Part shown: piece by piece, positions 1 through 64,000 of the stretch | Position numbering within the stretch: position 1 is the first letter of the stretch | How the letters are laid out: the number at the start of each line of letters is the position of its first letter | NCBI GenBank assembly: GCA_000004985.1 | Contig: GG738845.1 | DNA from: Naegleria gruberi | Lineage: Eukaryota | DNA: 64,000 nucleotides | Direction: 5' to 3' (one strand) | Made by a program: the position numbers and the translations under genes | The notes under the pieces: generated by a model | What the model was told of the DNA's origin: nothing | The model's input: the letters and a program-made list of their open reading frames with translations, nothing else | The model's database searches: none

Positions 1-467
1 TCCACAGATAAATGTTTCCAATTTTGAGTGGTTACACCATACATTTGTGTTGTAGGATCACCTTCCTTCATACCAAAATATTTGTTGAAATAAACAAGTC
101 CATTAAATACCGATCTAAAGGCAAAAACCTCTGTCGAATATTTGGAATTATAATTGATTGCCAAGCCTGCAACGAGCAATCCGAGGAGGATAACAAACAG
201 AGAACGTTCCATTTTTTTTAATTTTATTTTTTATTCAATATCGCACTAATATTCCTTATGGCGCCACAAACATTCCTCTCGGACAACTTGAGTTTAATGT
301 GCTTCTTGATAAGACATCAAAACCGTTCTTAAAGAAGCTTCTTTCAATATAAACAACTTGTGCTTTTATTAACAAGTTTTTCATTCGATACTTGAAGAAC
401 CTAAGCCAAAAGTTCTCATAAAGATTTTGATTGAAATGAAAATTATTAAATTATTTTTTTTAAAAAA

Positions 468-971
468 ATGAAAAGATTGAGAGAGATTGTCTTTCCTGCA
501 GTTTTTGTTTCGACGAGTGTTTATGCAGGTTCGACTTTTATTTTGGATAGATATTGGTTGGGATGTGTAAATGGAGCTTCAATGAAACCAACTTTAAATT
601 CGGAATGGGGAGCCTACTCTAGGAATGCTAGTCCATTGAGCTCAATTCGTGATTGGATAGTTATTAAACGAGTGAGGAATCATAAACAAGAATTAAAAAT
701 TGGAGATATTATTGTATTTGTTTCACCGGAGGATCCAAGAACAACAGCTGTTAAAAGAGTGAAGGCATTACCTGGAGAAATTTTTCAACCAAAAAGATTG
801 AATTCCGAAGGATATTCACAAACAGCAAAACTAATTCCAAAGGGACATATTTGGGTGGAAGGAGACAATTCTTCTTCTAGTATTGATTCAAATAATTATG
901 GACCTATTCCAATGGGTTTAGTTCAAGGAAAGGCCACGTGTGTACTCTTTCCAAATTTTAGGTGGCTCTAA
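468..971 (+). CDS. Mitochondrial inner membrane protease subunit (signal peptidase S26 family, IMP1/IMP2-like)
   Basis: 167-aa ORF with an N-terminal hydrophobic segment. It carries the S26 signatures SMKPTL (catalytic Ser box), the VKRVKALPGE box and GDNSSSSIDSNNYGPIP (GDN..S.DSR.FGP box). Confidence 0.75.
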   Translation: MKRLREIVFPAVFVSTSVYAGSTFILDRYWLGCVNGASMKPTLNSEWGAYSRNASPLSSIRDWIVIKRVRNHKQELKIGDIIVFVSPEDPRTTAVKRVKALPGEIFQPKRLNSEGYSQTAKLIPKGHIWVEGDNSSSSIDSNNYGPIPMGLVQGKATCVLFPNFRWL

Positions 972-1125
972 ATGAATTATTTTCAATTTGTTGGATTAGA
1001 GTTTCAAGATATTGTGGAAATTAAAATATGTTGAGCGAAAACTTTAAATGAGAATGCAAATGATCGAATTGATTAAAAGAACATTGGCTCATATTTTAAT
1101 AAAGTGGAAATTAATTTACTACTAA

Positions 1126-2904
1126 TTAAAAATCCATATCGCTTCCAGAATCATCACTATCTGAGGAAGACGAACCATCAGAATCACTCCCCAAATCCAT
1201 TTCAACCTCTTTGGCCTTTAAGCCTCTCAGAAATGCTGACTCTTTCTGAATCAAAGTCATAAATTCAGAGCAGGCTGTTTGAAATTGTACAATCTCTGGT
1301 TTTGATTTAGAAAATGCTTCACTGTATGGGTATAATTTGTGATCACCCAAAAAATAGTCAAACTCATTTTGCCTTTTCAAATACTTTAAACATGCATGTA
1401 ACCACGATAAATCTACAACATGTACACCAGGCATATTTTCAGCTTTTTTAACCTTTTCTGTACCTTTTTGCCTTGCCACCAAGTGAGTCATATTGGGAGT
1501 GATATCTGTATAGCACTTGGCACCTAGATCTGTAGCAATTTTCCAATCAATATGGGTTTCTGGTTGTTGTTTCAAAGGAATGACTCCACTGAAAACAATA
1601 TGAGCCCCTTTGAGAATATCCTTCTTTTTTTCTTTAAGGATTGCCTTGACGTCTCTCTCAGATAAATCCTGTGGAGAGTTGAAGTAATCCAGGTGAACCT
1701 TTTCTAAAAGGTTATAGATGATATCCAATTGATCGTCATCATTGTAATCATCTATAGTATTCTCAATAACTTTAAATGTTCTTGGAGTTTGTTGAGAGTT
1801 ATTTTTCTTTCTATCAGCATCATTACCTGGTGCATTATTTACATCTAGTTGAACACCGAATATACGTCTAAAATAGTCGTACGGAGCTATTTGAATCACA
1901 TTGTCCACATTATCCTTCCAAACATCTGTCTTGTCATCAATAACTAGTACTGATTTATCACTGTAAGGAAAAACTTGGCTGAGTGTCTTGGTGTTAATAT
2001 CTGGACACTCATCTCTCGATAAAATTCTGTCAGCAAATAATGATTTTGAACTATCTAACATTTTTCCAATTTGATCGGCATAGGCTCTTTCACCATGTGT
2101 AAATACGTGTAATTCAAATATTTCTGAACATCTCTTCAAGAAACTCTCCAATCTAGGTCTAAACTTTACAAAATGGTACGATCCTCTCATGAAAAATTTG
2201 TGAATATGTTTTTGAAGTTCTGGTGAATTATTGTAAATATCGTTAAAATAGGTCACCTTGTGGTGCTCTCTCCTATATTCAAAATCGTTAATTGTATGTA
2301 ATAGAGTATGATCCAAATCCAAAACAAGTGAAAGCTTCTTCTTTTCAATTAATCTTTGTTGGTTGGCCTTTCCTCTTTCCAATCCTTTTTCATAGGCAAT
2401 AGTGTATCCTACATTGTGTAAAAGTGCAATGTGTGATTTGGCAGAAGTTTGCACTTCTTGTACACTTTCAAATTCAGGAATTGGTAAATTGAATACAGCT
2501 CCTCTTTCATATGAAAATTTAGTAAGTGCTCCAGATAACTTTTTTGTCATAGTTGCTGATGAGCAATCTCCAGAACACAAGAGACATAAACCTAGCATTG
2601 TTTCACTGTGATCACAACATTTAATTGTCAATAATAGTCTACTTTGCTCCAGATTGGAATTTAGTTTGAGAAGTTTTTGTACACAACCTGATCGATCGCT
2701 AACAATTGTCAAGGCTTCCTTCATTCCTTGAGTTGAAGTAAAAACCAATCTTCCCAAAGGTTCATATGCAAGAATGCATTGATTCTCCTTTACACTCCAA
2801 GTAATTGTTTCTACTTTAAAAACATTCTCAGGAAAGGTAATCGAGTATGATGATTCCGAATAATTCGACTTGGCTGTCGAAGATGAAGATGATGAAGGAA
2901 GCAT
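1126..2904 (-). CDS. RNA polymerase II CTD phosphatase, FCP1-like (FCP1-homology domain plus BRCT domain)
   Basis: 592-aa ORF. LVLDLDHTLLHT is the DxDxT phosphatase motif of the FCP1/SCP family. A BRCT-like segment follows (GAHIVFSGVIPL...), and the C-terminus is an acidic Ser/Asp tail. Confidence 0.7.
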   Translation of the reverse strand: MLPSSSSSSTAKSNYSESSYSITFPENVFKVETITWSVKENQCILAYEPLGRLVFTSTQGMKEALTIVSDRSGCVQKLLKLNSNLEQSRLLLTIKCCDHSETMLGLCLLCSGDCSSATMTKKLSGALTKFSYERGAVFNLPIPEFESVQEVQTSAKSHIALLHNVGYTIAYEKGLERGKANQQRLIEKKKLSLVLDLDHTLLHTINDFEYRREHHKVTYFNDIYNNSPELQKHIHKFFMRGSYHFVKFRPRLESFLKRCSEIFELHVFTHGERAYADQIGKMLDSSKSLFADRILSRDECPDINTKTLSQVFPYSDKSVLVIDDKTDVWKDNVDNVIQIAPYDYFRRIFGVQLDVNNAPGNDADRKKNNSQQTPRTFKVIENTIDDYNDDDQLDIIYNLLEKVHLDYFNSPQDLSERDVKAILKEKKKDILKGAHIVFSGVIPLKQQPETHIDWKIATDLGAKCYTDITPNMTHLVARQKGTEKVKKAENMPGVHVVDLSWLHACLKYLKRQNEFDYFLGDHKLYPYSEAFSKSKPEIVQFQTACSEFMTLIQKESAFLRGLKAKEVEMDLGSDSDGSSSSDSDDSGSDMDF

Positions 2905-3123
2905 TTTTTTTCGATTGTTTTAAAAATACATTTTGCTGAATGTTTTTCAAATATATAACACTATGGGTCTTACTGAAAATAAATATTGAAACAAGGAATA
3001 AGGTGGATGCTATGGCTTGAGTTGTGGTGGGATGAAAATCAAGTAGACAAGTGTTGGGGAAATAATTGGAGGCAACAAGCATAAAAAACAATTCAATTAA
3101 AAAATATTTAAAAAAAATTAAAA

Positions 3124-3591
3124 ATGTCCTCCACTTTGCCAAGACCAACTTTAAATCCTTTAGAAAAACATAGACTTGGAAAACAATTCGGCCAAGAAGT
3201 ACCAGAATTTGCCGACTACCATCAAAAGAAGAAGGACGTCTTTGAACTTTCTTTGAAGGTGGGCTCAGTTTTGGGTCTTGTCGCTGGTGTTCCTGCTTAT
3301 CAAAAATCATATCAACCTCTCACTGGTATTTTTGTTGCTGCTATGGGTTTCCTTGCCGGTCAATCATTTGTAAAACATGTTGCTGGACGAGCTTACGGAT
3401 TGAATCCATTGAACGATGCCGAATATGAAAGAGCCTTCAATTTATGGGTTTATTATGAACACAATCCACACCGTAAACAACAAGATTTACCAGTCCATAC
3501 TATGGAAGCTAGATATCAACAAAGTTTGGCTGAATTTAGAGAAAAACACAAGAATGAATATCAAAAGTTCTTGACTCAACAACAACAATAA
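3124..3591 (+). CDS. Hypothetical small membrane protein (two predicted TM helices, Q-rich tail)
   Basis: 155-aa ORF with an ATG start. Hydrophobic stretches LGLVAGVPAY and GIFVAAMGFLAG are present. I recognise no family. Confidence 0.4.
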   Translation: MSSTLPRPTLNPLEKHRLGKQFGQEVPEFADYHQKKKDVFELSLKVGSVLGLVAGVPAYQKSYQPLTGIFVAAMGFLAGQSFVKHVAGRAYGLNPLNDAEYERAFNLWVYYEHNPHRKQQDLPVHTMEARYQQSLAEFREKHKNEYQKFLTQQQQ

Positions 3592-3785
3592 TTCATGTGG
3601 ACATTTCTTCATCATGTGATCATAATTTCTGTGTAGATTTAGTAGTAATATAACATCATCATATGATTTGTACTTTCTTCCAACCACACCCCTCCTTCCT
3701 TCCCACCTCTTTCAAACATTAAATTAACACGTCAAAATAAACCAAAGGGTATATTATTTATGGTAAATTGACAACTTGACACAAT

Positions 3786-4886
3786 TTATTCATCATCCTT
3801 TTCGTCTGCAGTTGATGATTGTGCAGAGTTGGGCAGTAATTGCTCCTTAATCTTCTTCAGGATCTTTCTGACCTTGGAGCTCTCTATGATCATACATAAA
3901 CCTTGTTGGAAAGTGTCATCTGTAAGTGTAAGGGTTGATGCATCTTCAGTGTATTCACTCTTGATTGGGTAGTCAAATGAAACAAGGGCTCTTTCATGAT
4001 AAAATTGTTCTTCTGGTTTGTAGAAAATAGCTTCGTCTTTGACTTTCTTAACTTGTCCTGATAGTGGACTTCTCATGTGGAAAACTTTGGTAATAATCAA
4101 ATAGTATTGGAATTTTGTAAAACCATTTTCTTTTTGTTCTCTTTCTAATTCTTCAAATAAATTAAGATGGAGCATTCCACCAACTTCATATGGTAAATTT
4201 ATAACTCTCTCGTTAACAATTATTCCCAATTTAGAATTATCAAAGACTTCACATAATTTTTCACGCTTATCTTGATCTGGACATTTTTGAAGAACGAATG
4301 CTTTGATTTGTTTCATACATTGTTTCTTCTTATGTTGCTTATAATCTAAGAGCGACAGTAATCCATACATATCCATGGTCCAATCCCATTGGCTTGGATC
4401 AACTTCATCATCATCCTTCATGGCATTTTGAGAGGATGTATTAGAAGGTGGGGCAATTAAAGGTTGTTGTTGTTGCTGTTGTGGATCTGAAGCTGTTTTA
4501 ATAACAGATGTGAGTGGATTTGGAATTTTGTTTGCTTCATCTCCTAACACAAGTTCGGCCATTTCAAAGTAATTATATTCAGTTCCTTGTAAGTAATTTC
4601 TGACGTATAATTCAGCTCCATAGTAATCACTTTGTAAATCTGGAGCATTAACATCAAAATCGACAACCATATCACCTGGTTCAGAGGCAGAATCCTCTTG
4701 ACCATCATCATACTCCACATATTCTTGTCCGACGCTAAATAACGGCTTTTCCTCATCACCATCTTGCATATTCATTCTATCCCTCTTCATATCTTCATAG
4801 GATACCATGGATTCATCTGCCATGTCGTGTTCTTGCTTTCTCTTGACACCACCTTGACCTCTTCTCTTATTGTTGTTTTGCAGCAT
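3786..4886 (-). CDS. BCP1/BCCIP family protein (acidic N-terminus plus conserved BCIP domain)
   Basis: The ORF runs 3786..4961, but the first ATG is at 4886 (MLQNNNKRRG). The C-terminal block LGIIVNERVINLPYEVGGMLHLNLFEELE...FQYYLIITKVFHMRSP resembles the BCCIP/Bcp1 domain. The N-terminus is a poly-acidic/Q tract. Confidence 0.5.
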   Translation of the reverse strand: MLQNNNKRRGQGGVKRKQEHDMADESMVSYEDMKRDRMNMQDGDEEKPLFSVGQEYVEYDDGQEDSASEPGDMVVDFDVNAPDLQSDYYGAELYVRNYLQGTEYNYFEMAELVLGDEANKIPNPLTSVIKTASDPQQQQQQPLIAPPSNTSSQNAMKDDDEVDPSQWDWTMDMYGLLSLLDYKQHKKKQCMKQIKAFVLQKCPDQDKREKLCEVFDNSKLGIIVNERVINLPYEVGGMLHLNLFEELEREQKENGFTKFQYYLIITKVFHMRSPLSGQVKKVKDEAIFYKPEEQFYHERALVSFDYPIKSEYTEDASTLTLTDDTFQQGLCMIIESSKVRKILKKIKEQLLPNSAQSSTADEKDDE

Positions 4887-4995
4887 TTTTTTGTTGGTTG
4901 AAAAAAAATTTGAAGCAAGTAAAGGAGATCCAAAATTCAAGCTGAGTGGTGAATATTTCAAAAAATTGTTAATAATTACAAGTTTGAGATTGAAT

Positions 4996-6261
4996 CTATT
5001 TTATCTGACAAGTTTTTTTACGTTCTCTAAAGACAAAATCATCGTCTTCCTCTTCAAAGATATTCCTACTTATTGTTTCTCCTTCTTCTTGAGTAAGACT
5101 TCTTCTTAGAATGGCATTAATTTTGATAGAGTGTGGATTTTTTGGTTTGACTGGTGTTGGAGTTTTGAAAAGATCCAGATTAAACGATTCTTCAAGGTCT
5201 GTTGTCTTTTTCAATTTCTTTGAGATTGGTGTGAAAATTTCATCACTATTAAATTTAGTAGAAATAACTTGAGGAGATTTCTTCTTGGAGTGGGGAGTAG
5301 TAGTGCATGTTGCTTTCTTAGTATGGGAAGATTTAGGAGTGGTAATAAGATTTTGTAAAGTCTTATTGGAGGGTGTTTTAGGTGTTGAGTTATTGGTAGC
5401 CATCTCATTAATTTTTCTCTTTTTTGTAGAAGAGGGTGACTTGGGTTTGCTCACACTTGTTGGAGGAGTTAATAACTTTAAGGATGATGGAGATTTTTTA
5501 CCTGTGGAAAGAGTTAGTGCTGACAACTTGCGAGATGGAGTTGATGGAACATTGTCACGAATTGAATCGTCTTGTGGATTGGATATGGTTTTGTGGTTTT
5601 TTGAGGGTGTTGAAAATGATTCTTTTCCGAGTAAGAAGATGTCATCATCTTGATTTTGCTGGGATACGTTAATTGATGAGGACTTTGATGGAGTTGTCTG
5701 TTTTTTTGGAGTTACTGACCTATTCTTATTTGGTGATGTCAATAAGTTATTTCCTTCAGAAATCAATTGAGTGGAGTGTTTGATTTGAGATTTTAAAAGT
5801 GATAATCTTCTCCTTAGTTTTTCAATTTTTGAAAGTGGATCATAGGATTCAGTTTCTTCCATATTTTCCACAAAATTATTGGAATCTCTGAACACTAATT
5901 TAGATTTTGGTGATTTGGAAGGAGAAAATAATTGGACTCCATTTGTATTTTGATCTGGAATGACATGCCTATATCTTGGCATGTGAGGTGATGTTGCATT
6001 TCGTTTTGCACTGTGACTCAATAGCAATGAAAGTCCAGGACTTGACATTGGTGATTTTGGTTGTTCCTGATCGAGTTGAGGAGGTGTTGGTGCCATCTCC
6101 CAATCCTTTCCTTCCAATTGATTTTGTGATTTTTCTACGGGGGTGACTATGTGGAAGGAACCTATTGAATCGACATTTTCTTGTCGGGTTGTGTGGTTGT
6201 TATTGATGGGAGTTTGGTGAGAGGAATTATAAGCTGGTGAAGTAGAAAATCTTCCAGGCAT
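4996..6261 (-). CDS. Low-complexity Ser/Thr/Pro/Lys-rich protein (many S/TPxK motifs), function unknown
   Basis: The long ORF 4996..6378 starts at a TTG in the track. The first ATG (MPGRFSTSP) lies at about 6261. The sequence has repeated TPPSKS / TPKKQTTPSKS / SPSK motifs that look like CDK phosphosites. Confidence 0.45.
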   Translation of the reverse strand: MPGRFSTSPAYNSSHQTPINNNHTTRQENVDSIGSFHIVTPVEKSQNQLEGKDWEMAPTPPQLDQEQPKSPMSSPGLSLLLSHSAKRNATSPHMPRYRHVIPDQNTNGVQLFSPSKSPKSKLVFRDSNNFVENMEETESYDPLSKIEKLRRRLSLLKSQIKHSTQLISEGNNLLTSPNKNRSVTPKKQTTPSKSSSINVSQQNQDDDIFLLGKESFSTPSKNHKTISNPQDDSIRDNVPSTPSRKLSALTLSTGKKSPSSLKLLTPPTSVSKPKSPSSTKKRKINEMATNNSTPKTPSNKTLQNLITTPKSSHTKKATCTTTPHSKKKSPQVISTKFNSDEIFTPISKKLKKTTDLEESFNLDLFKTPTPVKPKNPHSIKINAILRRSLTQEEGETISRNIFEEEDDDFVFRERKKTCQIK

Positions 6262-6372
6262 TTTTTTGGCGGGTTTTATTTCTGTGCAAAAGAACAGAAA
6301 GCATGAAGAATGTGATGATTGAAATTGGTAACCAATAAATTGATTATTGTTAAACAAATTTAGAAATAAAAA

Positions 6373-7620
6373 ATGCAAAAATCAGCAAATGATTCATCAT
6401 CATGGTATCCAGGCAAATACAGATATGTTGATTACTGGGCCGAGAGTATTCTCCATTTTACAATGAGAGATGAACAAACAGCAATTTATACAACTGGAGG
6501 TGGAGAAGGGCCTTTTCATAAATATTTAAGTGGAGTTGATGGTTTGAAAATTGTGATGAAATCGTCTTCTAATGGATCTTCGGGAGAAAAGATTCCGTCA
6601 ACAAGTTGTTTTCAACAAGAGGAATATATTCCATATCTACAATTGGAACAAGAAGGAGGATTTGATAATAGAAATTCCAATCAAAAAGTACCATCTGATC
6701 AATTACCTTCTCAACTCATCATTCCACTCAGATTCCATGATGAAGGGTTGAAAAATTTTACATTCATGTTACGTAGAATTTCTAGTGTGAAACAATTTCT
6801 TGTTTCTTCTTTTTTGGCTCCTAATGTTGAATCATTGTTTGGAAATTTGGAAAAAAAGAATGAGATTGTTAGAAAAATTATGAATGCTCCTTTGGATATT
6901 AGAGCTCATGTTTATCCGGATACAACTTTTTCAATGTGTTTGAAGATGGCTCTCGATTCATATATTATTCAACATGAATTGAGATTACCAACAGTTATTG
7001 ATAATTCACCATCAAGTCTATCAGCAGCAGTACCAAGAGGTTGGATTAATGAAACTCTTCTTTCTATCAAGTCAAATAGAGCACATACAGATATTTTCCA
7101 ATCGTTTTCTCCAATTCAATCTCAAACATTGTTATCAGGACTTTTTAGAGCTTACCAAACAAAGAACATTGCAGTGGATGTAGGTGGATGTATTCTTGCT
7201 TGTGATTACATGCCAGGAAATTTGGCCTATGCTGCTAGATTTGGAATTGTTTCACCACTCTCACAGAAAAAGACAACTGTTGTTTTCAATGGTGATCTTT
7301 TGGGGCATATGCACCTTTCCTACACAACCCAAATCTCAAGAATTTATGGTTTGGCTGCTAGTGCTCAACTTCGTTACAACAGTACACAAACTCAAACAGA
7401 AATGGCTGTTGGTATTGAATGTGTTTCTCCACCAGGAGCTGAAGATTATGCTACCAAATTCAGAGTTGATACTGAAAAGGGAATTGCAGCCCTCATTGAA
7501 AAGAGAAAATTCTGGAATAATGACAAGCTCAATGTTGGTGTTACTATTGCTAAGAATTTCTCTGGGGCTAGTTCTTTGTCTGGATTGAAATTGGGCTTGA
7601 ATCTTCAAATAGAATATTAA
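6373..7620 (+). CDS. Putative mitochondrial outer-membrane beta-barrel protein (Mdm10/porin-like), tentative
   Basis: 415-aa ORF with an ATG start. Amphipathic strands alternate throughout. The C-terminus ...GLKLGLNLQIEY ends in an aromatic residue and fits the mitochondrial beta-signal pattern. The N-terminal W....Y motif is reminiscent of Mdm10. I have no strong family assignment. Confidence 0.3.
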   Translation: MQKSANDSSSWYPGKYRYVDYWAESILHFTMRDEQTAIYTTGGGEGPFHKYLSGVDGLKIVMKSSSNGSSGEKIPSTSCFQQEEYIPYLQLEQEGGFDNRNSNQKVPSDQLPSQLIIPLRFHDEGLKNFTFMLRRISSVKQFLVSSFLAPNVESLFGNLEKKNEIVRKIMNAPLDIRAHVYPDTTFSMCLKMALDSYIIQHELRLPTVIDNSPSSLSAAVPRGWINETLLSIKSNRAHTDIFQSFSPIQSQTLLSGLFRAYQTKNIAVDVGGCILACDYMPGNLAYAARFGIVSPLSQKKTTVVFNGDLLGHMHLSYTTQISRIYGLAASAQLRYNSTQTQTEMAVGIECVSPPGAEDYATKFRVDTEKGIAALIEKRKFWNNDKLNVGVTIAKNFSGASSLSGLKLGLNLQIEY

Positions 7621-7736
7621 AAGTTAGAAGCAATAGGATGTGGCTATCACATTTAGGATTATTTCAGTAAAAAATAAATTGTATTGTTTATCTTTTAACT
7701 GTCTATTATTAGCTACCATAAACTTCAAACAAAAAA

Positions 7737-8453
7737 ATGAGCGATCTTGCTACATCGGAATTTGCATCAACAAGCACAAACCCTTCTATTACATCAACCA
7801 ACTCCAAAGCCAAAAGAAAGAGAAAAGAAACTGTTGATACTAGTGCAGCAACAAATATTTCGGAAATTATTCATGAACCAACAAAGGAAAAACCAAAAAA
7901 GAAAGTGAAAAAAGCAACTACTCCCAAAGTTTACAGCAATATATTACCACACGATTTCTATGACAAGTTAAATATTTATGGACAACATGTATTTATTTTA
8001 ACAGAATTGGAAAGAGAAAGTAATTATTTAAATAGCCTACACAAAAAATTATCAGAACATATTCACAAATTACAAATTGAGGAATCTGTGATGAAGAAAC
8101 ACTTTGATGCCTTATATCGTCATCAACAGGAAGCAGAAGAGCAAAAACAACAACGAGAAGAATATGAAAGCGAAAATGAGGCAGAAGAAGAGGAAGAAAT
8201 AGGATATAATTATTATGATTTTCCATATTCTATTCAAGATTTTACAAAATCATGTTATGGTCAACCTGAAAATACAATGTCCACCGAACAAATTAGATAT
8301 GCACCAGATTTAAATCAACAACAACGAGAGGATGTTGTAAGAAATATGAAATCTTCGACATCAACAAGCAACTCAGAATACGAAGAAGCAAACGTTCCAG
8401 AAGTCTTTTCAAAGGAGTTTTTAGCATTAAGGAACTATGTACAAAATCATTAA
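7737..8453 (+). CDS. Hypothetical acidic coiled-coil protein (basic NLS-like N-terminus, E/Q-rich centre)
   Basis: 238-aa ORF with an ATG start. KAKRKRKE is an NLS-like motif, followed by a EEQKQQREEYESENEAEEEEE tract. I recognise no family. Confidence 0.4.
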   Translation: MSDLATSEFASTSTNPSITSTNSKAKRKRKETVDTSAATNISEIIHEPTKEKPKKKVKKATTPKVYSNILPHDFYDKLNIYGQHVFILTELERESNYLNSLHKKLSEHIHKLQIEESVMKKHFDALYRHQQEAEEQKQQREEYESENEAEEEEEIGYNYYDFPYSIQDFTKSCYGQPENTMSTEQIRYAPDLNQQQREDVVRNMKSSTSTSNSEYEEANVPEVFSKEFLALRNYVQNH

Positions 8454-9307
8454 TTCTTTCTTCTTGGTCTATGCTCGTAAAGTACCACTTGCAAATATTC
8501 ATCTGTTTTGATTACTCTTCTTTCACTGTTATCACCAACTGTGGCATCTGTTTGCATGGTTGTGTCAGCATTTGCCAATGTATCACTATTACTTTTTGGA
8601 TCGACACTAATGACCTTTCTGTCTCTTCTATGTCTGAAAAACAATCCATTTTCACTGTTGGCGATTACTTGAAATGTTGAACTATTATTGTAGGAAACCG
8701 TTTGAGTCTTCCAATTGTAATAGCTCAAGTCAGAGGTTTTTGGCATGAGCCTCTTTTTTAGACTGAAATATTCTTCAAAATCTTCATTCTTGAGACGGTG
8801 TCCATAATCGATATATCCACTCACTTCATTTCCTTTTTTATCGTAATCTCTGATGAAAATAATAGTATTCAATCTACCACTTCTAACCTTAGCCTCTCTT
8901 TTCGCAAGTTCATTCAAGAGAGGATAGTTTCTAAGGTCTTTTCCGAAAGAGCACAACTTATCTGTTTTTCCTGGGTCAGAATTTGAAATTAGGTTTGTGG
9001 TCATATTTGGCGTTTTGTTGGTTAGGCTCAACATGTACTTTTTCTTTTGTTCTTCAAAATTATCCCTAGATAAGATATTGTATCTCTTATATTCATTTTC
9101 AATAATTGCTCTGGCAAGATCTTGATTTTCCAAATAAAACAAGTCCTTAGTATTTATCTTTTCATCCAAATAGTCCTCATACGTTGGGTATTTGAACAGA
9201 GCTTTCGGATCATGAATTGGGTTGATAATTGTTGGTGATGGTGAAGGAGCTTGAGATATTTGACTCGAACTGGTAGCATCATTGTTAGGCACGGATGGGG
9301 AAGACAT
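8450..9307 (-). CDS. DUF4464 / C4orf22 (CFAP299)-like protein
   Basis: 285 aa. The block FKYPTYEDYLDEKINTKDLFYLENQDLARAIIENEY closely matches the conserved N-terminus of C4orf22/CFAP299 (FKTYEDYLDSQIT..DLFYLEDEELAR), as I recall that family. Its 3' end overlaps the convergent upstream gene by 4 nt. Confidence 0.45.
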   Translation of the reverse strand: MSSPSVPNNDATSSSQISQAPSPSPTIINPIHDPKALFKYPTYEDYLDEKINTKDLFYLENQDLARAIIENEYKRYNILSRDNFEEQKKKYMLSLTNKTPNMTTNLISNSDPGKTDKLCSFGKDLRNYPLLNELAKREAKVRSGRLNTIIFIRDYDKKGNEVSGYIDYGHRLKNEDFEEYFSLKKRLMPKTSDLSYYNWKTQTVSYNNSSTFQVIANSENGLFFRHRRDRKVISVDPKSNSDTLANADTTMQTDATVGDNSERRVIKTDEYLQVVLYEHRPRRKN

Positions 9308-9508
9308 TTTTTTTTAAAATCGTAAACTAAATTTTGGCGCCATCTTATTAAAACTGATTTTCAAAAAGTGTAGTGAATCGAATAAGATGCTTTTCATTTA
9401 TTAGGAGCCTTAGAGTAATATTAGTTTGTTCCACCTATGGATGACACGACTTGCCACGTGTTTTTAAAAACTCTGCAACGACCATAAGTTTTAAAATCAT
9501 CAAAAAAA

Positions 9509-11829
9509 ATGCTCTCATCAAAGTCTTCTGTTGCATCCATCAATTTGATGGATTGTCAAAAAGGTACGTCTGATAATCTAAATGATCGGAAATTGTTAAT
9601 CATATAAAAGAGAGTATTTTAAACATGTTAAATATTGAAGGCTACGATGCCATTACTAATACATCAAGTAAAAAGAAAAAGAAGAAAGCCAGTGGATCCA
9701 ATGATCATGTTCTTACGGGTCATGAATTAGGACATCAATTAACAGAACGAAAAGTACAACAGTGGAAAGTTTTAATTATGGATAAACATTGTTCAGAAAT
9801 TATTACTCCATTGTTCAAAGTTGGAGATTTGAGAGCAATGGGAGTGACTTTAATGTTGTAAGTTATTTTGTTGTGATTTGTGGATAATTGATTTAGACCT
9901 TTAGAAGAGAAGAGACAACCAATTGCAGATGCACCGGCCATTTATTTTGTTCAACCAACTCAACATAATATCGATCGCATTTGTAGTGATTGTGAAAGGG
10001 AGCTCTATGCCTCCTGTCATATTAATTTTTGCCATAGTAATTATAAAAGAGATATTTTGGAAAAGATGGCCACCAAATTGGTTCAAACTGAATCAACACA
10101 TTTACTTTCAAAAGTTTTGGATCAATTTGTTAATTATATTTGCCTAGAGAAGGATTTTTTCTCCTTACTAGGTTTGGATAATTGTTTATTACAACTTCAT
10201 GATCCAACCAAGAAGGAAGAGGAAATTAAATTAATTGTGGATCAAATAGCAAACGGAATTGCATCAGTTATTTTGTCTTCATCAAATGGAAAGAATAATA
10301 CCTCTGGAGGATTTGTAATGCCAATTATTGTCTGCCCCTCAGCTCAAGGAAAACCAGCCAGATTTATTGCCGAAGCTGTTGAAAAAACTCTGAGGAATTT
10401 GGCCCAATCACCTCTTCAAGAAAATCAAAAGAATGAAACAAGTGTTGATAAAAAGAAGAATAGGCCACTATTGATAATTATGGACAGAACAGTTGATTTT
10501 ACAGTTTGCTTACAACACCAATGGACATACCGTTCTATGATTCATGACATTTTCCAAATGAAATCCAATCAAGTTAAGGTTCCAATCAGAAAGAAGGTTT
10601 CTGAAAATTCATCCCCAGAACAGACCTATGAGATTGCTTTGGATGATGAATTTTGGATTGAAAATGCTACCAAACCATTCCAAGAAGTAGCTCAAAATGT
10701 AACAAACTATTTGGAAAAGCACAAAGCAAAATTGAACGAGTTTAACAAAAAATATGGATTAAATATGAGTGAGGAAGATGTTATGAAGTCATCATCAAGC
10801 ACTGAAGATTCTGGACTCAATAAGAATACTGTTGATGAAGTATTTGTCATGTCACAAGAAAGAACCAGAGTTGACATGCACACCAATATTGCCTATGCTA
10901 TCCTTCATGAGGTAAACAAGAGAAAATTAGATGAATTTGTTGCAATCGAAGAGGCTCTTATCACCAAACAATCAAAGATTGAATCCGCAGTCTTACACTC
11001 CCTGTTGAATGTTTCAGAGGAGGGTGAGCAAGAAAAAGGTACTTTGGAAGACAAGTTGAGACTCATTCTTGTATGCTATCTCTACATTATTCAACAAGAA
11101 AGATTAAACCAGGATCCTCAATTCATAACTCGCCAGGAATTAGAAAAATACGCACTTACCCTTCAACAACGAAGATTGAGCCAGGAAGGTCAAGAATTCA
11201 AGGGTGCAACAAATTTATCCCTTGAAAATATTTTACCTGAAATTGCATTCTTGAAACAAATGACACGACACATCAGTATGACAAGAGGTACTAATGAATC
11301 ATCACTCAGACACAATTCTTCTCTTGCCAATTTGACTAAAAAGTTTTCAATTTTGGGGGATCAAATTAAGAGTATTGCGTCAGGTCTCAATGAATATTAT
11401 GGTGAGGGATCAGAGTATAGAACTACCCTTCCTCTCACTAGAATTGTTGATGCCATAGTGAATAATACACCAAGAAAACTCTCAGAACATGAGGAGTTTG
11501 TATTTATTGATCCAAAACTCCCACCTTCCCAATCACTAATCAAAACTTATTCTAAATCTTCTCCTGAAACAAATACCAATACTACTCCTGGTATGAGAAT
11601 GGATGAAATTGGCCAATCTTCCCACAATGTATCAAATAATTCACAAGATGGATTCAGTGATGTGATTACCTTTGTTGTTGGTGGTGGTAATTATATGGAA
11701 TATTCAAATCTCCTCCAACACTTTATTGCCAAGAGTGGTACTTCCATTAATGTTACCTATGGATCTACAAATGTTTTGACTGGTGGACAATTTTTAAATG
11801 AAATTAGAGCCTTAGGGAGTAATAAATAA
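9509..11829 (+). CDS. SLY1: SLY1 / SCFD1 (Sec1-family ER-Golgi SM protein); three exons: 9509..9563, 9611..9857, 9897..11829
   Basis: Exon 1 encodes MLSSKSSVASINLMDCQK. After a GTACGT...AAAAG intron (9564..9610) the joined sequence reads ...CQKESILNMLNIEG, matching SCFD1 ...RQTVALKRMLNFN. The second intron GTAAGT...ATTTAG (9858..9896) gives GVTLMLPLEEKRQPIADAPAIYFVQPT, the hallmark Sly1 motif. The rest is a continuous Sec1-family ORF to 11829. Confidence 0.85.
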
Positions 11830-11882
11830 ATAGTGTTTCTGTAACAATTTAAGGTAAACAATTCTTTAATCAATACAGTTAT

Positions 11883-14800
11883 TTACAATCTTGGTTGACG
11901 AAGAGGAATTTCAGTATTTGGAAGTATGGACTTGTCTGTCTTTGGAGTTGTCTTTCTATATTGTTGCAATTCACCAACAAACTCGAACAACTTATCAATT
12001 TCATTATATGGTGGTAAGAGGGAAACAACAGACTCAGATTTTGGTGCATCCTTTGCTCCCTTCTTTGAAGTTGATTTTTCGACCTTGACAGTTGTTTGGA
12101 GAATACCCATCTTGTCAAAAATAGCAACAGTGTTGGAAAGAGTCTCAGATGAACATGCTTCATAGAAATGAACTTTTTGATCAAAGTAGAGTTTTTCAAT
12201 AAACCATTGCATTCTTTCAACAAGAGCCTTCTTTCTAAGTGTTGGAATTTCTTGTTCATTACCTGAGAATGGCAATGAAATAAGTGCCATGGAAGCTCCC
12301 CAATAGGCTTCAATGAAAGGCCACAATAATGAGCAAATAAATTTGAGATTTTCCAAATACAAGACTGGAATGAATACCTTTTCATCTTTGAGTTGGAAAA
12401 TACCTCTCTTTGACATGGCATTAATGACGCTCATGAAGTCATCATGTTCCTCAGGTCTTTCCTTATAAATGAATTCAAGAGAGAGAAGCTCATTCAAAAA
12501 TTCACATCTCTTTAACAATTCAGAAAGAGGAACGCCTTGGTCAATCATTAATTTTTCTCTGAATGAGTAGAATGAGCATGAGACAATACTTTCAACAAAG
12601 AATAGGTGAATAATTTGATTTCTATAATAGCTGAGTTCCAAAATCTTCTTATAGTCTGACTTGACTTCAATAGCTGGTTCTAACATGTTCTTATTCTTCT
12701 TGATAATATTATTGATCAATCCAAGAGCTCTGTTCACTACTGATGCTGTAGTTTGTGTCTTGGACCAGTAAACATTTCCTCCTCTTGAAATAATTTGATT
12801 CTTTAACCAATCGGTCTTGCTTTGTAATTCTTCCATACTAATACCTTCTCTATAGGTTAATAAAATTGTAGAAACGAGAGCAATAGGCATAATGACGACA
12901 GATTGATTCAAATCATAGGTAATCTTGGTACCAAGATTTTTAACAAGGGTATTCTTGTCATCATCTTGACCGAATGGATCGAATGAAGGAGATTCTGATT
13001 TCATATTTTCAACATAGTCCTTCAATGAAATTGGTTCAGCAATTTTGACATGAATGTCGCCATACTTTCTCAACAAGACAGAACTTGCAGAGATGAGAGC
13101 AGAGAGAGATTCTCCCTTCTTATTTCCTCCTAACAATTCTCTAGTATGTGATTCACTTTCAATAACCTTTTCATAACCAATATGAATAGGTACAAGTGTG
13201 AGGTTATCGACACGCTTGTCTAAATAAGTATCAGCAATGGTTTTCAAAAGTCCAAGTTTCGGTCTGAGAGTTTTGCCACCTCTTGAACGAGTACCTTCAA
13301 CAAAGAATTCAACAGGATTACCATCAACGAGTAAACGTTGAACATATTCAGAAAAGATGGCCTTATATACCTTGTCAGAACCGAAAGATCTTCTCATAAA
13401 GAAAGCACCCGAGTATCTGAATAAATCACGAACTAAAAACATGTTTAAAAAGTCTTCTCCAGCAGCAATGTGTGGAACTGGAACACCATATACAAAGAAA
13501 ACATAGGAAACAATTAAGAAATCAATATAACTTCTGTGAGTTGGAATGAATACAAGAGTTCCTGATTCTGCCTTTTTAGAAATTTCTTTCAATTTTTCAA
13601 TTTCATTTGTGTCGACCATAATAGATTGATACATTCTACGCCAAATCTTTCTTAAAATCCAACCAAATGCTCTAATTGCATTATTATTTGGGTCAGCAAA
13701 CATTTGGTCCATAATTTGGAGAGCTCTCTTTTCAACATTCATAACAGAAATGTTGAGAGTTTCAGCTTCAGATAATATGGCATCTTGTACAATTTTTGAT
13801 TGTAAAACTGTTTGTTTGACTTGTTCTCGGGTTTGACCATCAGTGAAACGGCCTGCAGCTGTAAATGCCAATTCTACATCATTATAGAGATTGTTAATGA
13901 AATTATACTCATTGGACTTGATCAAGTCAGTGGTGGTTGGTGGTTCAGGATTTTCCTTTAAAACAAACTTGTGGAGACCATAACAGAAATATTGGAAATA
14001 GGTGGACCAATTAATAAGACTCCAATCAAGAGTAAACAAGTCCTTTTCATTTTCTGGTAATCTGTGGAAAGCAGAATCCAAATTGGCAACATCAAAGAAC
14101 CATTCATTGAGGGTAAAGTGATGGAAATTTGAGGAGAGATTGGATTGACGGGAGGCCATCTTTTTAAATCCTTCTACAGCTTTAACTGCAGCCTTGCTTC
14201 CAAAAATAGTGGCAATCAACCCATATAATTGAATCATCCAAGTGTATCTCATCAAGTATTGTGTCTTGTAGAAGAATCTATTTGTAATCATATTAAATTC
14301 AGCTCTTGAAACACTCTTATCAGGTTGGTGAGTGTGCCAATATCCTAAAAAAAGTTAATAGAATAAGAATATATAAACTTACTGAGTGTTCCTGTGACAG
14401 TATCTTGCCATCTGCCTGGATTAGATGTGGAAGTACCACAATGGTAAACTCTCAAACTTGATTTTCTTGTTGCAATATCAGCTGGACAAATAATCATGGC
14501 ATTGGAAACAAAATCAACTGGAACTTGATCTGATACAACCTTAGTGTTACCAGGAAGCAAGTGAATAATACCAAGACCACTAAACAAGTAAACAGAACCA
14601 CCTGCAGATACAGCATCAATCCAACCAGGAACAGGATCTCTCAATGCAGCACCCACAATGGTTGGTCTCAAAATTGCAACATTGACATCTCCCTTATATT
14701 TGGCAACAAGTGCTTCACCAATTCTCTTAGTGATGGTATAGGTATTTGGATAACCTGTAAAGGCCAATGCCTTTACAGTTGCCTTTTCAATTTCTTTTGG

Positions 14801-15592
14801 TGATAATTTTCTAATTCTTTCACAAAATGCTTCAATATCTTCACCACCTGGTAATTTAAGAGGATAGAATTTTTCATCAACTCTACTTCCTGATTTCATA
14901 TTTGAGTTTGTATAGGCAGTTGAGATGTGAGTAAATGCTTCAATATTGTGACATTGTTTAGCAAAGTTCAAACATCTCAAAGGACCATAAGCATTCAAAT
15001 TAATGGCATAGTCCAATCTTTCCGTAAATCCGATAGTTGCAGCACTGTGAATAATAACTTGAATTTCTTTTTTCAATTGTTCAATCTTATCTAAGGTAGA
15101 TCCTACAAAGATATTTTCTTCTGTAACATCTCCAAATACTCCTTCAACTTTCTCTCTTGCAAATACTTCAAAATCTTCACGTTTTCCATTAAATCTTTCC
15201 CTTATTATTCTATCCATAATGGGTGATCTCAAAATTTCTGTAATCAATCTTTCTTCTGGTGGAATTACTTTTCCAGTCTTTCTATCCTTTTTTTCACGTA
15301 CTAACAAGTATAATTTCCTAATATTTGGAAGACATCTCAAAAACTTTTCAACAACAACCTTTCCTAAAAATCCTGTACAGCCAGTACAGAAAACAGTCTT
15401 GTTATTATAATATTCAGTTAAAGATAATGGAGCTGAAGAAGTGTAATCATCATGATGGGTTGAATTCAACAAATCGGAATAGGTATAAAAAGTATAATCA
15501 TCAGTATGACCTTGTTTTTTAGAAAAGGAAGCAAAGTATGAATTCATTGTTATCTTGATATTCTCTGAATCGGAGTTTAAATTTGAACACAA
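11883..15592 (-). CDS. Fused fatty acyl-CoA reductase (FAR) / dihydroxyacetone-phosphate acyltransferase (DHAPAT/GNPAT) ether-lipid enzyme. Two exons: about 14382..15592 and 11883..14343, with a 38-nt GTAAGT...TTTTTTAG intron
   Basis: The upstream part has the FAR NAD-binding motif FCTGCTGFLGKVVVEKFL. The track starts it at TTG 15592; the likely ATG is at MNSYFASF. The downstream part begins inside the FAR_C (sterile) domain (YTWMIQLYGLIATIF) and carries the acyltransferase H-box PTHRSYIDFLIVSY and the FVEGTRSRGGK box typical of GNPAT. The two ORFs differ in frame by exactly the amount a 38-nt intron removes. The C-terminus ends ...QPRL, a possible PTS1-like peroxisomal signal. Confidence 0.8.
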
Positions 15593-16061
15593 TGTTGATG
15601 CAGTGTGTGAAAATATTTAACAACTTGATTATGTCCACAAGCAACAATAACGGGTTGTGAAGATAATATTTATGAACGACGATATGATTTTATGGACGGA
15701 AAATAATATTTGGTCCGAAACACACACTCAGTAAATTGTTGAGGTAATTTTTTTATGTTAATAATATGATGAAGATTCTAAAATGATTTTCTCAACTGCG
15801 AGAATAAAAGAAAGGAAAAAGAAAACCACCTCATCAGTTATTCTCTTTTACAAAATTCAAAATAGATGGCATACTTTAATTGGAAAGTAATATTTTGTAA
15901 ATTGCCTTCAATTTTTTTACTTGTTTACAAAAATAAAGAATGGTCCATGTTGATGAAATAACCAAAGCCCTTTCTTCCCATTGCAGAAACACCATTATCA
16001 AAACAGGTACCGTACTACTAGTCAGTAAAATACAGCTGAACATTCATTCACAACCAAACTA

Positions 16062-19000
16062 TTGCGAAGATTGTTACTGTTACACAATACCGCCATAACA
16101 ACAACATTAAAAAAAACAAATCTCTCCAAAGAGCTTAAAATGCTTGATGAGGTTTCTTCATCAGAAACCTACCAACCACTTCATGTCATGACGAGATTAA
16201 GGCCATCAACAATACCCTCCAACTCCCATACATCATCTAATAATCCATCATCACCATTAACTCCTTCTACTAGTAATCCTCTTGAAACGGGTGCACGACG
16301 TCCAACGTTTTTTGGCGATATTGCTAAAAGTGCCCTTTCAACTCCAACAACCACACAAGCTGGAAAATTAAACATTATTGGAGCTCTCCTTTCTCATGAT
16401 ACATTGGATAGTGATAACAATTCAGATTCTTCGTCCCGATCTTCATCACCCATTCCTGTCAGATTAAGGAAGGATAATGCAGCTAATTTAACTAGGAGAA
16501 GAAGGAAAACTGATGCTCCACTTCCAGTTCCCATTTCATCTTCTCCACCAACAGCGTCCTCTCCCACAACAATTAATACATCAACAAATAATGAGGCATT
16601 TGGCTCCAACCTCCTTAATTTTGCAGAGTCACAAGAGGAAACCAAACGTCTAGTTGCATCCTTACAAAGAACTGAGGATATATCAATAACTTTGGATGAT
16701 TCGGCAAGTACTGTAAATGTGAATAATATGATTTATGTAAAAATGGATTATGCAAAAACTCAAGTAGAGGAAATTATGAACAAGTTCTCAAATGCCAAGC
16801 AAGAATTCAAAGAAAAGACTAAGAAACTTCAAAAACATTTCGAAAAACAAGACAATGAAAAGATGGCCAAGATTCAGAGTTTCATGGAGGAATTCAATGA
16901 CAAATATATATCCATGCAAAAAAGATACCAAGAAACACTCTTAAAAAAGTATAAGGAAAAAATTGAAGAATTGGGTGGAAAAGTTAAAGCATATGCATCT
17001 GAAAAGGATGATCTAAGAGACCGACTTGTGTCAGAAACAACAAAGTATTACGAGGACATGAGAGTACACGTTTCTAGTTTTGAGAAAATTATTTCTGGAA
17101 TAGAGGCAAAGGAGAAGAAGCGATCAGATGAATACATTTTAGAACAACGTGCAGTTTGCAACAAACAAATTGAAGGAGCTCAAGCACAATTGACAAAATC
17201 CATAAGTGTACAAAAAAAGTTATTCTTTGGATTAGTCAATTATATAAGGAAAAAAGAGAAGGAATGTTTGAAACTAGGAAATGATTTGGATGAAAGCAAA
17301 TTAAATGCTGCAAATCTAAAACAACAATGTGAAAAACTACAATCATGTATCAAAGAAGGAGAAAATAGAGAAAAAGACTATCAAGTTATTGTAAATAAGC
17401 AAAAAGACAAAATAATTGAATTGGGAAAACGATTGGATTTTTATATATCCAAAACATTTTCCGATTCAAATGTAAATACTGACTTAACAATACGAGATTT
17501 GGAAAATCAAGAAATGAAATCATCAAACAAAACGAAAGAAAATGAAAAAATCAGGAAACATGCTAAAAATCAAGCAGATACTATTAAGGGACTAGAGAAT
17601 CAGAAAACCTCTTTGGAAGATAACATCCAAAAATTATCGAGTGCTATTTCTAATTTCCAACAAGAAATTGAATCTTTAAAGATGAAAATAGAAAAGGAAA
17701 TGGAAGCCAATAATTCTTTGCAGGAAACTAGAAAGCAATTAGAGGTAAAGATAACGGAGCTAACGAGAAAGGACGCTTTAACGAAGGATATTTTGAAAAA
17801 TCAAAAACAAAAAATATCAACCTTGGAGACTCAGTTAACTTCTTCTGTACCAGCTCAAGATGCAAATAATATTTTGGACAGTTTAAGGAAAGATGTGCAA
17901 ACTGAAAGAGAGGAAAAACAACACCTTCAAACTTTGATTATTGAGAAGGAATCACTTATTAGTTCGATAGAAACAAAATATGGCGATGCGGTAAGCAAGT
18001 ACAGAGATTTGGATCTAAAATTCCATAAGATGGAGGAGGAATTCATGAGTCAAGTAAAGAACCTCAAGGAAGAAGCCAAAAACAAGCTTGGAAGTTTGAT
18101 TCCTACCATTATAGAAAAAGTTGTTCCTCCTGAACAAAAAATTACATTGGCTCATAGTTCACAAACAGAGGAAGTTTTTATTGAGCAGAAAGAGTTAGAT
18201 GATTTTAAAAGCAAAGTACAGCTTTTGGAAAAGGATTTACAAGACTCAAACCTTCAAATTACTGACCTCAATAATAATATTGCTCAAATAACGAGAGAGT
18301 TTGCAATGAAAGAATCAACATTAATTTTCGAGGCAAAGGAGAGGGAAAACCAACTAACTTTGGAATACAAAGAAAGAGAATCAAAATTAATTTCGAATTT
18401 TAAGGAAAATGAACACAGAATTAAAACTCAATTCAGCGAAAAGGAAATGGTTCTAATTTCCCAGTTTACTGAAAGGGAGCAAAAACTAAATTCAGAATTT
18501 AAGGAAACTCAACAAAGAATGCAGAGTGAATTTGAGGAATCCCAACAAAGAATACAGGCCTCGTTTAATGACACTCAACAAAGAATGCAGGACTCATTTA
18601 ATGAAAGAGAAACTAAACTAGAAACAGAATTTACACAAGCAAAAACGCTTTTGGAAGGTGATAATGAATTGTTAAAAAATGAAGTGGCAAGTTTAAACAA
18701 CTCTATTTGCGAAAAAACAGCTCTAATATCACAATTAGAGAGACAACTTTCACTTTCACAAACAGAGCTGGATGGATATCAAAAGTTTGGCAGTGAAACC
18801 ATAGATTTTGAAAAAAAGGAGATGGTTATTAGGCATTTCAATTCACTAAAGAGAGAGTTAGAAATACTGAAAGCAGAAATAGAATTGAGGAAATCTGTCG
18901 AAGAGGAATTAAGAGAGGAGATTGAACGGTTGAAAAAGGATGTAGGTTTAACAAACGGAAAATACAGAAATCTGCTCAATCAATCCCATTTTAGGCGCTT

Positions 19001-19484
19001 GGAGAATAATACAGGTACAGTCAGTTTTGAGGAAGAGATGGACCGTCTAACTGTTGAAAACAAGCAAATAACTGAGACAAACAAACTTCTTGAACTTCAA
19101 ATAGCAAGTTTCTCCAAGGACGTTTATTTTGAAGAGAGCCAAAAGTTTCAACAATTATATTTGGCTGAGAGAGAAAAAACGAACAAACTGTCAGCTCAAT
19201 GTAAACAGTTTGTACTAAAAATTACAGAGCAAGAGCAATACATAGAAAGTTTGAGTTCAAAATGTGAAAGAGCTTTTGATGACATTGCAAGAGAGAGACA
19301 ACGAACTGAAGTAGCCCTCAGATTAGTAAAAAAAGGACATAAGGAAAAGGAGGAATTTTTGATTGAAATAGAAAACCTGAAACATCAGTTCGAAGTTGCT
19401 CTTGATGTTTTAAGGAGAAATCAATTTGAACAAGAGTTTTATAGAATGCTAAAGAAGAGCACTTTAATTAAAGGAATCTTGTAA
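16062..19484 (+). CDS. Large coiled-coil protein (Ser/Thr/Pro-rich N-terminal region, about 900-residue heptad-repeat rod), function unknown
   Basis: 1140-aa ORF. The true ATG may be MLDEVSSS at about 16140. The long K/E/Q/L-rich heptad region contains a roughly 11-residue tandem module ([57 protein letters not shown]...). Confidence 0.5.
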
Positions 19485-22400
19485 TGATTCGTAGCGTTCT
19501 AGGTCAACAGCTGAAACAGAAGGAGTAATATTATTGAATGCCTTTTCAAAATCATCTTGACATACAACAATTTGGTGTGATTGCTTATTGGAAATGTCAC
19601 CCTCACTAGTTTCCCTGCTTACAGCATTCATAAAAGCGTCTGTGCAAATAGCATAAAAATCGGCTCCTGTTAGATTAAATTCTCTGTTTTGTAGAAGTAT
19701 TTTCAAGTTTACATCATTTGCAAGGTTGAATTTTCTTGTGAGAGCATGTAAAACTTTGAGTTGACCTTCATGTGTCTTTGAAACTCCCAAATAAACTAAT
19801 CTCTCAAATCTTCCCGGTCTTAAAAGAGCGGGATCAATCAAATCTGGTCTATTGGTTGCACCAATCACGAAAACTCCCTTATTAGATGTAGAATCCTTCT
19901 CATCATCTGAGGCATTAGAAATATCATCCAATTCAGCCAACAATTGGGAAACGACTCTATCACTAACACCTCCAGAATCGCCACTAGCACCTCTATTTGG
20001 TGCAAGAGCATCTAATTCATCGAAGAATATAACACATGGTTTTGCTTGGCGTGCTCTTTCGAATACAAGTCTAACATTTCTTTCACTTTCACCAACATAC
20101 GCATTAATTAACTCGGGTCCTTTAACACTCATGAAATTCAATTGACATTCAGTTGCTACTGCTTTTGCAAGAAGAGTCTTACCACAGCCTGGTGGACCAT
20201 ACCTTTGTACCATATTGATATAAAATTGTGAAATAAAAATTATTACTTACAATAAGACACCACTTCTTGTTTTGAGATTTGAGTGGGATTGGAGAGGTGA
20301 TTGAATGATATCAAGAATTTCCTGTTTTGCATGTTCTAAACCACCAATATCTTGCCATTTTACAGTTGGGATAGATAAGTTGGTTGTACTACCTGCATCC
20401 TTGCCTGCTACGGCATATTTTTTTAACCATTTCATTCCTCCATTCACAAAATGTTTGTGAGATAGGGTGGATGTGTAAACTAAAGATGAAACTTTTGATT
20501 GTTGTTGGTACTTGTTGACATGTTGAAGCGATTCTATTATGGCTTGTGTCTTGGAGATTTGAACGATATTGTTCAGGTCATGCACAGAGCATCCACTGGT
20601 TTGTTTAACAATCTGTGAGGTTGACAAATCAATATTACAAATTGATTTGATATCAGTAGTATTCTTTCTAAAGAATAAATCTCTCTCCTCTTCACTCAAG
20701 TTTCTTCTAAATTCAATCTTGGTTAGGAATATATTTCTGAATACTGGACTTAGCAAATCTAAGGATGAAACACTTGGAATGAATATCATAGGGTAAGGAT
20801 TATTCTTTGATTTGAGAGATTGTTTGAGACATTTAACAATTCTAATCTTGGAATGTTGCTTGATGTTGGTACCTCCATTATTATTGTTGCTCAATTGATC
20901 AAAGGCTTGGAAGTGCTTAATGTAGAGTACACAAGGAGTACATTGTTTGGCAAGTGTAAAACATTGAGCAAGATTTTGGGCTGTAATGGCATCTGATTCA
21001 TTGATAATTTCAAAAGCATTAATTTCTATAAGATGGAATCCATACTTGGTACAAATAGAATGAACAGCATGAGTTTTTCCTGAGCCCTCCTCGCCATAAA
21101 TTAAAAAGTGTTGTTGAACTAGATTCTTTTGGCTTGATCTATTTGGCTGTTTGTGAATGGAAATGATTGGCTCGATGGCTTTGCAAAGTTTTTTGAAACC
21201 ACTCACTTGATTTTCATAGTCCTCATTGATATCTGATGGTATGTATCCCCTTACAGGTTGGGCATTGGTAATGACAGCAGTTTCTGTATTATCAATGATG
21301 AGTGTTTCATCTGAATCAACACCCAATTCGAGTGTATCAACTCTATAACCAGTATAGTCTCCATGAATTGGATCCAATCTTTTGCTTGCTTCCAATTGTG
21401 CCAAAACTTGAATCTGAACTGACTCCTCAGATTTAATAAAATCAATATTTGGATTCTCCACTAACACAATATCATTCTTACGTAATGCTCTCTTATGATT
21501 TGTAAAAAAGATTTCTAATTGTTTCTCGAAAAGTTGTTGTTCCAGTTTTTGTTCTTCCTCTGTTCCTTCTGTAAGTGTATTTCCGAAATGATTTGGACTT
21601 TGTATTGGTGTGAGAACAATTTTAGAAGCTACCTTTGGAGCATTTTGGTTGGACATTATTTGAATACGTGTTGGCTTGCCGAGATTAAAGTACAATGATT
21701 TAGTCAATATTATATCATCCTCAACACCATGAATGACACAAATTAAAGAACTGTGTGTATTATTCAACTTCACCCAACTATTATCAAAGCAATTGAGAGA
21801 GGCAAATAGTTTGGAACTCAGTAATACCATGGAGAGTGGATCTGCAGACAAGATTTGCTCTATGTTTTCATTGACACATTTTTCAAGATAACCACGGAAG
21901 GTTTCTGTAGTAACCGATTTGATATTTGTGGTTGAAATTGTGATTTGATTTTTCATTGCTATAAAATCAGAAGATAACATTTCTTCTAGGGAATCATTTC
22001 CCAATAATTCCATTTCAATATTTGATAAATTATAGATACGATCTGGCACACTTGCACCAGGTGTATTGAATAGAATGACCTTGGTCTTTTCATCAATTAA
22101 TCCTTGTCGAGTTGGAGTTGTATCAACAATTTGAAACAACAATTTTCCTTCATCAATAATACTAAAAGTATGAAACCTGGTCAATAATGTTGATATTTGT
22201 TTTTTGGTAAAATGTAAAAATTCATATTCATTCTCTGAAATCCAATCTTGTACATTGTTATCATTTTCTGAAATAATTGCTTGCACAATAATTTGCTCCA
22301 AAATAGGAATATTAGATTTTTCAATAATTTGAATATCAATAGATATAACAAATCCCTCCTCAACTACATGATCCAATAGATTTTCCAAATAATCATTTCC

Positions 22401-22619
22401 AACCAAAAATTCTATTATTTTGTTGTTATCACTATTTGTTGGCTTGTTATTCATTATTGTTAGTAATGTTTGCTCGGAAACAAGAGCTTCTGTCATGAAA
22501 GTCTCATTCACTAACAAGTACACTGATTTATCACTGCTACTACTAACAGTATTATTCATTGACTTTTCCACCAATTTATGACAATTCAGGTGGGAGACTT
22601 TCTCTAGGGTTGCTTTCAT
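19464..22619 (-). CDS. PEX6: Peroxin PEX6 (type II AAA ATPase). Two exons: 20251..22619 and 19464..20202, with a 48-nt GTAAGT...ACAAAG intron
   Basis: The D2 AAA domain [73 protein letters not shown]...[10 protein letters not shown]...[31 protein letters not shown]...[11 protein letters not shown] is near-identical in pattern to PEX6 D2. The D1 Walker A upstream is degenerate ([10 protein letters not shown]). The junction reads ...RSGVLL|YGPPG after the in-phase intron is removed. Confidence 0.85.
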
Positions 22620-22813
22620 TTTTTTAACTTGATGATTCTCTAGTCAGCCACAACATTGAACATCAATCGAAGGAAATAAAATTGATTGAAACCTAAAGAT
22701 TTATAAAACCAAACTTATTCTATTTATTTGATTGTTATTAATTTATTGTTTTGACATCATTAGGATTGAATTTATTATTTTAATTATTCAAAATTTGTAA
22801 AAAGAATAAAAAA

Positions 22814-23180
22814 ATGGTTCTTTATAAAGCTTTGTGGATAGGTGGAGTTTTGGCCTTGTTGCATTCATTATTATCGGCTGCTCAAGGTACGTATCTAGCA
22901 AACATTAACTTAATTGTAGAATATTTGGATAAATTTTACAGTGCAAACAGCACAAGAAGGATCTTTACCTTTGGATATTGTTGTTGAATGTTTAATTGGA
23001 GCACTTTCAAGCTCTTTTGCTTTTGTAAAATTGAATACTAGTGTGATATATGATGATGATGGAATTTCTGTGGCAAAATCAAGTCCAAATCCTGGTAGAA
23101 TTACCGACGGATGGAAGAATATTGATGCTACAAAAGCAATTGCTTCATCTAAAATGTATGTTTTAATTATTGCATCATAG
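22814..23180 (+). CDS. ER membrane protein complex subunit 5 / membrane magnesium transporter (EMC5/MMGT1)-like. Two exons: 22814..22886 and 22942..23180
   Basis: Exon 1 is MVLYKALWIGGVLALLHSLLSAAQ. A GTACGT...TTTTACAG intron of 55 nt follows. Exon 2 continues VQTAQEGSLPLDIVVECLIGAL.... This is similar to MMGT1 (...[40 protein letters not shown]). Confidence 0.55.
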
Positions 23181-23443
23181 TGGCTGATATATTATAATAG
23201 AACTGTCGAGAGCATCAATAATAGAGTGAACTTTTCTCACTTTAATCATAGAGCAAAATACTTATACAGAGAAGATGGAAATGTTGATAATTAATTTCGA
23301 AAATGTAAATTGATGATTCTATTAATCTTTCTAATAATTTTTATCAAAATTAGAAAATAACAATCTTATTTAATTTTTATACAATTTTTGTAAAGGTTTA
23401 ATTTGGTATTTTTGCAAAAATTTTAAACATGAGAGATTAAATA

Positions 23444-25115
23444 TTAATGGTGTTGCTGTATTGAGGCTTGAACCTTTTTTTGTAAATTTTGATAATAGTC
23501 ATCTATTCGTTCTAGTTTGGTATTTAATGAAGTAATAACTTCCATATCCTCCATCAGAATAATTGCTTTCTCGATATTAACAGAATTCCTCAAATAAATA
23601 GGTGCCAACCTAGCATGTTCAGAAATTGCGAGATCCACAAAAGGGACAGTAAATAAGGGGACATAAGGGAAAAAGGGAGTTTTAGCAGCCTTGGTGATAA
23701 TTGTAGATAAATTCCAAATCTCATCTATTTGAGTGTTGTCTATGGTTACCATAAGAGCAAGTTTCAACCCATTATGAAGAATGTCAATAAAAGTTGAAAT
23801 GAGTTGAACTACTGGATGTTGTGGATTATCGTGCTCAGGACATAGCTTTTTTTGAGTAAATGGCCTTAGAATTGCATCCAATACATTAAATACATCATTA
23901 ATTTTTGTCTTATCCATTGACATTTCCAAAAATCCCATATTCCTTATATCAAACCCCATACATGTCTTGATAACATTGGGAAAATTTTGTACAATACTTA
24001 TTGGTCCGTTCTTTTCAGCAGCCAGAAGAAACTCAAGACTTGCTCTGAGATTAATGTCCCACTTGACTAAATTTTTCATCTCAGGGGTGGATGGGTTATT
24101 TCTAGACTCGTACTCAATAACCTCACTTACAAAATATCTTACAATATCTAAATACATAGATTGTTCCTTATACTTCCTCCTTCCTTGGCAAACAAACGAC
24201 AAATTCAACAATGCCATACCAGCATATGTATTGGTAAAACAGTCCATGTAGGGTGCCAATAAAAGTTTTGCGTGCTGAAAACAAATTTCTGCATACTCTT
24301 TTGAACCTAGGCGCAGCTCTCTCCATGCTTGTAACGAAAATACAACAGCCTTAAAATCATTCCCAGCCTCATCCAAGTTCTCAATCAAATGCCCAAACAA
24401 ACCTTTTGGGATTATCTCATACATTCTTTAGAGAATTAGTTTTGAATATTTCAAAGATTACTTACTGGAGTGAATAAAACCCAAGAATGTTTTTCTTATT
24501 TGCGTGAATTGCATTAGATGTATCATTAATAGTTGGATTTTGAATAGAGACAACTGGGGGATCAGATATTGTTTTACCTCCATTCTTTCTTTCATATTCA
24601 CATTTAATTCCTCTCTTTGAGCAATTAGAGCAGGAAGGAAGATTTCTAGTGCATTTACGATGATTTCTTCTACAGTATTTGCATGAAATTGAACTGAATG
24701 TTTGCTCCTCAAATCTAATTTCCTTAACATATGGTTTGAAATGTAAATCCTTATTTTGACTATTTACACCCGAACCCGAACCATTACTATTACTTTCCTG
24801 TTGCTGATGAAGATTATTTTGATGACTTGTTGAGCAGTTTGGATTTGTATCTAAATGGCCAGTTGTGATGATGGGATGATGGTGCGCAAAAGACAAATCG
24901 CCACTACTAGTATTCGTCACGAATGTATTATGATGATGGATGTTATTGTTGCCATTATTCCCAACCACACTATGATTACCACTACTACTGGTCAATAACG
25001 ACAGAAAATCCAACAACCCAATGTTGTGCTGGCCGTTTTGATGTTGATGAGGAAACATTTTTTTGTTGCTGAATAACAGTTCTTGAAAAAGCATCTGGCC
25101 ATACTTAAAATACAT
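23444..25115 (-). CDS. Zn(II)2Cys6 binuclear-cluster (GAL4-type) transcription factor. Two exons: 24466..25115 and 23444..24425, with a 40-nt GTAAGT...TCTCTAAAG intron
   Basis: The motif CKYCRRNHRKCTRNLPSCSNCSKRGIKCEY is a canonical Cx2Cx6Cx5-6Cx2Cx6C cluster. It is preceded by a His/Asn/Gln-rich region. The intron is in phase. The downstream exon encodes a 326-aa helical regulatory domain. Confidence 0.7.
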
Positions 25116-25959
25116 TCAAAAACCCCTAAACGAGATAAGGAACAACTCAAATTTTATCTCCTCCAATAAACTCGTAACAGGATTGGCCGTTTCAAATCTC
25201 ATCATTGAGGAGAAACTCGAATCCTAATTGATATTTAAGGTTTCAGCTTCATTACCTCATATCTGTGGTAAGGTTCTAGACGCATTTTTGCAATGCTCCC
25301 AAAAAACATGGAATGCTCCCAAAGCTGATTTACCTGTAGGGGTAATTGGATGTGCCAATAACACCGATTTCATTCCTTAAGCAAATTCACTCAACTTCAA
25401 CAAAGCATATCTCAATAACAACACCATATGTTAGAGAAACATGCCGAATTGTCATTATTCATTATGTTAACAATCATAATATCAAGTTTGTTACAGATTT
25501 GGCTCTTTACTTATCGAGAAAAGTGATTTCAAAATTTTCATATGTGGTAGTAAGACGAGCATGTTTTCTCGGTTAATACAAATAGTTTATATTCAAGAAA
25601 ACAGTATCTTGTAGAATACATCAATTAGAACATGAATAATAAAAAATATTTCTATTTCACTAAGTATTAAATTAAATATTTCCTTTTTTGTAAGGAGCAT
25701 GGGAAACTTTTCCACAGATATCAAAAGGGTTATCCAATTTGAAGGGTAGATATATTTTAACTCCAGGAACAAATAGTAATAATCATGAAGATTTATCAAA
25801 CAGTCCATCGCAAATCCTTAAATATTGAATCCATATTTTAAAGAAAAGAATTAATGATTGAATGTTTTTGTTTAACCTAAAATAATAATATCAGGTAAGA
25901 ATTATCATTTATAGAATTATATGGTGATATTGAACTTTTTTAGTGGTATGTGTTATTTA

Positions 25960-27215
25960 TAGTAATAAATTGCAGTAAGCGTTAAGCTTATGTTGGATCA
26001 TTTGTTGGTTCCTTAATCAAATATGTGAAAATTCTAACAATTTTTATATGATTTGTGTGTTTATTTAATTTTTTAAATTTAAAGCACTGCTATGCAGAGA
26101 ATTAGTTGTCAAGTTTTCAGATATTTCAGTATTTCAGATTTGTTTTTATGGTTTTTTAAGGTTTTTTGAATTGATTAGATGGTTTTTTGGGCTAGTAGTT
26201 GCAACTATTAGAAGTATTAGAGTTTATATATTATACAAAAATTGATTAATGATATCCTCAATCATTATTTATTATTATTATTATTCTTACGAATTAATCT
26301 ACACGCGTGTAATAGAATAAACTCAGTATTTCAGAAACGACACTTTATTTTGTTATTGATAAACCTTTTAACTAATTTCCATGAATAATTGAACAAAATT
26401 ATTAATTGAAACCTGGTAAACCATAGGAATTGATTAGCTTTTTGGAAATGTGTTTAAGTTAAAATTACCAACAAAAAATACATTCAAATCACTTTACGAA
26501 TATTTATTGACCCTACTGTAATGAACAGTTTTTCGATTTAATTTTAGGTTAATTTTTTAATGGGACTTGGATTTGGATTAAAAGGTTGTGTTTTTAAGAA
26601 AAAAGTAAAATCCTAACTATAGTTTGGTTATTTATTGGATGAAAAAGTTGGAAGCATTAACTAAACAATCCCAGAACCAAAAAAGAAATGCTGAAATTGA
26701 AAAGGATAAACAAACTTCTCAAATCAACCAACTCGTAAAACAATGAAAGAAAGAAGAAGTCAATATAGAAAATCAAGATTTGAATTAAAAATCTAACACA
26801 ATTTAATTGAAACAACTTTAAGAATAAAAGAGAACCTATTAAAAATCGAGAGTATCATAAAATTCGTGTAGTAAAACTCAGTATTTCAGAAACGACTTTT
26901 TATTTTGTTGATTTGATAAACTAAGCAATGCTATTAAAGTAATTGCTTTAGATAAAAATTATTGATCTATTATAAAGTAATGTTTCTTAAAAAACACTTA
27001 CCACAACATTGGAACAAATTAAAAAGGGAATAAGAGAATTAGTTGTAAAGTTTTTCAGATATTTCAGATTTGGTTTTATGGTTTTTTAGGGTACTTGATT
27101 TCAACAATCCACATACATTCAAAGCTACATATTTACTCTATTTTGTTTTTTCTTTAATTCACAAAGAATCATCTACCGTTTTTGTATTAAATTGCAGTAA
27201 GAGTTAAGCTTATGT
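25960..27215. repeat. Three dispersed short repeats (about 30-70 bp each) present twice within a 2.4-kb AT-rich intergenic spacer, in opposite order but the same orientation
   Basis: (1) attgcagtaagcgttaagcttatgttgg at about 25969 and attgcagtaagagttaagcttatgtagg at about 27190. (2) gagaattagttgtcaagttttcagatatttcag...atttgtttttatggttttttaaggt at about 26097 and the near-identical copy at about 27035. (3) aactcagtatttcagaaacgac...ttattttgtt...gataaac at about 26319 and about 26877. Confidence 0.6.
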
Positions 27216-27527
27216 AGGTTTATTAGATTTACTTAACTAAATGCTTTTCCAAAAAATCCACCAATTCCTTAAGAGATCCTAGGTTTTTGAATGTTGGAAC
27301 ATTATGAGTTAATAAATTTGCATAAATAAAACAAAGATTATTAAAGGAATTGTAAACGATTTGTTTGTTTTATGAAATGAAGATTAAAACGTATGCAAAA
27401 ATTCCAAGCCAAAAATAATGCTTGGCGGTTTGAAACTTCTTTCATCACAAAAAAAATAGATCAATATTCGTTTGATGTCTAATACACCATCATCAAGACT
27501 TTATTTTCTAACCGATAGATTTGAAAA

Positions 27528-28397
27528 ATGTTCAAACGTTTTGTAAATAATCAGGCCCTACTCAATGGTCTGAAGCACATTAAACGATCCGACAATAATG
27601 AACAACAACAAATTGTTGTTGCCGGAAACCAAACAACTGGTCTTATTGTGCCAATAGGTGCAACATCAAACAAAATTGGTATTGAATTGCAAGAGTTTTG
27701 CAACACACTAGTGCCAACAGATTCGGCAATATTCAAAATTGCTAAACAGATTTGTGCAGAACAGGGAAATAGAATCAAGGAAATTGCTCACGAAGTGTTG
27801 AAAGATTCCGGTTTAGGTACTAATATCAACAACAGTAATATCAATAGTAGTAACACTAAGAATAGTAGTAATGTCAAAATATCGTCTACTCCTTCTTTAA
27901 CTCACAATAGTCAGCCTACTGTCATCATCTCCGAACAACAAGTTGAAACCAAAACTCCCACACAACCAATTGTAAAAAAGCATGGCAAATTCTATGGAAC
28001 CAACAAAATATTCCTATTAGATGAAGAAGAAATTGTAAATATTAGCAGTATTCCAACCTCAAACACCACTCCTATCATTGGTAACTTTGAAACAAATGAT
28101 GGTGACATACATTCTACCCAATCTTCGCAATCTTTGAATCTGGACATTGTAAAACGACTTCTCTCGGATATATTTGGTAAATTGAAATACTTGGCAATGG
28201 TACTTTTGAATAGTTTGTTTGGAAATAGACAAAATGTTCAACCTGATGCAGCAACAACGCAAGTAGCTGCACAATCATTGGTGTTGGTGATATCATTCAT
28301 GATTTACAATATTGTAGCAGAAAGTTCTTCTGCCGATTTGCATCAAGATATCTTACTTGTTTTCCAAGAGTACCTGTCCAATCACTTGAACAATTAA
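27528..28397 (+). CDS. Hypothetical protein (Asn/Ser-rich middle, hydrophobic C-terminal region)
   Basis: 289-aa ORF with an ATG start. I recognise no family. Confidence 0.4.
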   Translation: MFKRFVNNQALLNGLKHIKRSDNNEQQQIVVAGNQTTGLIVPIGATSNKIGIELQEFCNTLVPTDSAIFKIAKQICAEQGNRIKEIAHEVLKDSGLGTNINNSNINSSNTKNSSNVKISSTPSLTHNSQPTVIISEQQVETKTPTQPIVKKHGKFYGTNKIFLLDEEEIVNISSIPTSNTTPIIGNFETNDGDIHSTQSSQSLNLDIVKRLLSDIFGKLKYLAMVLLNSLFGNRQNVQPDAATTQVAAQSLVLVISFMIYNIVAESSSADLHQDILLVFQEYLSNHLNN

Positions 28398-28523
28398 CTG
28401 TAGAACTTGTAAAAGTTTAGTTTGGACACAACTTTGAAAGTATTGTACCTCATAAGAGTGAACTAAATCGGGTTTTTGGAATTAGTCACTTTGGCGTGTT
28501 GCAACAATAAATTAGTTTATAGT

Positions 28524-29647
28524 CTAAGTCAAATCAGTTGGATCAAAAGCATCATCGGCATTATCTTCTTCAACAGGTTGCTGCTCATCGCCTGAATCTG
28601 AGTCTTCTTCTGAATTTTCATCATGACTCAAAAGACTCTTCTTTTTAGCATCTACTGGTTTTGGTTGTCTTGGTTTTCTGGTTTGGGAAGATAATTCAAT
28701 TCCTCCAGAGAGTGTTAATTTTGACACCATCTTGTAAACTGTTGCTTCCAAGTATTTGAGGTGATGATTTTGCTTAGCAGTTTCCAAAGCAGTACTATCC
28801 ATCCTCTCGAATGCATCCAAAAAGTCTTCACTGATATCGCTCTCCTTTGATGTTCCATAAGAATTGTGTTCTGATTGGAACTTTTTATGATACTCATCAG
28901 CTCTTACGTAATCGTCCATTTTAAGGCAAATGAGGATAATTGATGTACAGGTTTTGTTGACATTATCATGTTGTGTGAGGGCCTTGTATCCAACAATCAT
29001 TTCCAAACAATTTGAAATTGCCTCTTCCCATTGAGAATTTCTGATCAAAAAGTCATTGTAGCCTCTATACGTCGACATGGCATTATGATATGTTCCTCCC
29101 ATAGATAAGCTTTCAACAGCACTCTTGTAAAGCTCGATAGCTTGTGGGATATTTCCGTTATCTGCTAACATTTTAGCTGCCTTGGTGAGGGCCTCTCCAG
29201 CTCTATTACCCTTACCATCATCCAAATAAGAATTTGATGCTTTAGTGTACAATTCAACTGCCATACCGAAATCTTTAGTGTCTTTACAAATATTTGCTGC
29301 ATTCTCAAAACCTTGTCCTGATTTGTAGTATCTGTTTTAGATTTTGGTCGATTAATAGCAGTCAAATTACAACATCAATAAGAATGAATAACTTACATTC
29401 CACACTTGTAGAAACAATCACCACAATTTGTATAACAAGAAATGGCTTTTGCTGGCTGTTTCAAAGCCTTGAAAATTGCTGCTGCTTTTTCATAGGCAGC
29501 ACCTGCGGAATCATAATCAGGTTTCCATCTAGTCAAACTTCTAGAGGCACTGCAATTGCAATAATTATCCAACTGTTAATATAGGAAAATAACTTACTAT
29601 TTTTTAGCTTCCTTTTCCAACTCTAAGGCTTCCTTCTCCTTACTCAT
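28524..29647 (-). CDS. Gamma-soluble NSF attachment protein (gamma-SNAP). Three exons: 29598..29647, 29397..29549 and 28524..29331
   Basis: The joined N-terminus MSKEKEALELEKEAKKYASRSLTRWKPDYDSAGAAYEKAAAIFKALKQ matches gamma-SNAP (...LAKAEKYLKTGFLKWKPDYDSAASEYGKAAVAFKNAKQ). The introns are GTAAGT...TTGCAG (48 nt) and GTAAGT...AAACAG (65 nt), both in phase. The downstream part is TPR-like helical repeats with an acidic tail. Confidence 0.8.
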
Positions 29648-30517
29648 TTCTAATTGGGATTTTAAAGAATTTCTCGCAACACGTTTTCTAAGGTGAGGTA
29701 ATTTTTTAAACTCCTTTCTAGAGAGGTTATTGTTATCTACCCCTACGGAATGTTGTATTTTTTTACTCTCATCCTCACTGCTATTGTAGGGTGAGGAACT
29801 TGGACTGTTTCTTTCGTCTGCATGTTTCCTTGTTGGAGAGGAGCCGTTTAGCTTATGCTCGTCATCACTAGAAATATTAAGGTTCTGTTTTTCTTCATCT
29901 GAAGATTGGTCAGAAGAACTAGAGGATTCAAAATGGAGAAGACTAATTGTGTCTGAAATTGGTTTGGATTTGTTGGTAGCACCACTAAAAGGACAAAAAG
30001 AGAGCGACGATGATGGTGTAGAATCAATAGATGAATCAACCTCACTGGATAATAATTGTCTCCTCTTTTCTTCGTCATGCTGCTTCTCCTTCATTGCATT
30101 ATAGACATTGAGTGTTTTTGCCAACTCTGTCGCATCCATGGAATTTGAACGTTTCCTAGTGTATTGATGAATGTTTGAAATGTACTTGTTGGTTGGAGAG
30201 AATGAAGAGGAGAGCTTTGGTACTGGTGTTGATGTTTTCAAACTACTGGTTCTCGAACTTCTCCTAGGGGTTTGTAAATAGGGATGAAGTGGTGTTGGTT
30301 CAATATTAACAATATCCTCATCCTCATGTTCTTCCGTCTTTTTAGATGATGGTAACTGTTTACTAGATTTTGGTGACGTTGAAGGAGGAGTGAATATTTT
30401 GCTTGTTTTGAGGGATGAAGGCTTTTCCTTACTTTTGTTGGAGAGCTCATCCTCACAAGATGTATTAAGCGAGGAGGAGGACTTTGTACTTCTCAACGAA
30501 AAGAAGGGCATTACCAA
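29597..30517 (-). CDS. Ser-rich low-complexity ORF of 306 aa, immediately upstream of and in frame with the gamma-SNAP start; either a separate gene or an N-terminal extension
   Basis: The ORF is continuous from ATG 30517 through ...LKSQLEMSKEKEALELEKEAKK. Its last 17 codons are the gamma-SNAP first exon, and its TAG overlaps the GTAAGT donor of gamma-SNAP intron 1. Confidence 0.35.
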   Translation of the reverse strand: MVMPFFSLRSTKSSSSLNTSCEDELSNKSKEKPSSLKTSKIFTPPSTSPKSSKQLPSSKKTEEHEDEDIVNIEPTPLHPYLQTPRRSSRTSSLKTSTPVPKLSSSFSPTNKYISNIHQYTRKRSNSMDATELAKTLNVYNAMKEKQHDEEKRRQLLSSEVDSSIDSTPSSSLSFCPFSGATNKSKPISDTISLLHFESSSSSDQSSDEEKQNLNISSDDEHKLNGSSPTRKHADERNSPSSSPYNSSEDESKKIQHSVGVDNNNLSRKEFKKLPHLRKRVARNSLKSQLEMSKEKEALELEKEAKK

Positions 30518-30856
30518 ATACTAGAACTAGAGGTTTTTCTTTTGTGCTGAGGCGAAAATAACAACAACACAAAACATGCAAACAATGGCTGCGAGGATTG
30601 GGAATAAGGAGTTTCGCTTCCTTATCCACAATCCAAAGATGCTTTTGTTGGTGGAGGGTTCATTTAACTTTTTTGCTGTAATGTTTTCCATTCATGGTTT
30701 GTTGTAGCTAAAATAAGTGAGGTTTGGAAGGATCTAAAAGCTATTTTTTACTCCTTTTTGGCTTAACAAAATAGAGAAATACATTATGTGAAATATTAGA
30801 AATGTATTAATAATTATGAAATATCATGAAGTAGTACGGGTAGAAAATGAAATTTA

Positions 30857-32152
30857 TTGAGGCTTATTTTGATCATGACTTTGATTCACACAAAGTTAAC
30901 GTTAAAAAAAAGAACCAAAGTTGTTTTCCGAACATCAGAATCCTTTCCACAACAAATACAACTCCCATCTTCATCACGCTTGTTGTTGTTCGGAATGAGA
31001 TTTACAAAGAGAGACCTCTCGAGACTCCTCTTCAAGAATGTTTCTCCTCTCAAATTACTGCTGCATGGTATTTGTATTGGAATTTGTTTATTGCCTGCTC
31101 TTGCAACGTTGATTGTAGGCTTGATTGTTTTTGTTACTTCTCCGAGTGATAATATTACAACTCCAACACAATGTACAATTTTATCGAAACTACAATGTGT
31201 CACCACCTCGGCTACATCCACAACAACACCACAACAAACAAGTGCAACATTCACCAGTTCTTCGTCTAATTCTGTTCGTCATCATCAATCAACAATAGTA
31301 AATTCTCAGAAACTCATCAATGAGAAGAGTTCTCCTATTGAATGTACTTATACAGTCTCTTTCACCATTATTCCTTCACAAAGTGGACAACAAATCATTC
31401 ATGCAAGTACGATTCCCTTCCCTAAAGTATCAACGCACTCCAATTACACACTCAATCAACAGGTTTCTTGCTTTTATGATGAGAGTAATCCAAAGAATGT
31501 TTCATTTGACAAGACCAATCTTGTACATTTTTACACCATTGTTGGTTTGGGTGTGATTGGTGTGGGTGGTTGTTTGCTTTTTCTTGTCCTTGTTTCCATG
31601 ACCATCTTCTTTACCAATTTGTGTAGATTCTGTGTTGGACATTCACAAATGAGGAGTCAAAGAAAGAGGAGACTGAGAAGGAATTTATTGAGTATTCTAA
31701 TTCCGAGATCATCTAACAAGAGTTCTGCCATCAATACTGAGGATGACTATGAAGACGATTATCAAACAGATTCGAGTGTAGAGAGGGCATTGGATTCCTC
31801 TTCCACCACGAGAGGAATTTTACAATATGGAGCTATGGGAAATAGGGATGAAGGAAATGGATATTATTATTCAAATGCCAATAAGAAACATGCTAGATTC
31901 AATGTTGCAAGTTCTGGTTCTTCAAATGGAAGTGGTATTAGTGGCAATAATTCATTCCTTGTTCATGTGACAAGTAGTACAAGAGTGAAGAAGAACAAGA
32001 GTAGTGTTTTAATTGATGAACGCCACTTTTATCAACATAGTGATGAAGAGTCTGAGCATGATGAAAAAACTGATTCATCTGTTGAAGACATTCCAGTGGA
32101 AATAATAGCTTCCTCTCTTAACAGGGCATCTTATCCAGCCCACAATTTGTAA
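30857..32152 (+). CDS. Hypothetical membrane protein (two TM helices flanking a Ser/Thr-rich luminal or extracellular domain, basic cytosolic tail)
   Basis: 431-aa ORF. The TM helices are at LHGICIGICLLPALATLIVGLIVFV and FYTIVGLGVIGVGGCLLFLVLVSMTIFF. The true start may be the internal Met MRFTKRDL. Confidence 0.4.
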   Translation: MRLILIMTLIHTKLTLKKRTKVVFRTSESFPQQIQLPSSSRLLLFGMRFTKRDLSRLLFKNVSPLKLLLHGICIGICLLPALATLIVGLIVFVTSPSDNITTPTQCTILSKLQCVTTSATSTTTPQQTSATFTSSSSNSVRHHQSTIVNSQKLINEKSSPIECTYTVSFTIIPSQSGQQIIHASTIPFPKVSTHSNYTLNQQVSCFYDESNPKNVSFDKTNLVHFYTIVGLGVIGVGGCLLFLVLVSMTIFFTNLCRFCVGHSQMRSQRKRRLRRNLLSILIPRSSNKSSAINTEDDYEDDYQTDSSVERALDSSSTTRGILQYGAMGNRDEGNGYYYSNANKKHARFNVASSGSSNGSGISGNNSFLVHVTSSTRVKKNKSSVLIDERHFYQHSDEESEHDEKTDSSVEDIPVEIIASSLNRASYPAHNL

Positions 32153-32188
32153 TTGTACATTATGAGAAATTGTTACACAACTATGGAT

Positions 32189-32898
32189 TTATTTAGAGTC
32201 ATTTCCAAACACTAATTTTTGATTTAGGATATAATTTTGTTCCTTAACAGGCTGAAGAGTTTTTTTGGCCGATTTTGTAAAGTATGTATGCTTTGTAAGG
32301 AAATCCAAATTAGAAATGTGCCATTCTCTTGGTGGGAATGGTTTTTTGTTTACCCTTTCTAATTCAAGTCTTAATGATTCGGATTTCAAAAAGTAAAGAT
32401 CAGTTCCTAAATGAGCTAAATCGGCATCACAAATAATTTGGCACAATAAACAATCACCTGGATTTTGTGGTACTTGTGTAGCCATAATACATTTACAAAT
32501 TCTATCTATTTGATCTTGAGTGTAACCAAATTGTGGCAAATATTTACGAGCTCTATCTGCTCCAAAAGGTTCATTCTTTGGATATTGATCGAGATATCCA
32601 GTATCATGGAACAAGGCAGCAGTTTTTCTATTTAATTGTATTATTATCGGAGGAAGAATATTGTCAGCTGCTCTTAACAGTTTAAAAAAACCTACAAAAT
32701 TAATGTATCTTCCTCGTTGAGACCTTCTTCTTGTGCCAATTTAATAGAATAACCAATAACATCTTCAAAAGTGTGATTTATGGAGTGATAGAACAAATTC
32801 TTATCCAAAGCTTGCATTTGTTCATGTACAAGTTTGTATGCACCTTCATAGTCTGGCGTGGTAGCTGATGAGGTCATTTTTTGTATCTTTACTCCCAT
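32189..32898 (-). CDS. HD-domain metal-dependent phosphohydrolase. Two exons: 32696..32898 and 32189..32627, with a 68-nt GTAGGT...TAAATAG intron
   Basis: The spliced product reads HSINHTFEDVIGYSIKLAQEEGLNEEDTLIL|KTAALFHDTGY, giving the H...HD motif pair at the usual spacing. A downstream D (CDADLAHLG) is present. The intron phase matches the ORF-track frames. Confidence 0.6.
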
Positions 32899-33129
32899 AT
32901 AGCGTCAAGCGTTTTTTAATAAGCTGTTGATCAGAATTATTAGAATTATTATTATTTTCTAAGGAGAACTTGATACTGATGAACTTGTCATGTTCAAGAG
33001 GAAGGTGTTAAGGTTGGCACAAGTGAAATAAGTAGATTATTTAAAACAATTTCATGCACTATTTCTATTTAACGTTTGTTTGTAATTCAAAAACTATAAA
33101 TATGAATATTAATAAAATTATTTTTAAAA

Positions 33130-35529
33130 ATGAAGAACACAAGCAGTGGAAGAAACCTGTGTTCGTTGTTGATGAAGAAAAACCATCATCGGGTTACTGC
33201 TTCCAGACTTTCAGGAACCATTTCATCTCTTCACAACAATATATCAACATGGAAAAGTGTTCCTTCCTTCATTAATAACTCTATCACCATGGCTAGTAAT
33301 AATAATAATTGCAAATTCTATAGTATCATCTCCAATAATAATTTACAATCCGACAAGGAAGACAGGGATGATGATTTTATGGATGACAATTTAATTGAAG
33401 GATTTATTGTTGAATATTTTGATAAGAGTAGTAAAACCATCAAATTAGGCTTGTTGGATGAACATGAATCTGTTATTTATCAAGAGAATTTTACAAATGT
33501 TAAAAACAAGGATGTTGTCATTATAGAAAAGTGGTCAAACATGTTGACTACTTTGAATGATTTACGAGAAATTAGAGAAAAGGCTAATTATATGGTATTG
33601 GATGAAACCTATCAAGCAGATTTTGAACTAAGATTGGAAAATCTATTAATTGAAGGATTTACATCTGGAAAGAAATTTTCATCATCAACATTATCGAATG
33701 AATTATTTGAAATTCAAAGTATGATTACCAGATATATTGCTTTTTATTTATTTGAAAATTCTGGATGTTTCAAATATGATACAAGATCCAACAAGTATAT
33801 TGTTATTGAAACAGATTCTAGTCAGATTAGAGTTAAAGATTTTATAAGGAGAGCTAAGAAGCGTATTCAGGAAATTAATGACTTGAAACAAAAGAATGGT
33901 CAAATAGAAAACAATTCACAGCTTCTCAATGCGAATCTTCATACTAAATGGGATCCAATTATTGATGTGCCACTTTTGAGAAAAATGGAGTTTTTCATCC
34001 TTTCCAACTTTTTGAACTCTAAAAACAAGACTATCATTGAATCAATTTTAGAATCTTTCAGATATCCAAAGAATAGACGTGGAGCTGCCCAATTTCTACA
34101 TGCTGTTGGTCATATGCATTTTGAAAAGTCTTCAAATCTCATGGAAGAGAGTATGGACCCAGATTTTGAAAATGTAAAAAATCTCCCATCGATAGTCAAG
34201 CCATTCCCAAACCAAGTTGAAAGTGCTTCTCAAATCATGCTCAAACAAGTTACTTCATTGATTGAAAAGGAAAAGGAAAATATTTCGAGAAGAGACTTAA
34301 GAAAATTGAAATGTATTGCTATTGACGATATTTCTACACAGGCATACGATGATGCTGTCAGTATTGAAAAGACTGTGAATGGATATAAGATTTATATTCA
34401 TGTTTGTGATGTTTCCTCATTTATTACTAAGAATGATGCCCTTGAAACAGAATCTCGTTCCAGAGTTAAAACAATCTATGGAAAGAATGGTGTCCGTTTA
34501 ATGTTGCATCCTTGTGCTATCAGAGCTATCACGCTTTCACCAGAGAGAGAAAACCTAGGGTTCACTCTTGAACTCAGTCTTATAAAGAGTGGCTCAGAAC
34601 TTAAATTGGACAAGTATGAATTTTACAAATCCATTCTTCCAAAGGTTGAAATATTCACTTATAACACTGTAGACTCACTCTTCAATCAATTTGTAAAGAA
34701 AAAGATGGGCAACAAGTCAACTGATATGGATCAATCTCATCAATTGCTGATAGAAATGCTTCATATTTCAATCAATGTAGATAAGAGTTTGAATTTGGGG
34801 TTAATTTCCAAAACAAAATCAACTCCTGCTCACGATACTGTTGCAATTATTATGAGTATTGCCAATAGTGTCTTGGCTGCTCACATCAAGCAAGTAGATA
34901 TACAAAATCTATTCCCACAATCCAATTCATACTATAGATTTACTTCTCCTATGAGAAGGTATGCTGATTTGGTTACCCACATCCAATATAACTCATTACT
35001 GAACAATAGCAAGGAGCCTATCTATTCAGATAAGGAAATTAAGAATATTTGTACAGAAATTCAATCATTTGAAAAGGATATTTTGGAAACTCAACTAATG
35101 ATGGATAAGAAAAAGAGAGATTTGGCAACATCAAAAAATAAGAATCAATCGGTCAATAATAGCAATCAAAAGCAATCCAATAAGGTGATTGGTAAGGTTG
35201 TTAAAAAGAGAAAGGGTATGAGCTCTGTTTACATCCCATCTATGGATAAAACAATTTCTCTTCACTTGGTTGAATTTGACGAAGTGAAAATGATAGAGCT
35301 ATTGTCTGGCATTCTTCCCGAAACTGAAAAATCATCAATGGATATGCTTGGATGGCCTGCCCTTACTAAGAAAATGAAGGAAAATAGATCTCCAAATGAT
35401 ATTATGGAAGGTTCCAAAGTTGTCTTGAACATCAAACACATTGAATATTACGAAAACGATACTTACAAACCAAAGGTTATTGTTGCTGAACATTGTTTTG
35501 AAGAAAAGGTTGACAATTATACCATTTAA
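33130..35529 (+). CDS. RNB-domain 3'-5' exoribonuclease (RNase II/R family), possibly mitochondrial
   Basis: 799-aa ORF. RNB motif I is AIDDISTQAYDDAVSIE (DxxxxxDxDDA). Motif IV is FTSPMRRYADLVTH. The N-terminus is basic and Ser-rich like a mitochondrial presequence. Confidence 0.7.
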   Translation: MKNTSSGRNLCSLLMKKNHHRVTASRLSGTISSLHNNISTWKSVPSFINNSITMASNNNNCKFYSIISNNNLQSDKEDRDDDFMDDNLIEGFIVEYFDKSSKTIKLGLLDEHESVIYQENFTNVKNKDVVIIEKWSNMLTTLNDLREIREKANYMVLDETYQADFELRLENLLIEGFTSGKKFSSSTLSNELFEIQSMITRYIAFYLFENSGCFKYDTRSNKYIVIETDSSQIRVKDFIRRAKKRIQEINDLKQKNGQIENNSQLLNANLHTKWDPIIDVPLLRKMEFFILSNFLNSKNKTIIESILESFRYPKNRRGAAQFLHAVGHMHFEKSSNLMEESMDPDFENVKNLPSIVKPFPNQVESASQIMLKQVTSLIEKEKENISRRDLRKLKCIAIDDISTQAYDDAVSIEKTVNGYKIYIHVCDVSSFITKNDALETESRSRVKTIYGKNGVRLMLHPCAIRAITLSPERENLGFTLELSLIKSGSELKLDKYEFYKSILPKVEIFTYNTVDSLFNQFVKKKMGNKSTDMDQSHQLLIEMLHISINVDKSLNLGLISKTKSTPAHDTVAIIMSIANSVLAAHIKQVDIQNLFPQSNSYYRFTSPMRRYADLVTHIQYNSLLNNSKEPIYSDKEIKNICTEIQSFEKDILETQLMMDKKKRDLATSKNKNQSVNNSNQKQSNKVIGKVVKKRKGMSSVYIPSMDKTISLHLVEFDEVKMIELLSGILPETEKSSMDMLGWPALTKKMKENRSPNDIMEGSKVVLNIKHIEYYENDTYKPKVIVAEHCFEEKVDNYTI

Positions 35530-35646
35530 TTAAAATTTTAATTTTTTACCCACCCTTTCTAATAAATTAATAAATCCAAGTTGAAACCTGAGCTATTACA
35601 TAAATCCATGTGAAGGCTCTCCTGTCAATATTTCCTCCATCCAGGA

Positions 35647-38624
35647 TTATAGTTTTCGTTTAATGGTTCCTGGGTTAGATATTTCAATCAAATCTCTAAA
35701 GCAAAGAGCTCGCACCTGAACATTGAATAGAGATTGTAGTTTAGAATCATCCTTCTTTGCTTTTTTCATTTGTGCAAATCTCTCCAACCATTCAGCCACT
35801 TCAATTTCATACCTTACATTCATTTTACATTGTTCCAAGGTGTTTTTTGCCATGTACAAGTCTGGTGTTTCATGTTTTTCTTTTGTATTGTCACATAGGA
35901 ATAGAGTTGGATGGTAAAAGGCTAGATTGTACTCATAGCCTTCCCTCTTTGTGAGAGGTCTGATGAATTGATTGAGAGATTGTCCTTTCATAGGTTGAAT
36001 GAAAAATAATTCATTGAGCACCAACTTTTCGATCCATGGCCTTTTCGAATATTCTTTCGTATTGATGGAAATGAATTCGGTTTGATATATCGTAGAAGGA
36101 CTTGTAAACATGTCCGTAAATAGAGTTTTGAGCTTGCTTTGGACCTTCTTCCATGTTTCTTGAGAGATTTGTTCTGATGTTTCTGCTGTATCGATCTGAG
36201 AGGAGAGAATTGACTTTCTCTTTTGCTTTCTACCTTTGAAAATCGTTTCATCTTTGTATGTAGAGCAACATCCCTCACAATAATACTTGATAATGGTGTT
36301 GACTTCCTCTGGTGTAATGTCAATACATGAAAAGTGATAGTGATTTCTGCATCTTTCACACATAACCATTTCATTGGTTTTCCAAGATCCTCCACATTTA
36401 CAAAAAGTATTCTTCTTTCTTTTAGAGACTGATTTACCGGATTGGTGCTCTTTCAAAGCTTTACAATATTTACAATTAAATGCTCGTTTTTCACTGTAAT
36501 CAGTGGCCTTTTCCCCTACACATTTGCAGTGATACCAAATCTCACAACTCTCACACTGTATCATATCATCTCTTGAGCTATCATATATACCTCTACAGAA
36601 ACAATAATTTGTATCTTGTTGTTCAGTTCTAACACAAGTATTACAGTGGAAGGTTTTGGAAGGTGGGTTGTGAACTCCAACGCATGATTTGTGGAATACA
36701 TTATTGCAAAGATTACACTCAACCTTATCTCTTGGCTTGAGCTCGAGTTGACAAAAACAACTAGTCTTAGATTTGGGAATGAGTTGTTTTGGATCAAATT
36801 CTTCCTCATCGTCAGACATGTACTTAGCTGATTCAGAATTGGATTGGAATTGCTTTGTAAGATAATTCATTGTTTCTAGCGGTAAACTACTACTATCACC
36901 ACTGCTGATTAATTGTTCAGCAGTGGTATCGCTTGTTTGAATAGTTACATCTTTGAAAATGGAAGATAATGTATTATATTCCTCTTCAAATAGACCTTGG
37001 TTGCTTCTTATTTCATCAATTTTGACTTGCCAACAAGCTAAAAAGTCAACAATGTTTTCCTTTGGTATATCACCTCTATTATTGTTGGCATCATAAAGAA
37101 AAATATGATTAACTTACTTTAGTGCTGTAATAATCTTCTTGAACCAAGATTGCTCTTTGAAACTTCTTGGAGAAATAATGGACTGATGGATAATTAGGAC
37201 AAGATCGTCATTCTTCTCTTCACCAATTATTTCCAAGGTTTGTTTAACATTTTGCTCTTTAAAAACCAAGCAACGCAGGGCTATTTCGATCAATTCAACA
37301 ATGAGAGGATGAATGTAAAAGAAAAATCTGAATTGAGTTATACAGGGACTTATATCTTCTTCAGTAACATTGTTTCCACTTTAAACAACAACATTCTTAT
37401 CCAAACATTGATAAGGCTATTAACTTACAATTTCGATTTTACAGAAGGTAATGATTTCAATAGTGGCAATAACTCTTTAGAAAAGAGAATTTGTAAACAT
37501 TTTTCGTCTGGTAATGTGAAAAAAGCTCTAGTAAAAATAGAGAGTGGGCAATAGTGGAAATGTCTAGTATACAAATGCTATTCCATTTCAATAATTTCAG
37601 TAATCACATTGAAACTTACCTTGAGAGAGTTGGAAAAATGTTTGAGGGATGTAAAATCGTTCATTAAAAATTTCAAAACTTCATAGCTAGGTCTTAAATT
37701 AACATTGAAATTTTTCTGAATAAAGAGATCATTGGTACATTTCAAAAATAGTGGCTTTGCTAATGATTGAGTTTTGAACGTTTTGATTTGAAATCTGCTC
37801 AACTGTTGTACAATATTAGTTTGTTCAATTAAAAATAGTTTAACTTACATCAACATTCATCCCTTCCAAAATATCAACTCCCTTCTCATCCACTCTCAAG
37901 ATATTAATGATTGGAAATCTTGAAGAATATGATGAACACAACTCTAACCATTTTCCAATTTGAGGTACATTGTGAGTATTCTCGAAAACAAATACGATTG
38001 CCTTCTTTCCACCAGGTGAAGAATATGTCATTTCTTTAAGGGCGTCGGGTAATCCAAATACTTTGTTTGTATACTTTTGTGCAATTAGTGTCAATAGAGC
38101 TTTTAAGGTTGGAAACATTGTCTCTGATCTGAAAATGCAAACATGAAATCCGTCCAATTTTTGTCCTTTTTTTGGAGCTTCTTCCTCATAATCTTCATAG
38201 TCCTCGTATTCATCATATTCGTCATCATATTCCACATATGAATCTCTAATGAAAAATGATTCCATTAATTTGTCTATTATTTCGAAACAATTAACATTCG
38301 AAATGTGACATTTAACCTACTTGTTGTTGTTTTCAAAATGATTACAGGTGAAATACATTTACTCAAGCCTTTATCAAATCTTTCTGCAATATCCTGTAAC
38401 TCTTCAATAATTAACTCTTCAGTGTGGGTATTTTCTTCAGCACTTGCCTTTCTATTGATAAACTCTTCCACATTATGAATTGATGAATCTATAATTTTCT
38501 GATATTTATCATGTTTTAAAAAGTCCTTTCTTGCCTCCGATAAGTCTTGTTCTTCAAGAATCAACTTCTTCTTGTGTGATCTCCGCCTAGAACGAACAGG
38601 TATTGTCAAAGAGTTGTTTATCAT
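35647..38624 (-). CDS. Multi-PHD-finger protein of about 916 aa. Six exons: 38321..38624, 37849..38273, 37620..37802, 37429..37577, 37118..37378 and 35647..37075
   Basis: Four separate track ORFs plus unannotated sequence join through five in-phase short introns. They are GTAGGT...AATAG (47 nt), GTAAGT...CAACAG (46 nt), GTAAGT...GGAATAG (42 nt), GTAAGT...TTTAAAG (50 nt) and GTAAGT...AATAATAG (42 nt). The C-terminal half has three PHD fingers (CFCQ...HKSC...C, CFCR...HCKC, CKCG...HFSC...C). Confidence 0.6.
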
Positions 38625-38690
38625 TTTTTTAAAAACTAATTTTTTGAATAAATTTTGGCGGGTAAAACATTATTGTTGCTTCCAAGAAAA

Positions 38691-40343
38691 CTATTGAGTA
38701 TTGAACTTTATTGGAATGTTGTACTTGTTGGAAATGTGATCCTCATAGTGATGATGACCTGAATCGAAAAATTCCATCAGATTTTCCTTCACTCGTTTAG
38801 ATCTCTCCTCAATTTGTTGTTCAAAGTTTGGAATTTGCATCTTGATTCTGAAAAGATTACTTGCTGGATTTGAGATATGTTTGAAAAAGTAATAACCTGC
38901 CAGTACATCAAGGGCAGCATATTCAATTCTTATGTTTCCTTTGGATGTTGAGGGCCTCATATCTTTTGGATTCCAAATCAAATCATTGTACTTTAAATTA
39001 TTTTCAAATTTGTGATAAATCTTTGGTGCACAGAAGGAGAATAGTTTTTGTAGACCTAATACTAGAGGATCACCTTCAACCCATCCATGTTCGTTCACAT
39101 TCAGGTCGGTTTGCAGGTTTGAATCAACTAATTGTTCATGCTTGTGATGTTGCAACCAATTATTGACCTTTTTAATGTCACCACTCAATGAATAACCAAT
39201 TTTCAAAATTTTTGGACTTCGAAAGAAATCGAGAAGGAATTTAGGAATGGGCTGTTTAAAATCAATTAGTAACACAAGACATACATCCAATGTCGATATT
39301 TGTAAGAGTCTGATACCGTGATCATTTTCATCATTGAAATTCCATTCTGTATCAACAACAAAAATTGAAGATTGATCTGCTGTATCCATGAATGAGTTCC
39401 AAATTCTCTTTTCCAATTTGCTCAATCTAGAGACAATTATCAGCTTGTCAGAATAGTCCAAATGAGTTAGAGATGTTCCAACCAGATGTTTCTTTTCTGG
39501 AATTGCTGATAATTTTTGTTTAATGTCTGTATTCCAAACTGAGAATCCATTCTTTGTTTTCTTTTTCAAATATAATTCATTATTATCCAACAAACCAGAA
39601 ATATATTCCACAAATTTAGAACGGTCGAGACCAAAATAATTAGTATTAGAGTAGACATTGCCAATATTAAAACATGCATCACCACTATTTACATTGAAAA
39701 TTCCCACAAATGAAGAGCAAATCTGTCCAAACAATCGATCCTTAAACTCTTGGCTTGTATTATCCTTTTTGGAAAAGAATGGTGCGATTTTTTTGCAAAC
39801 AATGGTGTCATCTTGAATTTCAGTAATATTGAGCTCTTTGGAATGTTGCTCAACAAATGTTTTGCTTAATAAATAATGTAATCTAGGTAGAATTTGTTTA
39901 AGTTTTGTTGTCATTTCTTTCATAGAACATGAGACAATTCCCTTCTCTTCTTTTCCACAATATTTTAAATAGTTGAAAATAAAAATTACTAATTGTGTAT
40001 CATCACTGCCATAAATTGTGTCAATAATTCTTTTAACAGTAGCAAGTTTATGCAATTCCTTCTTTCCTAATCTCTTTTCCGAGTCGTTTACATCCTCAGT
40101 AGCAACTAAGTCGATATCTTTTTCAAGTACAAAAGATGATGTTATTTGTTCATCCCTTTCATTCTTTTCCTCCGAAGTATGCTTTTTCTTTTTTGTTTTA
40201 GGTTCCAATTTATGTGGTTTTTCTTGTTGTTTAATTTGTGTTGATGATTTTTTCTTCTTATCTTTGTTATGTTGTTTCGATGATGAAGAATTGTTTCCCT
40301 TTTTCAACAGTTGGGATTTAACTTCCTCTCTTCCTCTTTTCAT
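38691..40343 (-). CDS. 3'-5' exonuclease-domain protein (DEDDy/RNase D-like, Mut-7/EXD-like) with a basic Lys/Ser-rich N-terminus
   Basis: 550-aa ORF. IFVVDTEWNFND (Exo I, DxE) ... LLQISTLDVCLVLLI ... IGYSLSGDIKKV ... YAALDVLAGYYFF (Exo III, YxxxD) are consistent with Pfam 3'-5' exonuclease. Confidence 0.6.
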   Translation of the reverse strand: MKRGREEVKSQLLKKGNNSSSSKQHNKDKKKKSSTQIKQQEKPHKLEPKTKKKKHTSEEKNERDEQITSSFVLEKDIDLVATEDVNDSEKRLGKKELHKLATVKRIIDTIYGSDDTQLVIFIFNYLKYCGKEEKGIVSCSMKEMTTKLKQILPRLHYLLSKTFVEQHSKELNITEIQDDTIVCKKIAPFFSKKDNTSQEFKDRLFGQICSSFVGIFNVNSGDACFNIGNVYSNTNYFGLDRSKFVEYISGLLDNNELYLKKKTKNGFSVWNTDIKQKLSAIPEKKHLVGTSLTHLDYSDKLIIVSRLSKLEKRIWNSFMDTADQSSIFVVDTEWNFNDENDHGIRLLQISTLDVCLVLLIDFKQPIPKFLLDFFRSPKILKIGYSLSGDIKKVNNWLQHHKHEQLVDSNLQTDLNVNEHGWVEGDPLVLGLQKLFSFCAPKIYHKFENNLKYNDLIWNPKDMRPSTSKGNIRIEYAALDVLAGYYFFKHISNPASNLFRIKMQIPNFEQQIEERSKRVKENLMEFFDSGHHHYEDHISNKYNIPIKFNTQ

Positions 40344-40376
40344 TTTTTTTGATGAAGTTGACTTTGAAAAGTTTTA

Positions 40377-41159
40377 TTAGGCACATTTTTCAATAAATTG
40401 TGCATCTATTATGTAATCATCGTCGAATGTTTTCTTTTTGGATTTAGACTTTTTCTTTTTCGATTTTTTCAAACCTGAACTGTTTCTAGTTGTTTCTTCA
40501 GTGAATTCCTGATCCTCACCAAAGGATGATTCGAAATTTTCTTGGTCATTAGTGGATTCACTTTCTTGTTTTCTAATCATGATACAAATACCTTCTGCTC
40601 CATCATATTCAGAACGTTCTACATTGAGATCTGTTATGTGAGGTTTAGCCTCAATTTTAGCACCTTCTGGTAATGGAACTCGTCTGTGAAATGTCACAGA
40701 CTCCATCATGCCACTCAAAGGTTTGAGTTTACCCTTTACAACCAGGCAATTTTCATCTATTGAAACTTGAGCTCTCTTTTTTGATAAACCTGGACAAGTT
40801 ACAACTAATTCAAAATGATCGTTTTCCTCATGCCAATTAATAGCAACCGAGTCATGGTTTTGATGTTCTTGTTCATAGACAAAAGCTTGTTTTAGCATTT
40901 CGGGAGCCATTCCTAAAATTGGATGTTCAAAATACATCATATCCTCACTAGGTCCATCTCTTATTCCTTGTTGTTGAATTATTTGAAATGGATCCATAGA
41001 AAATATATCTTCTATGGATCGTCTCTTTTTCAAGCTACTTGATTTTTTCTTTTTTGCCATTAATTTTTGTCCTATTGAAAAACTTCTATTATTCATAATC
41101 GTACATCCAAGCTGTTCTCCGATAAAACGACTTTTAGACAAGTTGTGTAATTTTAGCAT
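40377..41159 (-). CDS. Small heat-shock protein-like (alpha-crystallin/Hsp20 domain) with a basic Lys/Ser tail
   Basis: 260-aa ORF. The ACD core is WHEENDHFELVVTCPGLSKKRAQVSIDENCLVVKGK...FHRRVPLPEGAKIEAKPHITDLNV. Confidence 0.55.
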   Translation of the reverse strand: MLKLHNLSKSRFIGEQLGCTIMNNRSFSIGQKLMAKKKKSSSLKKRRSIEDIFSMDPFQIIQQQGIRDGPSEDMMYFEHPILGMAPEMLKQAFVYEQEHQNHDSVAINWHEENDHFELVVTCPGLSKKRAQVSIDENCLVVKGKLKPLSGMMESVTFHRRVPLPEGAKIEAKPHITDLNVERSEYDGAEGICIMIRKQESESTNDQENFESSFGEDQEFTEETTRNSSGLKKSKKKKSKSKKKTFDDDYIIDAQFIEKCA

Positions 41160-41263
41160 TTTTTTTGAATATTTAATATAATTAAATTTAGAATGAAAAA
41201 AATTAGAACCAATAATTTTTGGTTACCATTTAGAAATGGTTAAAATAATTTTCATCTCAATCT

Positions 41264-44111
41264 CTAGAGAAACTCTAACATTAATTCGTTTTCTTCTGGC
41301 AATGGAGCAATTCTGAAAGCCTTGACATGCATTGCTAAAGTTCTATCTGTTGTAAGGTAGTGTTCATTGATGTGAGCTAGGAGGTATAAAAGAAATTCTT
41401 CTAGAATAAATTCAGAACCATGTTGTTTGAATTCATCATGCAATTCATAAATAATTTCAATGAATTTTTCATGCTCCTTGAAATGTTCTTCCAACAAGTC
41501 GTTTTTAAGTAAGCATTCAATAAAGAGTCGTCTTTCTGCTTCAAAGGATTCTTGTAATGATTCAATGGCATCTTCCAAAATATAAATCCCAATATTCCAC
41601 TCCACTAGAGACACATTCTTGTTGGCTTTTGCCATTCTGAAAATTGATTTGGTCAAGTTATTAATTGTATCGAATAATTTCATGTAGCAAGTATCAATAA
41701 CACCTAAATTATAACCCAACTGATTAGTCCAAGCAATCAATTGTTCTCTAGGCAACACTGTAAGATTATTAATGGTTACCAAGTGTTGAGATTGTGTTGA
41801 GGTTGGTATTGTTCCACTCACAACATTACTTCCTCCATTCAGGTTATTACTTGCTGAGGAACCAGCTGTTGAACCATTTAGAACAGCACTGAAATCATCC
41901 ATAGATGAAGTCTGTCTGTGTGGAGTGGCAGATCCACTACTTTGACCGCTTTCTCCTCTATTTTTTGTAATCTTCTTGAATAGTCCAGCAAATCGATTAG
42001 AATCCTTGGTATCATCATTAATGATAATTCCCATTTCTTTTGCAACTTTCTTGCATGATTTGTGTTGCTTGTTTTGAATTTTTACATTGGCACCTCCAAT
42101 AGTAATCAAGAGATTGGAAGTTGATGGATTATTCAATTTCAATGAGAGATGAAGCCCCGTATCACCATCATTATTTTGTTCATCAATAGACATTTCATTA
42201 CTTGATATCAAAACCCAAAAGAATGCCTCATTGGGAATATCATGATTGTACAGGTAGCATTTTGAAGCAGAGAATGGAATGTGTACTGGTGTATTAGTAA
42301 TATTACTGCTATTATCTCCATAATACGATGGAGAATCACTGCTACTATTGCTGTTATTATCTGCACTGCCTGTTGAATCATTTTCATTACTGTTTTGGAA
42401 GGAGAAATTATTATTGACAGTTGGCGTTGAAATAATAGTTGCAGAATCAATTGGTTCACTTCCACTATTTGGTGTAATAATATTTGAGTTGACAACATTG
42501 GAGATGGAATTACCAACCAAGTTGACTGTATAGTGAAGAACAGTATTTCCCTTAACTCTATCTTTGAAATTTAAAAAGGCCTGAATTCTATCTAATGGTA
42601 TGAATTGAATTAAAATGCAAAACGAAATGAAATAACCCTGTTGAGCACATATATGAAGGAGAGTTTTGCCTAGTTGATCATCAGATCGAATCCATCTCTG
42701 AAACTCATCCAATGCATAATTTTTACAGAACCAATCACACAATTTGAACAACAATGAAGGGAATGGAAGTGAGCAGAATAGACAATTTTCCTCGAATCGG
42801 TTCTTTGTTGCAATGTTAATATTTGGCTGTTTAAGAATGAATTGAACTCGAGGCCAATCGTTCGATTCACATGCATCGTGTAAAATGGTATTTCCTCTCT
42901 TTCCCTTAAAATTGACATCAGCTCCAAACAGAATAAGAGCATCTGCTGTTTCAAAAAACCCTCCCGACAAGGCTATACCTAATGGAAAATTTTCATAAGC
43001 ATCACGAATATTAACTTGAGCTCCTTTTGATGCCAGAACATGACAGGCATCAGTGTGTCCATGAGCACTTGCTAAGAAAATTGGAGTACTATCCGATTTG
43101 TCAACAATATTAGGATTAGCTCCATACTTGTCAATTAAATATTCAATAATATGAGTATGACCAAATCTTGAAGCAATATGTAATAGTGATCTATCATTCT
43201 TTGTCTTGTCTCTAAATATTTGATTAATATCAAATAGTATGCCACCTCCTCCACCACTAGAAAATGAAGTATTTGACGGAACAAATAGGGATGTTGAATT
43301 GCTACTGGTAGAATTACCACCAGATGGTGACGAAGAGCCACCACTAGCCACTCTAGGTGAAATTGGATAAGTATTGTTTTTAATTGAATCCAGTAATCGA
43401 ACCAATTCATCCAAATACCCATACTCAATGCAGGCCAATACACGTTGTTCCATTGATAATTTAACATGTTCAAAATCTATTAATTGATCTCCTAATTATT
43501 ATTCAAAGTATTAACATGTGAATGTTGAATTAGATAGACATACCTGTATATAAATTATTTCCCAAATGTGGAGCTTCTAAAGTTAACAAAATTGGAGAGG
43601 ATCCAATTTCCAAATCATTCAGTTTAATCATGATGGATGGATTTGAATCTTTCAACCTATCATTTTGATGATTATCTGTAATATTTTCATCACAATCCAA
43701 TTTCTCTCCAAATTCATGGTAATGCATCTGCTGATTTTGAGAAGAGGAATCACTGAGTTGTGTGTCTTCTTGTTTCTTGTTGATTTTTTCATATTTTTCA
43801 CTTAGAATTTCACTACTCAGTGAGTGAACGCTCATATTTTCTATGAGCATTAAATCATCAGATTTTAATCTGTGATATGGAATGGTATTGTCCCCTAGCA
43901 TACACCTCCTAATACAATACAAGTCAAAGTGATATTTACATAGTGTTTTAATGGAGTGTTTTCCGGAAATTAGATTGTAATGAATGCTACTGGTACTTGA
44001 GAGAGATGTTAAATTATTATTGTTTGATGATGAGATGTTCATTGATGAAGAGGAAGGAAAAAGATTGGCAGATGATGAGTGTGGAGATGGTTGAGACATT
44101 TTTTGTAACAT
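41264..44111 (-). CDS. Ankyrin-repeat protein of about 930 aa. Two exons: 43544..44111 and 41264..43491, with a 52-nt GTATGT...TAATTAG intron
   Basis: The Ser/Asn-rich N-terminal exon joins in phase to ...GDQLIDFEHVKLSMEQRVLACIEYGYLDELVRLL. About six ankyrin repeats follow (HIASRFGHTHIIEYLID..., TPIFLASAHGHTDACHVLASKGAQVN, NTILHDACESNDWPRVQFIL...). The tail is a long Ser/Asn low-complexity linker and a helical C-terminal domain. Confidence 0.6.
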
Positions 44112-44264
44112 TTGACATGATGAATGGTGGGCATTGGTAACTTATATGATAATAAACATTTGTACAACACCAACAAACAATTCTCTTAAAAAATAAGGTA
44201 TTGCAATACTCTTTTGTTGTTTCGAAGAAAACTCAAATAATCTTTTTATTAATATCAATCAATG

Positions 44265-45173
44265 TTAATAATACAAATCCCAATCCATATTGATAGCTTT
44301 TTCCCTTAGTTTGATGTCGTCTATCAAGTTTGGACTGGCTTGTATTGTCAATGAGAAATCTCTAGGGGTAATGACATGCTTATCAATTTCATGGATGGCA
44401 TTGGTGCTGAACTCTTCTTCTTCCTCTTCTTCTGGCAGAGGCAGTTCATAGTGTCTATAACTGTGTGTATATTTTCCATCTTTCACTAAATAGGATCCTA
44501 TCTGAGGTTTTTTGTAATTTTCATATTTTTGCTTTTTTTGTTGCAGACATTTTGTTATTAAATTTTTCAAATAGTACTCTGTGGCATAATATAACAAGTT
44601 GATACTTTCACCATCAACATTCATTACGCCCAAATCATTCGCAATCTTATTCATTTTACTTTCGAATAAATCTTTTGTATAGTGTTTTTCATTAGATAAA
44701 TTTACAGATTTGGAAGGGTTATAAGATGTTGAAGTGTGTAAACATAAATTATCAAATATCAAATTTTGGCTCGACAAGTGTAGTAATTCCTTTTCCATTA
44801 GCATCATCATATTATTAATTCCTCTATTTTTACGTTTAGCTCCATCTGTTGAGCTAGTTCCATTCAAATGATGGAATGTCGAAATCTTGGCATTGCACAG
44901 TAAGCTCTTAATAAAGTAATTATGGAGTGCAATAAATTCATATCCAAAAGTAATTTTAATGAAATGGTCCCATTCAGTTTTTGATAATTTAGCTTGTAAA
45001 TATTTAATAAATGTATTCCAATACAAGCCCTTTCTATCATCTAAATGTTTATCTATTGCTTTTTTAATTTGTATCAAATTTATACGTTGTTGTATTGGTT
45101 GATGATGTTCTTTTTTCGTGATTCCTATTTTCCACATTAAATAATATTTAGGATCCAAAATGATGATAATCAT
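44265..45173 (-). CDS. Hypothetical protein (302 aa, acidic EEEEEE tract near the C-terminus)
   Basis: ORF with an ATG start. I recognise no confident family. Confidence 0.35.
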   Translation of the reverse strand: MIIIILDPKYYLMWKIGITKKEHHQPIQQRINLIQIKKAIDKHLDDRKGLYWNTFIKYLQAKLSKTEWDHFIKITFGYEFIALHNYFIKSLLCNAKISTFHHLNGTSSTDGAKRKNRGINNMMMLMEKELLHLSSQNLIFDNLCLHTSTSYNPSKSVNLSNEKHYTKDLFESKMNKIANDLGVMNVDGESINLLYYATEYYLKNLITKCLQQKKQKYENYKKPQIGSYLVKDGKYTHSYRHYELPLPEEEEEEEFSTNAIHEIDKHVITPRDFSLTIQASPNLIDDIKLREKAINMDWDLYY

Positions 45174-45504
45174 GATCCGATAAAAAATATCGTGGTGAAT
45201 AATAATTTTACACTCTCACAATAACATACCACCCTTTGAAAGCATTAACGATGATTTTTGATTTGCTCCTCTTAGTGATGCTGCTCCCGAGGAGGAGAGA
45301 AGTGTCGACGATGTATGTGGGTTGAGCATTTTTTATTATTTTAAATTTAAAAATATTATGTCACAGGTTGCCGCTAAATTTTTGGCTATTGTGAAACCGT
45401 CACAGAATTAGTAGTGTATTAATAACGGAAAACAAGAAACAAGCTTTACACAGTTTGATCCAATAGAGAAATTTTCCATTTGTGATTAATTGCAATTATA
45501 AAAA

Positions 45505-45996
45505 ATGTTTAAAAGAACAATTACTGTACGAAAGTTTATTTCTTCGTCCAGGTTGTTTAACAACTCGTTTCCTAAAACCCAATCCACAAATTACTCAACC
45601 ACACAGAGTAATGCAGATCAAGAAGGCAACACTCAATCAAATATTCATACTGCTGCTGCTGCTTTGGATTATGATGTTAAAGCAGAGAGGAAGCAATTGA
45701 AGAAAGATATGAGAGGCTTGAGTGACAAATATTTTGTTCCTCCACAGGTTGGGGTGGATGATGAGCAATATATCAGGTCCATGGAGACTCTAGAGCAACA
45801 GAGACAAGATGGCTCTACATCTGTAGAAGAATTTGTTTCGCTCACAACAACTACTTTGGAAGTAAAAGAAGTGGAACAAGACCACTCCAAACCACACCAC
45901 AAAAAACGTGGTTTACAACCACAACTTGCCAAAGGGAGCCTTATTAACAACACTAACCAAGATCCATCAAAAGACACTACCATCGATGAAGAATAG
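45505..45996 (+). CDS. Hypothetical protein with a mitochondrial-presequence-like N-terminus
   Basis: 163 aa, beginning MFKRTITVRKFISSSRLFNNSF (basic, hydroxylated, no acidic residues) and followed by an acidic coiled segment. Confidence 0.4.
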   Translation: MFKRTITVRKFISSSRLFNNSFPKTQSTNYSTTQSNADQEGNTQSNIHTAAAALDYDVKAERKQLKKDMRGLSDKYFVPPQVGVDDEQYIRSMETLEQQRQDGSTSVEEFVSLTTTTLEVKEVEQDHSKPHHKKRGLQPQLAKGSLINNTNQDPSKDTTIDEE

Positions 45997-46286
45997 TTAT
46001 TGTAAACATGGATTATTGTATTAATACCTCAATTCCCAAGATTCCGTCAATAAACATATATTGGTACTGATGTTTTCTACAAGACTATCTCCATCGCAAG
46101 GTCATCTCTGATGCTTCTGAAGGGATGAACTTTCTGTAGTCGGTTGCTGTTGTTCTCAATATAATAACTCAAAAGTTTAAGGTCAAACCAAACAACTACA
46201 AAAAAAATAATAGTGTTGTGTTCTCTTTCCAAAGGATTGAATTTGCCTCACGCTCTTAATAGATCTCCTTCGCAAGCTCTCAAAAA

Positions 46287-49200
46287 ATGTATTCCCAACA
46301 ACAATACTATCACGAGCAACAACATCACCAACAAATGATGATGGCTCAGCAACAACAAGCCTATAATCCTCAACAAGTTGTTGTTGTGCAAACTACAACT
46401 ACTACTTACCATCAACAGCCAATGTATCAACAATACAATATGTATGGCCAATATAATACGATGGAACAAAACTATGGTACGATTAATACAAACTATGAAC
46501 AACCAAGATCATTAGATACTTTGCCATTCTTTACAACAACTGAGTCGACTGATAGTCACAGTGACTTTGTTCCTCCTCCATTGTTCAATTTTGATAACTT
46601 GAATGTGGAAGCCCTTATTCAACCAACCTATCTTCCAATTGCAACCACTCAAATCAATAATGAGGTTACAAATACCAATAACGTTATAACCAACAATACT
46701 ACCATTAATAAGACCAATATTGTCAATACTGAAATTACAAATAACACTACAACCATTAATAACAATGTTACAAATCAAACTAATAAGATTAACAATGTTG
46801 CCAACACTAATAAGCAAGTTGTAAAAACAGTGGAAAAGAAGTCTGTCGTTAACAATCAAAATACTACAACAAACACTGTTAACAATCAAGTTATCAATAA
46901 TGTCACAACCAACAATATCTCAAAAACCGTTAATAACTCTGTCACTGTTAACGACACTACAGTTAATATTCAAAAGAATCATAATATCCAAACAGTAGAA
47001 ACTTCTGAAAATAATAAGAAAAATGTTACCACCAATGTTAGCGAAACAACAAAGGCTTCTGTCACAGTCCCAACCGTAGATCAAACTAGTAAGGTCACCA
47101 CTAGTAAGACTGTTGAAAAGAACACTACTATTGTGAATAACAGTGTTCCTGTTACTACCACTACAAGTACTCAAAAAACCGTAACTAGACCTCAATCAGC
47201 AACAAAAACAATTACCAATGCAACTACAAATGTTGTCAATAATCAAACAACAAATGTTGTTAACTCAAATACCACCAATACTGTTGTTAATAATACAGTT
47301 AATGTCACAAACAATACAACAACCACAGAAAACACCAAAACATTAGTCAGAACAAATACACAACCAAAACCAATCAGCCCAAGACCTACAAGTCCTGCAG
47401 GAAAGAAGGTTGTCGAAAACAATTCCACTATTGTTAACAATAATGCATCCAACGTGGTTAATAATACTGTTACCAATACCACTAAGGTTGTTGAAAATAA
47501 CACTGTTATCAATAATAATTCGACCAATGTAAAAACAATTGATACCAATACTCTTCAACCAACCACAACAACTCCAAGAAGACCAGTCAGTCCAAGGTTG
47601 AGTAATACCACTACTGCTACTAACACTGTTAAAGCTGTAAATCAAGTTGTTGAAAATAAGGCTGTAGTTAATAATAATCAGACAACGAATGTTGTTAATA
47701 ACACAACCAACAATGTTGTCAATAACAACACAACCACTAGTACTGAAACCACCAAGACTTTGGTTAGAACAAATACTCAACCAAGACCAATTAGTCCAAG
47801 ACCTCCAAGTCCTTCATGCAATAAGGTTGTTGAAAACACGTGCTCTAACGTTGTTAATAATTCTTCTAATGTTGTAAATAATGTGACCAATACAGTCACC
47901 AATAATACTACAACAAATGTTGTCAAAAACACAAACATTGTCAACAATACCAATGTTGTCAATAATAATACCAGTACAACATCTCAAAATACCAAGACTT
48001 TGGTTAGAACAAATACTCAACCAAAACCTATTAGCCCAAGACCAATTGTGGAAACTAATTGCTCCTCAGTTGTTGAAAATAATTCATGTAAGGTTGTTGA
48101 TAATGATTCAACTAAGGTAGTCAATAATTGCTCAAATGTAGTTAACAATGTCTCAACAACAGTAACCCAAAATGTTGTTACTAATACAGTAACAAACATT
48201 ACTAATACCACAAATACAGTGATTAGTAACACAAAGGTCGTTGAAAATAAGACTGTTATTAACAATGACTGCACAAACGTAAAGACCATTGAAAACAACA
48301 CCAATACTTCAACCCTTCAAGCAACCACCACAACTCCAAGAAGACCTGTCAGTCCAAGAGTCAATAGCTCTGCTAATGTAACAAGGACAGAACAAAACGT
48401 TGTTCAAAACTCTGTGACTAACAATGTTACAAATAATGTCACAAAGAATGTCGAAAATAATACTATTGTAAAGAATGAATCAAATTGTGTTAAAACAGTT
48501 ACTAACAATACAAAGGTTGAAAACAATACACTCCAAAACACCACCACAACTCCAAGAAGACCAGCAAGCCCTTCCCCTCAAACCACCACCAATTCAACTA
48601 GTAACACTGTTACAAAAACTATTGTCAATAACACTACAACAAACAGTAATACTACCATTATTAATAACAATGTTGTCAATAATACCTCTAATCAAACATC
48701 CAACACAACCAAATCCGTCAAACTTGAAAGTACAGTTAACAATAACCAACCAACTTCAATTACAGCAACCAAAACAGTGGAAACCAATACAAGTATTGTT
48801 AATAACAAGGCACCTGTCTCCACAACCACCACAACTCAAACTGCCTCAATTACAAGACCACAAAGTGCCACTAAGACGGTATCAAACACTACAACTGTAA
48901 CCAATAACCAAGAAATTAACAAGACCATTGTGAACAATACCACCAATAACATTATTAATAATACTATTATTGAAAAGAATATTACCAATAATGTTACAAA
49001 CAATGTTGTCAATAACCAGACAGTTAACAAGTCTATTGAACAAAATAATAACTCAACTGTAGAATGTATCAATAACAAGAAATGTAACATTACTAATACA
49101 GTTGAAAAGGTCAATGTTATTAATAATGTTACTTCAAATGTTACAAACAATATTACTCATGTCACTAACACAACCAACACTGTTACCAATAATGTTATTA

Positions 49201-50783
49201 ACAACACTAATGTGATCAACAACTCCACAGTTAATAAGAATGTTAGTGAAACAAACAATTCTTCCAAGTGCATTACAGATGAGACAAACATTTGCAATAA
49301 TAAGGCTATCACCAACCAAACCAACAAGTGCTCCGTTGAAAATAGTGAAAGAAAATGGGTAATTGAAGTTACAATTACCAACTTTAAATCAAACTTTTCT
49401 CACTTGATGGGAGTTTCTCCTCTCTATTCTTCAACTTTACAAACTTTGGAGAAGTATCAAGCCAATCTCATGAAGACTCTTGAATTGGCAACTGGAGATA
49501 ATACTCACAAGTTTATGACTTTGGCCAATCAAATCGATTCTGAATTTGAAAAGAATATAGGTTGGTTGACTAGAACAATTGTCATGCTCGAAAGAGAAAA
49601 GATTGCGTTCAACAACTGGACTGATAACCCTAATATTCCAAAATTTTTGTCTATGAATGTTGAACAACTCATTGAGGAGTGTAGAAAGCTACCTTCTGAT
49701 CCAAAATTTGATTCATCAGTCAAGACTCTTATTGAATACTTCCAAAAGTATGGCAAATTAGTACAATACTTGGTTCTTTTAAGATATTATTATACTAGTA
49801 TCCATAAAAAGTATGACGCCCCAAAGGTTGTCCTTGAAAGAACTACAAGATGTGGAGTTTCAAAGATGTATTCGGACAATGATTTTGACTTTACTGTTGA
49901 TTCCCTCAAGGTCAGTGTTGCCTATTGGTTAAGGCCTTGTCAATTCAGTGATAAGCCAATCTTGGTTGATTCTGCCGCTGGTATTGAAGTAAAGAATATC
50001 AGAAAGGGTCTTATCAACAATGCCTATTTTATCTCTGCACTCTATGCCATTTCATCAAAGAGACCAGAAATTATCAAGAATAGTTTTGTTGAAACTGATT
50101 TTGTTACGGGAAGACATACCATGAAGCTCTACAATTCTAATGGTCACCAAAAGTTTGTTTCAATTGATGATAGCATTCCTATTGAATATTTGGGTAAGCC
50201 TATTGGTGCCATCTCTGGAAATCCAAATGAATTCTGGGTGCAATTGTTAGAAAAATCTTACGCAAAACACTTGGGAGGTTATCATATGTATTGCCATGGT
50301 GGTAGACCCCAAGATGCTCTCCAATCATTGTTTGGAACGAAGATTAGCTTTGAAACCAAGTTAGGAAGTAGTTGCGACGTTTCATCTGTTTGGTCAAGAG
50401 TCGTTTCAGAATTCAACAATGGAAATCTCCTTCTTGTTTCAAATACTAAGGGCTACAATGAAATTACTGAAAATGATTGTCATGCTTATATTGTCCAACA
50501 AGTTGTTGAAGTAGAAGATGATAATAAGGTTGTTCACAAGCTTGTAAAGTTATTCAACCCATGGGGTTTCGCTTACAGCTCAAATGAGCAATTAACTGAG
50601 AAGGCATATGCTTGCATGGAATGGAAAGGTAAATACTCTGACAATGATTCATCATGGAATGAATCACTCTTGAAAAAACTTGATGTTAAGAGTGCTAATG
50701 ATGGCATATTTTGGATGTGTTGTGAAGATTTCTGTCGTCACTGGACTGAGGTAGTATCTGTTACTCTTCCTCGTGCTAAGTAA
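46287..50783 (+). CDS. Calpain-like protein with substituted catalytic Cys (pseudo-calpain), carrying a roughly 1000-residue Asn/Thr/Val-rich repetitive N-terminal region
   Basis: 1498-aa ORF. The C-terminal about 450 aa align to the calpain protease core. KGLINNAYFISALYAI corresponds to QG.LGDCWLLAALAAL with Ala in place of Cys. The His box NDCHAYIV and the Asn box LFNPWGFAY are retained, as is WVQLLEKSYAKHLGGY (WSALLEKAYAKL.GSY). The N-terminal region has repeated ...TKTLVRTNTQPKPISPRP... and TTTPRRPVSPR units. Confidence 0.7.
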   Translation: MYSQQQYYHEQQHHQQMMMAQQQQAYNPQQVVVVQTTTTTYHQQPMYQQYNMYGQYNTMEQNYGTINTNYEQPRSLDTLPFFTTTESTDSHSDFVPPPLFNFDNLNVEALIQPTYLPIATTQINNEVTNTNNVITNNTTINKTNIVNTEITNNTTTINNNVTNQTNKINNVANTNKQVVKTVEKKSVVNNQNTTTNTVNNQVINNVTTNNISKTVNNSVTVNDTTVNIQKNHNIQTVETSENNKKNVTTNVSETTKASVTVPTVDQTSKVTTSKTVEKNTTIVNNSVPVTTTTSTQKTVTRPQSATKTITNATTNVVNNQTTNVVNSNTTNTVVNNTVNVTNNTTTTENTKTLVRTNTQPKPISPRPTSPAGKKVVENNSTIVNNNASNVVNNTVTNTTKVVENNTVINNNSTNVKTIDTNTLQPTTTTPRRPVSPRLSNTTTATNTVKAVNQVVENKAVVNNNQTTNVVNNTTNNVVNNNTTTSTETTKTLVRTNTQPRPISPRPPSPSCNKVVENTCSNVVNNSSNVVNNVTNTVTNNTTTNVVKNTNIVNNTNVVNNNTSTTSQNTKTLVRTNTQPKPISPRPIVETNCSSVVENNSCKVVDNDSTKVVNNCSNVVNNVSTTVTQNVVTNTVTNITNTTNTVISNTKVVENKTVINNDCTNVKTIENNTNTSTLQATTTTPRRPVSPRVNSSANVTRTEQNVVQNSVTNNVTNNVTKNVENNTIVKNESNCVKTVTNNTKVENNTLQNTTTTPRRPASPSPQTTTNSTSNTVTKTIVNNTTTNSNTTIINNNVVNNTSNQTSNTTKSVKLESTVNNNQPTSITATKTVETNTSIVNNKAPVSTTTTTQTASITRPQSATKTVSNTTTVTNNQEINKTIVNNTTNNIINNTIIEKNITNNVTNNVVNNQTVNKSIEQNNNSTVECINNKKCNITNTVEKVNVINNVTSNVTNNITHVTNTTNTVTNNVINNTNVINNSTVNKNVSETNNSSKCITDETNICNNKAITNQTNKCSVENSERKWVIEVTITNFKSNFSHLMGVSPLYSSTLQTLEKYQANLMKTLELATGDNTHKFMTLANQIDSEFEKNIGWLTRTIVMLEREKIAFNNWTDNPNIPKFLSMNVEQLIEECRKLPSDPKFDSSVKTLIEYFQKYGKLVQYLVLLRYYYTSIHKKYDAPKVVLERTTRCGVSKMYSDNDFDFTVDSLKVSVAYWLRPCQFSDKPILVDSAAGIEVKNIRKGLINNAYFISALYAISSKRPEIIKNSFVETDFVTGRHTMKLYNSNGHQKFVSIDDSIPIEYLGKPIGAISGNPNEFWVQLLEKSYAKHLGGYHMYCHGGRPQDALQSLFGTKISFETKLGSSCDVSSVWSRVVSEFNNGNLLLVSNTKGYNEITENDCHAYIVQQVVEVEDDNKVVHKLVKLFNPWGFAYSSNEQLTEKAYACMEWKGKYSDNDSSWNESLLKKLDVKSANDGIFWMCCEDFCRHWTEVVSVTLPRAK
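46650..49350 (+). repeat. Coding tandem-repeat array (Asn/Thr/Val-rich units with an embedded TKTLVRTNTQP[KR]PISPRP motif repeated at least 3 times and a TTTPRRP[VA]SP motif repeated 3 times)
   Basis: Direct nucleotide repeats are visible, for example accaagactttggttagaacaaatactcaaccaa at about 47750 and about 47990, and caccaaaacattagtcagaacaaatacacaaccaaaaccaatcagcccaagacc at about 47330. Antisense shadow ORFs pile up across this interval. Confidence 0.7.
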
Positions 50784-50852
50784 AAATAATTTAGAATAAA
50801 TTATATTTCTGAAATTTCCTGAAAATTAATAAATAACCTTTGTAAACCTTTT

Positions 50853-51857
50853 TTATTGTTTGTTGGCCTTCTTTGCTTTTGCCAAAAAGTCGTCCTTCAT
50901 CTTGATAGTAAGCATGTATTCATTCTTTTGCTTGAATGGTTTATCTTCTTCAAGGGCTTTCTTTAAATCCATACCAGGGAATTCATTAGCAAGTTTTTCC
51001 TTAGCTTTACCAACAAAGTCTTTTAACATTTGGAAAGCTTGTTCTTCATTTTCAACACGGAAACACAAAATCTTTACCTTTTTTCCTGTCACCAAAAACT
51101 TGATCATTTTCTTCATCTTGACATCCAAATCATGAGTATCAATATTAGCAGAAAATCTAATTTCCTTAGTCTTCTTCTCTTCCAATTCCTTTTCTAAATC
51201 CTTCAACTGGCTCAACTTGTCCTTGATAATTGCATGTTTTAAAAATACAACATAATCACCCAATTTAACAACTGGTGGGCTAACAGAATCTACAACTAGG
51301 ATTAAATCTAATCCTTCATTGAGTGCAATTTCTTCTGCTGATTCTCTATCAATTTTATCGGCAATCATTGTACCATCACTGACACGAATAAGTCTATAGT
51401 GTGTAAATTCTTCTGGAATTTCATAATTTACAGGTTTAGTAATTTGGTCAATTCCGAGTTCCTCTTCCTTGGCTACAAGAATGGTCTTGCTTGTTCGGAG
51501 AGCCTTTTCTTTTTTAGAAGATGTTGTTCTAGCTTTGAAATAATTGGACCATTTAATATCAAGTTCTTGAGCAACACGATCCAAGTAAGCTGCCTCATCT
51601 TCTCCTTCATTGGCACTCTTAGGAACAGCAGTAGTATGATACATCATTTGTTGACCAGTACTTGTTGTTGTATTCATAAATAATGCATTATTATTAACAA
51701 ATTGTTTAGTATTCAAAGATAGTTGTTGATGTACAATATTCAAAAATCTATTATTATTATTATTGTTAATAATAATAGGAAGGATGGAATTTACACTAGG
51801 AGAGGAAGCGGATTTGAAAATTCCTCTGATATTATTTACAAGGCTTAACCTTTTCAT
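50853..51857 (-). CDS. Mitochondrial translation initiation factor IF-3
   Basis: 334 aa. The IF3 N-domain is YRLIRVSDGTMIADKIDRESAEEIALNEGLDLILVVDSVSPPVVKLGDY. The C-domain is KEIRFSANIDTHDLDVKMKKMIKFLVTGKKVKILCFRVENEEQA. The N-terminus MKRLSLVNNIRGIFKSASS looks like a mitochondrial presequence. Confidence 0.8.
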   Translation of the reverse strand: MKRLSLVNNIRGIFKSASSPSVNSILPIIINNNNNNRFLNIVHQQLSLNTKQFVNNNALFMNTTTSTGQQMMYHTTAVPKSANEGEDEAAYLDRVAQELDIKWSNYFKARTTSSKKEKALRTSKTILVAKEEELGIDQITKPVNYEIPEEFTHYRLIRVSDGTMIADKIDRESAEEIALNEGLDLILVVDSVSPPVVKLGDYVVFLKHAIIKDKLSQLKDLEKELEEKKTKEIRFSANIDTHDLDVKMKKMIKFLVTGKKVKILCFRVENEEQAFQMLKDFVGKAKEKLANEFPGMDLKKALEEDKPFKQKNEYMLTIKMKDDFLAKAKKANKQ

Positions 51858-52059
51858 TTTTTTTGTTTGTGAGTTATTTTTAAAACTTGATTGCTTCTTT
51901 CTAATTGCATCAAGCTTTTATTAAGAAATTCGCAACTTGTTATCAAAGGAAGAGAGATAATTGTAATATTGTTGAATTTAAAGGTTCATTGCATTACTTA
52001 TTGAAATTTAAATGATGAAAAAAGTAGGAATAGAATGTGAAAAAAAGTTAGTTCAAAAT

Positions 52060-52932
52060 TTATTGTTTGAGACCCAATCTTCTAGAAGCGAACAATGGAA
52101 GAACAAAGCTTGAAGCATGGAGACCTGGGTTATAGTATTGGAGGGTATCCTTAGCAGATTCGAACCATTCAGTTCTCTTAGCAACCTTGACGTCATTGGA
52201 TTCATCCTTAGAACAAATGAAGAAACCAATAGCACCAGATGGATAAGTTGGAATGGAAATAGTAGAGTAGGAGACATTTGGGAAAATATCAACAATGAAA
52301 TCCTTCATACCAGCAATAATGTCCAAGTGCAACCACATGGATTCAGCTTGAGTACACAAAATACCATTTTCGTTCAAAGCTTCCTTGCAGGACTTGTAGA
52401 ATTCAGGTCCGAACAATGATGAAGCAGGACCAACTGGATCAGAAGAGTCAACAATGACAACATCAAAGCAATTCTTGTGTTCCTTCAAGAAGACAGCACC
52501 ATCATAAATGTGGAGCTTGAGCTTTGGACTTTCGAAAGACATATTCATGTGTGGGAGGAACTTCTTGGAAGCATTAACGACACCTTCATCAATTTCACAC
52601 AAGTGGACTTCTTCAACAGATGGATGCTTCAAAATTTCTCTAACGACACCACCGTCACCACCACCAATAACACAAACCTTCTTTGGGTCAGTCTTGAGAG
52701 CAGCCAATGGGATGTGAGCCATCATTTCTTGATAAGCACATTCATCTCTTTCAGTTTGTTGGATGACACCATCCAAAACCAAAACTCTTCCGTAATTTTC
52801 AGAGTCAAAGACCAAAATATCTTGGAACTTGGACTTTTCTTCGTGCAAAACTTGCTTGACCTTCAAGCTGAAACATTCTCCTGGCCACATAGTGGAGAGT
52901 TCTGAGAACCAACCTTCCTTTAAAGCGTTCAT
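52060..52932 (-). CDS. Spermidine synthase
   Basis: The track ORF extends to 53166, but the conserved protein starts at the internal ATG (MNALKEGWFSELSTMWPGECFSLKVKQVLHEEKSKFQDILVFDSENYGRVLVLDGVIQ). The AdoMet-binding VIGGGDGGVVREILKH motif is present, as is the DVVIVDSSDPVGPA motif. Confidence 0.9.
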   Translation of the reverse strand: MNALKEGWFSELSTMWPGECFSLKVKQVLHEEKSKFQDILVFDSENYGRVLVLDGVIQQTERDECAYQEMMAHIPLAALKTDPKKVCVIGGGDGGVVREILKHPSVEEVHLCEIDEGVVNASKKFLPHMNMSFESPKLKLHIYDGAVFLKEHKNCFDVVIVDSSDPVGPASSLFGPEFYKSCKEALNENGILCTQAESMWLHLDIIAGMKDFIVDIFPNVSYSTISIPTYPSGAIGFFICSKDESNDVKVAKRTEWFESAKDTLQYYNPGLHASSFVLPLFASRRLGLKQ

Positions 52933-53236
52933 ATTGTTTTGTTGTTGTTGTTTGGGTGTTGTGTTAATATTTTTTTTGAACAGCAAATATTTTGAATAGG
53001 TTTTAACGGGTTGTTTTGCGTTGTTGTTGCGGTGCCAACTTCTGCTTGGTTGATGTTTGTGATGGTCCAACAAAAGGATTCTTGTTGAGGCACAAAGATG
53101 TTTCTTCATGAAAAGATAGAGAGATCTCCAACACAGGTGGTGACTTGCTTTTTTAATTATGTGCAATAGAGGTTGGTTTGTTTACAAAAAGAATGCATTG
53201 TAAAGTTTTCTTATGAGAAAAAACTGGATTTAAAAT

Positions 53237-55277
53237 TTATTTAGAAGCTTCTCTAATTTCCTTAATGAGCTTCTTCTTGTAAGCATCAATGTTATCCTTA
53301 TAAATCTTGACAGTACCCTTTTCAACTTGCCAGATTTGCTTATTTTCTATCTTATCAATCAATCTAAAATCGTGAGAAACTAAAACAACACCGCCAGAGT
53401 AGCAGTTGATAGCTTCAGCAAGAGAGTCAATTGTTTCAATATCAAGATGGCTGTAAAAAGATAAATTAGAAATTAAATTCAATCTAATATACTTACTTAG
53501 TAGGTTCGTCAAGGAACAAAATAAATGGCTTCTTAAGAGCTAACCAAGCAAAAATCAATCTTGATTTCAAACCATCTGAGAGACATTTAATTGGAGCAGT
53601 TTGACGTGTACCACTGATACCATAAGTACCAATAGCAGCTCTCATCATTTCTGTACCATTAGAGTTATTTTCAATAAGGTCTGGGAATTCCTTAAACATC
53701 CATTCTAAAGGAGTCATGTCTTCATCTAATTGCTAAATAAATAGTTAAAATTATTGACAGGTTATTAAAAACATACTTCAGTCAAATGTTGGTGGTAGTG
53801 ACCAATCTTCAAGTGGGAGTGAAGATTAATATCTCCAGAGACAGGTTTAAGTTGCTTAACCATGAGTTTCATCAATGTAGATTTACCAGCACCATTCTAT
53901 AAAGAGTGTTAAAAATTTCAATTAAGGATATACTATTGACTACTTACTGGACCGACGAGAGCAATACGGGAATCCATATCAACACCCAAAGATAGCTTAC
54001 TGAATAACAATGGAGGTTCTGGCATAATTTCAGTAGCTGGGTAGTGGAATGAGACTTCGTTAAATTGCAAAACTGGTGGTGGCAACTTTGGAACATCTGG
54101 GAATGTGAATTTGAAAATCTTGTCAGCAGTAACCTTTTCAGTTAAACCACTTCTCATCATCTTTTCAAGTTGTTTTTCCTTAGATTTGGCTTGTCTAGAC
54201 ATTTTGATGGATGTTTGACCGAACTTGGCAATATATTCCTTCATTCTACTGATATCATCTTGTTCAGATTGATATCTCTTCATTTGATTGACTTCTAATT
54301 CTTCTCTAGTCTTGCAGTAGGTATCATAATTACCTCCGTAATAAGTTAATCTTTGATCTTTGAGATGGATAATTGATGTACAGACATTGTTAAGGAAATC
54401 TTGAGAGTGGGAAATGATAATTAAAGAGTTTTCATATTCTTTGAGGTACATTTCAAGCCAGACACAAGTTTCAAGATCAAGATGGCTGTATATTATTAAT
54501 GGATGGAAATAAGATTGTAATTATATGAAAATAAGAATTAGGTCAAAAATCATAAAACACTTACTTTGTAGGTTCATCGAGAAGCAAAACATCAGGTTCA
54601 ATGAAAAGAGCTTCGGCCAACTTGATTCTCATTCTCCAACCACCGGAGAAATCCTTAGTTGCCTTCAATTGCATTTGAGGAGTAAAACCCAAACCGTGCA
54701 AAAGTTTAGCAGCCTTAGGTTTCGTCCATTCTGGATCTAATTCTTCCAACTTATCCATGATGAGTTCTTGTCTTTCAGTTGTTGTCTTTGGATCGTTCAA
54801 TTCCTTTTCTAATCTTTTACGTTCCTTATCGACACTTGATAAAACATAGTCAAGTGCACTCATATCGGTTGGTTTAGCTTCACCTTGTAAGTGATAAATT
54901 GAAATTTGCTTTGGAATAGGAATCATTCTTCTACCCAAAACTTTGAGAAGAGTGGATTTACCTGAACCATTCAAACCGATTAAACCGTATTTAACACCTC
55001 TATTCAAACAAAATTCAGTGTCATCAATAAGATCAACTGAGGCAGAGAGTTGTGGTGAAGAAATGGATATAGAAAAGTGTTCAAATTTCAAGTCCATAGA
55101 AAGTGGGTGAGAAACCAAATTACCAGTGGCTGAAATGTGAAGAGTTGTTGTGGAAGCATCTTGTTGAAGTTCGTGATTTTCGTCATCACTATCATAATCA
55201 ACCTTTGTTGGAGTGGTACTAGCAGGAGAAGGAGTATTGGATTTACCACCTTTCTTGTTATTCTTCTTTGGAGGCAT
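53237..55277 (-). CDS. ABCF-family ATP-binding cassette protein (GCN20/ABCF-like, two NBDs, no TMD), 606 aa. Five exons: 54565..55277, 53948..54485, 53777..53896, 53497..53732 and 53237..53450
   Basis: NBD1 has Walker [12 protein letters not shown], signature LSGGWRMR and Walker B LLLDEPTN (split by intron 1 after DEPT). NBD2 has Walker A VGP|NGAGKST (split by intron 2), signature LSDGLKSR and Walker [10 protein letters not shown] (split by intron 4). The four introns are 79, 51, 44 and 46 nt. They use GTAAGT or GTATGT donors, and all are phase-consistent with the track coordinates. Confidence 0.85.
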
Positions 55278-55478
55278 GTTGGGTGATGAGTGGTAATGTG
55301 GTGGTGGTGGTTAGTCTTTTGACTTTTTTTTGTTCAAACAATTTCCAGATAGATGGTTGGTTTTTGTTGAAGCGAGAATCCTCCAATAAATGTTTTACAT
55401 TTGGCTTTTCTTGCCTGGTACCTAGGTAATGATGTTGTTTAAATAAATTGAATAATAAATAATTAATAATTTAAAAAA

Positions 55479-56591
55479 ATGTTTGTCAAAGCTCAACACA
55501 ATAAGCAAAATGTTTCATTAATTGCTGGAGGACATTATTTTGGAGGAGAGGAAAATTCAATTGAAAAGACAACAAGACTAGTAAAGGATTTGAGTAAAAT
55601 TGAAAAGGTGATTGCTTTGAATGAACAAGTACCAATAGTTTGTCAATTTTCAATCTTTTCCGAAGGAGAAGGTTTTGAAGAATTGTTTAAATCTGTGAGA
55701 GAACAAATATCTCAATTTTATTCTGCTTTGGATGATGAAAATAGCTATTATGGAACAAATACTTTGCATGATGCATTCACAACATTTAAATCATCCTATT
55801 CTTTTTATGAGTATGAGGGAGAAATTATTGATTTATTGAAAAAGAGATTTGGCATTTCTTATAGAAATGAAAATCATACACAAAAACTCATCAAATTAAA
55901 CAAATTTATCAAAAAGAATATGGGAAGATTATCAGGAAAGGAATTGAGAATTTTAATTGCAAAACTAGATCATGAAATGAATATTGAAAAGGATAAAAAG
56001 AGATTTGAGATTACATTTAATTCAATTAATACCATAATGGATACAGTGGATGAATGTTTATTTACAATATTGCAAATGTCACAAACTTTAAAGTATATAC
56101 AGAATGTACTTTTGGAAATAGCTCAAGAAATTTATCAAAAATTGAATATTGCTTTCAGATCATTTGTAATGCCTTGGATGATATTCTTATCAATAACTGC
56201 CAGATTATACAGTATTACCTTGGAGAATATGAAAGTTGTAGAGTTAATTTATAACAAATTTAAAAAGTGGTGCAATTGTCTTCCAACTAGAGAACAAGTT
56301 GCATCCTATCTCATGAAAGAGGTATCTATTATTTTCCTTACAAAAACTAATAGAATGGATTTTCCATCTCCATTTCCAGAAAGCTTGATAGAATTTACAA
56401 AGAATAATGAATCGTCAGATCTTTCTCAATTCCTACTCAATGAATCAATCAAGAAGGAGAATCAAGAATTAGTATTTTCACTTGTCGAACAAGTCAAGAT
56501 ACAGAAAAAACTATCACTAGAGAATGCCTCTAACATGTCTTCTGCTCCATCTTCGACGAGTAAGAAAAATAAACAGAAAAAGAAGAAATAA
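55479..56591 (+). CDS. Hypothetical protein (370 aa, helical, Lys-rich C-terminal tail)
   Basis: ORF with an ATG start and coding-like composition. I recognise no family. Confidence 0.4.
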   Translation: MFVKAQHNKQNVSLIAGGHYFGGEENSIEKTTRLVKDLSKIEKVIALNEQVPIVCQFSIFSEGEGFEELFKSVREQISQFYSALDDENSYYGTNTLHDAFTTFKSSYSFYEYEGEIIDLLKKRFGISYRNENHTQKLIKLNKFIKKNMGRLSGKELRILIAKLDHEMNIEKDKKRFEITFNSINTIMDTVDECLFTILQMSQTLKYIQNVLLEIAQEIYQKLNIAFRSFVMPWMIFLSITARLYSITLENMKVVELIYNKFKKWCNCLPTREQVASYLMKEVSIIFLTKTNRMDFPSPFPESLIEFTKNNESSDLSQFLLNESIKKENQELVFSLVEQVKIQKKLSLENASNMSSAPSSTSKKNKQKKKK

Positions 56592-56699
56592 AGGTATTGA
56601 AAGAATTAAACAGATTTAATCGAGCGGTGTTATTAATAGTTGTAGGTTTGTACGAACATTCCCGCCAAATTTGTAGTTTAAAAAAACAACTTTAAAAAA

Positions 56700-57728
56700 A
56701 TGAGTCACAAATATCAAAAGGATTTCTCTCTGCCCAATAACTTTCAAGAGACTTTACGGGACTTTACTAGAGAGGTTTTAAGATCTCAACCTGGTAACAT
56801 TTATCGATTTGGATATGATTATTTTATGAAGCTGGCTAAGGAAATGGGAGAAAGTACACCTGTGGTTACTGCTGGAAACAATGCCTCCAAAGTTAATGAG
56901 GAGGAACCAGAACAAGAATACAAGGTTGTACATACAAATAATAATGATTTACATACTTTGGATGAATCTCTGAACGCTAGTAGTATTAAACCAAACGAAG
57001 ACGACTACCAAAATATTTCCAGCATTTCCATACAAGATAAACCTGTGAGCATTAAATCTCAAGACAAATTCGAAGACAATGATGTCGAAGAGGAGGGTGT
57101 AGATGAAGATCCAGAAGGTGGTGCAAATTCTGCTTTTGAAGGAGACATGCTCCAAGCTATTGTACAAATTTCAGACCAAGAGCTTTTAAATATTATCTAT
57201 AATCAATTAAGCTCGTTCGGATATGAAAATCTTCCTATGGATGTCATTAAGGATGAAATCAAAAAAGTTTTCAACTATCAACTCCCTGAAGCAATCATGC
57301 TCTTTGTTATGGCAGAATCAGAAATTTCAGAGGATGGTACAATTGAAATTGGTCAATTCTCTCAACAAGTGACAAATGTTTTGAAAACAATTGTGGGAGT
57401 AGAGTCGTTTATGGAAGAAATTAATGTCAATGAGGCCGATGTTGTTCATGGACTCAACAAGATGGAACTGGATGAAGAATTGAAGGCCATTTTCGAAAGA
57501 GCTGACGAAGGCCAAACAGGTGCCATTTCATTCGCCAAGTTCAGAAGAGAATTGTTGGAAGCAGACTTGGACCTTTCTAGAAGAGAGGTGAATATTGTTC
57601 TCTCTGAGGCTGAGTCAGATGAGCATGGTCAAGTTCTGTATGAGAAGAGTATTAATAGTGCTCACAGACTTTTATTCATTGCAAATATGTTTGATGATTT
57701 TTGTAATGAAAATGATTTACATTTCTAA
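56700..57728 (+). CDS. RIIa (PKA regulatory-subunit dimerisation/docking) domain protein with a C-terminal EF-hand
   Basis: The N-terminus LPNNFQETLRDFTREVLRSQPGNIYRFGYDYFMKLAKE fits the RIIa fold signature. A canonical 12-residue EF-hand loop DEGQTGAISFAKF is present, plus a second degenerate loop (DEHGQVLYEKSI). Confidence 0.55.
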   Translation: MSHKYQKDFSLPNNFQETLRDFTREVLRSQPGNIYRFGYDYFMKLAKEMGESTPVVTAGNNASKVNEEEPEQEYKVVHTNNNDLHTLDESLNASSIKPNEDDYQNISSISIQDKPVSIKSQDKFEDNDVEEEGVDEDPEGGANSAFEGDMLQAIVQISDQELLNIIYNQLSSFGYENLPMDVIKDEIKKVFNYQLPEAIMLFVMAESEISEDGTIEIGQFSQQVTNVLKTIVGVESFMEEINVNEADVVHGLNKMELDEELKAIFERADEGQTGAISFAKFRRELLEADLDLSRREVNIVLSEAESDEHGQVLYEKSINSAHRLLFIANMFDDFCNENDLHF

Positions 57729-57921
57729 TTGGATCATTTAAAATTATTGTACATTTATAAAACTAATATTAACTAATTGATTTAATCTCAATGTTATTTG
57801 AACGACCATCATGACAAGAAAATGAGGAGATTTTACTTTTTCAAAATTTTAACGTTGACTTCCAATTACTGGCTAATAGAAGATTTCATTTGAATGTAAA
57901 TAAAAATAAATTTTAAAAAAA

Positions 57922-58695
57922 ATGAACTCTGCTGATCCGTTCGACCTGGTGAAAGACAAGGTCAGAGAAAAGCTGGCCTCCATCAAAGTTTTACAGGAGA
58001 TGTATATTGATCCAACAAGTCAAGAACAATGGAGAGGAATAGAAACCGAATTACAAAGTAATATTAAATCGGTTGATTTATTTTTGGGGGATCTGCAATC
58101 AACAATTGATATTGTAGAGAAGAATCCGCAACGTTTTAAAAACATTTCAAAGGAAGAAATCGGAAAACGTAAATTATTTATTTCGACAACATCACAACAA
58201 ATGAGACAAATAGAACAACAAATTAAAACTAGAAAACAAAAACAGCAACAACAGAAAAAAGAAACCTTGCTGACAAACGACGAGGATGAACAACCAATAC
58301 AACCAAAACCAACAGGAAAAGGTTCATCAAAATATTCTAGATTGGAAGAATCATACATTCAAGATAATCAAAAATTTATCGACCAACAATTACAAGTTCA
58401 GGATCAAGTCAAGAAAAATCAAGACCAACAATTGGATAAGATGGCAACTACTGTTCAACGTGTTGGGCAAATCGCTCAAGATATGGGTGATGAACTCGAT
58501 GAACAACACAGAGAGTTGGAGGATATGGAGCAACATGTCGATAAAACAAAAGGATTATTGGAAAGAACGAATAAGAGATTGAGCAACATGTTAAATAATA
58601 CCTCTGATAAGTGGAAAATTATTATCATTGTAACTCTGATTGTTGTGATTTGTATTTTATTTGGCTTGTTATTCATTCCAATTAAATTTAATTAA
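57922..58695 (+). CDS. Syntaxin-6/Tlg1-like Qc-SNARE (tail-anchored)
   Basis: The N-terminus resembles the syntaxin-6 N-domain (DPFDLVKDKV...QEQW). The SNARE heptad motif is ...VQRVGQIAQDMGDELDEQHRELEDMEQHVDKTKGLLERTNKRLS. A C-terminal TM anchor (IIIVTLIVVICILFGLLFI) is present. Confidence 0.7.
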   Translation: MNSADPFDLVKDKVREKLASIKVLQEMYIDPTSQEQWRGIETELQSNIKSVDLFLGDLQSTIDIVEKNPQRFKNISKEEIGKRKLFISTTSQQMRQIEQQIKTRKQKQQQQKKETLLTNDEDEQPIQPKPTGKGSSKYSRLEESYIQDNQKFIDQQLQVQDQVKKNQDQQLDKMATTVQRVGQIAQDMGDELDEQHRELEDMEQHVDKTKGLLERTNKRLSNMLNNTSDKWKIIIIVTLIVVICILFGLLFIPIKFN

Positions 58696-58714
58696 ATAAA
58701 TCAATTGTACATTT

Positions 58715-61700
58715 TTAAACAATTTCTGGTTTATCATTGACTGTTCTGTGGTGGGTTAAGGTTTGTCCAATTCCAACTGAGCTAGAGGTACCTGCTGTAA
58801 TCGGTTGACCAATGCTTGTTTGATCCTTTTCATCTGTGAAACTAGTACCCATATTTGTTTGATTTTTAAAGTTTCTGCCACTCTTATTTCCACCCTTTGA
58901 TTTGAACAATTTTCTTACAATTAAACAACAGCAACAAATAAAGCAAATCACACCGACAATAATAGCGTCATAAACATAACGATTATATCGAACATTATTG
59001 TAGTGCTCCATCAATTCATCAATATAGAGGAATGGATTTTCTTCACTGTCTTGTAATTCAAATTGGGATCTATTTGGGAAGTACCAATTGTAAAAGTTGT
59101 GTAACATTTCAACAACCTGTTCATTTGGTTTGGTTTGATTCATATCATCATTCAAACAAATGAATTTAGGTCTGTTTCTTCTCAATTCGTCCAATTGATC
59201 TCCAACTTTATCTTCATCATCTCTAATCATGTGGAATCCTACTTGAGATAAATCTTCCAATGTAAATGGAAAACGTTGTTCGCTCTTGTGTGCCTTTGTT
59301 TTAACAATATCGCTTAGGCCACTATTAACAAAATCTTCAAGAATTGGTTTAGTTCTGAATGCAGAGTCATCCATTGCTTGATATCGTGACAATACAAGCC
59401 TTGTATAATTGAGATGGCCATACAGGATATTTCTTACTGTTTGATGATACTCCTTAAATTCAGAAAAATCTTCAAAATAGGACCAAGATTTCCACTTCTT
59501 GTTACTCTTTGTACTGGCCCAGAAATAGGAACCAAATTCATCATCTTCTGAATTTTTTGTACTGTTTGTTGTTGCAGTTGTGTTAATAGGTGATGTACTA
59601 ATTTCTGGTGTTGGAGTCTTCTTTTTGCCCTTCTTAGTTTTCTTTTTTGGTTTTTCTAATCCTCCTCTTTCCTTTTTCATTTCATCATTAATTGTATTAA
59701 TACTAGATGTAATATTGGTATGTAAATCAGTTAATTTGGAGAGAGGTATCTTGTACTTGTGATACATCAAGTTAGCTAAATTTCTAATTTCATAATTATC
59801 CAAAACATTATCATTGTTTGTATCAACATGTTCCCTCAAAAATCTAGAGACATTATAGTGAATACCTTCATGCATTAAATAGTAGAAATAGGTAAATGTA
59901 TACTGCATATCACTTGAGGATCTAAATCTATTGGATGATGTGACATTGAATTCATATTCCCATTTCTTTTGAAGTTCGAACATAATGTCCCTATCAATCA
60001 TGTGAGGCATGTGAGCTGGTACCTTACGAGAGGCCCTACCATATTCTCTATTCAACAACTTATTCACATGAATTAAACTATCTCCAAACTTATCGAGGAG
60101 TTTTCTACCGATTCTAACAGGTGTGGAGCTTTCTGTGGTGACGCTGTTACTGCTGTCATCATAGTTTTCACTCTTGATTTCTCTTTCAATTCTCTTTTTG
60201 ATATTTTCATATTTTTCTTGATTCTTTTCCTTTTCTGCTAGATTGAAACGGAGGGAATTAACAATTTCTTCAGGATGAGATTGAACAATAGGAATTCTGT
60301 TAGAGTATGATGGTCGAATATTTGATGGAGACGAGATGCCCAATAACTTTCTGTTTTTCTTTTTTAACAACTTTTTCAAATATCTCAATTCATCACTATT
60401 GAGATTATCGATATTATAATTGTCGGCTTCTTGAGTTGGAGACTTTTCTGGTGTTTTAGGAACTTGCTGCTTCTCGGTTGCAATGACTGGATTGGTTTTG
60501 ATAACATTTTCAGAGATGTCATCAATTTCTGTTGCCTTTTCTTTTTGTTTGGTTTCTGTCTTGATATCAACAACTTTTTTAGTCAAATCATCTTCAATCT
60601 TTTTAGTGACAGGTTTGATTTCAGTATCCTTTTTAGCTTGTATAGTGTCGAGTGTACTAGTTGGGGTTTCTTTGGTGACAGTTTCCAAAGTATTCTTCAT
60701 TGGTTCAGTTTTCTTTTCCTCCAATTTAACTTGAGCTTTTTTGGTGTCAATAGATGCAGGACGAACAGCTTGGTTTTCAGTAATGACTGGATTGGTTTTG
60801 ATAACATTTTCAGAAATATCGTCAATTTCTGTTGCCTTGGTTTCTAACTTGGATCCAGATTGTTTCTTGGTATTTGTAACTGACTTGTCATTTTCTTGAG
60901 TATCAGAATTGATATTGTTCCAACTATTAAACCAATCAGTTTCAGGAGTTGTCTTGGTGGCTTTTTCTGCAGGTTTGGTGCTATTGTTCTTTCCAACAAT
61001 AGCATTAAGCTGAGTTTTAGAAAAGTAGGTAGAAACCACCAATGCCTTATTGTAGTTCTTGTCAGCTGCTAACTCTGATTCTTGTGATTCATGAATACCA
61101 AAAATGCTTGTTTCATTTGATAAGTTAAATTTTTTGGCAATGTAATTGAATGTATGATTTGAAACAACCTTTACGATGAAAGATTTTGTAATTGTCAATT
61201 TAGTGCCCAATTGTTCAAAAGTAGTGGAGTGAGTGTTTTGGAATGTATCAGTTTTGGAGGTATCATTAAGAACTCTCTCAGCTTCCAAAGAAACCGGGAC
61301 ATGTTCTTCATAGAAATTGGTATTGTTACTGTACTTGGTAACATTGGACTTGAGAGATTGATAATTAAAAGTGAATATGAGGAGCTTTTCCTTTTGTGAA
61401 ATTGTTGAACTTCTAACTAGCTTTTCATTTTCGTGATTGCCATTAGTAATTTGAGCATCTTTGAATATCTTACTCAAATCCAAGTAAATGGAAGGTTCTA
61501 TATTACGGACATAGATAACTGAAATGCTATTTTCCAATTGTACATGCTCCAATTCTGTCTTTAATTCCTTAAACTCGCAATCTCCAGCATCATAACCACA
61601 TTCTTTAACGTTACATGGTCTATCACAAAAACGATCACCAATCCATGAATCAGAACAAGAGGCTGAGCAATAATTCTTAGTATTAGTGGATGACCAAAAA

Positions 61701-63285
61701 CTATTAGAATTACTACCATAATTATAGTTACCACCATAGTTGCCATAACTTGATGAAGAGCTTGAAGATCCGTAAGAGAATCTCACATTTGGACCAACGC
61801 AATCACCACCATCAAAATCACATTGAGTAACATTGCAAGAAACGTCACAATAACCATCACCTAACCAAGATTCTTGGCATCCTTCATGGCATGGAGGAAC
61901 TTCCCAACTGAGGAATACTTTTTGTCCAGTTGAGTGACTATAAAAATCCTCTGGATACACATCGTTACCAAACATGACATCATCATTCAAGTAAATAAAC
62001 TTTTTAGAAAGGCCAGGAATTCTATGAATTTGAGATTCAATAGAAGGTGAGCTGAAAACTGGTAAATGGATTGGATTTCTGTAAACATCGGCATGTTTAA
62101 CAATTTTAACCTTTGGATTCTTTACGTTTAACCAGCTTGGCACTTGACCACTTGTCACAATATAAACATTTCTGACCCATGGAGCAAATCGTTCCAAACT
62201 ACGTAAACTGTATCTCAACTCATCATTATCTCTAAATCTGTTACTACTATTGGTATCATCAGTTTTGGTAGCATTCTTAGTTGTTGTACCATTGTTGATA
62301 ATTTCTGAGTCATTTTTAACTTTAGGAGTATTTTCCTTCTTTGATTTCTTAGTGGTCTTTTTTGTCAAAGCCTTGTTAGTTTTTGCTTTCTTTCCAGTGG
62401 CACCCTTTTTTTCAACCTTAGTATGTTGTTGTTTGGTAACTGGTGGTTTGGTTGTCTTTTTTGATGAATTGGTTTTCTTTGTAACAGGTGCTTTAGTCTT
62501 TTTGGTTACTTTGGCATTCTTATTGGTTTGAGGAATTGATTTCTTATTAGTTTCTTGTTTCTTCTTGCTTGTGGATTTCACAGAGAGTAATCTTCTTCTC
62601 TTCTTTGTTTTGTTTTCTTGTGTTTTCACATGTGCATTTCCTACTCCTTTCAAATGGTAATTATTGGTTGTTTTCTGATTGGATTTGCTAGAATCAGTAG
62701 TACTAGTAGTAGTAGTATTGGAAGACGTCTTGGTAGCAGCACTTTCAATTGTTTTAGTATTGTCAACATTAGATTTTTCTTCCTTCTCCTTTTCCAAAGC
62801 ATTAAATCGTTTCACTAAATTCTTGTGTATTGGATCGGAACCATTGACCCAAGTATAAACAATATCCATAGGTTCATAACACAATTTAGAAACTGAATTA
62901 ATTTTCATAATATTATCTCTATACATCCTATTACAATAATTTCCCAATTGTGATGCTTCATCATCCTATATTAAATATTTAAATAAATAATTTAAAAATT
63001 GAAATGTTAAAATTATTGAGAATAAATTCATTCGCATTATTATAAACTTACCACAAGGGTAGTCTTATCAGTGATGGAAATATCCAAAATAGATTGTAAC
63101 AAGTGCAATGCCGTATTTAAAGTAATAAATGTAATAATAATCAACAATATAGCACCCCATTTAGATGTTGCAAAGGAATAGAATGAACGTTGAATAGACT
63201 TTGAAAATTGATCATTAAAACAGGAACAACATTTCTTTCCTCTCTTATGATCCAATCCGACATTAGCAGTCGATGAGGGTAACAT
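58715..63285 (-). CDS. UDP-GlcNAc:lysosomal-enzyme N-acetylglucosamine-1-phosphotransferase alpha/beta-like (Stealth family with Notch LNR repeats). Two exons: 63052..63285 and 58715..62965, with an 86-nt intron
   Basis: Exon 1 gives a signal-anchor TM (WGAILLIIITFITLNTALHLL). The joined sequence ...LCYEPMDIVYTWVNGSDP is Stealth CR1, and IYLNDDVMFG is CR2. There are two LNR modules (CHEGCQESWLGDGYCDVSCNVTQCDFDGGDC and CSASCSDSWIGDRFCDRPCNVKECGYDAGDC). A C-terminal Stealth CR3/CR4-like region (HMPHMIDRDIMFELQKKW) and a C-terminal TM are present. Basic Lys/Thr low-complexity inserts are also present. Confidence 0.75.
60430..60860 (-). repeat. In-frame direct repeat inside the phosphotransferase gene: two 110-130 bp units about 300 bp apart
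   Basis: The protein shows KATEIDDISENVIKTNPVITENQAV... and KATEIDDISENVIKTNPVIATEKQQV.... The plus-strand shadow ORF shows NDWIGFDNIFRDVINFCCL and NDWIGFDNIFRNIVNFCCL. The nucleotide strings ...actggattggttttgataacattttcaga... occur at about 60487 and about 60787. Confidence 0.7.
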
Positions 63286-63645
63286 ATTTTCCGATTCAAA
63301 AAAAGCAAAATTCTCTCTTTAACAACAACCTTCTTCTCTGTTGTTGTTGTTGTTTTCTTTAAAATAGTGTACGTTTACTCAGAGCAGTGTCTCCTTCGAC
63401 TACTTGGATGACACGTGTATGGTACGCCGTGTGAGTGTGGATTTCTTTTTTTTAATGGAGTTTAAGTGAGTGGATATACAGGAGTTTCAATTTGAAACGG
63501 TGAAGAAATAATGATACAATGATACAATTGAATCTACTTACAAGCTTGTTAACTCTCCTCTAGAAACATTCATACAAACAATTTTATTGCATCAAATAAT
63601 AATACACTGTTCAATAATTATTCAATAAAATCAAAGAAGAAAAAA

Positions 63646-64000
63646 ATGGGTCTTCCCAGAAGTACAGTCACATCAGTGTTGAGTTTCATTCTCGGAACGA
63701 ATGATGCCTCCATGAATATGATTGCATCAAAGAAGCAACCACAATTGGAAGGTGGTGGTGATGGTGCAGGAGGAGCCACTATGGAAACTGTTATTTATAT
63801 TGATGGAAATTCATTAATTTATCACAAATTGCAAGATGTTATTCCTGTAGATGCTACTGCTTCAACATTGTTTGCTGAGAAGAGTGTTTTGAAAATTGTG
63901 GAGCAAGTTAAGGATTCTGTAATTGGTCAATTGAATCATATTTATTTGGAGAATAGACCATTTTCAAAGATTGTACTAGTTTTTGATGGTCCTTGCCCAT
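63646..64000 (+). CDS. 5' part of a gene encoding a 5'-3' exonuclease/PIN-like (XPG/53EXO-type) N-terminal domain protein; tentative and runs off the window
   Basis: The start is ATG at 63646. ...VIYIDGNSLIYH...IVLVFDGPCP resembles the N-terminal metal-binding segment of 5'-nuclease/PIN-like domains. There is a Gly-rich linker. Confidence 0.3.
   Translation, partial: MGLPRSTVTSVLSFILGTNDASMNMIASKKQPQLEGGGDGAGGATMETVIYIDGNSLIYHKLQDVIPVDATASTLFAEKSVLKIVEQVKDSVIGQLNHIYLENRPFSKIVLVFDGPCP

What the first reader, a model, noticed from the sequence alone, without database searches (positions are those of the whole stretch)
11883..15592. Single-gene FAR-DHAPAT fusion: both acyl-DHAP steps of ether-lipid synthesis in one polypeptide, joined across a 38-nt intron
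The FAR Rossmann domain and the GNPAT/DHAPAT acyltransferase domain lie on the same strand. They are separated only by a textbook GTAAGT...TTTTTTAG mini-intron, whose removal restores the frame exactly. The FAR_C sterile domain continues straight into the acyltransferase exon. FAR-DHAPAT fusions are known from only a few protist lineages (Dictyostelium, ciliates). This one would channel fatty alcohol production to the enzyme that supplies acyl-DHAP for alkyl-DHAP synthase. The C-terminal ...PRL may be a non-canonical PTS1. PEX6 lies 4 kb away, but that is probably coincidence.
Basis: partly seen in the sequence, partly recalled or inferred. Interest (0 to 1): 0.6.

Follow-up and report, generated by a model that had tools for sequence, protein, structure and literature searches.

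The report
Naegleria FARAT ether-lipid fusion gene
This is the Naegleria gruberi copy of FARAT, a known peroxisomal fusion enzyme that makes both starting materials for ether lipids; it is real and correctly read, but already annotated and published, so it is ordinary.

Summary
On the minus strand, a 38-nt GTAAGT...TTTTTTAG intron (14382-14345) separates two long ORFs. Removing it gives one uninterrupted 1208-aa CDS (15547-14383 + 14344-11883). The domain order is NAD_binding_4, Sterile (FAR_C), Acyltransferase, GPAT_C, and the protein ends in -PRL.

The intron lies inside the FAR module, not at the FAR/acyltransferase junction. That junction sits in continuous exon 2, so the fusion does not depend on the splice. 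The Willaertia magna orthologue (66% identical) has a 47-nt intron at the same codon and phase.

The window is Naegleria gruberi NEG-M. GenBank XP_002683520.1 ("predicted protein, partial", 1145 aa) is 100% identical to residues 43-1187 and uses the same splice. It lacks both ends, including -PRL.

This architecture is the known FARAT enzyme, characterised in Tetrahymena and Dictyostelium. A 2026 PNAS survey states that N. gruberi encodes FARAT and that the fusion is the usual form outside animals.

The acyltransferase part scores higher against primate GNPAT (253 bits) than against human GPAT1 (187) or E. coli PlsB (194). My tree backbone is weak. Nearly all eukaryotic homologues end in PTS1-like tripeptides.

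The nearby PEX6-like gene is not linked to FARAT in Willaertia.

Verdict: already known, low interest.

The parts
14383..15547 (-). FARAT CDS exon 1 (codons 1-388 plus the first base of codon 389). It starts at the first in-frame ATG.
   Evidence: An in-frame stop lies 23 codons upstream, with no intervening ATG.
14345..14382 (-). 38-nt spliceosomal intron, GTAAGT...TTTTTTAG, phase 1, 16% GC.
   Evidence: The public model XP_002683520.1 uses the same junction. Willaertia has a 47-nt intron at the same codon and phase. Three other GTAAGT introns of 40-79 nt in the window join long ORFs in the same way.
11883..14344 (-). FARAT CDS exon 2 (rest of codon 389 to codon 1208, plus the TAA stop at 11883-11885). 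It holds FAR_C, the acyltransferase and GPAT_C in one continuous frame.
14495..15385 (-). FAR catalytic Rossmann domain (PF07993 NAD_binding_4, residues 55-351). It carries TGCTGFLGK (GxxGxxG) and YPNTYTITK (YxxxK).
   Evidence: E 2.8e-53. Motif alignment.
13953..14243 (-). FAR C-terminal 'Sterile' domain (PF03015, residues 423-519).
   Evidence: E 1.5e-16.
13179..13574 (-). Acyltransferase core (PF01553, residues 646-777). Motif I is HRSYID, motif II GAFFMRR, motif III FFVEGTRSR, motif IV VPIHIGYEK.
   Evidence: E 9.9e-22. Motif alignment with GNPAT, GPAT1, PlsB and TtFARAT.
12093..13142 (-). GPAT_C helical region shared by GNPAT, GPAT1 and PlsB (PF19277, residues 790-1139).
   Evidence: E 2.2e-76.
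11886..11894 (-). C-terminal tripeptide Pro-Arg-Leu, a candidate PTS1. It is absent from the truncated public model.
   Evidence: PRL> is a validated plant PTS1 (PMC3427985). Homologues end -PKL, -SKL, -AKL, -ARL, -SRL or -SRM.

Best explanation
This is the Naegleria gruberi FARAT gene, a two-exon gene for a 1208-aa bifunctional peroxisomal enzyme.

The N-terminal FAR module (Rossmann domain plus FAR_C) uses NADPH to reduce acyl-CoA to a fatty alcohol. The C-terminal GNPAT-type module transfers an acyl group from acyl-CoA to dihydroxyacetone phosphate, giving 1-acyl-DHAP. These two products are the co-substrates of alkyl-DHAP synthase (AGPS, encoded elsewhere), which forms the ether bond. The C-terminal -PRL is read by PEX5 as a PTS1, so both activities are delivered to the peroxisomal matrix.

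Shown here: the gene structure, domain order, catalytic motifs, orthology to characterised FARATs, the conserved intron and the conserved PTS1-like end. Inferred from homologues: the two enzyme activities, DHAP preference and peroxisomal import.
For: Splicing restores one ORF. The four Pfam domains occur in FARAT order. The protein is collinear over its full length with Tetrahymena TtFARAT P0196 (33.6% over 1123 aa, 638 bits), a dictyostelid FARAT (36.5% over 1216 aa) and Willaertia (65.6% over 1193 aa).

The GxxGxxG and YxxxK motifs and acyltransferase motifs I-IV are all intact. The public model XP_002683520.1 is 100% identical across the splice junction. The intron position and phase are conserved in Willaertia, while intron length and sequence differ. 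Transcriptome-derived complete fused ORFs exist in other protists, including the heterolobosean Percolomonas (P0004).

The acyltransferase region scores 253.5 bits against Pan GNPAT, 193.9 against E. coli PlsB and 187.4 against human GPAT1. GNPAT itself scores only 122 bits against GPAT1.

PTS1-like ends are present in all the eukaryotic FARAT and GNPAT sequences compared, and absent from the bacterial relatives, PlsB and two eukaryotic acyltransferase relatives that lack a FAR module.

Literature: FARAT function and peroxisomal location in Dictyostelium (PMC7375469). N. gruberi encodes FARAT, AGPS and PEDS1 (PMC13012113). Naegleria ether-lipid enzymes carry a PTS (PMC9512073).
Against: In my NJ tree of the acyltransferase core (274 columns), GPAT1 and PlsB fall outside the FARAT/GNPAT group, but that split has only 2-9% bootstrap support. 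Sequence cannot decide DHAP versus glycerol-3-phosphate preference. Pro at position -3 is a minor PTS1 variant, validated in plants and not in Heterolobosea.
Confidence: 0.93

Rival explanations
1. The C-terminal module is a glycerol-3-phosphate acyltransferase (GPAT), or an enzyme with dual specificity, rather than a dedicated DHAPAT. The fusion would then feed ester-lipid as well as ether-lipid synthesis.
For: The Pfam families that match (PF01553, PF19277) are shared by GPAT1, PlsB and GNPAT. The only solved structures found are GPATs (E about 1e-54). The tree backbone is unresolved. Yeast Gat enzymes accept both substrates (stated in PMC7375469).
Against: GNPAT scores higher than GPAT1 or PlsB. 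The protein sits in a 100%-bootstrap clade with other FAR-fused proteins. It is full-length orthologous to Tetrahymena and Dictyostelium FARATs, whose role in ether-lipid initiation was shown experimentally. The PTS1-like end places it with DHAP-pathway enzymes. The published GNPAT phylogeny includes the N. gruberi FARAT.
Confidence: 0.05
2. There are two separate genes or products: a truncated FAR Rossmann protein from the upstream ORF (intron retained, stop after 15 codons), and a separate FAR_C-acyltransferase protein started at the internal Met of the downstream ORF.
For: Each ORF is long on its own. A bacterial-style gene call of the downstream ORF alone exists in a public collection (P0002, 789 aa).
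Against: Only 38 nt lie between the coding segments, with consensus splice sites. The residues across the junction (TGTL|RYWHTHQPDKSVSRAEF) align without a gap to Willaertia and more distant FARATs. A split would separate NAD_binding_4 from its obligatory FAR_C partner. The intron is conserved in Willaertia. The public eukaryotic gene model is spliced.
Confidence: 0.02

Closest known systems
Naegleria gruberi XP_002683520.1 / EFC50776.1, 'predicted protein, partial' (1145 aa)
   Same: It is the same locus: 100% identical over 1145 aa, with the same 38-nt intron removed.
   Different: The public model is truncated at both ends. It lacks the first 42 residues and the last 21, so it has no start Met, no stop and no -PRL. 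The complete 1208-aa reading is supported by collinearity with the 1198-aa Willaertia protein right to its -PKL end.
TtFARAT of Tetrahymena thermophila (P0196, 1140 aa; Dittrich-Domergue et al. 2014, as cited in PMC13012113 and PMC7375469)
   Same: It has the same four-domain order. It shares 33.6% identity over 1123 aa, all catalytic motifs and a PTS1-like end (-ARL). The cited papers report it as experimentally bifunctional and peroxisomal.
   Different: It comes from a different supergroup. The N. gruberi protein has a 40-50 residue longer N-terminus and ends -PRL.
Dictyostelium discoideum FARAT (fatA; PMC7375469), represented in the alignment by the dictyostelid Tieghemostelium lacteum P0150
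   Same: The architecture is the same, with 36.5% identity over 1216 aa to the dictyostelid orthologue. The Dictyostelium protein ends -SKL and is in the peroxisome lumen, and its knockout loses ether lipids.
   Different: The Dictyostelium protein carries poly-Asn tracts that are absent here, and it has a canonical -SKL rather than -PRL.
Animal GNPAT/DHAPAT (Pan paniscus P0240, 99% identical to the human sequence) and stand-alone FAR1/2
   Same: The acyltransferase module is homologous (30.9% over 595 aa, 263 bits by BLASTP; 253.5 bits by phmmer), with the same motifs and a PTS1 (-AKL).
   Different: In animals FAR and GNPAT are separate genes, and FAR1 is a membrane-anchored protein acting on the cytosolic face (PMC13012113). 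Here both are in one polypeptide that is probably luminal.

Membership tests
FARAT (FAR-GNPAT bifunctional fusion) | An N-terminal fatty acyl-CoA reductase module: PF07993 NAD_binding_4 followed by PF03015 Sterile/FAR_C. | tested here: met
   residues 55-351 (181 bits; cut-off 20.1) and 423-519 (60.8 bits; cut-off 35.4).
FARAT (FAR-GNPAT bifunctional fusion) | The FAR nucleotide-binding GxxGxxG motif and the catalytic YxxxK motif are intact. | tested here: met
   TGCTGFLGK (55-63) and YPNTYTITK (266-274), aligned with TtFARAT and other FARATs.
FARAT (FAR-GNPAT bifunctional fusion) | A C-terminal GNPAT/PlsB-type acyltransferase (PF01553 plus PF19277) with motifs I-IV. | tested here: met
   residues 646-777 and 790-1139. 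HRSYID, GAFFMRR, FFVEGTRSR and VPIHIGYEK are all conserved.
FARAT (FAR-GNPAT bifunctional fusion) | Both modules lie in one polypeptide. | tested here: met
   FAR_C and the acyltransferase are in one uninterrupted ORF (exon 2). The Rossmann domain is joined through a 38-nt intron that restores the frame, is conserved in Willaertia and is used by the public model. RNA evidence for N. gruberi itself was not available.
FARAT (FAR-GNPAT bifunctional fusion) | Full-length collinear homology to an experimentally characterised FARAT. | tested here: met
   residues 45-1151 align to residues 6-1091 of Tetrahymena P0196 in a single HSP of 638 bits.
FARAT (FAR-GNPAT bifunctional fusion) | The acyltransferase module is closer to GNPAT than to GPAT1 or PlsB by pairwise score. 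| tested here: met
   GNPAT 253.5 bits, PlsB 193.9, human GPAT1 187.4. In the reverse direction, GNPAT against GPAT1 gives 122 bits.
FARAT (FAR-GNPAT bifunctional fusion) | The acyltransferase module falls inside a supported FARAT/GNPAT clade that excludes the GPATs. | tested here: inconclusive
   the topology agrees, and the local clade of FAR-fused proteins has 100% bootstrap. The split from GPAT1 has only 2-9% support (NJ, 274 columns). The published ML tree reports a monophyletic eukaryotic FARAT/GNPAT group that includes N. gruberi (PMC13012113).
FARAT (FAR-GNPAT bifunctional fusion) | A C-terminal PTS1 for import into the peroxisomal matrix. | tested here: met
   The end is -PRL. PRL> and PKL> are validated plant PTS1 tripeptides. 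All the eukaryotic FARAT and GNPAT sequences compared end in [SAPG]-[KRN]-[LMI]; the bacterial relatives, PlsB and two eukaryotic acyltransferase relatives without a FAR module do not. This is a sequence-level test only.
FARAT (FAR-GNPAT bifunctional fusion) | Fatty-alcohol-forming and DHAP-acylating activities, and peroxisomal localisation of this protein. | not testable with these tools
   This needs enzyme assays and imaging. It is known only for the Tetrahymena and Dictyostelium homologues.
FARAT (FAR-GNPAT bifunctional fusion) | The partner enzyme AGPS is present in the same genome. | not tested
   AGPS is not in this window. PMC13012113 reports AGPS and PEDS1 in N. gruberi.

The most novel reading that the evidence does not exclude
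FARAT may have been lost from the Naegleria fowleri / N. lovaniensis clade. It is present in N. gruberi and Willaertia, but no orthologue from the other two species appeared in two database searches, even though N. lovaniensis proteins are in the database (a stand-alone acyltransferase paralogue ending -SKL, P0235, was found). If so, the non-pathogenic model and the brain-eating amoeba would start ether-lipid synthesis differently. A lesser point is that the public N. gruberi model hides the PTS1, which the complete CDS restores.
Probability: 0.2. Interest if true: 0.35.

Novelty: already known. Interest (0 to 1): 0.1.

Why it matters
It matters little beyond curation. The fusion enzyme, its function, its peroxisomal location and its presence in N. 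gruberi are all published.

The useful residue is a corrected, complete gene model: 1208 aa, with a start Met and a C-terminal -PRL PTS1. The GenBank entry XP_002683520.1 is truncated at both ends, which affects any PTS1-based prediction of the Naegleria peroxisomal proteome.

The conserved intron in Willaertia is a small piece of comparative support for that model.

Tried and rejected
(1) Solved structures were searched to tell DHAPAT from GPAT. The PDB holds only GPAT1 and a PlsB-type GPAT and no GNPAT, so this could not discriminate.

(2) I built a neighbour-joining tree of the acyltransferase core with 100 bootstraps. The topology is as expected, but the deep nodes are unsupported (2-9%), so I do not rely on it.

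(3) I looked up the exact spliced 1208-aa protein in the 15-billion-protein collection, hoping for a transcript-derived copy. It is not there; only the truncated NCBI model and a bacterial-style call of exon 2 are present. I therefore have no direct RNA evidence.

(4) I considered an alternative 80-nt intron using a downstream AG (14382-14303), which is also in frame. I rejected it because it would delete RYWHTHQPDKSVSR, which is conserved in Willaertia and other FARATs.

(5) I tested for conserved linkage with the PEX6-like gene. No AAA ATPase lies within 10 kb of the Willaertia orthologue, so the proximity is taken as coincidence.

(6) I looked for AGPS or PEDS1 in the window by Pfam on all ORFs of at least 200 aa. 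None was found.

(7) The original TtFARAT paper (JBC 2014) is not held in the library, so it is cited only through papers that describe it. The supplements of the PNAS paper are not held either, so I could not confirm that its N. gruberi FARAT accession is XP_002683520.1.

(8) A literature search for ether lipids in N. fowleri returned nothing relevant.
Full report
**Observation.** The region 11883-15592 holds two long minus-strand ORFs: 14345..15592 (415 aa) and 11883..14291 (802 aa). Between the coding segments lies GTAAGTTTATATATTCTTATTCTATTAACTTTTTTTAG. It is exactly 38 nt (14382 to 14345 on the minus strand) and 16% GC, against 34-35% in the flanking exons. Removing it joins the frames: the 3672 nt from 15592 to 11883 then contain a single stop, at the end. 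Retaining it gives a stop after 15 codons. The first in-frame ATG is at 15547, with an in-frame stop 23 codons upstream and no ATG in between. The CDS is therefore 15547-14383 plus 14344-11883, encoding 1208 aa and ending ...LRQPRL.

**Domains and the position of the intron.** Pfam places four domains:
- NAD_binding_4 at 55-351 (E 2.8e-53)
- Sterile/FAR_C at 423-519 (1.5e-16)
- Acyltransferase at 646-777 (9.9e-22)
- GPAT_C at 790-1139 (2.2e-76)

The intron interrupts codon 389 in phase 1. That is inside the FAR module, between its Rossmann and C-terminal sub-domains. The FAR_C-to-acyltransferase junction lies in continuous exon 2, so the fusion of reductase and acyltransferase parts is visible without assuming any splice.

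**Is the intron real?** Four lines of evidence support it.
- Three other GTAAGT...AG introns of 40, 48 and 79 nt in the same window join long ORFs in frame and give stops if retained. One of them restores the Walker A motif of the neighbouring AAA ATPase. Introns of this size fit the other short introns in the window.
- The residues across the junction (TVTGTL|RYWHTHQPDKSVSRAEF) align without a gap to Willaertia (TVTGNL|RYWHSHQPEKSVSRADF) and to more distant homologues.
- The Willaertia magna orthologue has a single 47-nt GTAAGT...TAG intron at the same codon and phase, with unrelated intron sequence (L003 11154-11200).
- An in-frame alternative acceptor giving an 80-nt intron would delete the conserved RYWHTHQPDKSVSR, so it is rejected.

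I found no transcript for N. gruberi itself. Transcriptome-derived complete fused ORFs do exist in other protists, including the heterolobosean Percolomonas.

**Source organism and existing annotation.** Exact look-ups of single-exon ORFs from the window match Naegleria gruberi NEG-M proteins on a 1,555,553-bp scaffold, for example Fcp1 (XP_002683516.1) and XP_002683210.1. The locus is already annotated as XP_002683520.1/EFC50776.1, "predicted protein, partial", 1145 aa. That model is 100% identical to residues 43-1187 of my model and runs across the same splice junction. It is truncated at both ends and so lacks the start Met and the last 21 residues, including -PRL. The Willaertia protein (1198 aa, 65.6% identical over 1193 aa) is collinear to the very end (...LQPKL), which supports the longer reading.

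**What it is.** The architecture is that of FARAT. The protein aligns in a single HSP with the 1140-aa Tetrahymena thermophila protein P0196 (33.6% over 1123 aa, 638 bits) and with a dictyostelid FARAT (36.5% over 1216 aa). The Tetrahymena protein has the length that PMC13012113 gives for the experimentally bifunctional TtFARAT. The NAD(P)H-binding motif TGCTGFLGK, the catalytic YPNTYTITK and acyltransferase motifs I-IV (HRSYID, GAFFMRR, FFVEGTRSR, VPIHIGYEK) are all intact.

**Literature.**
- In Dictyostelium, FARAT ends in -SKL, is confined to the peroxisome lumen, and its knockout loses ether lipids (PMC7375469).
[quoted passage not shown] It also argues that the fusion, not the split animal arrangement, is the usual and probably ancestral eukaryotic state (PMC13012113).
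- PMC9512073 notes that the ether-lipid enzymes carry a PTS in Naegleria.

The finding is therefore already known, both as a kind of enzyme and for this organism.

Pfam cannot separate the two, and the PDB contains only GPATs. I also took E. coli PlsB from NC_000913.3. The acyltransferase region (residues 520-1208) scores as follows:

| Comparison | Bits |
|---|---|
| Window AT region vs Pan GNPAT | 253.5 |
| Window AT region vs E. coli PlsB | 193.9 |
| Window AT region vs human GPAT1 | 187.4 |
| GNPAT vs GPAT1 | 122 |

An NJ tree of 274 core columns puts the window protein in a 100%-supported clade of FAR-fused proteins. GNPAT nests among the FARATs, and GPAT1 and PlsB fall outside. The backbone bootstraps are only 2-9%, so I count the tree as inconclusive. 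Substrate preference remains an inference from the characterised homologues.

**PTS1.** All the eukaryotic FARAT and GNPAT sequences compared end in a PTS1-like tripeptide: -PKL, -SKL, -AKL, -ARL, -SRL, -SRM, -ANL or -AKI. The bacterial relatives, PlsB and two eukaryotic acyltransferase relatives that lack a FAR module do not. [quoted passage not shown] The -PRL end is thus a plausible, conserved PTS1. It has not been tested in Heterolobosea.

**Mechanism.** The FAR module makes a fatty alcohol from acyl-CoA and NADPH. The acyltransferase module makes 1-acyl-DHAP from acyl-CoA and DHAP. AGPS, encoded elsewhere, swaps the acyl chain for the alcohol to form the ether bond. The two domains therefore do not catalyse consecutive steps; they supply the two co-substrates of the next enzyme in the same compartment. 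The gene structure and conservation are shown here. The activities and localisation are inferred.

**Neighbourhood.** The gene at 19464-22619 (minus strand, one 48-nt intron) encodes a 1035-aa two-AAA ATPase. It aligns in one stretch (350-1034) with yeast PEX6. VCP/p97 entries score higher overall, but only through its second AAA domain. The Willaertia FARAT locus has no AAA gene within 10 kb, so the linkage is not conserved and is best read as coincidence. No AGPS or PEDS1 lies in the window.

**Verdict.** The feature is an already annotated and published member of a known enzyme family. The only added value is a completed gene model that restores the start codon and the PTS1.

Noticed in passing
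Related proteins P0014, P0016, P0146, P0167, P0229, P0202, P0024: Full-length four-domain FARAT-type proteins occur in oomycetes (Phytophthora, Thraustotheca, Globisporangium, Aphanomyces), the plasmodiophorid Spongospora and the apusomonad Thecamonas trahens. Those whose sequences I read (P0014, P0016, P0146, P0202, P0024) end in PTS1-like tripeptides. PMC13012113 states that Ciliophora is the only Diaphoretickes group with FARAT and that only AGPS was detected in Thecamonas, so the published distribution looks incomplete.
   Followed up: partly
Related proteins P0222 (Willaertia magna, 717 aa) and P0235 (Naegleria lovaniensis, 771 aa): Heteroloboseans also have a stand-alone acyltransferase paralogue (PF01553 plus PF19277, no FAR module) ending in -SKL. 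The two form a 100%-bootstrap pair next to the FARAT clade. This looks like a second, possibly peroxisomal, DHAPAT/GPAT-like enzyme.
   Followed up: partly
Database searches: No N. fowleri or N. lovaniensis orthologue of FARAT was returned, although an orthologue would be expected near the top of the list and N. lovaniensis proteins are in the database. FARAT may be absent from that clade, or unannotated there. A literature search gave nothing relevant.
   Followed up: partly
window 19464-22619 (-), intron 20250-20203: This is a two-AAA ATPase of 1035 aa with a degenerate first Walker A (GEEGSGKT) and a canonical second one restored by a 48-nt intron. It is collinear with yeast PEX6 over residues 350-1034. 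It is PEX6-like, and its proximity to FARAT is not conserved in Willaertia.
   Followed up: yes
window 58715-62947 (-): A 1410-aa ORF carries Stealth CR1-CR4 regions and Notch/LNR repeats, the architecture of GlcNAc-1-phosphotransferase, the enzyme that makes the lysosomal mannose-6-phosphate tag.
   Followed up: no
window 24426-24465 (-), 54486-54564 (-): Two further short GTAAGT...AG introns (40 and 79 nt) join long ORFs in frame. The first is upstream of a Zn(2)-Cys(6) domain ORF and the second is in an ABC-transporter ATPase gene.
   Followed up: no
window 10057-11829 (+): A convergent neighbour ends 54 nt from the FARAT stop codon. It is a Sec1/Munc18-family protein (PF00995, E 3.6e-74), so the 3' intergenic space is very tight.
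   Followed up: no

What the first reader, a model, noticed from the sequence alone, without database searches (positions are those of the whole stretch)
25116..27527. 2.4-kb AT-rich divergent spacer with a rearranged duplicated block of three short sequence modules
Most intergenic spacers in this window are 100-450 bp, so this one stands out. It is flanked by the Zn2Cys6 factor gene (minus) and a hypothetical gene (plus). It contains three roughly 30-70-bp modules that each occur twice with more than 85 percent identity. The second set is in the opposite order but the same orientation, so it is not a simple inverted or tandem duplication. The modules contain the reiterated word cagatatttcag / cagtatttcag. 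Possible explanations are remnants of a small non-autonomous transposable element, a recombined duplication, or clustered regulatory or ncRNA-like elements. No ORF with coding-like composition lies in the interval.
Basis: seen in the sequence. Interest (0 to 1): 0.5.

Follow-up and report, generated by a model that had tools for sequence, protein, structure and literature searches.

The report
Short local duplications in Naegleria spacer
An unusually long, AT-rich gap between two Naegleria gruberi genes contains three short sequence patches, each copied once nearby in mirrored order; they are real but look like non-functional local copying in fast-evolving DNA, so the finding is fairly ordinary.

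Summary
The window is Naegleria gruberi, not a yeast. The 2.4-kb ORF-free gap is the largest in the window. It holds three module pairs, all +/+ and ordered A B C ... C' B' A':
- A: 25957-26002 / 27179-27224
- B: 26096-26162 / 27033-27092
- C: 26306-26364 / 26865-26921

Each pair scores 55-60 bits; the best of 200 dinucleotide shuffles scored 42.5.

The modules are isolated patches of 46-67 nt. Their flanks show no similarity in either orientation. They have no other copy in the 64 kb. They are absent from the syntenic contig of a related Naegleria, whose spacer is only about 640 bp. I found no Rfam match, shared RNA fold, Pfam remnant, terminal inverted repeat or coding signal.

Best reading: recent, locus-private short-patch duplications inside about 1.7 kb of lineage-specific AT-rich DNA. 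Template switching or templated repair is the likely cause. A relic of a dispersed repeat family is the main rival. It could not be tested because no Naegleria genome was searchable here.

One feature stays unexplained: the three pairs share nearly the same midpoint, around 26600. Interest is low to moderate.

The parts
25116..27527 (.). Divergent intergenic spacer between the Zn2Cys6 gene (minus) and the 289-aa gene (plus). It is the largest ORF-free stretch of the window. The conserved Zn2Cys6 start codon is probably at 25060, so the true spacer may begin at 25061.
   Evidence: orthologue start in L002
25117..25193 (.). Promoter-proximal block next to the Zn2Cys6 gene. It still aligns with the related Naegleria contig (L002 5463-5544).
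   Evidence: (z 5.4)
25601..27332 (.). AT-rich core (about 25% GC) with no alignable counterpart in the 640-bp spacer of the related species. This is roughly 1.7 kb of lineage-specific extra DNA and it contains all six modules.
25957..26002 (+). Module A (extended 25954-26020)
26096..26162 (+). Module B. It contains 2.9 tandem units of TTTCAGATA / TATTTCAG at 26115-26139.
26306..26364 (+). Module C (36-nt core at 26319-26354). It shares the 13-mer TCAGTATTTCAGA with B.
26636..26790 (+). Broken coiled-coil-like reading frame (MKKLEALTKQSQNQKRNAEIEKDKQ...) between C and C', with weak coding-like codon usage and no Pfam match. It is either a possible decayed coding fragment or a chance effect of A-rich sequence.
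26865..26921 (+). Module C' (core 26874-26909), the copy of C
27033..27092 (+). Module B', the copy of B with one TATTTCAG unit fewer
27179..27224 (+). Module A' (extended 27176-27236), the copy of A
27229..27231 (.). Breakpoint against a 99.8%-identical strain. Contig L001 is collinear with the window from here rightwards. Its 36 nt to the left match nothing in the window. The breakpoint sits at the right edge of module A'.
27333..27527 (.). Promoter-proximal region of the 289-aa gene, conserved with L002. It includes CCAAAAATAAT..GGCGGTTTGAAAC at 27408-27436 and TAACCGATAGA at 27509-27519.
   Evidence: (z 9.6)

Best explanation
The three module pairs are recent short-patch duplications of about 46-67 nt, private to this locus. 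They arose inside about 1.7 kb of lineage-specific, neutrally evolving, AT-rich intergenic DNA of Naegleria gruberi.

The likely cause (inferred, not shown) is templated copying from donors a few hundred bases away on the same strand. This could be replication template switching, or synthesis-dependent repair of breaks with template jumps. Two routes would give the nested order A(B(C..C')B')A':
- One event that jumped progressively backwards, copying C, then B, then A.
- Successive events, with the outer pair the oldest.

The reiterated TATTTCAG word is a small slippage-prone tandem repeat within B, not a demonstrated binding site. Nothing indicates that the modules have a function.
For: Shown:
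- The pairs are far above chance.
- Each module occurs exactly twice in the 64 kb, both times in this spacer.
- The boundaries are sharp. Sequences before, after and between the modules show no similarity, direct or inverted, with all z below 1.2. This excludes one decayed large tandem or inverted duplication.
- The syntenic contig of a related Naegleria (about 79% nucleotide identity in coding DNA) has a 640-bp spacer and none of the modules, although promoter-proximal blocks on both sides still align. Copies that are 85-94% identical must therefore be much younger than the species split, and they are not conserved elements.
- The B/B' difference is one unit of an 8-9-nt tandem repeat, which is typical of slippage.
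- There is no Rfam match, no shared fold, no Pfam remnant, no terminal inverted repeat and no coding signal.
- A 99.8%-identical strain diverges completely at 27229, the edge of A', which suggests the region is structurally unstable.
- The outer pair is more diverged than the inner pairs: 15% for the A core against about 7% for B and C.
Against: - The copy number in the rest of the 41-Mb genome is unknown. No tool here could search a Naegleria genome, so 'private to the locus' is shown only for 64 kb.
- Short-patch copying does not explain where the about 1.7 kb of extra DNA came from.
- The 111-nt and 86-nt stretches between C', B' and A' have no identified donor.
- The shared midpoint of the three pairs (spread 23.5 nt; 0.4% of random placements, post hoc) is not predicted by independent events.
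- The strain breakpoint rests on 36 nt at the end of a metagenome contig and could be a chimeric join.
Confidence: 0.5

Rival explanations
1. The extra DNA is the decayed, rearranged remains of one or more copies of an uncharacterised repeat or non-autonomous mobile element of N. gruberi. The modules would be its best-preserved parts, for example reiterated subterminal TATTTCAG motifs, and would also occur elsewhere in the genome.
For: - The spacer is about 1.7 kb longer than in the related species, so DNA was gained here or lost there.
- It is the most AT-rich stretch of the window.
- B and C share a 13-nt core, and the 8-mer is reiterated in one orientation.
- A near-identical strain differs from 27229 leftwards.
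- Most repeats of N. gruberi are reported as unclassifiable (PMC12344493).
Against: - No terminal inverted repeats, long terminal repeats or target-site duplications.
- No transposase, reverse-transcriptase or integrase remnant in six frames.
- No translated similarity to anything else in the window or in L002.
- No further copy in the 64 kb.
- Two copies of one element should be collinear, not in reversed order.
- No matches in the viral collection for modules A, B and C. The only metagenome match, for the module C core, is a chance 24-mer in a GC-rich bacterial contig.
Confidence: 0.25
2. The modules are duplicated cis-regulatory units shared by the divergent gene pair, that is, clusters of transcription-factor sites built around TTTCAG(A)TATTTCAG. 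Selection would preserve them while the surrounding DNA decays, which would explain the sharp boundaries.
For: - Sharp islands of about 90% identity sit in otherwise unalignable DNA.
- A reiterated core word is shared by four of the six modules.
- The modules lie upstream of a transcription-factor gene.
- The arrangement is near-symmetric around about 26600.
Against: - The modules are not conserved in the related species, where the whole spacer is 640 bp, while the real promoter-proximal blocks are conserved.
- They lie 0.3-1.5 kb from either start codon in a genome whose intergenic gaps are mostly 100-470 nt.
- There are no CGG-type Zn2Cys6 half-sites in the modules (read from the sequence).
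- Copy number of the core word varies between B and B'.
Confidence: 0.12
3. The modules are small non-coding RNA genes or parts of an unannotated spliced transcript, for example snoRNA-like genes in a cluster, or introns of a long 5' leader of the Zn2Cys6 gene.
For: - The minus strand of B and C carries CTGA words.
- B on the minus strand shares AACTAATTCTCT (branch-point-like plus 3' end) with the 40-nt intron of the Zn2Cys6 gene.
- Intron-like GTATGT...CTAAT strings overlap A and B'.
Against: - No Rfam family reaches gathering score in the window, and none touches a module at E<=10.
- Fold z-scores range from -1.9 to +1.4, the two copies of a pair do not share a fold, and the minus strand of B is unstructured at 0 kcal/mol.
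- There is no C box or terminal stem (read from the sequence).
- The splice-like signals are not shared by both copies of a pair.
- The modules are not conserved in L002.
Confidence: 0.05

Closest known systems
Templated insertions and complex micro-duplications from template switching (FoSTeS/MMBIR, synthesis-dependent repair with 'filler DNA')
   Same: Short patches are copied from donors within about 1 kb on the same chromosome. Boundaries are sharp, several patches are joined in an order different from the donors, and the same orientation is possible. The event lies in non-coding, AT-rich, structurally variable DNA.
   Different: - Junction microhomology cannot be scored without the pre-event sequence.
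- The patches are separated by 86-111 nt of DNA with no identified donor.
- The divergence of A versus B and C hints at more than one event.
- The mechanism is inferred from the end product only.
Non-autonomous DNA transposons (MITE-like elements with reiterated subterminal motifs) and their decayed relics
   Same: An AT-rich, non-coding insertion-sized block is present in one lineage and missing in a relative. A short motif is reiterated within it.
   Different: There are no terminal inverted repeats, no target-site duplication, no second locus known, and the motif occurs in one orientation only. The reversed module order is not what two element copies would give.
Nested insertions flanked by target-site duplications (for example long duplications made by some non-LTR retrotransposons, such as the 49-bp duplication of SLACS in trypanosomes; from my own knowledge)
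   Same: The direct repeats are nested like brackets, A(B(C..C')B')A', with the outer pair more diverged than the inner pairs.
   Different: Three successive insertions of only 240-500 bp, each with a 46-67-bp duplication, would be needed. There are no poly(A) tails, no coding remnants and no known element of that kind in Naegleria.
Duplicated cis-regulatory modules (shadow enhancers, homotypic site clusters)
   Same: Islands of conserved sequence repeat within one intergenic region upstream of a transcription-factor gene.
   Different: There is no orthologous conservation, and the distances from the genes are unusual for this compact genome. No factor or expression data were available.

Membership tests
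MITE / non-autonomous DNA transposon | Terminal inverted repeats at the ends of the element | tested here: not met
   The best inverted pairs are 13 nt (25112-25124 / 27282-27294, E 0.017) or 70-82% over 20-32 nt at unrelated positions. None brackets the extra DNA or the modules.
MITE / non-autonomous DNA transposon | Target-site duplication flanking the insertion | tested here: inconclusive
   The insertion boundaries cannot be placed to the base because the orthologous spacer is unalignable between about 25260 and 27330. No duplication is seen at the one candidate breakpoint, 27229.
MITE / non-autonomous DNA transposon or any dispersed repeat family | Multiple copies at unrelated loci in the genome | not testable with these tools
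   There are no other copies in the 64-kb window. No Naegleria genome is in the searchable DNA collections. The metagenome scan gave one chance hit, and the viral scans for modules A, B and C gave none.
LTR retrotransposon / solo LTR | Long (at least 100 bp) terminal direct repeats, and internal gag/pol remnants | tested here: not met
   The direct repeats are 46-67 nt with no similarity beyond them. There are no Pfam hits in six frames.
Simple tandem or inverted segmental duplication | Collinear (tandem) or reverse-complement (inverted) similarity along the whole duplicated block | tested here: not met
   The order is reversed and the orientation is direct. The inter-module gaps and flanks show no similarity in either orientation.
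Known non-coding RNA families (Rfam 15), including C/D snoRNAs | Match to a covariance model, or a stable fold shared by the copies | tested here: not met
   There are 0 matches at gathering score in the window. The 5 matches at E 1.6-8.9 all lie outside the modules. Fold z-scores range from -1.9 to +1.4 with no fold shared by a pair.
Conserved cis-regulatory element | Conservation in the orthologous intergenic region of a related species | tested here: not met
   Only chance 9-13-mers of the modules occur in the 10-kb syntenic contig L002, whereas promoter-proximal blocks align at z 5.4 and 9.6.
Template-switch / templated-repair micro-duplication | Short patches copied from nearby donors in cis, with sharp boundaries | tested here: met
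   The patches are 46-67 nt, lie 555-1222 nt from their partners on the same strand, and their flanks are unrelated.
Template-switch / templated-repair micro-duplication | Microhomology at the junctions, and an empty-site allele without the copies | not testable with these tools
   This needs the pre-event allele from other N. gruberi strains. The only near-identical strain contig stops 36 nt beyond 27229.

The most novel reading that the evidence does not exclude
The mirrored layout may be the footprint of a defined process rather than a coincidence. The three pairs are direct repeats, share a midpoint within 24 nt, keep similar spacing on both sides, and the outer pair is older than the inner pairs. 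One such process would be an uncharacterised Naegleria element that inserts repeatedly into its own centre and makes 50-70-bp flanking duplications. Another would be a replication-linked mechanism that pastes consecutive short fragments in temporal (reversed) order. Either would be a new kind of rearrangement signature if it recurred at other loci.
Probability: 0.08. Interest if true: 0.55.

Novelty: new member of a known kind. Interest (0 to 1): 0.2.

Why it matters
As it stands, little. It documents that intergenic DNA in the compact N. gruberi genome can grow by kilobases and acquire short local duplications within the time separating close Naegleria lineages, and that such regions may differ between near-identical strains.

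It would matter more in two cases:
- If a genome-wide search showed the modules to be a dispersed family, most N. gruberi repeats being still unclassified.
- If the mirrored, same-orientation layout recurred elsewhere, pointing to a specific rearrangement mechanism.

It also warns that a Zn2Cys6 gene plus a 33% GC window does not mean yeast.

Tried and rejected
1. Rfam at gathering score on the whole window and at E<=10 on the spacer found nothing on the modules. tRNA/tmRNA scan found none.
2. Scans of public collections for module cores:
   - Metagenomes gave one 24-nt chance match in a GC-rich bacterial contig.
   - Viral contigs gave none for A, the long B pattern or C.
   - A 17-base B pattern gave more than 120 chance hits and is uninformative.
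3. I looked for more strains or species through exact-protein look-ups and two homology searches:
   - One related-species contig spans the spacer (L002).
   - Fragmentary contigs from one near-identical strain were found (L001, L125 to L127). L001 enters the spacer only at its right edge, from 27229.
   - Spurious spacer ORFs and the Zn2Cys6 exon are not on record.
4. Global MAFFT alignment of the two spacers was meaningless. Tiled local alignments with shuffles were used instead.
5. The terminal inverted repeat and target-site duplication search found nothing convincing.
6. Six-frame Pfam and tblastx against the window and L002 found nothing.
7. RNA folds of all six modules on both strands were not significant.
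8. The idea that B derives from, or is, an intron was dropped. It shares 12 nt with the neighbouring gene's intron, but the match is not significant on its own and the splice-like signals are not shared by both copies.
9. A decayed palindrome was rejected because there is no inverted similarity between the arms.
10. Literature searches for the sample accessions and for Naegleria repeats or introners found nothing specific to this locus.

Full report
**Source and setting**

The 289-aa ORF at 27528-28397 is 100% identical to a 'predicted protein' of Naegleria gruberi on a 1.55-Mb contig. The window is therefore from this heterolobosean amoeboflagellate, not from a yeast.

On the minus strand, the ORF at 24462-25115 carries a Zn2Cys6 domain (PF00172, E 2.4e-8). 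It is joined by a 40-nt GTAAGT...AG intron (24426-24465) to the ORF at 23444-24424. The start codon shared with the orthologue is probably at 25060.

The ORF-free stretch between the two genes is 2409 nt. It is by far the longest in the window: the next are 800, 751 and 726 nt, and most are under 470 nt. GC is 27.0% for the spacer and 24.9% for 25601-27400, against 33.5% for the window.

Three direct-repeat pairs exist:
- A: 25957-26002 / 27179-27224, 85% over 46 nt with a 28-nt core at 96%.
- B: 26096-26162 / 27033-27092, two blocks at 94-97% separated by an 8-nt indel, plus a 1-nt indel.
- C: 26306-26364 / 26865-26921, with a 36-nt core at 94%.

All copies are plus/plus and the order is A B C C' B' A'. 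The pairs score 55-60 bits. In 200 dinucleotide-preserving shuffles of the spacer the best self-match averaged 30.8 bits and never exceeded 42.5.

Each module occurs exactly twice in the 64 kb, both times here.

The indel in B is one unit of a small tandem repeat, TTTCAGATA, with 2.9 copies at 26115-26139. B and C share the exact 13-mer TCAGTATTTCAGA. Five of the six plus-strand TATTTCAG words in the window lie in the modules.

**The modules are isolated patches**

Alignment of the sequences before, after and between the modules gives no score above shuffled controls, in direct or inverted orientation. All z values are below 1.2 (alignments).

With cores at about 90% identity, a single larger duplication that decayed uniformly is excluded. 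So is a decayed palindrome.

The core divergence is about 15% for A and about 7% for B and C.

**Comparison with relatives**

A 10-kb Logan contig, L002 from SRR25266755, comes from a related Naegleria. The 289-aa protein is 68% identical, and coding DNA is about 79% identical over 19615-25067. The contig carries the same genes in the same order, but its spacer is only about 640 bp.

Only the promoter-proximal ends align:
- Window 25117-25193 with L002 5463-5544 (z 5.4).
- Window 27333-27457 with L002 5862-5979 (z 9.6).
- The block just upstream of the ATG.

The roughly 1.7-2.0 kb in between has no counterpart. None of the modules occurs anywhere in L002 beyond 9-13-nt chance words.

Orthologous neutral DNA is saturated at this distance. 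Module copies that are 85-94% identical must therefore be much younger than the species split, and they are not conserved elements.

A metagenome contig from a nearly identical strain (L001) is 99.77% identical over window 27229-29355. Its first 36 nt match nothing in the window or in L002. The breakpoint coincides with the right edge of A'. This suggests structural polymorphism at the module zone. It rests on one contig end, however, and could be a chimeric join.

**What the spacer does not contain**

- No Rfam family at gathering score in the window, and none over a module at E<=10. No tRNA.
- No significant or shared RNA fold for any module on either strand.
- No Pfam domain remnant in six frames.
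- No translated similarity to the rest of the window or to L002.
- No terminal inverted repeats or target-site duplications.
- Codon usage is non-coding throughout, with two weak bumps. One is a broken coiled-coil-like frame at 26636-26790, between C and C'.
- Scans of viral and metagenome collections returned nothing meaningful.

**Interpretation**

The best-supported reading is that the modules are recent, locus-private short-patch duplications within lineage-specific AT-rich DNA that evolves neutrally.

The mechanism is inferred, not shown. The likely process is templated copying from donors a few hundred bases upstream on the same strand, by replication template switching or synthesis-dependent break repair. 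It could have been one event that jumped backwards through C, B and A, or successive events with the outer pair oldest. The tandem TATTTCAG units add slippage.

This reading leaves three things unexplained:
- The origin of the about 1.7 kb of extra DNA.
- The 86-111-nt stretches between C', B' and A', which have no identified donor.
- The shared midpoint described below.

The main rival is a relic of an uncharacterised dispersed repeat or mobile element. It cannot be excluded because no Naegleria genome could be searched. Most N. gruberi repeats are reported as unclassifiable (PMC12344493). Against it are the missing element hallmarks and the reversed order.

Regulatory and ncRNA readings are disfavoured by the lack of conservation, family match and structure.

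**Unexplained geometry**

The three pairs share almost the same midpoint: 26590.5, 26595.8 and 26614.0, a spread of 23.5 nt. The A-B and B'-A' gaps are 93 and 86 nt. The B-C and C'-B' gaps are 156 and 123 nt.

Random placement of the second copies gives so small a spread in 0.4% of trials, or 2.5% given reversed order. This test is post hoc.

Because the modules are direct, this is not a palindrome. Nested flanking duplications, or a backward multi-step template switch, would fit the order but do not predict the symmetry. I record it as unexplained.

**Verdict**

This is a real but ordinary feature. Interest is 0.2.

The decisive test is a genome-wide nucleotide search together with an allele comparison across N. 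gruberi strains.

Noticed in passing
window 23444-25115 (minus); L002 3769-5392: This is a Zn2Cys6 binuclear-cluster gene (PF00172, usually called 'fungal') in Naegleria gruberi, with an orthologue in a related Naegleria. The homology search with its DNA-binding exon returned no N. gruberi protein, only the Logan orthologue, so the public N. gruberi gene model may lack this exon.
   Followed up: partly
L002 9918-10125 versus window 19429-19636: The end of the 10,125-bp related-species contig aligns (85%) to the window segment lying immediately upstream of the segment that aligns to the contig's start. The contig therefore closes on itself. This could be an assembly-graph artefact, a tandem duplication of about 10 kb, or different synteny in that species.
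   Followed up: no
L001 1-36; window 27229: The contig of a 99.8%-identical strain (ENA ERZ929261 / ERR1078381) carries 36 nt (AACCCCAAGGGCCCTCAAACTTCTGAACTCACTCTCTTT) that match nothing in the window or L002. Two further mismatches are clustered just inside the junction. This is either a structural variant or a chimeric contig end.
   Followed up: partly
window 24426-24465 (minus); 26096-26107 and 27033-27044 (minus): The 40-nt intron of the Zn2Cys6 gene (GTAAGTAATCTTTGAAATATTCAAAACTAATTCTCTAAAG) shares the exact 12-mer AACTAATTCTCT, and a TGAAATAT word, with the minus strand of modules B and B'. This is not significant on its own.
   Followed up: partly
window 27408-27436 and 27509-27519; L002 5935-5962 and 6015-6025: Short blocks upstream of the 289-aa gene are conserved between the two Naegleria: CCAAAAATAAT..GGCGGTTTGAAAC and TAACCGATAGA. 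They are candidate core promoter or 5'-UTR elements.
   Followed up: no
window, minus strand, e.g. 14345-14382, 29550-29597, 37803-37848, 43492-43543, 53451-53496, 53733-53776, 53897-53947: Many very short (38-65 nt) GTAAGT/GTATGT...YTAAY...AG intron-like strings occur, several at junctions between adjacent ORFs. This explains why genes appear as split ORFs under a bacterial-style ORF listing.
   Followed up: no
window 26607-26632: An imperfect 26-nt palindrome, with the perfect 10-nt core AACTATAGTT, lies 6-30 nt from the common midpoint of the module pairs. About six perfect 10-nt palindromes are expected by chance in this AT-rich spacer (my own rough estimate), so it is probably a coincidence.
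   Followed up: partly

What the first reader, a model, noticed from the sequence alone, without database searches (positions are those of the whole stretch)
28524..30517. A 306-aa Ser-rich ORF reads in frame straight into the gamma-SNAP start codon, with no intergenic space
Gamma-SNAP starts at MSKEKEALELEKEAKK, based on a strong match to the gamma-SNAP N-terminus after two in-phase introns. These codons are also the last 17 codons of a continuous upstream ORF starting at ATG 30517, and no stop codon lies between them. So one of three things holds. Gamma-SNAP here may carry a long disordered Ser-rich N-terminal extension, which would be unusual for a SNAP. The upstream gene may end through an unseen splice. 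Or the gamma-SNAP promoter lies inside coding sequence. The upstream TAG also overlaps the gamma-SNAP intron-1 donor.
Basis: seen in the sequence. Interest (0 to 1): 0.55.

Follow-up and report, generated by a model that had tools for sequence, protein, structure and literature searches.

The report
Gamma-SNAP gene with N-terminal extension
In the amoeba Naegleria gruberi, the gene for the vesicle-fusion recycling factor gamma-SNAP most likely also encodes a conserved, roughly 290-residue disordered serine-rich N-terminal extension that the public annotation misses; this is a lineage-specific variant of an ordinary gene, not a new kind of system.

Summary
On the minus strand, an open frame runs from ATG 30511 (30517 is TTG) with no stop into the gamma-SNAP start ATG 29647. 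It ends only at the TAG that overlaps the intron-1 donor.

The window is Naegleria gruberi. The public model, XP_002683523, is 5'-partial and starts inside exon 2.

The upstream ORF is real coding sequence:
- Chance of an open frame this long is about 7e-11.
- Codon usage is gene-like only in this frame.
- Against a sister genome (L003), dN/dS is 0.25 at dS of about 1, and at least 1.2 in the shifted frames.

The same in-frame, stop-free junction is kept in L003 and in a much more distant relative, L006. N. lovaniensis and Willaertia magna have a stand-alone gamma-SNAP starting at the equivalent Met.

Best reading: one three-exon gene encoding a 624-aa gamma-SNAP with a mostly disordered Ser-rich extension carrying conserved short motifs. 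A basic helix in the extension runs on into SNAP helix 1.

An unseen splice, a chance ORF and an assembly artefact are rejected. An extra internal start site giving the canonical 336-aa protein is not excluded. No transcript data were available.

Interest is modest: a new variant of a known kind, plus annotation corrections.

The parts
30534..30567 (-). Conserved non-coding block (TTGTTGTTATTTTCGCCTCAGCACAAAAGAAAAA), 23-56 nt upstream of ATG 30511. Candidate core promoter or 5'UTR of the long transcript (inferred).
   Evidence: It is the only significant local match (29/34 identical, E 2.7e-6) between the otherwise unalignable upstream regions of the window and L003.
30521..30523 (-). In-frame TAG that closes the frame 12 nt upstream of the start codon. 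A second in-frame TAG lies at 30527-30529.
   Evidence: L003 and L006 also have in-frame stops, 30 and 63 nt upstream of their start codons.
30509..30511 (-). Start codon of the long ORF (MPFFSLRS...).
   Evidence: Sequence conservation with L003 begins abruptly at this ATG. The same MPFF(S/T)LR N-terminus is seen in P0009 and P0011, and L006 starts with MP.
29648..30511 (-). N-terminal extension: 288 codons, 22.6% Ser, 32.2 kDa, pI 9.2, mostly disordered.
   Evidence: dN/dS is 0.25 against L003 at dS 1.0, and at least 1.2 in the shifted frames. The codon log-likelihood is +0.22 bits/codon in this frame only. There is no Pfam hit. AF2 gives pLDDT below 50 for half the residues.
30239..30313 (-). 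Conserved motif block IVNIEPTPLHPYLQTPRRSSRTSSL (residues 67-91).
   Evidence: EPTPLHP..L..P.RR.SRTSSL is invariant in the window, P0009 and P0011. It is recognisable in L006 as ERTPLHTILKAPLRRRKT.
30050..30217 (-). Conserved block KLSSSFSPTNK...QY.RKRSNSMD.TELA followed by a predicted helix (residues 99-154).
   Evidence: Invariant columns are listed. pN is 0.04-0.08 in this stretch. AF2 predicts a helix at 127-157 with pLDDT of about 83.
29648..29725 (-). Basic junction block LSRKEFKKLPHLRKRVARNSLKSQLE (residues 263-288), immediately upstream of the SNAP Met.
   Evidence: Only 3 non-synonymous and 5 synonymous differences against L003 over codons 261-288 (zero-based 260-288). The peptide is kept in L006 (KEFKKSLHLVRKIGNKALKTKLE) although synonymous sites are saturated. 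AF2 predicts a helix at 272-302 that runs through Met289.
29645..29647 (-). Internal ATG (Met289), equivalent to the canonical or ancestral gamma-SNAP start codon.
   Evidence: It aligns with the start region of W. magna and N. lovaniensis gamma-SNAP and with residue ~4 of PDB 2IFU. The Met is retained in the window, L003 and L006.
29598..30511 (-). Exon 1 of the proposed 624-aa gene: the extension plus the 16 canonical SNAP codons plus 2 bases of a split codon.
29550..29597 (-). Intron 1 (48 nt, GTAAGT...CAG, phase 2).
   Evidence: Splicing restores KKY/ASRSLTRWKPDYDSA. An intron at the same position and phase is present in L003, L006, N. lovaniensis and W. magna. Identity to L003 is only 60%.
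29397..29549 (-). Exon 2.
   Evidence: It matches XP_002683523 from residue SLTRW... onward.
29332..29396 (-). Intron 2 (65 nt, GTAAGT...CAG, phase 2).
   Evidence: Identity to L003 is 54%.
28524..29331 (-). Exon 3, ending in the TAG stop at 28526-28524.
   Evidence: The translation is identical to XP_002683523.

Best explanation
This is one three-exon gene of Naegleria gruberi on the minus strand: exon 1 at 30511-29598, exon 2 at 29549-29397 and exon 3 at 29331-28524.

Its full-length product is a 624-aa (69.8 kDa) gamma-SNAP. The canonical SNAP domain is preceded by a 288-residue extension that is serine-rich, basic and mostly disordered.

The extension carries a few conserved short motifs and two helices. 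The second helix is polybasic (KEFKKLPHLRKRVARNSLKSQLE) and runs directly into SNAP helix 1.

Shown here:
- The extension is translated in the SNAP frame, because it is under purifying selection in that frame.
- The stop-free in-frame junction is conserved in three genomes.
- N. lovaniensis and W. magna lack the extension.

Inferred:
- Transcription starts upstream of 30511, near the conserved block 30567-30534.
- Intron 1 is spliced as it must be for any SNAP product, so ribosomes starting at 30511 make the fusion.

Speculative mechanism (own knowledge of 20S-complex architecture; not tested here): the N-terminal end of a SNAP faces the membrane-proximal end of the SNARE bundle. A polybasic helix there could add membrane or partner binding. 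The Ser-rich region has basophilic (RKRSNS, RVARNS) and acidic (SDEE, SEDES) sites and could act as a phospho-regulated tether or targeting region.
For: Organism and public model:
- The exon-3 ORF clusters with XP_002683523.1, 'predicted protein, partial [Naegleria gruberi]'. That model starts inside exon 2, so its 5' end was never resolved.

The ORF is coding:
- P(open by chance) is about 7e-11, and 0 of 20000 shuffles stayed open.
- The codon log-likelihood is +0.22 bits/codon. The 21 long ORFs of the window used as the reference set range from 0.16 to 0.51. The other five frames are negative.
- Against L003, dN/dS is 0.25 for the extension and 0.07 for SNAP, with the same dS of about 1.0. 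Shifted frames give 1.2 and 2.3.
- The last 28 codons before the SNAP Met differ almost only synonymously, for example CGT to AGA, both Arg.

The junction is conserved:
- The window, L003 (91% identity over the exon-3 ORF) and L006 (about 60% SNAP identity, as far from N. gruberi as N. lovaniensis is) all read from an MP... start through ...KEFKK..HL....LK..LE-MSKE...EKEAKK into the phase-2 donor without a stop.
- Conservation with L003 starts sharply at ATG 30511 and is continuous across the internal ATG, with no intergenic-like gap. Introns and flanks are only 48-60% identical.

Other points:
- 13 ATGs lie between the two starts, so leaky scanning to Met289 is unlikely.
- AF2 predicts one continuous helix, residues 272-302, across the junction.
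- Only one gamma-SNAP locus from N. gruberi was retrieved.
Against: - No transcript, 5'-end or peptide evidence could be obtained. No spliced N. gruberi product, long or short, exists in the searched protein collections.
- N. lovaniensis and W. magna make a stand-alone gamma-SNAP of about 335 aa starting at the equivalent Met. The extension is therefore not needed for basic SNAP function.
- All three extension-bearing genomes retain that Met. The lowest synonymous divergence of the whole gene lies at codons 260-294 around it (pS 0.26 against a mean of 0.55). This would also fit an internal start site for a canonical short isoform.
- The extension has no homologue outside a handful of N. gruberi-like sequences: 3 hits among 1.84 billion representative proteins. 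Its function is therefore purely inferred.
Confidence: 0.72

Rival explanations
1. Dual-output locus. A compact internal promoter or start site embedded in the last ~100 nt of the extension's coding sequence produces the canonical 336-aa gamma-SNAP as the main SNAP. The upstream start gives the 624-aa fusion as a second isoform, or a 304-aa disordered protein when intron 1 is retained.
For: - Met289 sits exactly at the ancestral start and is retained in all three extension-bearing genomes.
- TTAGAAATGAGTAAG is identical in the window, L003 and L006, although synonymous sites are otherwise saturated against L006.
- The gene-wide minimum of synonymous divergence lies at codons 260-294.
- Naegleria promoters can be tiny. 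Only 28 bp separate the divergent start codons in N. lovaniensis.
Against: - The synonymous dip is not significant once the ~22 independent windows are allowed for.
- The conserved codons are the common AT-rich ones.
- The TATA-like TTTAAAAAATTA of the window and L003 is not kept in L006, whereas the peptide FKK is. Conservation here is explained by the protein.
- There are no transcript data either way.
Confidence: 0.22
2. There are two independent genes. The Ser-rich ORF is a separate gene whose true 3' end is made by an unseen splice or an early poly(A) site, and it only appears to run into gamma-SNAP.
For: The extension has no detectable relation to SNAP and no homologue in the Naegleria/Willaertia species that lack it. 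This could fit a once-separate gene.
Against: - The most strongly conserved peptide of the ORF is its last 26 codons, directly abutting the SNAP Met, and selection on the frame continues across it.
- No stop, no frame change and no spacer appear in any of three genomes despite many indels elsewhere in the extension.
- The only downstream stop is the one created by the SNAP intron donor.
Confidence: 0.04
3. The ORF is not a real feature: a chance open frame, or an assembly or sequencing error that removed a stop codon or intergenic spacer.
For: None beyond the absence of a public gene model for the ORF.
Against: - The chance probability is about 7e-11, and there is purifying selection.
- Two independent assemblies of other genomes (L003 from Logan SRR25266755; L006 from ENA ERZ27315067) show the same junction.
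- An independent 982-bp contig, L007, is 99.6% identical to the window across the junction.
Confidence: 0.01

Closest known systems
Canonical gamma-SNAP (NAPG; solved structure PDB 2IFU, zebrafish)
   Same: The C-terminal 336 residues are a full-length gamma-SNAP. The Pfam SNAP domain is present. The best PDB match is 2IFU at E 8.6e-25, aligned from residue 5 to 278. The W/FKPDYDSA motif lies about 25 residues after the internal Met.
   Different: Canonical SNAPs are single-domain proteins of roughly 290-340 aa. Homologues found here are 308-344 aa. In this gene the reading frame continues 288 codons upstream of the canonical Met.
Gamma-SNAP orthologues of Naegleria lovaniensis (C9374_005670), N. 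fowleri and Willaertia magna (ABK040_015140)
   Same: They share 53-60% identity, the same two phase-2 intron positions, the same exon-1 peptide (KEKEAL.LEKE.KK) and the same C-terminal FDP.DLT.
   Different: N. lovaniensis and W. magna start at the Met equivalent to Met289. N. lovaniensis has a divergent gene's ATG only 28 bp upstream. W. magna has an in-frame TGA immediately upstream. Neither has room for an extension, and neither locus contains a homologue of it. The N. fowleri genome could not be inspected.
Lineage-specific disordered N-terminal extensions on conserved housekeeping proteins (a general phenomenon in protists; own knowledge)
   Same: The extension is low-complexity, Ser-rich and fast-evolving (dN/dS 0.25, many in-frame indels), with islands of conserved short linear motifs. 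It is attached to a slowly evolving folded domain.
   Different: Here the old start codon is retained as an internal Met in every carrier. It remains open whether the canonical protein is still made as well.
Alpha-SNAP N-terminal membrane-attachment loop (own knowledge of the SNAP/NSF literature; a functional analogy only)
   Same: It is an element at the N-terminal, membrane-facing end of a SNAP that could contact the bilayer. Here a polybasic helix sits directly N-terminal to helix 1.
   Different: There is no sequence relationship. The alpha-SNAP element is a short hydrophobic loop inside the domain, not an appended basic helix plus a disordered region. The analogy is untested.

Membership tests
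SNAP family (Pfam PF14938) | A match to the SNAP profile above the curated gathering score, covering most of the domain. | tested here: met
   70.2 bits against a cut-off of 25, E 2.6e-19, profile positions 3-256 of 282, residues 295-541 of the 624-aa product.
Gamma-SNAP subfamily (as opposed to alpha/beta-SNAP) | Closer to gamma-SNAP than to alpha-SNAP/Sec17. | tested here: met
   PDB gamma-SNAP 2IFU scores E 8.6e-25, against Sec17 and alpha-SNAP at E of about 5e-4. UniRef names the N. lovaniensis orthologue 'Gamma-soluble NSF attachment protein'.
Gamma-SNAP subfamily | Canonical single-domain architecture, with the protein starting about 25 residues before the (W/F)KPDYDSA motif. | tested here: not met
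   A Met exists at that position (29647). However, the frame is open and under selection for 288 further codons upstream in the window, L003 and L006. The orthologues in N. lovaniensis and W. magna do meet this feature.
Gamma-SNAP subfamily | Binds NSF and SNARE complexes and supports SNARE-complex disassembly. | not testable with these tools
   This is a biochemical property. Only domain-level homology is available.
Independent upstream gene (two-gene model) | Its own stop codon and 3' end, separate from the downstream gene. | tested here: not met
   There is no stop between 30511 and the intron-1 donor in any of three genomes. The only stop is TAG/TAA inside the donor consensus.
Protein-coding sequence (for the extension) | Purifying selection and gene-like codon usage in the proposed frame only. 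| tested here: met
   dN/dS is 0.25 in frame and at least 1.2 in the shifted frames. The codon log-likelihood is +0.22 in frame and negative in the other five frames.

The most novel reading that the evidence does not exclude
The locus is a conserved dual-use arrangement. The ancestral gamma-SNAP start codon and a minimal promoter survive inside the coding sequence of a newly acquired, possibly de novo, 288-codon extension. One gene then yields a canonical 37.6 kDa gamma-SNAP and a 69.8 kDa membrane- or phospho-regulated isoform. On intron-1 retention it would also yield a free 304-aa disordered protein that ends with SNAP helix 1.
Probability: 0.25. Interest if true: 0.5.

Novelty: new variant of a known kind. 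Interest (0 to 1): 0.33.

Why it matters
SNAPs are among the most architecturally uniform components of the eukaryotic membrane-fusion machinery. A gamma-SNAP nearly doubled in size by a conserved disordered extension would be a lineage-specific handle on how SNARE recycling is targeted or regulated in a free-living heterolobosean.

It is also a dated example of a conserved protein gaining a long N-terminal extension while keeping its old start codon.

Practically, three public gene models need attention:
- N. gruberi XP_002683523 is 5'-partial and misses at least exon 1, and probably 288 further codons.
- The N. lovaniensis model C9374_005670 uses an ATG inside intron 1 and misses the true first exon.
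- The N. fowleri model's N-terminus looks similarly mispredicted, but its genomic DNA could not be inspected.

The result is of modest general interest. Disordered extensions are common in protists, and no new mechanism is demonstrated.

Tried and rejected
- Exact look-ups of candidate products found nothing except the exon-3 ORF. I tried 336-aa SNAP, 624-aa fusion, the 304- and 306-aa unspliced ORFs, and ORFs starting at internal Mets. So there is no public model or transcript-derived protein to settle the 5' end.
- The first homology search used the whole 624-aa fusion and was swamped by low-complexity words. It returned one hit and missed even the identical exon-3 cluster. I repeated it with SNAP alone.
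- A profile of the central extension block retrieved only P0011 and missed the known positive P0009. The absence of an annotated N. gruberi protein for the ORF therefore remains unproven.
- N. fowleri (P0003), XP_002683523 (P0002) and P0011 have no contig on record. N. fowleri genomic context could not be inspected.
- Two metagenome scans, one with the SNAP exon-3 profile and one with the extension profile, found no further loci.
Only the 304-aa ORF was modelled, with a 4-sequence alignment, so low pLDDT is weak evidence of disorder.
- A neighbour-joining tree of the SNAP domain could not place L006: 85 of 500 bootstraps grouped it with the N. gruberi clade. Gain versus loss of the extension is therefore unresolved.
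- I considered the small ORF MENITAKK... (30691-30527) as a further upstream exon. It is in the same frame and separated by two TAGs. I rejected it because it is not conserved in L003 and no intron could remove the stops.
- I considered TAG as a sense codon. I rejected it because the SNAP gene ends in TAG and the intron model is conserved in five genomes.
- Literature searches for Naegleria gamma-SNAP, N-terminally extended gamma-SNAPs and Naegleria UTR or start-site data found nothing usable.
Full report
**Observation.**
- On the minus strand the frame containing the gamma-SNAP start is open from 30517 to the TAG at 29599-29597.
- Position 30517 is TTG, not ATG. The first ATG is 30511 (MPFFSLRS...), 12 nt downstream of an in-frame TAG.
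- Splicing GTAAGT...CAG introns at 29597-29550 and 29396-29332, both phase 2, gives a 336-aa protein from ATG 29647 or a 624-aa protein from ATG 30511.
- The TAG overlapping the donor is a by-product of a phase-2 GTAAGT donor. L003, L006 and W. magna show the same in-frame TAA or TAG.
- With a stop frequency of 0.074 per codon, a 304-codon open frame has a chance probability of about 7e-11. None of 20000 shuffles stayed open.

**Identity.**
- The exon-3 ORF is in one 90% cluster with XP_002683523.1/EFC50779.1, 'predicted protein, partial [Naegleria gruberi]'.
- That 316-aa model begins at SLTRWKPDY inside exon 2, so the public 5' end is unresolved.
- Pfam SNAP (PF14938) matches residues 295-541 of the long product at 70 bits.
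- The best solved structure is gamma-SNAP 2IFU (E 8.6e-25), aligned from residue 5 of the short form to residue 8 of the chain. Alpha-SNAP and Sec17 score only E of about 5e-4.
- Met 29647 therefore sits exactly where a canonical gamma-SNAP starts.

**Is the upstream ORF coding?** Yes.
- Codon usage scored against 21 long ORFs of the window gives +0.22 bits/codon in the ORF's frame. That is within the 0.16-0.51 range of those genes. The other five frames are negative.
- A 10-kb contig from a close relative, L003 (Logan SRR25266755; 91% identity over the exon-3 ORF), carries the same locus.
- Against L003 the extension has dN/dS 0.25 and the SNAP part 0.07. Synonymous divergence is the same in both (dS about 1.0). 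The two shifted frames give 1.2 and 2.3.
- Conservation with L003 starts sharply at ATG 30511.
- The upstream 480 bp is unalignable except for one 34-nt block at 30567-30534. Introns and the 3' flank are only 48-60% identical.

**Is it part of gamma-SNAP?** The stop-free, in-frame junction is present in three genomes:
- the window;
- L003 (...KEFKKLPHLRKRVARNSLKTQLE-MSKEKEAIELEKEAKK-F|gtaagt);
- L006, an ENA metagenome contig whose SNAP is about 60% identical, as distant from N. gruberi as N. lovaniensis is (...KEFKKSLHLVRKIGNKALKTKLE-MSKEIEAAELEKEAKK-L|gtaagt).

Further points:
- The extension has many in-frame indels between these genomes, but never a stop or frameshift.
- Its best-conserved peptide is the 26 residues that abut the SNAP Met. 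Against L003 the differences there are almost all synonymous, for example CGT to AGA. Against L006 the peptide is kept although synonymous sites are saturated.
- Because the frame is under selection right up to the SNAP Met, ribosomes translating it must read into SNAP exon 1.
- Any transcript crossing the exon then carries the intron-1 splice signals that every SNAP mRNA uses. The fusion protein is therefore the expected product.
- Thirteen ATGs lie between the two starts, which makes leaky scanning to Met289 unlikely.

**Distribution.**
- N. lovaniensis: the true exon 1 (MSNDKEKEALALEKEGKKL, L004 7909-7964) lies only 28 bp from the ATG of a divergent RCC1-like gene. The deposited model instead starts at an ATG inside intron 1.
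- Willaertia magna: the gene starts MSDNVSKKEKEAL..., with an in-frame TGA immediately upstream and a divergent gene 334 bp away.
- Neither has the extension or any tblastn trace of it in 17 kb.
- An exhaustive phmmer scan of 1.84 billion representative proteins found only three relatives. All are N. gruberi-like: P0009 (the L003 ORF), P0010 (a fragment from contig L007) and P0011 (a fourth taxon with the same MPFF start and motifs).
- The extension is therefore lineage-restricted. A single-gene tree could not place L006, so gain versus loss is unresolved.

**Anatomy of the extension.**
- It is 288 residues, 22.6% Ser, pI 9.2, with 75% polar or charged residues and no Pfam domain.
- AF2 on a shallow 4-sequence alignment predicts mostly pLDDT below 50, with two helices at 127-157 and 272-302. 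The second runs straight through Met289 into SNAP helix 1.
- Conserved islands are EPTPLHP.L..P.RR.SRTSSL, KLSSSFSPTNK...QY.RKRSNSMD.TELA, LLHFE, SDQSSDEEKQN, SEDESKKI and the basic junction block.

**Proposed function (inference from 20S-complex architecture; not tested).** This is an appended, probably phospho-regulated tether or targeting region. Its terminal polybasic helix sits at the membrane-facing end of the SNAP.

**What remains open.**
- All three carriers keep the ancestral Met, and 15 nt around it are identical.
- The gene-wide minimum of synonymous divergence lies at codons 260-294: pS 0.26 against a mean of 0.55. This is about 2.2 SD below the mean and is not significant after allowing for about 22 independent windows.
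- This is compatible with an internal start site that still produces the canonical 336-aa protein. Given 28-bp promoter regions in this genus, I cannot exclude it.
- No transcript-derived sequence of this gene exists in the collections searched, and further loci were not found.

**Verdict.**
- The unseen-splice reading is rejected.
- The internal-promoter reading survives only as a possible addition.
- This is a new variant of a known kind, plus annotation corrections. Interest is modest.

Noticed in passing
L004 7881-8040 (N. lovaniensis PYSW02000025.1): The deposited gamma-SNAP model C9374_005670 (P0005, MSNPNGIYDCFHSS...) starts at an ATG inside intron 1. The true exon 1 is at 7909-7964 (MSNDKEKEALALEKEGKKL). 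Its ATG lies only 28 bp from the ATG of the divergent RCC1-like gene, which implies an extremely compact bidirectional promoter. The N. fowleri model (P0003, MEEYEISFPICYGMNSS...) has a similarly aberrant N-terminus.
   Followed up: partly
window 30527-30691 (-): A 54-codon ORF (MENITAKK..., with one hydrophobic segment) lies in the same frame as the extension, separated from it by TAG-TTC-TAG. It is not conserved in L003 and has a weak codon score (+0.09), so it is probably non-coding 5' region.
   Followed up: yes
window 30534-30567 (-): A 34-nt block (TTGTTGTTATTTT...CACAAAAGAAAAA) is the only significantly conserved non-coding element between the window and L003 in the 480-bp divergent intergenic region. 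It is a candidate core promoter or 5'UTR element.
   Followed up: partly
window 29630-29730 (-): The lowest synonymous divergence of the whole 624-codon gene against L003 (pS 0.26-0.28, mean 0.55) lies at codons 260-294, around the internal Met. TTAGAAATGAGTAAG is identical in the window, L003 and L006. This is not statistically significant.
   Followed up: partly
window 30857-32152 (+): The divergent neighbour is a Ser/Thr-rich predicted membrane protein (likely start about 30992, MRFTKRDL...). Its only Pfam hit is a sub-threshold New_glue match. Its 5' part is conserved in L003 (153-458, minus strand).
   Followed up: partly
window 27528-28397 (+): The convergent neighbour is a 289-aa ORF with no Pfam hit. 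Its stop lies only 126 bp from the gamma-SNAP stop, so the 3'UTRs must be very short or overlapping. The gene is conserved in L003 (3194-4093) and L001.
   Followed up: no
window-wide, e.g. 7737-8453(+)/8450-9307(-) and 16062-19484(+)/19464-20213(-): Gene packing is very tight. Several convergent long ORFs overlap at their 3' ends by 4-21 bp. Several same-strand ORF pairs are only about 35 bp apart and may be exons split by short introns.
   Followed up: no
L007 (Logan ERR1078381), also L001 and L002: A run labelled as a metagenome (PRJEB11402) contains contigs 99.6-100% identical to this N. gruberi locus. L007 is rearranged or chimeric upstream of its position 457, which produces the odd N-terminus of P0010.
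   Followed up: partly
window 34705-35124 (+), inside ORF 33130-35529 (RNB-domain protein): There is a weak tblastn similarity (26% over 158 aa, E 0.009) to residues 140-296 of the extension. It is most likely shared low-complexity composition.
   Followed up: no

Follow-up and report, generated by a model that had tools for sequence, protein, structure and literature searches.

A five-intron gene of Naegleria gruberi probably encodes an ORC3 with three embedded PHD fingers

The minus strand of the 64,000-nucleotide stretch of Naegleria gruberi contig GG738845.1 that we analyzed (the window) holds a run of separate open reading frames (ORFs), one of which encodes PHD fingers. The locus raises the question of whether these pieces form a single gene and, if they do, what the part that precedes the PHD fingers encodes. 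A preliminary description joined them into one 916-aa gene with five in-phase introns of 42 to 50 nt, and took the N-terminal 440 aa for a domain without a recognizable family, perhaps a new reader or adaptor. We found that the gene is as described; its N-terminal part is not. The best overall explanation, which we hold with good confidence, is a gene for origin recognition complex subunit 3 (ORC3) that is interrupted by five introns, carries three embedded PHD fingers, and has a possible histone-tethering role.

Exactly five GT[AG]NGT hexamers occur on the minus strand of 35600..38700: GTAGGT at 38320 and GTAAGT at 37848, 37619, 37428, and 37117. The open frame ends at every one of them. Each donor was paired with the closest AG whose use leaves the frame open, and removal of the five resulting GTA[AG]GT...AG introns restores one continuous frame of exactly 916 codons, from the ATG at 38624 to the stop codon at 35649..35647 (Table 1); retention of any single intron brings a stop within 1 to 14 codons. 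Eighty alternative GT-AG combinations also preserve an ORF; we rejected them because they delete junction residues that are conserved in Naegleria fowleri and do not fit the intron positions shared with that species. Several details of the preliminary description can be settled from this model. It placed each donor at or overlapping the stop codon of the upstream ORF fragment, which is the case for introns 2, 4, and 5; introns 1 and 3 instead carry the in-frame stop at their 3' ends. The exon that it proposed at 37429..37577, hidden from the ORF list, is real, its 149 nt being under the 60-aa ORF cutoff. The ATG at 36870 is indeed internal, since its frame is open upstream to 37113.

Table 1. 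Positions of the gene, its exons and introns, and the encoded domains in the window
Feature	Coordinates	Strand	Basis or content
Whole gene, 6 exons and 5 introns	35647..38624	-	ORF assembly; N. fowleri alignment
Exon 1, 304 nt, aa 1-101 plus 1 nt	38321..38624	-	N-terminal helices
Intron 1, 47 nt, GTAGGT...AG, phase 1	38274..38320	-	Same column and phase in N. fowleri and N. lovaniensis
Exon 2, 425 nt, aa 102-243	37849..38273	-	Acidic loop; ORC3_N core strands HVCIF and AIVFVFEN
Intron 2, 46 nt, GTAAGT...AG, phase 0	37803..37848	-	
Exon 3, 183 nt, aa 244-304	37620..37802	-	Best-conserved ORC3_N stretch, LFIQKN...RP...F
Intron 3, 42 nt, GTAAGT...AG, phase 0	37578..37619	-	Terminal TAG stops the upstream fragment in frame
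Exon 4, 149 nt, aa 305-353 plus 2 nt	37429..37577	-	End of ORC3_N, LYTRHFHYCPLS
Intron 4, 50 nt, GTAAGT...AG, phase 2	37379..37428	-	
Exon 5, 261 nt, aa 354-440 plus 2 nt	37118..37378	-	Helical middle region
Intron 5, 42 nt, GTAAGT...AG, phase 2	37076..37117	-	
Exon 6, 1429 nt including stop	35647..37075	-	End of helical region, linker, PHD1-3, C-terminal helical and winged-helix region
ORC3 body, aa 1-485, with the five introns inside	36943..38624	-	AAA+-like domain without Walker A, then helical region
PHD finger 1, aa 547-588	36634..36759	-	C4HC3
PHD finger 2, aa 599-645	36463..36603	-	C4HC3
PHD finger 3, aa 666-710	36268..36402	-	C4HC3
C-terminal region, aa 746-916	35650..36162	-	Last ~70 aa (35650-35865) predicted as winged helix

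That the phase agreements go beyond chance had been argued from the junctions themselves. GTA[AG]GT sites are indeed concentrated here, with 5 of the 23 on the minus strand of the whole window falling inside this 3-kb gene, and the decisive, independent evidence comes from the alignment and the introns shared with N. fowleri. The orthologue in that species, FDP41_000508 (P0001; 921 aa), aligns with an E value of 3.7e-281 at 49% identity and 97% coverage, and all five junctions are crossed without insertions or deletions. Five of the six N. fowleri introns coincide in alignment column and phase with the five of the window gene (119/1, 265/0, 326/0, 375/2, and 465/2); the N. fowleri gene models were made by BRAKER1 with RNA-Seq guidance (PMC6831594). 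Protein identity to N. fowleri is 45 to 63% per exon (47% for exon 1 and 63% for exon 4). The Naegleria lovaniensis gene matches introns 1 to 3 in column and phase, and its model is faulty further on and in need of correction. We have little doubt that the locus encodes one 916-aa protein through a gene with five short spliceosomal introns; by themselves, such introns are ordinary for the N. gruberi genome. Exact look-ups in the protein collection matched neither the 916-aa model nor the products of the neighboring genes. Gene order was unhelpful: the N. fowleri and N. lovaniensis genes are flanked by a BTB-like gene and a DNA primase gene, and the neighbors of the window gene are an RNB nuclease gene and a 3'-5' exonuclease gene.

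What, then, is the N-terminal body? With the full-length 916-aa protein, the Pfam scan reported PHD only and the PDB sequence search reported PHD fingers only; a signal for ORC3 emerged only once the PHD region was removed from the query. The sole non-PHD Pfam match was then ORC3_N (PF07034), with an E value of 6.9e-4 and 19.6 bits for the window protein and 1.8e-4 and 21.5 bits for the N. fowleri orthologue, against a curated cutoff of 25 that is a detection threshold rather than a biological feature. The homologues from Acrasis kona and from a metagenome (P0008) score 74 to 78 bits against the same cutoff. By hhalign, the Naegleria-type proteins match the Acrasis/P0008 group with 99.7% probability (E = 3e-25) over aa 193 to 485. 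A profile of the heterolobosean family retrieved only ORC3 chains from the PDB (E = 4.5e-10 for human and 2e-6 for fly). Profiles made from Naegleria alone gave no meaningful PDB match for either the N-terminal or the C-terminal part, so the sequence link to canonical ORC3 runs via the Acrasis-type intermediates; a PDB search with full-length P0008 was dominated by PHD matches and says nothing about ORC3.

The predicted fold agrees: the N-terminal body is nearer to ORC3 than to the other ORC/Cdc6 AAA+ subunits. The model used was that of the N. fowleri orthologue and is of medium quality, with a mean pLDDT of 58.9 and values of 70 to 90 only at about residues 270 to 500, and the structural alignments with canonical ORC3 have 11 to 15% sequence identity. 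The nucleotide-binding site of the N-terminal domain is degenerate. The strand CISPVIILK, in exon 1, occupies the place expected for a P-loop, and a search of all 916 aa for the Walker A motif [AG]xxxxGK[ST] gave none. ORC3 is not known to be an ATPase subunit. We conclude that the 916-aa protein is very probably ORC3. A structure and profile check of the N-terminal part therefore leads to an AAA+-like and helical body of a known family (by ORC3_N and by the PDB profile search) instead of to a new domain.

Used in an exhaustive HMMER search, the N-terminal profile retrieved homologues from Willaertia (E = 2e-76), A. kona (E = 4e-14), and the metagenome (P0008; E = 1e-10). The Willaertia protein, like that of N. 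fowleri, is a clear orthologue of the window protein. The A. kona protein KAL0487211.1 (P0014) is named "origin recognition complex subunit 3" in the database, a name found there only on Acrasis proteins; the Willaertia protein is called "hypothetical", and the label on the orthologues of N. fowleri and N. lovaniensis is "hypothetical protein" or "PHD-type domain-containing protein". A common order of ORC3_N, helical region, PHD fingers, and conserved C terminus is present in the proteins of Willaertia magna (KAL9644669.1; P0003), Acrasis, and N. fowleri and in P0008. What varies among the heterolobosean homologues is the length of the linkers and the number of PHD fingers, which, counted as Pfam stretches, rises from three (Naegleria and Willaertia) to four (Acrasis) and five (P0008). 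The fusion of ORC3 with PHD fingers is real: exon 6 is one uninterrupted ORF from the helical region through the PHD fingers to the C terminus, and P0008 is a single intronless ORF in which ORC3_N is followed by the PHD fingers and then by the same C terminus. When the family alignment served as query in a word-indexed search, two Naegleria proteins came up again and no others.

The sequence downstream of the PHD fingers bears on how they are placed. With the C-terminal profile, the best match in the PDB was fly ORC3, residues 568 to 667 of 676; the match is collinear and marginal (E = 0.027). For the final ~70 aa of the window protein, a winged helix is predicted (H-E-H-H-E-E; pLDDT 70 to 90). 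Foldseek with the C-terminal model retrieved winged-helix folds only; ORC3 chains rank 4, 10, and 13 among them, and every E value exceeds 0.04. The search (E = 0.085) thus confirms a generic winged helix and does not single out ORC3 significantly. The C-terminal 170 aa resemble the winged-helix end of ORC3, so that the three PHD fingers probably lie within ORC3. This revises the preliminary description, in which the PHD fingers were a C-terminal module coupled to the N-terminal domain; they are instead inserted ahead of a probable ORC3 C-terminal winged-helix region.

The triple PHD module itself was correctly recognized. Pfam PHD (PF00628) scores 59.2 bits against a cutoff of 24, in three stretches, and the C4HC3 zinc ligands are present in all three fingers. 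Their best matches among solved structures are the H3K4me3-reading PHD fingers of PHF2/PHF8, BPTF, CFP1/Spp1, and ALFIN-LIKE 1, and the three differ in how well they preserve the aromatic cage. PHD1 is cageless, with nonaromatic residues (S546 and V567) at the cage positions. PHD2 aligns to the PHF2 PHD (E = 6.5e-7) and has a PHF2/PHF8-type cage of Y598, Y605, M612, and W621, assigned from what we take to be the PHF2 cage residues; the PHF2 PHD has been solved in complex with an H3K4me3 peptide (PDB 3kqi). In N. fowleri, the alignment suggests that the second cage aromatic of PHD2 may be positioned differently. PHD3, whose closest relatives are the PHD fingers of CFP1, SHL, ALFIN-LIKE 1, and BPTF, retains aromatic F665 and W672 and has His685 at the position of the cage Trp; the His is a Naegleria feature, Willaertia having Trp there. 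Judged by these residues, only PHD2 looks like a standard H3K4me3 reader, and H3K4me3 binding, established for those relatives, is a prediction here.

Other readings of the locus have to be weighed against that of an ORC3 gene with embedded PHD fingers. One could split it into two transcription units, an ORC3_N-like gene that ends near 37118 and a PHD gene that starts at the ATG at 36870, possibly as an extra isoform from an internal promoter. That ATG does open a 407-aa ORF of its own, and truncated models exist among the homologues, namely, P0007 of Acrasis, which has 786 aa and lacks PHD fingers, and P0004, whose start lies within the helical region. Yet the frame is open for 81 codons upstream of 36870 and aa 442 to 509 are conserved, exons 5 and 6 join in phase at a point where N. 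fowleri has an intron, ORC3-like sequence resumes downstream of the PHD fingers, and P0008 and P0014 hold all of the parts in a single protein; we consider a split very improbable. The probability that the frames agree by accident, in a pseudogene or in noncoding sequence, is negligible given a 916-codon ORF in DNA of 33.5% GC, the per-exon identity to N. fowleri, and the conservation of intron position and phase between species. As for the idea of an uncharacterized reader or adaptor domain joined to the triple PHD module, it accords with the full-length Pfam result and with the annotation of the Naegleria orthologues, but the ORC3 profile results refute it and leave it scarcely credible.

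A weightier alternative accepts the ancestry and denies the function: the protein could be an ORC3-derived paralogue that works outside the replication complex, as a chromatin or transcription factor acting through its PHD fingers, in an organism whose ORC truly lacks ORC3. In its favor, three surveys report no such subunit: ORC3 was not found in N. gruberi/Discoba by Tiengwe 2012 (PMC3297607) or in the supplement of Butenko 2020 (PMC7052976), and Ocaña-Pallarès 2020 (PMC7058166) identified an orthologue for each subunit "except ORC3 in Discoba". The strong divergence from canonical ORC3 seen in the structural alignments and the score of the window protein below the ORC3_N threshold point the same way. 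Against it, the failure of these BLAST/Pfam surveys is accounted for by that very score, which is too low for detection. In each heterolobosean genome, the exhaustive profile search turned up a single family of this kind and no additional ORC3 of a more canonical type. Naegleria, Willaertia, Acrasis, and P0008 all conserve both the N-terminal body and the winged-helix-like C-terminal end, as expected if contacts inside the complex have been maintained. We therefore regard a paralogue outside ORC as unlikely and retain the reading of the protein as an ORC subunit.

If the protein is ORC3, the gene and its relatives close the ORC3 gap in Discoba, a gap that has fed the debate on the completeness of ORC in the ancestral eukaryote, and the Naegleria orthologues now labeled "hypothetical" or "PHD-type domain-containing" merit renaming. 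A role can be proposed on these grounds. The ORC3 of the Naegleria clade of amoebae would consist of an AAA+-like domain unable to bind ATP via a Walker A loop, a helical middle, three inserted PHD fingers, and a C-terminal winged helix, and would sit in ORC beside ORC2 and ORC5, the usual place of ORC3 in other organisms. With PHD2 and its intact Tyr-Tyr-Met-Trp cage in the lead, the PHD array may bind histone H3 tails methylated at K4 and so help to position or retain ORC on active chromatin near promoters ahead of MCM loading. Most N. gruberi genes are marked by H3K4me3, and maps of the mark exist (PMC12695648). By analogy with known readers, we put a tether between the PHD fingers and H3K4-methylated chromatin at close to an even chance. 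That the Heterolobosea (Naegleria, Willaertia, and Acrasis) read H3K4 methylation via ORC3 and not via ORC1 is a proposal that we make tentatively. Tethering of ORC to H3K4-methylated nucleosomes offers a testable idea of origin choice in a gene-dense protist genome and, if true, would be a third independent route by which the replication initiator is wired to chromatin marks. In the literature searched, we found no published description of an ORC3-PHD fusion, an absence that is not proof of novelty.

Canonical ORC3 proteins of known structure (human, 5uj8/7jpo; Drosophila, 4xgc/7jgr; yeast, 5v8f/5zr1) are without the PHD insertion; compared with them, the heterolobosean protein has ~170 aa with three PHD fingers, plus flanking linkers, inserted before the C-terminal region. 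The closest functional analogue is the ORC1 of Chloroplastida, whose inserted PHD finger is described as an H3K4me3 effector (Sanchez and Gutierrez 2009, as cited in PMC7058166). In both cases an ORC subunit gained a PHD by domain insertion and is, or would be, a direct reader of the H3 tail. The differences are that the plant host protein is ORC1 rather than ORC3, so that the Naegleria protein is an analogue and not a member of the plant-type ORC1-PHD group; that plants have one finger and Naegleria has three; that the two acquisitions, in unrelated lineages, were independent; and that binding to H3K4me3 is demonstrated in plants and predicted in Naegleria. Animals present a further parallel. 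The BAH domain of metazoan ORC1, in work attributed to Kuo et al. in 2012, reportedly reads H4K20me2. It too is a histone-methylation reader built into ORC, with another fold, another histone mark, and another subunit. The PHD fingers of heterolobosean ORC3 may thus do the same job as the plant ORC1 PHD and the animal ORC1 BAH, shifted to a different subunit of the complex.

On the minus strand between 35600 and 38700, there are exactly five GT[AG]NGT hexamers (38320, 37848, 37619, 37428, and 37117), all located at the end of an open-frame stretch. We enumerated all AGs 25 to 140 nt 3' of every donor and tried all combinations; the nearest frame-keeping AG for each donor yields introns of 47, 46, 42, 50, and 42 nt (phases 1, 0, 0, 2, and 2) and a single ORF, exactly 916 codons long, that begins at ATG 38624 and runs to the stop codon at 35649 to 35647. 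GC content is 22 to 28% in these introns versus 29 to 35% in the exons (window, 33.5%), and retention of an intron would lead to a stop within 1 to 14 codons. The gene model is confirmed, and all numbers for this gene in the preliminary description are correct. ATG 36870 is internal, as proposed, its frame being already open from 37113; the exon said to be invisible in the ORF track is exon 4, whose 149 nt fall under the usual ORF-list cutoff. An upstream stop at or overlapping the donor, claimed for every junction, occurs at three of the five and is absent from the other two.

Coordinates of exons, shared introns, PHD fingers, and further frame-ending GTAAGT sites
Feature	Position	Strand	Type or basis
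Exon 1	38624-38321	minus	ORF assembly
Exon 2	38273-37849	minus	ORF assembly
Exon 3	37802-37620	minus	ORF assembly
Exon 4	37577-37429	minus	ORF assembly
Exon 5	37378-37118	minus	ORF assembly
Exon 6	37075-35647	minus	ORF assembly
Introns shared by the N. fowleri and window genes	alignment column/phase 119/1, 265/0, 326/0, 375/2, 465/2		P0001 mapped to its locus
PHD1	aa 547-588, window 36759-36634	minus	C4HC3
PHD2	aa 599-645, window 36603-36463	minus	C4HC3
PHD3	aa 666-710, window 36402-36268	minus	C4HC3
Further frame-ending GTAAGT sites	63051, 54564, 53947, 53496, 29597, 29396, 24465, 20250, 14382	minus	
Further frame-ending GTAAGT site	9858	plus	

By itself, such a gene model is unremarkable here: at many other GTAAGT sites of the window, too, a long open frame ends and a stop directly follows, so short GTAAGT introns are a normal feature of this genome. 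On both strands, many of these sites close open frames of 59 to 797 codons, with the stop 0 to 12 codons on (0 to 4 at 9 of 10 sites); because of this pattern, several other ORF-track fragments probably belong, as exons, to split genes whose introns measure about 38 to 86 nt. Plus-strand GTAAGT is rare in the window (6 sites observed versus about 22 expected from base composition).

The gene lies between an RNB-domain exoribonuclease gene (33130-35529, plus) and a 3'-5' exonuclease gene (38691-40343, minus). The upstream exonuclease gene stops only 66 nt (38625-38690) before ATG 38624, and only 117 nt (35530-35646) lie between the stop codons of the two convergent genes at the 3' end; given such tight spacing, the promoter must be very short or overlap the neighboring gene. 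Local synteny with N. fowleri and N. lovaniensis is not conserved: in both, a DNA primase small subunit gene (PF01896) lies about 80 to 150 nt 3' of the ORC3-PHD gene on the same strand (N. fowleri locus L001, 9246-10569; N. lovaniensis locus L002, 9177-10500).

The spliced protein has a full-length match in N. fowleri (P0001; 921 aa, E = 3.7e-281, 49% identity, 97% coverage), in an alignment that crosses all five junctions without indels; it also matches P0002 of N. lovaniensis. We mapped P0001 back to its own locus, in a genome whose gene models were built by BRAKER1 with RNA-seq guidance (PMC6831594), and found six introns, five of which share alignment column and phase with those of the window gene. 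The sixth (61 nt, phase 0, column 290) occurs in N. fowleri (L001 6936-6996) and N. lovaniensis (L002 6944-7004) but not in the window gene, which implies intron loss or gain inside the genus. The annotation of P0002 (868 aa) is faulty in the exon 5 region (L002 7300-7600, PYSW02000014.1): its 161-nt "intron" (7433-7593) codes for residues kept in N. fowleri, and just 5' of GTAAGT 7315 the frame seems to be off by one base, perhaps through an indel in the assembly or a wrongly chosen splice site. Willaertia magna has two near-identical copies on separate contigs (P0003 and P0013; 1192 and 1195 aa). Acrasis kona has a 1409-aa model with PHDs and the ORC3 C terminus (P0014) and a 786-aa model lacking both (P0007), which seems to be either truncated or a second haplotype.

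A full-length Pfam scan of the window protein returned three PHD stretches only. With the PHD region removed, the sole Pfam match was ORC3_N (E = 6.9e-4; N. fowleri, 1.8e-4), covering the last 135 to 150 model positions with scores under the 25-bit cutoff in both species. Searched exhaustively with HMMER against 1.84 billion representatives, the N-terminal profile gave 11 matches, among them Willaertia magna (1192 aa, E = 2e-76), an Acrasis kona "origin recognition complex subunit 3" (E = 4e-14), and a metagenomic protein, P0008 (1601 aa, E = 1e-10). At 74 to 78 bits, the Acrasis proteins and P0008 exceed the ORC3_N cutoff, and P0008 and full-length P0014 carry four to five PHD stretches besides ORC3_N. 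The Naegleria/Willaertia group aligned to the Acrasis/P0008 group by hhalign with 99.7% probability (E = 3e-25, aa 193 to 485), and, of all solved structures, a profile built from the whole heterolobosean set matched ORC3 chains exclusively (human, 4.5e-10; fly, 2e-6). The N-terminal region, previously considered a possibly novel domain, is thus ORC3. The window protein has no Walker A motif, as expected of ORC3. A loop of its AAA+-like domain contains an alternating Tyr/Asp/Glu run, YVEYDDEYDEYEDYEDYEEE (aa 114 to 133, window 38225-38284); N. fowleri, N. lovaniensis, and Willaertia also have an acidic stretch at this site, but of nonconserved sequence.

Conservation of the C-terminal ~170 aa extends from Naegleria to Acrasis and P0008. 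Against the PDB, the best match of a profile of this region was the extreme C terminus of fly ORC3 (residues 568 to 667 of 676, collinear, E = 0.027). In a model of the window protein's own C-terminal segment, the last 70 residues (pLDDT 70 to 90) form helix-strand-helix-helix-strand-strand; Foldseek returned winged-helix folds only, and ORC3 chains ranked 4th, 10th, and 13th among them, none of these matches being significant. On this evidence, PHD1 to PHD3 are embedded in ORC3, after its helical middle and before its C-terminal region. The fusion is not an annotation artifact: exon 6 is one ORF across all these parts, which follow in the same order in P0008, a single intronless ORF.

C4HC3 ligands are complete in all three fingers. 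PHD1 lacks a cage. PHD2, aligned to the PHF2/PHF8 fingers, places Y598, Y605, M612, and W621 at methyl-lysine cage positions, which we take to be those of the PHF2-H3K4me3 structure. PHD3 is nearest to the PHDs of CFP1, SHL, ALFIN-LIKE 1, and BPTF, several of which were solved with H3K4me3 peptides (PDB entries). Its cage Trp position is His (NHYH/RHYH) in the window protein (His685, window 36343-36345), N. fowleri, and N. lovaniensis alike, Trp in Willaertia, and Tyr in a metagenomic relative (P0004); the PHD3 ligand may have changed within Naegleria.

We propose that, within the Naegleria origin recognition complex, the window protein would serve as ORC3, its PHD array helping to tie ORC to H3K4-methylated nucleosomes; most N. 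gruberi genes are marked by H3K4me3 (PMC12695648). The main rival, an ORC3-derived protein acting outside ORC, seems distinctly unlikely because we found only one such family per genome and because both ORC3 ends are conserved.

Three surveys lack ORC3 in Naegleria's lineage: N. gruberi factors resembled only Orc1, Orc4, Orc2, and Orc6 (PMC3297607), putative orthologues of all ORC subunits were found with the exception of ORC3 in Discoba (PMC7058166), and the third is the supplement of PMC7052976. They missed it because its Pfam score is subthreshold. The family is not wholly unrecognized, since GenBank already names the Acrasis kona homologues ORC3; we found no description of an ORC3-PHD fusion in the literature searched. 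What is new here is a PHD array embedded in ORC3 and common to Heterolobosea, which closes a reported gap in ORC evolution. The closest analogue of the role proposed here for the array is the PHD of plant ORC1, an H3K4me3 reader inserted at the root of Chloroplastida (PMC7058166).

What the first reader, a model, noticed from the sequence alone, without database searches (positions are those of the whole stretch)
49900..50783. Calpain-like domain with catalytic Cys replaced (Ala) but His and Asn retained: likely pseudoprotease
The calpain core aligns well at WVQLLEKSYAKHLGGY, the HAY His box and the NPWG Asn box. At the nucleophile position it reads NNAYFISAL where calpains have GDCWLLAAL. A cysteine protease fold without its Cys suggests a non-catalytic role, such as a scaffold, substrate trap or regulator. 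It is attached to an unusually long Asn/Thr repeat region of about 1000 residues.
Basis: partly seen in the sequence, partly recalled or inferred. Interest (0 to 1): 0.6.

Follow-up and report, generated by a model that had tools for sequence, protein, structure and literature searches.

The report
Naegleria calpain-like protein lacking catalytic cysteine
This is a real gene for a calpain-fold protein that lost its catalytic cysteine and its oxyanion-hole glutamine, and its Naegleria relatives share the loss, so it is very probably a non-cutting "dead" protease, a kind already well known in the calpain family.

Summary
ORF 46287..50783 (+) encodes 1498 aa. Its C-terminus (aa 1196-1489) matches Pfam Peptidase_C2 (E 1.7e-37) and models confidently as a calpain protease core.

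- **Active site:** three independent alignments put Ala1246 (GCC) at the nucleophile position. His1399 and Asn1424 are kept. The oxyanion-hole Gln is also lost (Lys1240), and so is the Ca-site-1 Asp (Asn1237).
- **Organism:** Naegleria (Heterolobosea), not a dictyostelid.
- **Orthologues:** N. lovaniensis and N. fowleri carry the same K...A pattern. A metagenomic relative has K...S.
- **Origin:** the Cys-less clade is monophyletic (100/100). It is sister (95/100) to a short N. gruberi paralogue that keeps Gln and Cys. The loss is therefore a single, old, fixed event after a duplication, not an error.
- **Conservation:** the remodelled active-site segments are at least as conserved as the rest of the core. 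This argues for a retained binding surface.
- **Upstream parts:** a lineage-specific 8-helix domain with no known fold relative, about 890 aa of N/T/V low-complexity sequence, and a short N-terminus with conserved motifs.

About 9% of calpain homologues are non-peptidases (CAPN6, androglobin, kinetoplastid calpain-like proteins). This is a new member of a known kind, of modest interest.

The parts
46287..50783 (+). Whole gene: a single uninterrupted ORF of 1498 codons plus stop, with an A-rich context before the ATG.
   Evidence: It is colinear with the N. lovaniensis (1017 aa) and N. fowleri (923 aa) orthologues at both ends.
46287..46676 (+). Q/T/Y-rich N-terminus (aa 1-130). Three short islands are conserved in three Naegleria species: QVVVVQTTTTTYHQQP (46374-46421), NYEQPRSLDTLPFF (46491-46532) and PPLFNFDNLNVEALIQPTYLP (46575-46637).
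   Evidence: No Pfam match. Reading these islands as short linear binding motifs is inference.
46677..49346 (+). Low-complexity N/T/V region (aa 131-1020). Composition over aa 131-1065 is N 24%, T 23%, V 15%. It has degenerate 7-8-residue VVNNxTN-like units. Pro-rich modules are interspersed: TKTLVRTNTQP[KR]PISPRP x3, TTTTPRRPxSP x3 and TRPQSATKT x2.
   Evidence: The region is about 890 aa here, against about 410 aa in N. lovaniensis and about 350 aa in N. fowleri, so it evolves fast.
49347..49871 (+). Lineage-specific all-helical domain (aa 1021-1195, eight helices) placed directly before the calpain core. The Cys-bearing N. gruberi paralogue P0006 shares it.
49872..50753 (+). Calpain protease-core (CysPc / Peptidase_C2) domain, aa 1196-1489. 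No C2-like or EF-hand domain follows, and the protein ends 9 residues later.
   Evidence: Pfam E 1.7e-37. AF2 pLDDT 89.3 and pTM 0.85. Foldseek top hits are calpain-3/1/9/5/8 cores, E 8e-21 to 1e-13, TM (target) 0.65-0.74.
49995..50024 (+). Decayed nucleophile motif N-I-R-K-G-L-I-N-N-A, where calpains have D-I-x-Q-G-x-L-G-D-C. Asn1237 sits at the Ca-site-1 Asp (49995-49997). Lys1240 sits at the oxyanion-hole Gln (50004-50006). Ala1246 sits at the catalytic Cys (50022-50024, GCC).
   Evidence: The Ca-site residues are taken from Rawlings 2015.
50466..50483 (+). Remodelled pre-His strand T-E-N-D-C-H. Thr1394 replaces a 99%-conserved Gly. Cys1398 (50478-50480) lies immediately before the retained catalytic His1399 (50481-50483).
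   Evidence: TE(N/T)DCHAY is identical in all four Cys-less orthologues. The AF2 model is uncertain at aa 1392-1394.
50553..50564 (+). F-N-P-W box. Asn1424 (50556-50558) and Trp1426 are retained. The usual Arg before the Asn is Phe here (Lys in P0001).
50568..50618 (+). 17-residue helical insert after NPWG (FAYSSNEQLTEKAYACM). The Naegleria paralogue P0006 shares it. P0007 and classical calpains lack it.

Best explanation
The gene encodes a non-catalytic calpain homologue (a pseudoprotease) of Naegleria.

**Origin.** A calpain with a lineage-specific N-terminal helical domain was duplicated. One copy stayed short and kept Gln/Cys/His/Asn (N. gruberi XP_002675459). In the other copy the whole nucleophile loop was rewritten: Asp to Asn/Arg, Gln to Lys, Gly to Asn, Cys to Ala/Ser. 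That copy also acquired a long N/T/V low-complexity arm and an N-terminus with conserved short motifs.

**Proposed mechanism.** With no thiol nucleophile and no oxyanion-hole Gln, it cannot run the papain-type acyl-enzyme mechanism. The fold, the His-Asn-Trp cluster, the Gly-Gly and backbone elements that hold a substrate strand, and the new residues themselves are all conserved. The former cleft therefore most likely still binds a peptide or partner without cutting it. The protein would act as a binding or scaffolding module. It may also compete with the active sister paralogue, with which it shares the helical domain. The low-complexity arm and the N-terminal motifs would tether it to other components.

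**Shown:** the fold, the residue replacements, their conservation and the single origin of the loss.
**Inferred:** ligand binding, competition with the paralogue, and the role of the arm.
For: - **Fold:** Pfam Peptidase_C2 match at E 1.7e-37. Confident AF2 model (pLDDT 89.3, pTM 0.85) that superposes on solved calpain cores.
- **Active-site residues:** Ala at the nucleophile and Lys at the oxyanion-hole Gln, in three independent alignments.
- **Rarity of the pattern:** among 149 aligned calpain domains, 132 have Cys and 135 have Gln. Only this clade combines Lys with Ala/Ser.
- **Orthologues:** N. lovaniensis, N. fowleri and the metagenomic P0001 share the pattern.
- **Single origin:** the clade is monophyletic at 100/100 and sister to the Cys-bearing N. 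gruberi P0006 at 95/100 in an NJ bootstrap.
- **Where the changes fall:** of 46 columns that are at least 80% conserved in calpains, the changes common to all four orthologues cluster in the nucleophile motif (5 positions), with Thr1349 to Phe, Gly1394 to Thr and Arg1423 to Phe/Lys elsewhere. The rest is retained.
- **Constraint on the remodelled site:** former active-site segments are 64-82% identical between orthologues, against 53-61% for the whole core.
- **Divergence from the family profile:** the Pfam score is 123-130 bits in the Cys-less proteins, against 189-249 bits in the Cys-bearing relatives.
- **Precedent:** non-peptidase calpain homologues are described as protein-binding proteins (Rawlings 2015; H49 and CAP5.5; CAPN6).
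Against: - No biochemical, expression or localisation data exist for this protein or its orthologues (one search found nothing).
- His and Asn are both retained, which is not required of a mere scaffold.
- One orthologue has Ser at the nucleophile position. In principle Ser can act as a nucleophile.
- A conserved Cys sits next to the His.
- Binding of a ligand in the cleft and any relation to the paralogue are pure inference.
Confidence: 0.75

Rival explanations
1. Cytoskeletal or structural scaffold, in the manner of kinetoplastid calpain-like proteins. The dead calpain domain would anchor the protein to microtubules or another cytoskeletal element. The long repetitive arm would act as a spacer or filament component. 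There would be no functional link to the active paralogue.
For: The architecture is analogous to T. cruzi H49/calpain: a large repeat region plus calpain-like domains that lack the triad, associated with the cytoskeleton. Naegleria and kinetoplastids both belong to Discoba (own knowledge). CAPN6 is a non-proteolytic calpain linked to the cytoskeleton and to microtubule acetylation.
Against: The repeats here are low-complexity N/T/V sequence, not 68-aa units. Their length differs about two-fold between Naegleria species. The nearest relative in the tree is a Naegleria calpain, and no kinetoplastid sequence groups with it. No localisation data exist.
Confidence: 0.25
2. Still an active peptidase that uses a relocated or alternative nucleophile. 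Cys1398, directly before His1399 and conserved in all Cys-less orthologues, or Ser in the P0001 orthologue, would take over from the lost Cys.
For: TE(N/T)DCHAY is invariant in the four orthologues. Cys at the His-1 position occurs in only 6 of 149 domains, and 4 of those are this clade. His, Asn and Trp are retained.
Against: The oxyanion-hole Gln is Lys in all four. The His-1 position is variable in calpains (G, N, S, C, R and others), so a Cys there need not mean anything. In papain-fold enzymes the His-1 side chain lies several angstroms from the imidazole and its main-chain carbonyl binds the substrate (own knowledge, not measured here). The three Naegleria species have Ala, not Ser, at position 1246.
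Confidence: 0.05
3. Artefact or decaying pseudogene: a sequencing or assembly error at the Cys codon, or a gene no longer under selection.
For: None beyond the missing Cys. The N. fowleri gene models are truncated or frameshifted.
Against: The ORF is an intact 4.5 kb. GCC differs from TGY at two bases. The same replacements occur in three other independently sequenced genomes or metagenomes. The core is 53-61% identical and the helical domain 64-78% identical across orthologues, while the low-complexity region diverges freely in length.
Confidence: 0.01

Closest known systems
Non-peptidase homologues of peptidase family C2 (calpain-6/calpamodulin, androglobin, C. elegans clp-3)
   Same: They have a calpain protease-core fold with the nucleophilic Cys replaced, and are presumed to bind proteins rather than cut them (Rawlings 2015; CAPN6 is described as non-proteolytic).
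   Different: According to Rawlings 2015, those proteins have also lost the His. Here His and Asn are kept, and the oxyanion-hole Gln and the Ca-site-1 Asp are lost. This protein has no C2-like domain. The loss is an independent event inside Naegleria.
Kinetoplastid calpain-like proteins H49/calpain (T. cruzi) and CAP5.5 (T. brucei)
   Same: They are protist calpain-like proteins lacking a full C-H-N triad. In H49 the calpain-like domains are joined to a very large, lineage-specifically expanded repetitive region, and a structural role is proposed.
   Different: H49 has regular 68-aa tandem repeats flanked by calpain domains II and III. Here the region is N/T/V low-complexity sequence placed N-terminal to a single core, with a unique helical domain. 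There is no evidence of direct orthology.
N. gruberi XP_002675459 (P0006), the Cys-bearing sister paralogue
   Same: It has the same helical domain, calpain core and post-NPWG insert. Identity is about 40% over 478 aa.
   Different: It is only 485 aa long and has no low-complexity arm. It keeps Asp, Gln, Gly and Cys in the nucleophile motif, and has Gly and Met where this protein has Thr1394 and Phe1423. It is presumably an active peptidase.
Dictyostelium Cpl
   Same: It is a calpain-like protein of an amoeboid protist with a low-complexity N-terminal region (own recollection of Huang et al. 2003; the paper was not read here).
   Different: Zhao et al. 2012 found no significant CysPc hit in Cpl, whereas this protein matches Peptidase_C2 at E 1.7e-37. 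The organism here is Naegleria (Heterolobosea), not a dictyostelid.
Plasmodium SERA5 (papain-fold pseudoprotease with Ser at the Cys position)
   Same: It is a clan CA fold with the nucleophile replaced, as in the P0001 orthologue, which has Ser. It appears as a weak structural match.
   Different: It belongs to a different family (C1, not C2) and is secreted. The structural match is only marginal (E about 0.03-0.1).

Membership tests
Calpain family (MEROPS C2 / Pfam PF00648 Peptidase_C2), homology | Significant match to the Peptidase_C2 profile above the gathering score | tested here: met
   129.5 bits against a cut-off of 23.8, E 1.7e-37, profile positions 2-293 of 297.
Calpain family (MEROPS C2 / Pfam PF00648 Peptidase_C2), homology | Two-lobed calpain protease-core fold | tested here: met
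   AF2 pLDDT 89.3. The 38 best Foldseek PDB matches are all calpain cores, E down to 8e-21.
Active calpain peptidases | Nucleophilic Cys | tested here: not met
   Ala1246 in three independent alignments. Ala/Ala/Ser in the orthologues.
Active calpain peptidases | Oxyanion-hole Gln N-terminal to the Cys | tested here: not met
   Lys1240. Gln occurs in 135 of 149 aligned domains, and Lys occurs only in this clade.
Active calpain peptidases | General-base His and orienting Asn | tested here: met
   His1399 and Asn1424 are aligned and conserved.
Active calpain peptidases | Ca2+-binding sites of the protease core (site 1 Asp/Glu; site 2 Glu/Asp/Glu) | tested here: inconclusive
   The site-1 Asp is Asn1237 (Arg in the orthologues), while the Glu of LLEK is kept. 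The site-2 Glu and Asp are kept, and the DGE Glu is Ile (residue list). Many non-classical calpains also lack these sites.
Active calpain peptidases | Measured proteolytic activity | not testable with these tools
   Needs a recombinant protein assay.
Non-peptidase homologues of family C2 | C2 fold with at least one catalytic residue replaced in a full-length, conserved gene | tested here: met
   The definition follows Rawlings 2015.
Classical calpains | C2-like (Calpain_III) and penta-EF-hand domains after the core | tested here: not met
   There is no other Pfam domain, and the protein ends 9 residues after the core.
Calpain-7 / PalB type | MIT domain(s) N-terminal to the core | tested here: not met
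Dictyostelium Cpl-like proteins | Orthology or sequence similarity to Cpl | not tested
The literature says Cpl lacks a significant CysPc match. The nearest relatives of this protein are from Naegleria.

The most novel reading that the evidence does not exclude
The rewritten active site is not dead but repurposed. The invariant T-E-x-D-C-H segment (Cys1398 next to His1399), together with Lys1240, would form a new catalytic or metal-binding centre. That would make this a calpain-fold enzyme with a relocated nucleophile. Alternatively, the protein could be a cFLIP-like partner that pairs with, and controls, the active sister calpain through the shared helical domain.
Probability: 0.07. Interest if true: 0.6.

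Novelty: new member of a known kind. Interest (0 to 1): 0.25.

Why it matters
Modestly.

- It documents an independent loss of the calpain nucleophile in Heterolobosea, a loss conserved across Naegleria species.
- An active sister paralogue is available for comparison. That makes a clean natural pair for asking what a dead calpain core does.
- One of the orthologues is in the pathogen N. fowleri.
- It corrects the taxonomic assumption: the window is from Naegleria, not a dictyostelid.
- It does not change what is known about calpains, because non-peptidase homologues make up roughly a tenth of the family.

Tried and rejected
- **Homologue searches:** The search for homologous proteins, with the domain and with a clade profile, returned only three proteins. 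It never returned the NCBI Naegleria entries. The orthologues came from the exhaustive representative search and were named through the cluster look-up. The exact window protein and two neighbouring proteins are not in the collection, so the species could not be fixed. GC of 33% and the tree position suggest N. gruberi or a close relative.
- **AlphaFold database search:** afdb50 was not available.
- **Repeat region:** Tandem Repeats Finder found only 2-3-copy arrays of period 12-24 nt, so 'repeat region' is better described as low complexity with a few duplicated modules. I ran no further search on it.
- **Literature:** a search for the orthologues' locus tags found no paper.
- **Alternative cysteine:** a nearby alternative Cys could be assessed only by sequence, because model coordinates are not exposed. 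Of the eight Cys in the core, only Cys1218 and Cys1398 are invariant in the clade. Cys1218 is also present in the Cys-bearing paralogues P0006 and P0007, so it is not a replacement nucleophile.
- **dN/dS:** not attempted. At 55-67% protein identity, synonymous sites are saturated.
Full report
**What is there.** The finding lies at the 3' end of one long uninterrupted ORF, window 46287..50783 on the + strand, 1498 codons. The ATG has an A-rich context. The flanking genes are ordinary eukaryotic ones: a SAGA-Tad1-like gene, a mitochondrial-type IF3, spermidine synthase, an ABC-F gene and a Stealth/LNR protein. The window is 28-37% G+C, mostly about 33%. Pfam finds one family in the protein, Peptidase_C2 (PF00648), at aa 1196-1489 (nt 49872-50753), with E 1.7e-37 and 129.5 bits against a gathering score of 23.8.

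**The catalytic positions.** Three alignments made in different ways agree.
- phmmer against solved calpain cores aligns 'kglinnAyfisal' to calpain-1 'qgalgdCwllaai' and calpain-5 'qgqvgnCwfvaac'. HAY aligns on HAY and NPWG on NPWG.
- A MAFFT alignment of this domain with 148 other calpain domains from the exhaustive search gives Cys in 132 and Gln (oxyanion hole) in 135. The window protein has Ala and Lys.
- A profile HMM built only from the 144 domains outside this clade aligns 'vkqGalgdCyfLsal' with 'IRKGLINNAYFISAL' at high posterior probability.

So the refutation criterion, a Cys placed on the nucleophile, is not met. The Ala codon is GCC (50022-50024), two substitutions away from TGY. 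His1399 (50481-50483), Asn1424 (50556-50558) and Trp1426 are retained.

The Asp at the head of the motif is Asn1237. In rat calpain-2 this Asp is Asp96 of Ca2+ site 1 (Rawlings 2015).

I then looked at the 46 columns that are at least 80% conserved among calpains. The positions changed in all members of this clade are D1237, Q1240, L1243, G1244 and C1246, which is the whole nucleophile motif. Three further positions are changed in all members: T1349F, G1394T and R1423F/K. Nearly everything else is kept: DD-P, E-W, LLEKAYAK, GG, HAY, NPWG, EW-G-SD and DG-FWM.

**Fold.** An AlphaFold2 model of aa 1071-1498, made with a 52-sequence alignment, is confident: mean pLDDT 89.3 and pTM 0.85. The only very weak spot is aa 1392-1394, just before the His. 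Foldseek against the PDB returns calpain-3, -1, -9, -5, -8 and -2 protease cores as the 38 best matches, with E from 8e-21 to 2e-13 and target-normalised TM of 0.65-0.74 for the isolated cores.

**Organism and relatives.** The exhaustive HMMER search and the cluster look-up show otherwise.
- The nearest proteins are Naegleria lovaniensis XP_044544587 (1017 aa, 65% identical over the C-terminal 427 aa) and N. fowleri XP_044563634.
- There is also a metagenomic fragment (P0001, 56%).
- Next comes N. gruberi XP_002675459 (P0006, 485 aa, about 40%).

At the nucleophile position the two Naegleria orthologues read INNAYFISAV (Ala) and P0001 reads INTSYFISAI (Ser). All have Lys for the Gln and all have ...DCHAY. 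P0006, P0007 and P0010 keep D, Q, G and C.

A neighbour-joining tree of 24 domains gives the Cys-less clade 100/100 bootstrap support. It places N. gruberi P0006 as its sister at 95/100. Within the clade the window sequence branches outside N. lovaniensis plus N. fowleri. Together with the 33% G+C, this fits N. gruberi or a close relative. This is an inference, because the exact protein is not in the collection.

The loss is therefore one old event following a gene duplication, fixed across species. It is not an error and not a decaying pseudogene.

**Constraint.** Between the window protein and the most distant orthologue, the calpain core is 53% identical (156/292). The former Cys loop and helix is 65% (11/17), the pre-His/His strand 64% (9/14), the Asn/Trp box 70% (7/10) and the EKAYAK region 73% (19/26). 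Against N. lovaniensis the figures are 61% for the core and 77-86% for these segments. The replacement residues (K, I, N, T-E-x-D-C) are themselves invariant. So the rewritten site is under purifying selection. This is what one expects of a surface that still does something, most simply binding.

The Pfam score is lower in the Cys-less proteins (123-130 bits) than in the Cys-bearing relatives (189-249 bits), which reflects this divergence.

**The rest of the protein.**
- **Low-complexity arm.** Aa 131-1020 is about N 24%, T 23% and V 15% (measured over aa 131-1065). It has weak 7-8-residue periodicity, only short tandem arrays, and three kinds of duplicated Pro-rich modules. It is about 890 aa here, against about 410 and 350 aa in the other two species, so it is expanding and contracting freely.
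- **N-terminus.** The first 130 aa contain three islands conserved in all three species. One is PPLFNFDNL..AL..P.YLP. These may be short linear binding motifs (inference). No signal-peptide-like hydrophobic stretch is visible.
- **C-terminus.** No C2-like or EF-hand domain follows the core.

**How it most likely works.** Without the thiol and without the oxyanion-hole Gln, the papain-type mechanism cannot run. The protein is best read as a non-peptidase calpain homologue. Its cleft would hold rather than cut a partner, and it is attached to a long flexible, possibly multivalent arm. It shares its unusual helical domain and post-NPWG insert with an apparently active sister calpain of the same genus. 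A decoy or regulatory relation to that enzyme is therefore plausible. A purely structural, cytoskeletal role like that proposed for the kinetoplastid H49/calpain and CAP5.5 is the main alternative. Neither can be decided here.

It is unlikely for two reasons: the Gln is lost, and the His-1 position is variable in calpains.

**Comparison with what is known.** Rawlings (2015) counted 337 of 3795 calpain homologues as non-peptidases. He names calpamodulin (CAPN6), androglobin and C. elegans clp-3 as lacking the Cys. Kinetoplastids have many such proteins, including H49, which joins them to a huge repeat region. Zhao et al. (2012) noted that N. gruberi has many calpain genes, and that Dictyostelium Cpl has no significant CysPc match. 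No paper mentioning these Naegleria loci was found, and the databases call them hypothetical or 'calpain catalytic domain-containing'.

**Verdict.** This is a new member of a known kind, and the interest is low to moderate.

Noticed in passing
window 46374-46637: The orthologues of N. lovaniensis and N. fowleri share three short conserved islands in the otherwise low-complexity N-terminus: QVVVVQTTTTTYHQQP, NYEQPRSLDTLPFF and PPLFNFDNLNVEALIQPTYLP. LFNFD fits the clathrin-box pattern L-phi-x-phi-[DE] as I recall it. This was not tested.
   Followed up: partly
window 46677-49346: Duplicated Pro-rich modules with Ser-Pro sites sit inside the N/T/V region: TKTLVRTNTQP[KR]PISPRP x3, TTTTPRRP[VA]SP x3 and TRPQSATKT x2. 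The region is about twice as long as in the two other Naegleria species.
   Followed up: partly
P0153 and P0005 (N. fowleri orthologue models): The NCBI model stops early at ...SNWNDF, inside the calpain core. The ENA version diverges after EYLGK as if frameshifted. The N. fowleri gene models for this locus look damaged or mis-called.
   Followed up: no
window 50568-50618: A 17-residue helical insert directly after NPWG is shared with the Cys-bearing N. gruberi paralogue P0006. P0007 and the solved calpains lack it.
   Followed up: partly
window 58715-62947 (-): A 1410-aa ORF carries Stealth CR1-CR4 regions and LNR (Notch) repeats, giving a GlcNAc-1-phosphotransferase-like architecture.
   Followed up: no
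window 53933-54451 and 54561-55277 (-): ABC_tran and ABC_tran_Xtn domains lie on two adjacent ORFs. This is probably one ABC-F gene split by an intron.
   Followed up: no
model m4c1651022882 against PDB 7sqc chains 1A-1D: Foldseek matches at E about 2e-5 to large proteins of the Chlamydomonas ciliary C1 central-pair apparatus. This hints at calpain-like folds in ciliary proteins. Naegleria makes flagella.
   Followed up: no
tools: the search for homologous proteins did not return the NCBI Naegleria proteins, although they are representatives in its own collection. The exhaustive representative search was needed to find the orthologues.
   Followed up: yes
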